Below are positions 1-10,314 of a DNA stretch of 10,314 nt, in pieces. This stretch comes from an uncultured archaeon (lineage in GTDB: Archaea > Asgardarchaeota > Lokiarchaeia > Sigyniarchaeales > SOKP01). Position numbers and translations under genes: made by a program. Numbering within the stretch: the first letter of the stretch is position 1; each line of letters begins with the position of its first letter. The notes below the pieces were generated by a model, which saw only the letters and a program-made list of their open reading frames with translations, made no database searches and had not been told where the DNA came from. The stretch spans positions 1 through 10,314 of the forward strand of contig CAYLZE010000145.1 in the NCBI GenBank assembly GCA_964388035.1, in the 5' to 3' direction.

Positions 1-24
1 GATGGGAATTCCGAATGGATCCAT
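1..24 (-). CDS. Possible 5' start of a divergent gene running off the left edge (MDPFGIPI...)
   Basis: Minus-strand ATG at 24-22 is open to the window edge. Positions 1-24 are more GC-rich than the AT-rich spacer 25-94. Only 8 codons are visible. Confidence 0.3.
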
Positions 25-94
25 TGAAATTTTAAACTATTATAAATATTTTTAATTAAAAATATATTTACGCTGATTCAATTAAAATTGAAGA

Positions 95-1321
95 ATGAAA
101 TTTTTAAAAGCCATTCAAGTATCAGAATTGAAAAATATTTTAAATTCAATTCCAAAGATTTCATTAAGTGAAGAAATTTTACCATTAAGCGAATCCTATA
201 ACCGTGTTCTCAGCAGGGACATGGAAAGCCCTATTGATGTCCCTCATTTTCGAAAGTCTCGAATGGATGGGTTTGCAGTGATTGCGGAAGATACTTTTGG
301 GGCAGAAGAAGATAATTTGATAGAATTAAACTTATTAGAGGTAATCAATGCTGGAGACGCTCCTAAGAGAGAATTGCAAAGAGGAAAATGCTCGTATGTT
401 GCCACGGGTGCCGCAATCCCCGAAAATGCTAATGCCGTCGTGATGGTTGAATTTACGGAACAACTGGGAGAAAAAATTAAGATAAGCAAAGCTGTTGCTC
501 CAGGAACTTATATCGTTAACATTGGACACGACGTATCCAAGGGACAAGTTATATGTAAAAAAAATACTTTTATTGATTTACCTACCTTGGGAATTCTTGC
601 TTCTTGTGGAATTGATAATGTACCGGTGTTTTCCAAACCCGTTGTTACATTAATGAGCACGGGAAATGAATTAGTATCGCATGATATCAAAGAACTGACA
701 ATAGGAAAGATTTATGATATTAATTCCATAATGCTCCAAAAGGCAATTGAGAACACGGGGGCTAAAATAAATTTCTTGGGGATAATTAAAGACGATTACG
801 ATGAGCTTAAAAAACAAGTTGAAACCTCCTTACTAACCAGTAATATTGTTATCCTTTCTGGAGGTACTTCGAAAGGGGAAGGAGATTTAATTCCTCAAAT
901 TTTAGATAGTATGGAAAATGTGGAATTACTTGTCCATGGAGTAAGAATTAAACCGGGAAAGCCTTTAATCTTTTGTCAATTAGCACATAAAATTCTATTT
1001 GTTTTGCCGGGATATCCCACCTCCGCATTGAGCTGTTTCTTCGTCTTCATTGAAAATTTTCTCAGGAGAATGTCTTGTTATCCTCTAAAAGAGGCAAATT
1101 CCGTTATTTTGGAAGTTGGGGAGCGAATATATAGCGAGCCCGGAAGGCATGAGTTTAAAACTGTTAGTATCCAGGATTTTGATGGTATAAAAAAAATTAT
1201 TCCAATAAAAACGGGGTCCGAGGCAATCAGTACCATGTTTAATGCTGATGGGTATATCGAAATAGAAGAACTAGAAACGATTATCGAAAAAGGAGATAAA
1301 AGAAGGGTCTATTTCTTTTAG
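95..1321 (+). CDS. moeA: Molybdopterin molybdenum/tungsten transferase MoeA (gephyrin E-domain family), paralog 1
   Basis: 408 aa with MoeA motifs P-x-F-x-x-S-x-MDGFAV, VATGAAIP, AVVMVE, STGNEL, IYDIN, SGGTSKGEGD, HGVRIKPGKP, LPGYPTSA and ADGYIEI. Confidence 0.95.
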   Translation: MKFLKAIQVSELKNILNSIPKISLSEEILPLSESYNRVLSRDMESPIDVPHFRKSRMDGFAVIAEDTFGAEEDNLIELNLLEVINAGDAPKRELQRGKCSYVATGAAIPENANAVVMVEFTEQLGEKIKISKAVAPGTYIVNIGHDVSKGQVICKKNTFIDLPTLGILASCGIDNVPVFSKPVVTLMSTGNELVSHDIKELTIGKIYDINSIMLQKAIENTGAKINFLGIIKDDYDELKKQVETSLLTSNIVILSGGTSKGEGDLIPQILDSMENVELLVHGVRIKPGKPLIFCQLAHKILFVLPGYPTSALSCFFVFIENFLRRMSCYPLKEANSVILEVGERIYSEPGRHEFKTVSIQDFDGIKKIIPIKTGSEAISTMFNADGYIEIEELETIIEKGDKRRVYFF

Positions 1322-1337
1322 TAAAGGCATGATTAAT

Positions 1338-1345
1338 TTTATAAA
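1338..1345 (+). promoter_or_regulatory. Putative archaeal TATA box (TTTATAAA) for an internal, probably leaderless moaB promoter
   Basis: TTTATAAA ends 24 nt upstream of the ATG at 1370 and there is no Shine-Dalgarno. The AT-rich background lowers specificity. Confidence 0.4.
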
Positions 1346-1369
1346 ATATAAAAATAACCAAGAAAAAAC

Positions 1370-1906
1370 ATGAAAGTACATGAATTACACAAGAGCAAGG
1401 GATCCGAGAAACAGGATCTTGCTCTAATTATAGTAAGCACCAGTCGGTTTGAAGAGCAAGAAAAAGGGTTTCCAAGCTCTGATAAAACAATTCCAGCTGT
1501 GAAAGAATTATTGATAAATTATCCTAGTATAAACCTTAAGTTTACATCGATTATTCCGGATTCGAAAGAGCACTTAAAGGAAATTTTCGATGTTCTTATC
1601 AATCGAGAAGATTTGGATGCTTTAATTTTTAGTGGAGGAACGGGGCTGAGTCCTACGGATGTTACTTACGAAAGTATCACTCCGCATTTGCAAAAAGAAA
1701 TACAAGGTTTTGGGGAGTTATTTAGATATCTCTCATTTAAAGAAATTGGATCTTCAGCGATGTTATCAAGAGCAGCTGGCGGAATTCATGAAGAAAAGGC
1801 TATATTCATCCTCCCCGGATCTCCCAATGCCGTGAAATTAGCGCTGAATGAATTAATTCTGCCCGAGTTAGGGCATATTGCATATTTAATCCAAAAAGAA
1901 AAGTGA
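1370..1906 (+). CDS. moaB: MoaB/MogA family molybdopterin adenylyltransferase (gephyrin G-domain family)
   Basis: 178 aa with IIVSTSR, IIPD, SGGTGLSPTDVT, GFGELFR, AMLSRAAGG and LPGSPNAV, all typical of MoaB/Mog. It lies between two moeA genes. Confidence 0.93.
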   Translation: MKVHELHKSKGSEKQDLALIIVSTSRFEEQEKGFPSSDKTIPAVKELLINYPSINLKFTSIIPDSKEHLKEIFDVLINREDLDALIFSGGTGLSPTDVTYESITPHLQKEIQGFGELFRYLSFKEIGSSAMLSRAAGGIHEEKAIFILPGSPNAVKLALNELILPELGHIAYLIQKEK

Positions 1907-1913
1907 TAAAAAG

Positions 1914-3161
1914 ATGGAACGCTTGAGAAAAATTGGTTTTGCAAAATTAACATCGGTGGTTGAGGCTCAAGAAAAATTATTCTCATCCCTTAAGCCATTA
2001 AATTCTGAAAAAGTTGAAATAAGAGAATCTTTGAATCGAATAATTGCAGAAGATATTTATAGTGAAATTAATATCCCCCCTTTCGATAGAGCCGCAATGG
2101 ATGGATATGCGATCAGAGCTGAAAATTCCTTTGGAGCATCCCCCAAGAACCCTAAGCATTTAGCACTAACGGGAATGATTGAGATTGGAGAATATAAAGA
2201 ATTGAAACTTGACAAGGGACAAGCGATACGAATATCTACTGGAGCAGCAATTCCGAAAGGGGCGGATTCAGTTATTAAAATAGAAGATACTGAACTAGAG
2301 GATGAAAAACTAACGTTATATACGGCTTTGACTCCCGGGCAGAATGTCTCAAGAAGCGGGGAAGATATTTTAAAAGGAAAGCATGTTTTGAAAAAAGGAA
2401 CGGAGTTAAAAGCGGAGCATATCGCCCTTTTGGCTTCCTTGGGAATCAAAATTATTCCCGTGATGAAAAAGCCACGAGTGATGGTACATGCTACCGGAAA
2501 TGAATTGATCGAGGTTGGGGAAAAATTAGGACCAAATACCATTTATAATTCGAATTCGCTCATGATCGCAAATCTAGTGCGATTATATGGGGGCGAGGTT
2601 GTCGGAGAATCCTCTCTAAAAGATAATAAAGAATTGATTAAGAAAGCATTATTAGATGCAGTAAAAATATCTGATCTTGTCATATTTACGGGAGGTACTT
2701 CGGTAGGAACTCGAGATTTCTTACCGGAAGTGATCCAAGAAACGGGTAGTATTCTAACTCATGGGGTTGCAATGAGGCCTGGTTCTCCGATTTTAATGGC
2801 TCTTGTAGAAAATACCTTAGTTTTTTGCTTACCCGGTACCCCCGTGGCAGCATATGCAGGCTTTCTTAAATTTGCCGGTCCCGCAATTCGGAAAATGATG
2901 TCGAGTGTAAATGCCGATCCCAGAATAGAAATTAAAGCAGTAATGAATAATGACGTTCCGGTATCTAAAATGGGCTTTGTTAATCTACTTCGTGTTGAGC
3001 TTCAAATCCTTGACGATAAAATCATTGCAATCCCTGTCAAATTAAAAGGTTCTGGAGTGATTAGTTCCTTGACTGATTCTGATGGCATCGTGGAAATCCC
3101 TCCCTCTCAAGAAGGATTGAAAAAGGGAGATCTGGTCCCAATAAAATTGCATCCAAAATGA
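1914..3161 (+). CDS. moeA: Molybdopterin molybdenum/tungsten transferase MoeA, paralog 2
   Basis: 415 aa with PPFDRAAMDGYA, ISTGAAIP, ATGNEL, IYNSNS, TGGTSVG, HGVAMRPGSP, LPGTPVA and GSGVISSLTDSDG. It starts 7 nt after the moaB stop. Confidence 0.95.
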   Translation: MERLRKIGFAKLTSVVEAQEKLFSSLKPLNSEKVEIRESLNRIIAEDIYSEINIPPFDRAAMDGYAIRAENSFGASPKNPKHLALTGMIEIGEYKELKLDKGQAIRISTGAAIPKGADSVIKIEDTELEDEKLTLYTALTPGQNVSRSGEDILKGKHVLKKGTELKAEHIALLASLGIKIIPVMKKPRVMVHATGNELIEVGEKLGPNTIYNSNSLMIANLVRLYGGEVVGESSLKDNKELIKKALLDAVKISDLVIFTGGTSVGTRDFLPEVIQETGSILTHGVAMRPGSPILMALVENTLVFCLPGTPVAAYAGFLKFAGPAIRKMMSSVNADPRIEIKAVMNNDVPVSKMGFVNLLRVELQILDDKIIAIPVKLKGSGVISSLTDSDGIVEIPPSQEGLKKGDLVPIKLHPK

Positions 3162-3208
3162 ATAAGTCCCAAACTAAATGAAAATCAGTATTATTGAGTA
3201 ATTTTATT

Positions 3209-3239
3209 AAAAAAAAAAAAATAAAGTTGGACGTTTTTT
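3209..3239. terminator. Candidate oligo-T terminators between convergent genes (A13 at 3209-3221, i.e. T13 on the minus strand; T6 at 3234-3239 on the plus strand)
   Basis: Homopolymer runs in the gap between the convergent stops at 3161 and 3263. Archaeal intrinsic termination uses oligo-U tracts. Confidence 0.5.
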
Positions 3240-3262
3240 CACCATTTAAAATATCATTAAAA

Positions 3263-4888
3263 TTAACTGGTTAAGGTCTTATTAGATAATTGTAATATAG
3301 CTTCAATTTTCCTCGCGATTACCTTTAAAATTGCGCGGTTGATTGCTCTTAAGAATGCTTTTTGAAAAGCTTTTTGAAATAAAGTGTTTGCTTGTGATGA
3401 TTCATCAATAGGATTTTCATTAATTTTTTGCGCATAGATGTCAGTATTTGAGCTGCTTCTTCCATCTTCCCAAACGATGATAGCACCATGTGATCCATCG
3501 CTGCATAATTCAGGGTAATATTGGTTATCATCTGCATTACAGATAAGAGTACCATTCTTTTGCCATTCAATATTTCCACTTGCATTAATTTTTTGCGCAT
3601 ATATATCATCATTTCCATTCCTTAAATCGTACCATGTAATTATAGCTCCTCCTGCATTATCCTTACAGATCTGTGGACTATTTTGAGCATTACTGGCGTT
3701 ACAAATTACCGTGCCGTTAGTTCTCCATTTTATTACTCCGCTAGCATTAATGTTTTGAGCATATATATCTACATCATACCAAGTGATGATAGCCCCTCCA
3801 GAATCATCAGTGCAAAGTTGTGGTTCGTTTTGATCAGAATCCCTATTACAAATTAAAGTACCATTATCAACCCATTTTGTGATGCCATTTAGATCAATCT
3901 TTTGGGCATAGATATCGCGGTCGGTTACTATTCTCTCATCATACCAGGTAATAATTGCTCCTCCCGCGCCATCACTGCATATTTGTGGACTCCATTGGTC
4001 ATTATCTTCATTGCATATAATTGTACCATTATCAACCCATTTTGGAACCCCATTCGTATCAATTCTTTGCGCGTATATATCTTGCGCGAAAAATACTAAA
4101 CCGCTTCTGGCATCATACCAGGTAATAATCGCACCTCCCGCGTCATCACTGCAAATTTGTGGGTCATATTGTCCATAATCAGCATTACATACAATTATAC
4201 CGTTTGAATCCCATTTGGGAATCCCATTTGTATCAACTTTCTGAACGAAAATATCCATTTCATCATATCTATCATCATGCCAAGCTATTATCGCACCTCC
4301 AGAGCCATCACTGCATATTTGTGGATCTAGTTGATCTGCCATATCGTTACATATAATTGTTCCATTATCACCCCATTTAGGAGAGCCATTTGCACTAATT
4401 TTCTGCACGCCAATGTCATAATTCGTTCCACTCCTCATATCCTGCCATACAATGATTGCTCCTCCCGCCCCATCGCTACAAATTTGAGGCTTATCTTGAG
4501 TATTTTCTCTATTACATACGATAATGCCATTACTACCCCATAATAAATCTCCATCAGCATCCACTCTCTGTGCGTAAATATCAGTATCATACCAAGTAAT
4601 AATTGCTCCTCCCGCACCATCACAGCATATTTGAGGTTGTCTCTGGTTTCCCGCAGCATTGCTAATTAGTTTACCATTAACATTCCATTGGGGAATTTGG
4701 GAGGGTTGTAAACCTTTAGAATTCAAGTTTTTTTCATTAACTATCGGTATTGGTAAAATGTTTCCTTGCTCGTTGATCCCGAATGTTTCATAACTAGAAT
4801 AAGTGTTTAAAAGCAATATTGAGACCCCAGTTATTGTTAAGAATATTAAGAGGAATAGCACAAAAATTTTGTTTGTTTTAAATCTCAT
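3263..4888 (-). CDS. Secreted or N-terminally anchored repeat protein, predicted 8-bladed beta-propeller surface glycoprotein
   Basis: Basic N-terminus plus a hydrophobic stretch (IFVLFLLIFLTITGVSILLL). Eight ~50-58 aa repeats Q-x-x-PQICSDGAGGAIITWYD...DIYAQKI-x-x-x-G-x-x-x-W-x-x-NGT-x-ICN. Ten N-x-S/T sequons. Confidence 0.85.
   Translation of the reverse strand: MRFKTNKIFVLFLLIFLTITGVSILLLNTYSSYETFGINEQGNILPIPIVNEKNLNSKGLQPSQIPQWNVNGKLISNAAGNQRQPQICCDGAGGAIITWYDTDIYAQRVDADGDLLWGSNGIIVCNRENTQDKPQICSDGAGGAIIVWQDMRSGTNYDIGVQKISANGSPKWGDNGTIICNDMADQLDPQICSDGSGGAIIAWHDDRYDEMDIFVQKVDTNGIPKWDSNGIIVCNADYGQYDPQICSDDAGGAIITWYDARSGLVFFAQDIYAQRIDTNGVPKWVDNGTIICNEDNDQWSPQICSDGAGGAIITWYDERIVTDRDIYAQKIDLNGITKWVDNGTLICNRDSDQNEPQLCTDDSGGAIITWYDVDIYAQNINASGVIKWRTNGTVICNASNAQNSPQICKDNAGGAIITWYDLRNGNDDIYAQKINASGNIEWQKNGTLICNADDNQYYPELCSDGSHGAIIVWEDGRSSSNTDIYAQKINENPIDESSQANTLFQKAFQKAFLRAINRAILKVIARKIEAILQLSNKTLTS
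3420..4690 (-). repeat. Intragenic tandem repeat array (8 units of about 150-175 bp)
   Basis: Protein repeats are also visible at DNA level: identical 22-mer gtaccattatcaacccattttg at 3858-3879 and 4023-4044, and identical 19-mer catcataccaggtaataat at 3937-3955 and 4111-4129. Confidence 0.9.
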
Positions 4889-5113
4889 TTATACAATCCC
4901 TAATATAATACTTACAAATGATATCGGCTGCACTTTAATATATTTTTTGAAAACAAAATAGATAACACATGGCAAGGCTGATATTGCATAAATTTGACTA
5001 AAGCAGAAATTAGATGCATTTTTAGAAAATAATATTCTATTTAATATTTTATTATAAAATAGGACTCGATTTGAATGGGTTAATTTTTCTGAAAGGAATC
5101 ATTTTATAATATT

Positions 5114-5983
5114 GTGACGACGACGGAGTTAATTAAAGAGATTCAGCAAAAGGATGACATCATTGGAAGGGAAGATGAGTTAAAGAAGATAATTTTAGCC
5201 CATTCTGTAAGAAAAAATATTTTAATTGAAGGAGAAGTGGGAGTTGGGAAAACAACTCTTGCCCAAGCCGTAGCTTCCTATTTTGATTCACAATTTTATC
5301 GAATTGATTGTAGTGAGGAAACTTTAACCCATAATCTTATTGGATTTTTTGATCCCCCCTTGGTAATTTCAAAAGGGTATATCGAAGAATCTTACGTATA
5401 TGGCCCTCTTCCTTTAGCCATGATAAATGGAGGATGTTTATTTATCAACGAAATCAATAGAATGCCCGAAAGCACCCAAAATCTTCTCTTGACCTCATTA
5501 GATGAAAGGATCACGGAAATTCCCAAATTGAAAACGATTAAAGCTAAAGAAAGTTTTTTTGTAATTGCAACCTTAAATCCTTCTGCTCACGTGGGAGTAA
5601 CTGCTTTAGGAGAAGCTCTTAAAGACAGATTTATTTGGATTTATTTGGATTATCAATCTCCGGAAGAAGAGGTTGAAATTATTAAGAAGGAATTAAGAGG
5701 GGAAAATTCAAGCTCGGAAAATATCGTTATAATGTCCCAAAGAATCGTTCAAAAAACGCGGGAACATACTTCCATACGAAGAGGAAGTTCCATCAGAGGG
5801 GGCATAGATTTAGCATCGATCATGACTAAATATGATAATGATAAAAGTACGAAAAATTGGGTAGAAGCAGGCATCATGGCATTATACAATAAAATTGAAT
5901 TAGAGGATGGTCTCACTCGGTCAAAAAAAGAAATTTTAACTGATATCATATTAGCTTGTCTTAATGAATCGGATTTTCAATAA
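5114..5983 (+). CDS. moxR: MoxR-family AAA+ ATPase
   Basis: GTG start; IIGREDE; Walker A GEVGVGKT; LIGFFDP; GPL-x-x-AM; Walker B-like LFINEINR; sensor-1 ATLNP; arginine finger ALKDRF; lid motif GSSIRGGID. Followed by a VWA gene, as is typical for MoxR. Confidence 0.92.
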   Translation: MTTTELIKEIQQKDDIIGREDELKKIILAHSVRKNILIEGEVGVGKTTLAQAVASYFDSQFYRIDCSEETLTHNLIGFFDPPLVISKGYIEESYVYGPLPLAMINGGCLFINEINRMPESTQNLLLTSLDERITEIPKLKTIKAKESFFVIATLNPSAHVGVTALGEALKDRFIWIYLDYQSPEEEVEIIKKELRGENSSSENIVIMSQRIVQKTREHTSIRRGSSIRGGIDLASIMTKYDNDKSTKNWVEAGIMALYNKIELEDGLTRSKKEILTDIILACLNESDFQ

Positions 5984-6018
5984 TCGATGATTTCCCTGAA
6001 GAAACATCCCAAGGGGAG
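5971..6018 (+). other. Candidate programmed -1 ribosomal frameshift cassette (G_GAU_UUU plus downstream hairpin/pseudoknot)
   Basis: Heptamer 5971-5977 is phased in the ATPase frame. The -1 frame is open from 5968 into the VWA ORF. Stem gatg-a-tttc (5986-5994) pairs with gaaacatc (6001-6008), and loop cct (5995-5997) can pair with agg (6012-6014). Confidence 0.45.
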
Positions 6019-6021
6019 GAG

Positions 6022-7092
6022 ATGCGACTAAGAGTAGATTTCGTGGATAAACCACCGGATAAAGAAATCTTGCGGTTTGAAATCATTCGAAAGAAAAAAA
6101 AGAAACCCGACTATTATTTTCATTTAGCTAATTCTCTGGATTACAAGCAAATTAAAAACATGACTTTTTTGGCTATTGAGAATGATAATTTAGAAGCAAT
6201 AATGGGTTTACTGAAATCAAATGTCTATGCTGCAACGGATGCTTTAGATACTCAAGAAGGAGTAAAATTCTTCGCTGAGAAGTCTAATGAAACTAATTTA
6301 ATCATGCCCGAATTATACTTTTTCATAAGAAGACCCATATCTCAAAAATATAAGGGTATCTTTAGAAGACTTGCTCGCCAGAGCATTTTAAAAACATCTC
6401 TTAAGATATCAAGTCGGGGAATTAAGGGAACTTTTAAAAAAACGGTTCCTCATTATCAAATCGGTGATCCCGACTTTGATTTAGATGAAACTATTCAGCA
6501 TAATCCTTTGAAAATCCATGAAAAAATTTTATCCTACAATGATATTTACGGGATTAAAAGAAAACGGCAAAAGAGAAAGGTAGTAATGATACTCGATACC
6601 AGCGGAAGCATGTATGGAAGATTACTTTTAAATGCTGCTTTAACCACTTCTGTTTTAGCATATAACATGGAAAAAGAAAACTACGCGATTGTTTTGTTTA
6701 ATTCAACTGCAATGTTAATGAAGAGAATTAAAGAGACAAAGGATATCACCAAAATAGTGGATGACATTTTAGACTCAGAAGCAGCAGGGTTCACTAATAT
6801 CTCTATTGGACTCGAAAAAGGATTGAATGAATTGAATACCTTAAGATCGAATACTAAGCACCAATTTGGAATTCTCATAACTGATGGAGTATATAATCGG
6901 GGTGAGGATCCGGTGAAAATTGCAAAAAAGTATCCCAAGCTCCATGTTATTGGTATGCCAGCAGATAATGATGCAGATAGAGGAATTGAAACCTGTAGAA
7001 AAATTGCAAATGCCGGAAGGGGCAAATTTCTAGCAGTAAATGATTATAGGGAAATCCCTAGAGCATTAATAAAATTACTAGTTCAAATATAA
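6022..7092 (+). CDS. VWA (von Willebrand factor A) domain protein with intact MIDAS, CoxE/ChlD-C-terminal-like partner of the MoxR ATPase
   Basis: Pre-VWA motif DFDLDETI; MIDAS DTSGS (DxSxS), GFTNI (T) and LITDG (D); C-terminal IANAGRGKF. The reading frame extends upstream without a stop to 5968. Confidence 0.9.
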   Translation: MRLRVDFVDKPPDKEILRFEIIRKKKKKPDYYFHLANSLDYKQIKNMTFLAIENDNLEAIMGLLKSNVYAATDALDTQEGVKFFAEKSNETNLIMPELYFFIRRPISQKYKGIFRRLARQSILKTSLKISSRGIKGTFKKTVPHYQIGDPDFDLDETIQHNPLKIHEKILSYNDIYGIKRKRQKRKVVMILDTSGSMYGRLLLNAALTTSVLAYNMEKENYAIVLFNSTAMLMKRIKETKDITKIVDDILDSEAAGFTNISIGLEKGLNELNTLRSNTKHQFGILITDGVYNRGEDPVKIAKKYPKLHVIGMPADNDADRGIETCRKIANAGRGKFLAVNDYREIPRALIKLLVQI

Positions 7093-7205
7093 ATCTTACC
7101 TCTTTATACTTCACGCTTTGCTCTTTCATTTTCTGTTTTTTGGGTAATAAATTCTTATTTAATCTAATATATAGATATAATATATCTCTAAATTCAATGG
7201 GCTAA

Positions 7206-7643
7206 ATGTCTTATAAAAAAATTATAACTGAAATTGAAGAAATCGTAAATAGAGAAACTAGAGCTTGGGATACACAAGATTTAGATCTATTAATGACCAT
7301 CTTCCATCCCGATATGGTTTGGCCTTGGCCGCGTACAGCTCAATCCCATAATCCCGTGGATTGGGACATGGAATGGGGTCGATATGATTATGAACGCTGG
7401 CGAAATGGCTGGGCAAAATTATTCTCTACTCATCATCTCGCTCATAATAATAGGGAAATTAAAAAAATAGTGCTTTCAAAAGAGCAGGATGGAGCATTCG
7501 CCGTGGTGGACATTGATACCTTATGGGTTGATTTCAGTGGAAAAGAAAATCACTGGAAGGGACGAACTTGCAAAATATATACTAAAATTGGTGAAAATTG
7601 GAAAATGATAATGCAAACTGGAGTATTAGAATATGAACGCTAA
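7206..7643 (+). CDS. NTF2/SnoaL-like fold protein (DUF4440-like), Trp-rich
   Basis: 145 aa with an N-terminal helix ETRAWDTQDLDLLMTIFHPD and a C-terminal KIYTKIGENWKMI strand pattern characteristic of the NTF2-like fold. Confidence 0.75.
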   Translation: MSYKKIITEIEEIVNRETRAWDTQDLDLLMTIFHPDMVWPWPRTAQSHNPVDWDMEWGRYDYERWRNGWAKLFSTHHLAHNNREIKKIVLSKEQDGAFAVVDIDTLWVDFSGKENHWKGRTCKIYTKIGENWKMIMQTGVLEYER

Positions 7644-7703
7644 TCTTACAAAAGGATGATCTTTTACTTCATGCGCGCTAGTTTTTTCTAGAAAAGTTGT
7701 TAT

Positions 7704-7711
7704 TTTATAAA
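7704..7711 (+). promoter_or_regulatory. Putative TATA box (TTTATAAA) of the PIN toxin-antitoxin operon
   Basis: Ends 27 nt before the TTG at 7739 and 36 nt before the ATG at 7748. The palindrome ttttctagaaaa (7684-7695) lies just upstream. Confidence 0.4.
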
Positions 7712-7747
7712 GTGTTTTTTTTATTGTTTTAGAAAAAATTGATTAAA

Positions 7748-8191
7748 ATGAGAATTTATCTTGATGTTTGTTGTTTTAATCGTCCATTTGATGATCAAAC
7801 TCATGAAAAAATTCACCTTGAATCTGAGGCAATACTAATTATTCTTTCCGATATCATATCTAAGCAGTGGGAAATAGTCGGAAGTGATATAATTGATTTT
7901 GAAATATCAAAAATCCCTGATATGGAACGAAGGAAGAAAGTAGAATTTCTTGCTCAAAAAATACAGGATAAACAATCTATTACTAATGAATTGATTCAAA
8001 GAGCAAGATTAATTGCAAAAAAAACTTTCAAAGATTTAGATGCATTACATATTGCTTCAGCTGAATTTTTAAAATCAGAATATTTTATAACTACGGACAA
8101 GAATATTATTAAAAAATATCAAAAAGATTTAGAATTTTTCAGTCAAATTAAAATATGTAATCCAATTTTCTTTTTAACAGAGGTATTATAA
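7748..8191 (+). CDS. PIN-domain ribonuclease (VapC-like toxin)
   Basis: MRIYLDVCCFNRPFDDQ (first catalytic Asp), FEISKI, DLDALHIASAE and FITTD (further acidic residues). Start is ATG 7748, or alternatively TTG 7739. Confidence 0.88.
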   Translation: MRIYLDVCCFNRPFDDQTHEKIHLESEAILIILSDIISKQWEIVGSDIIDFEISKIPDMERRKKVEFLAQKIQDKQSITNELIQRARLIAKKTFKDLDALHIASAEFLKSEYFITTDKNIIKKYQKDLEFFSQIKICNPIFFLTEVL

Positions 8192-8193
8192 TT

Positions 8194-8391
8194 ATGGATA
8201 TGAATCCAGTTGAAATAAGAAAAAAGGGAATCGAAGCATTAAATAAAGCACTAGGTCCAATAGGAATGGCACGTTTTTTACAACAATTTGAAACTGGCAC
8301 GGGAGATTATACTAAAGAACGGGAAAAATGGTTAAAAGATTATACTTTTGATTCTATTATTGATGAGATAAAAAAGAAGAAAATGTCATAA
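8194..8391 (+). CDS. Small putative antitoxin partner of the upstream PIN toxin
   Basis: 65 aa, 2 nt after the PIN stop. The pattern EIR-x-x-G-x-x-AL-x-x-x-LG-x-x-G-x-x-RF...G-x-GDYT-x-ER is one I recognise from small proteins downstream of this PIN subtype. Confidence 0.7.
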   Translation: MDMNPVEIRKKGIEALNKALGPIGMARFLQQFETGTGDYTKEREKWLKDYTFDSIIDEIKKKKMS

Positions 8392-8619
8392 TTGTTATAT
8401 AGACTTTCCGTTCTGTCAAACTGATATATATTAATGATTTAACTAAAGGCACTAAATAAAATGCTTCGCTAATAGAAGAAATTTTAAATAAATCTATTTA
8501 TTATAATTCCTCCAAGATTATCACCTCATTAATATAAATCTTAAAATTATAAGGGCTGTCATGTTTTAAATAAATAGAAAAAATCTAATTATTAAGAAAA
8601 ATAATCTTATTATTTTAGC

Positions 8620-9930
8620 ATGGTACGCCCTCCAACTGAACCAAATCTCTGTCTACGCTGTAAAGGATCAAGATTATTGTGTGGTAAGACCACGTGTCCT
8701 ATCTTATTAAAGAAGTCTGTTTTAAAGTCGATGATTCCCTTCGAACTTGATAAAACCAAGCGAAATGTCGATCTATTTGGAGCAAGTCCCCCGGGGATTT
8801 TTGTAGGTCATTTTAATTATCCTAATGTCTATATAGGACCTCTTGTTCCTTATCAAGAATTCAAATTGGATTTAGATGCTAGGGATAATTTCATTTTAGA
8901 TGCTCCAGAATTATGGTTTGGCAAAAAAATGGAGGAAATAATTACTTATCGGAGTAGCTTGGTACGTAATAATTTTGTTAGCAATGTAAAATATAATGAG
9001 GTAAATCGAAAAACTTCTCCTCCCTTAGAAACCCAAAGATTGCTTGCCACGTCACAAGAATTAGCCATGGCAGCCAAACCTGTAGATACCGAGACAAAAC
9101 TTCAAAAAATGAATTTACGATTGATGCTGGATAATCATACACCTCCTGTCGGACCAACCGGGCGGATGGAAAAAATTAGAATTGACGAAAACACTAAAAT
9201 CCATCCTAAAGTTGATTATTGCGTGTCAGACACGGATTTAAAAGCAAAAGATGCCATAACAGATTATCTCTATTTTAACGGGCACGTGCCAGAATCCACC
9301 ATTAAAAGAGTATTTTCTTCTGGGTTATTAGGAGAGAAAAAAAATAGGAAATTAGTTCCTACTCGATGGACCATAACAGCGGTAGATGATATCATTTCAA
9401 AAGCTTTAATTGAAGAAATAAAAACTTATCCTGAAATTAATGATTATCGTGTTTTTGAATCGAAATATCTAGATAATCATTTTAAAATACTACTTTTTCC
9501 CGGAAAGTTCATTTATGAAATGAATGAAGTGTGGGCAGCTCAAAGCCTTTGGAATCCCACTTACCAACCTCAAATTGCTACAGATTATGAATTTTACTCC
9601 GGTCGGAAGAATTATGCAAGTAATATCACGGGAGCATATTATGCCGCGCGTAAGTCCGTCTGTGAATATCTCCATGATATTAAACGACAGGCAAGAATAT
9701 TAATTTTCAGGGAAGTTTCAGGGGGATATGTGGTTCCATTAGGCGTTTGGGTTATTCGGGAAACCGTAAAAAATGCCATGTATACCCAAGAACCGAACAT
9801 TCTTGACAGCTTTAATAGTGCTTTAAAAGAGATGGCTAATGGCTTAATTCTAAATTTGGATAACTGGACACATAGCAGTAAAATTATTAATTTTATAAAG
9901 AACCAGAGAACTTTAGATCAATTCATGTAA
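8620..9930 (+). CDS. nreA: Archaeal DNA repair protein Nre (PCNA-interacting)
   Basis: N-terminal CLRCKG-x-x-x-LCG-x-x-x-CP metal-binding motif, G-x-SPP-x-x-FVG-x-x-x-YP-x-V, RKLVPTRWTITAVD, GAYYAAR, Y-x-x-PLGVW-x-IRE, and C-terminal PIP box QRTLDQF. Confidence 0.93.
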   Translation: MVRPPTEPNLCLRCKGSRLLCGKTTCPILLKKSVLKSMIPFELDKTKRNVDLFGASPPGIFVGHFNYPNVYIGPLVPYQEFKLDLDARDNFILDAPELWFGKKMEEIITYRSSLVRNNFVSNVKYNEVNRKTSPPLETQRLLATSQELAMAAKPVDTETKLQKMNLRLMLDNHTPPVGPTGRMEKIRIDENTKIHPKVDYCVSDTDLKAKDAITDYLYFNGHVPESTIKRVFSSGLLGEKKNRKLVPTRWTITAVDDIISKALIEEIKTYPEINDYRVFESKYLDNHFKILLFPGKFIYEMNEVWAAQSLWNPTYQPQIATDYEFYSGRKNYASNITGAYYAARKSVCEYLHDIKRQARILIFREVSGGYVVPLGVWVIRETVKNAMYTQEPNILDSFNSALKEMANGLILNLDNWTHSSKIINFIKNQRTLDQFM

Positions 9931-9966
9931 ATATTTGTTAATCTGATGTAAATATTTGTTAATCCG
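9925..9966 (+). repeat. 21-bp tandem direct repeat overlapping the nre stop codon
   Basis: atgtaaatatttgttaatctg (9925-9945) and atgtaaatatttgttaatccg (9946-9966), 20/21 identical. Confidence 0.9.
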
Positions 9967-9986
9967 ATAGATTAATTATTGGGGGA

Positions 9987-9999
9987 TTTTTTTTTTTTT
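9987..9999 (+). terminator. Oligo-T (T13) terminator of nre
   Basis: 13 consecutive T starting 56 nt after the nre stop, preceded by G5-A. Confidence 0.6.
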
Positions 10000-10124
10000 A
10001 ACTTAAAATATAAATAATTTTAGAATCATGTAAATAATAATCAGATTTTGGTTTAAGGAAAAGTAACTTGTGTATTATTTTCTTTAAACAAAATTAACAA
10101 TAATAAACTCGTGGAAATGAAATA

Positions 10125-10314
10125 ATGGCATGTGATCAATGTCTAGGGTTGCTTATCATAAGCGTTGTATGTTTTATCATTGGGGGGTATCTCATTAAAG
10201 ATTATTCAGAACGAAAAAAGATTTATTCAATATGGTTATCTCTGTTTTATTTCATTGCAGGAGCCGCGTGGCTTTTTAAATTACTGTTGTTAGATTGGCT
10301 ACTAAAAATATATT
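10125..10314 (+). CDS. 5' part of a predicted multi-pass membrane protein, truncated by the window edge
   Basis: Manual translation MACDQCLGLLIISVVCFIIGGYLIKDYSERKKIYSIWLSLFYFIAGAAWLFKLLLLDWLLKIY: 63 open codons, two hydrophobic helices separated by a basic loop. Not in the ORF track because there is no stop in the window. Confidence 0.7.
   Translation, partial: MACDQCLGLLIISVVCFIIGGYLIKDYSERKKIYSIWLSLFYFIAGAAWLFKLLLLDWLLKIY

Follow-up and report, generated by a model that had tools for sequence, protein, structure and literature searches.

The ATPase and VWA reading frames at positions 5114 to 7092 of the window, i.e. the whole stretch of 10,314 nucleotides that was analysed, very probably form one recoded gene, in which a -1 frameshift at the heptamer G_GAU_UUU would yield both an ATPase and an ATPase-VWA fusion. 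This reading is drawn from sequence comparisons. The first-pass annotation had already suggested that the locus makes a 289-aa ATPase and a ~659-aa fusion, and the frame relation, the constraint on the motif and the fused relatives all support it.

Most ribosomes would stop at TAA 5981-5983 and release a free 289-aa MoxR-class AAA+ ATPase. A fraction would slip back one base on G_GAU_UUU (5971-5977), probably aided by two elements, the stop close by and a kink-turn-like hairpin starting 5 nt downstream. The slipped ribosomes would go on in the -1 frame and make a protein of ~659 aa, with the ATPase followed by an acidic linker, a helical domain and a VWA/MIDAS domain. A single message would in this way supply the ATPase in free form and with a VWA adaptor covalently attached, in a fixed ratio, and the two would probably assemble into mixed hexamers bearing one or a few VWA arms. 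In this scheme the ribosomal nature and the efficiency of the shift are inferred, as are the hairpin's role and the mode of assembly. The features are as follows, with the basis of each in brackets:

5114..5983, + strand: MoxR-class AAA+ ATPase ORF, the zero-frame short product, 289 aa (ORF list, Pfam, PDB sequence matches)
5965..5967, + strand: TGA shortly upstream of the slip site, after which the -1 frame is open (sequence, translation)
5971..5977, + strand: putative slippery heptamer G_GAU_UUU, P site GAU, A site UUU (sequence)
5977..7092, + strand: -1 frame after the slip, with acidic linker, helical domain and VWA/MIDAS; 371 codons and a stop (translation)
5981..5983, + strand: zero-frame stop TAA, one codon past the slip codon (sequence)
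5983..6023, + strand: candidate kink-turn-type stimulatory hairpin, 5 nt past the heptamer (MFE fold, family alignment)
6022..6024, + strand: ATG picked by ORF finders as the VWA start (ORF list, 356-aa protein)
6595..6609, + strand: MIDAS motif DTSGS of the VWA domain (alignment; Pfam VWA 9.8e-9)

The ATPase gene ends in TCG GAT TTT CAA TAA, and the heptamer is phased X_XXY_YYZ in its frame. The VWA frame (ATG 6022-7092) is -1 relative to the ATPase and is open from 5968, after the TGA at 5965-5967. These coordinates, the ATPase end, the heptamer phase and the frame of the VWA part had all been given before and are confirmed on the sequence. Across the junction the -1 frame translates as IGF SIIDDFPEETSQGEE MRLRVDF, and the predicted fusion has 288 + 371 = 659 residues. 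The 38-nt "spacer" has a G+C of 19/38 (hand count) versus 25-30% in other spacers, as expected from the earlier remark that it is less AT-rich than these.

Comparison of 135 orthologous loci, from about 24 Asgard (Promethearchaeota) families, establishes the frame relation. In 127 loci the VWA frame lies at -1, with an overlap over the stop of the ATPase; it is +1 in four, and another four are in-frame fusions. Divided by set, the -1 arrangement is found in 44/44 loci at the class level, 39/47 from further families of the phylum and 44/44 extra loci of the family. The conserved -1 relation that the first-pass annotation had asked for is in this way present. The linker varies from 28 to 32 codons, with length changes always in multiples of three. 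Further, the -1 ORF runs open through the slip site, and orthologues conserve it in that frame, the pattern looked for in programmed frameshifting (PRF): in the alignments a -1 peptide S[IV]IDDFS is kept from the slip site onward, and upstream in the same frame there is no conservation. An open stretch of 18 codons together with a heptamer could by itself be due to chance, but the observation goes beyond chance because the -1 relation and the U-run are kept in 127/135 loci.

Relatives in which the two parts are fused in frame had been named as something to look for, and they exist. These proteins of 560-711 aa carry AAA_5 and VWA, and the join is at the same ...SDF residues where the shift would occur: P0032 is 49% identical to the ATPase up to ...SDF and then runs straight into the VWA part, and the 711-aa relative is joined exactly at ...SDF. 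The in-frame fused lineage has a run of T7, and its -1 frame meets a stop two codons further on.

The slip motif is equally established by comparison. Of 83 tallied -1 loci, 81 have a phased NNU_UUU or U_UUU_UUC, in 80 of them 0-1 codon before the stop. The exact sequence GGATTTT is found in 30/81 of the -1 loci and in 40/44 further loci of the family, and X1 equals X2 in 67/81. The P-site half of the heptamer differs by lineage (AGATTTT, TGATTTT), so that the conserved heptamer proposed earlier holds for its constant part, U_UUU or UUY beside the stop, and not for the P-site part. At G_GAU_UUU re-pairing would be perfect in the A site (UUU to UUU) and partial in the P site (GAU to GGA), with the heptamer in the phase typical of PRF. 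The constraint acts on nucleotides. Orthologues with 53-62% G+C retain GAT TTT TTC, and TTT makes up only 4-21% of their Phe codons. Before GAT a codon of the type NNG is used at 50/59 junctions against a background of 0.12, and seven different codons are involved. The synonymous-site constraint proposed as a test is hence seen both in the motif and in the nucleotides around it.

Past the slip site a block of ~26 nt is nearly invariant at all codon positions, compared to a third-position entropy of 1.2 bits upstream in the family. Rare synonymous codons are fixed here (ATC 56/56, TTC 55/55, GAG 56/56 and 57/57). The C and G that these codons carry are paired with each other in the hairpin model (5985-6021, 5994-6015). 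The parts of this model, which is based on the family alignment, are:

5983-5985/6021-6023, + strand: C stem
5986-5988, + strand: bulge GAU
5989-5990 with 6019-6020, + strand: tandem G.A
5991-5997/6012-6018, + strand: NC stem
5998-6011, + strand: loop

By sequence the layout fits a kink-turn (AUC / GAU / GA / UUUCCCU ... AGGGGAG / GA / GAU), and in other lineages a GA-hairpin-GAU-GA arrangement occurs in 27/56 loci versus 1.6 expected. The spacer of 5 nt between heptamer and candidate hairpin is within the 5-9 nt looked for in the stimulatory structures of PRF. On the family alignment the hairpin has 6 compensatory cells, a number reached by 0/500 shuffles, with the C stem showing no covariation. 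The NC stem is present in the MFE fold, but the free energy of the hairpin is unexceptional (window z = -0.41). Folding of whole segments gives z-scores that for the most part lack significance (mean -0.7 across 81 loci, around 0 in the family), RNAalifold finds just a weak consensus of -3.3 kcal/mol at the family junction, and an Rfam search of the junction returned no family, with C/D-box matches at chance level (E 5.5-9.5). A first register with an outer helix UCGA/UUGA was dropped, as the fixed third-position G at 6021 is explained only by the kink-turn register.

We tentatively suggest that the stimulator folds as a genuine kink-turn to which L7Ae, or a different protein of its family, binds, so that a trans-acting protein would set the ratio of ATPase to VWA-tethered form; we regard this as possible, though rather doubtful. 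The SECIS kink-turn is bound by SBP2, an L7Ae-family protein. The likeness lies in an mRNA kink-turn that steers recoding through an L7Ae-type protein; however, SECIS recodes UGA as selenocysteine and involves no frameshifting, and L7Ae binding at the Asgard hairpin is conjecture. If the suggestion is true, Asgard archaea would share a conserved -1 frameshift that is gated by a protein, with a fused product in the layout of eukaryotic midasin (AAA_5 / acidic linker / MIDAS).

The two frames might instead be ordinary genes, with the VWA protein initiated independently at ATG 6022, the tract GGGGAGGAG serving as Shine-Dalgarno, and no fusion made. The ATG is indeed preceded by GGAGG, and ORF finders give a 356-aa protein; the first-pass annotation had named this start as the main rival, and it is not borne out by the relatives. 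Among 59 distinct family junctions this is the sole ATG at that codon, which aligns with K/N/S/R in orthologues, and 39 of the 59 contain no ATG, GTG or TTG in the first 25 codons. More widely, 37/81 loci with the phased motif lack such a codon throughout the stretch that begins where the -1 frame opens and ends 25 codons beyond the slip site. The tract consists of Glu codons, its GGAGG ends only 2 nt short of the ATG, and none of the nine other ORFs of the window has a comparable one. Further, the 18 codons upstream of the ATG are conserved as a -1 peptide, and the ATG itself falls inside the proposed C stem. We give independent genes a very small chance. ATG 6022 is most likely an internal Met codon rather than the VWA start, although some independent initiation is possible in the window which, unlike its relatives, has an ATG after GGAGG. 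In gene calls the VWA protein loses its N-terminal part; P0001, for instance, starts at query residue 86. A separate VWA protein could also arise without frameshift by termination-reinitiation or from a non-canonical start (ATA/ATC near the stop). Stop and -1 frame do overlap, and in five loci (e.g. L047) a TTG or ATG overlaps the TGA stop, with L044 also having a TTG. However, a plausible start close to the stop is missing from most loci, and both the phased U-run, kept against codon usage, and the fused relatives joined at the same residue would be left unexplained, which makes this very improbable.

Recoding could also take place at the RNA level, if RNA polymerase slips on the T-run and adds one U, so that some mRNAs encode the fusion in frame. 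The T-run is the constant feature, and in some other lineages its length tracks the frame: T6 goes with -1, T7 with in-frame, and +1 with T8 (one locus) or T6 (three). Transcriptional slippage may therefore act in those lineages. However, appreciable slippage of this type needs runs of 7 or more bases, far above the T4 found here and in most loci, and the phasing of the run, the NNG codon at 50/59 junctions and the structured element 5 nt downstream are signals of the ribosomal type. Although the poly-A sites of chlD are also compatible with realignment (PMC3711429), we find slippage of the polymerase very improbable at this locus. That the locus is an artefact or in decay, either a simple fused gene into which the assembly has brought an indel or a pseudogene, has next to no probability: fused forms occur in some lineages, but the same -1 arrangement is seen at 127 loci in independent assemblies from about 20 families, with both parts intact and conserved.

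The pair belongs to the MoxR/AAA_5 ATPases with a NorD-like VWA partner, and is not a ChlI/ChlD chelatase. In Pfam the ATPase matches AAA_5 (2.4e-18, 66.9 bits) and AAA_3 (1.1e-17). Among PDB sequences it is matched best by AAA domains of midasin, MoxR 2r44, NorQ and CbbQ, with midasin at the top (2.1e-46 over three stretches) and no ChlI or BchI chain among the PDB matches. As in other MoxR/VWA pairs, an AAA_5/AAA_3-type ATPase of ~300 aa is adjacent to a VWA protein with a complete MIDAS (DxSxS...T...D); in the alignment D210, S212, G213, S214 and D306 are invariant and T276 is nearly so. A PDB sequence search with the VWA part gave no match. Its AlphaFold model (pLDDT 86.7) is disordered at residues 1-25, helical at 30-148 and a VWA domain at 155-373, and its best fold matches include NorD (of NorQD complexes), BatB and the MIDAS of MDN1.

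On the chelatase side, the ChlI-type PF01078 scores 24 bits on the ATPase with no stretch passing alone, against 66.9 bits for AAA_5, and the BchD-ChlD model TIGR02031 gives 25.5 bits versus a cut-off of 499.55 (TIGR02442, 27.9 versus 779). The CobN/ChlH large subunit (PF02514) has no match in the 96.7%-complete genome, and control genomes respond to the same search. With an AAA_5/MoxR ATPase, a NorD-like VWA and no CobN match, the pair is analogous to ChlI/ChlD and not a member of that group. From the first-pass annotation the MoxR AAA+ with its VWA partner stands, and the ChlI- and ChlD-like products do not. VWA proteins of 830-854 aa elsewhere in the genome were considered as similar fusions and set aside, as they have VWA but no AAA domain in Pfam.

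In the literature we found the two-product frameshift principle published for chlD genes only, in line with the earlier statement that no description was known for an archaeal MoxR-VWA pair, and this would be the first case of recoding that we found for a MoxR-VWA system. Across the Asgard phylum annotation at present gives an ATPase and an N-terminally truncated or start-less VWA protein, and would miss the true product. Few cellular -1 frameshifts are known in archaea; the locus would be a further and well-conserved one, with a signal unlike the poly-A of chlD, and suggests a way to give a MoxR hexamer a fixed, small number of covalent VWA/MIDAS adaptors. Cultured Asgard archaea and heterologous reporters make the recoding claim directly testable.

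The heptamer G_GAU_UUU is a slip site of dianthoviruses and umbraviruses. It occurs 13 times in a paper on umbraviruses (PMC13098196), and PMC11050907 describes it as a -1 slippery motif of RNA viruses. Heptamer and phase are the same as here, but at the viral sites the ribosomes are eukaryotic and the stimulators are pseudoknots or act over a long range.

The closest parallel in cells is fs-chlD of the Mg/Co chelatases, where two products from one locus via frameshift have been demonstrated experimentally (Antonov et al. 2013, PMC3711429; Kuznetsov et al. 2022, PMC9227772). There too a short AAA+ protein and, mostly by a -1 shift, a long AAA+-linker-VWA protein come from one locus, which is annotated as two adjacent genes and has in-frame fused relatives. 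fs-chlD occurs in bacteria and archaea, and the large subunit is absent from some carriers, as in the Asgard genome here. The differences are the family (chelatase versus AAA_5/MoxR), the lack of CobN/ChlH, the Asgard host and the site: tested chlD sites are poly-A (A7-A11), whereas the Asgard locus has U4-U6 beside a stop and a kink-turn-like hairpin.

Programmed -1 frameshifting at E. coli dnaX sets the ratio of two AAA+ forms, tau and gamma, that share an N-terminal ATPase module. The dnaX shift yields the shorter form, whereas at the Asgard locus it would yield the longer one; the in-frame fused Asgard lineage (T7) would resemble dnaX, if it shifts at all. NorQ-NorD, CbbQ-CbbO and RavA-ViaA likewise combine a hexameric AAA_5-type ATPase with an adjacent VWA/MIDAS protein, but as separate partners that dock non-covalently, while the Asgard VWA apparently exists only as a recoded C-terminal extension of the ATPase. 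Midasin (Rea1/MDN1) has AAA_5 modules, an acidic linker and a C-terminal MIDAS in one chain, but with six fused AAA modules, about 4,700-4,900 residues and no recoding, and the likeness here is one of sequence and fold matches. As the AAA_5 / acidic linker / MIDAS fusion is predicted in the closest archaeal relatives of eukaryotes, the relation to midasin merits phylogenetic analysis.

The AAA+ ATPase of the window ends TCG GAT TTT CAA TAA, and the VWA gene behind it lies in the -1 frame, which is open from 5968 after a preceding stop TGA (5965-5967). The first-pass annotation had proposed a programmed -1 frameshift at this junction; its coordinates and phase for G_GAU_UUU and its opening of the VWA frame are exact when compared with sequence, ORFs and translation.

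Features of the junction (ORFs from the ORF list and Pfam, heptamer from the sequence, kink-turn elements as modelled)
5114-5983, + strand: AAA+ ATPase, 289 aa, AAA_5/AAA_3 (MoxR) type
5971-5977, + strand: G_GAU_UUU, in phase with the ATPase frame
5983-5985 with 6021-6023, + strand: C stem of the kink-turn model
5986-5988, + strand: bulge GAU of the model
5989-5990 with 6019-6020, + strand: tandem G.A pairs of the model
5991-5997 with 6012-6018, + strand: NC stem of the model
6022-7092, + strand: ORF with VWA domain

With about 34% G+C, the window is AT-rich. By Pfam it carries the archaeal genes Nre, two MoeA and one MoCF, and in a single-protein scan the VWA gene has its closest relatives in MAGs labelled Promethearchaeota/Promethearchaeia, i.e. 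Asgard archaea. Directly upstream, at 95-3161, the MoCF-type gene (molybdopterin cofactor synthesis) lies between the two MoeA genes; this cluster is separated from the ATPase by an ORF of 541 aa on the - strand (3263-4888) that has no Pfam match.

The frame relation between the two genes is conserved, not random. When 61 genomes of the same class were searched, 44 orthologous loci were found (VWA identity 37-83%), and in all 44 the VWA frame is -1 and overlaps the ATPase stop. Phylum-wide, the family is present in 182 of 301 genomes; the 47 further loci examined are -1 in 39 cases, +1 in four (TTT TTT CGG/CGA) and fused in frame in four. Additional close relatives are -1 in 44/44 loci. Over all samples, which span about 20 GTDB families, 127 of 135 loci keep the relation. 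Since the -1 arrangement is common to many independent assemblies, an assembly artefact is excluded as its source. Between the slip site and a conserved VWA motif there are 28-32 codons, and the length differences are whole codons in every case; thus the apparent spacer evolves as coding sequence. The VWA frame is +1 in L072-L074 and L089 (families f32 and f23), where the junction, TTT TTT CGG/CGA GCC, suggests either a UUU-to-UUC shift (+1) ahead of a rare Arg codon or a TTG start that overlaps.

In the class-level and phylum-wide samples 81 of 83 -1 loci contain a phased NNU_UUU or U_UUU_UUC. GGATTTT is the commonest (30 loci), followed by AAATTTT (15), TTTTTTC (10) and AGATTTT (8). The base 5' of the P-site codon equals the first base of that codon in 67/81 loci, and the zero-frame stop follows the motif by 0-1 codon in 80/81. 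Within the window's own family, G is the last base of the codon 5' of GAT in 50 of 59 distinct junctions, with seven different codons in use (background 0.12). Three loci of 53-62% G+C retain GAT TTT TTC, though only 4-21% of their Phe codons are TTT, indicating that selection acts on nucleotides and not on Asp-Phe alone. The sole -1 locus without a U-run, L044 (family f5), reads GAA AAC CCT TGA with a TTG overlapping the stop; this could reflect either C_CCU slippage adjoining the stop or stop-start coupling.

Downstream of the heptamer, a block of about 26 nt is near-invariant at all three codon positions in the family, while upstream of it the mean third-position entropy is 1.2 bits. Four rare synonymous codons are fixed here: ATC (56/56, background fraction 0.18), TTC (55/55, 0.25) and two GAG (56/56 and 57/57, both 0.20); neighbouring Glu codons are used as in the background. 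The selected C and G bases of these codons pair mutually in a C/D-box-type kink-turn model. Tested on the family alignment, this model gives six compensatory cells, a number that none of 500 shuffles attained; its C stem is invariant and therefore contributes no covariation. In other lineages GA-hairpin-GAU-GA, with a different topology but the same consensus, begins 8 nt past the slip site in 27 of 56 loci (1.6 expected). By eye, no GATGA was found near the junction of the four in-frame fused loci. The junction fold is thermodynamically unexceptional, and Rfam gave nothing significant over it: on the + strand of 5917-6082 the only matches are a short CRISPR-repeat (E 1.4) and three C/D-box snoRNA models below threshold (E 5.5-9.5), the latter at chance level, although the junction looks like the kink-turn of this family type.

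Orthologue alignments of the -1 frame show a conserved peptide that sets in at the slip site (S[IV]IDDFS... within the family), and no conservation in this frame upstream of it. In-frame relatives with an N-terminal AAA_5 and a C-terminal VWA domain, 560-711 aa long, came out of an exhaustive protein search. One of them, P0032 (711 aa, with an ESCRT-II-type gene on the same contig), is 49% identical to the ATPase as far as ...SNSDF and then runs in frame into its VWA part; its junction DNA is GAT TTT TTT CGT. T7 runs occur at the junctions of two in-frame fused loci of family f25, L046 (3860-3890; GAT TTT TTT CGT) and L090 (ACT TTT TTT CGA). In L046 the -1 frame closes two codons after the run, and a dnaX-like shift giving a short form is conceivable.

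Frame relation, heptamer, synonymous-site constraint and in-frame relatives had all been named as checks on the proposal, and each agrees with it. Judged from these comparisons, the best reading of the junction is ribosomal -1 frameshifting, which is probable. Transcriptional slippage on the T-run could also generate the fusion frame; it is unlikely on the T4 of the window but possible in lineages with T6-T8 runs. Alternatively, the VWA protein might be initiated independently at ATG 6022, with the purine tract before it as Shine-Dalgarno. However, the tract consists of Glu-rich linker codons, only 2 nt lie between its end and the ATG, and no comparable tract precedes any other gene in the window. 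None of the other family junctions (59 in total) has an ATG at this codon; orthologues align Lys, Asn, Ser or Arg. In 37 of 81 loci ATG, GTG and TTG are all absent between the point where the -1 frame opens and the 25th codon after the slip site, and the first 25 codons lack them in 39 of the 59 distinct family junctions. Public gene calls of the VWA protein are frequently truncated at the N-terminus. In this genome a small extra amount of free VWA protein may come from initiation at ATG 6022, but the family as a whole cannot express the protein in this way.

The description of the products as ChlI-like and ChlD-like had to be abandoned: PF01078, BchD-ChlD and cobaltochelatase models score far under their cut-offs, and the window's genome (96.7% complete) has no match to CobN/ChlH. 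In PDB sequence searches the ATPase matches AAA domains of eukaryotic midasin best (E 2.1e-46, spanning three AAA modules), with bacterial MoxR 2r44, NorQ and CbbQ well behind. In the predicted structure of the -1 product (pLDDT 86.7), residues 1-25 form a disordered acidic linker and residues 30-148 a helical domain; the VWA domain has a complete MIDAS motif. Similar folds are those of BatB, of NorD in NorQD complexes and of the MIDAS domain in MDN1. The fused product would share, in an Asgard archaeon, the AAA_5 / acidic linker / MIDAS layout of midasin. The same genome also encodes, at L139:586-3150 and L140:345-2837 (contigs C11 and C39), two proteins of 830-854 aa that carry a VWA/CoxE-type domain at the C-terminus but lack an AAA domain, and which give the impression of CbbO/NorD-type partners in size and layout; comparable open frames, 830-870 aa long, are present in most of the related genomes.

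None of the titles and abstracts listed by full-text searches describes this system. For chlD, it has been published that frameshifting at poly-A sites yields both a short AAA+ protein and a long one with AAA+ and VWA parts; E. coli reporters reach efficiencies of up to 63% (PMC3711429; PMC9227772). The output proposed here is the same. The two-product principle is already known from chlD, and the Asgard MoxR-VWA case would be a variant of it.
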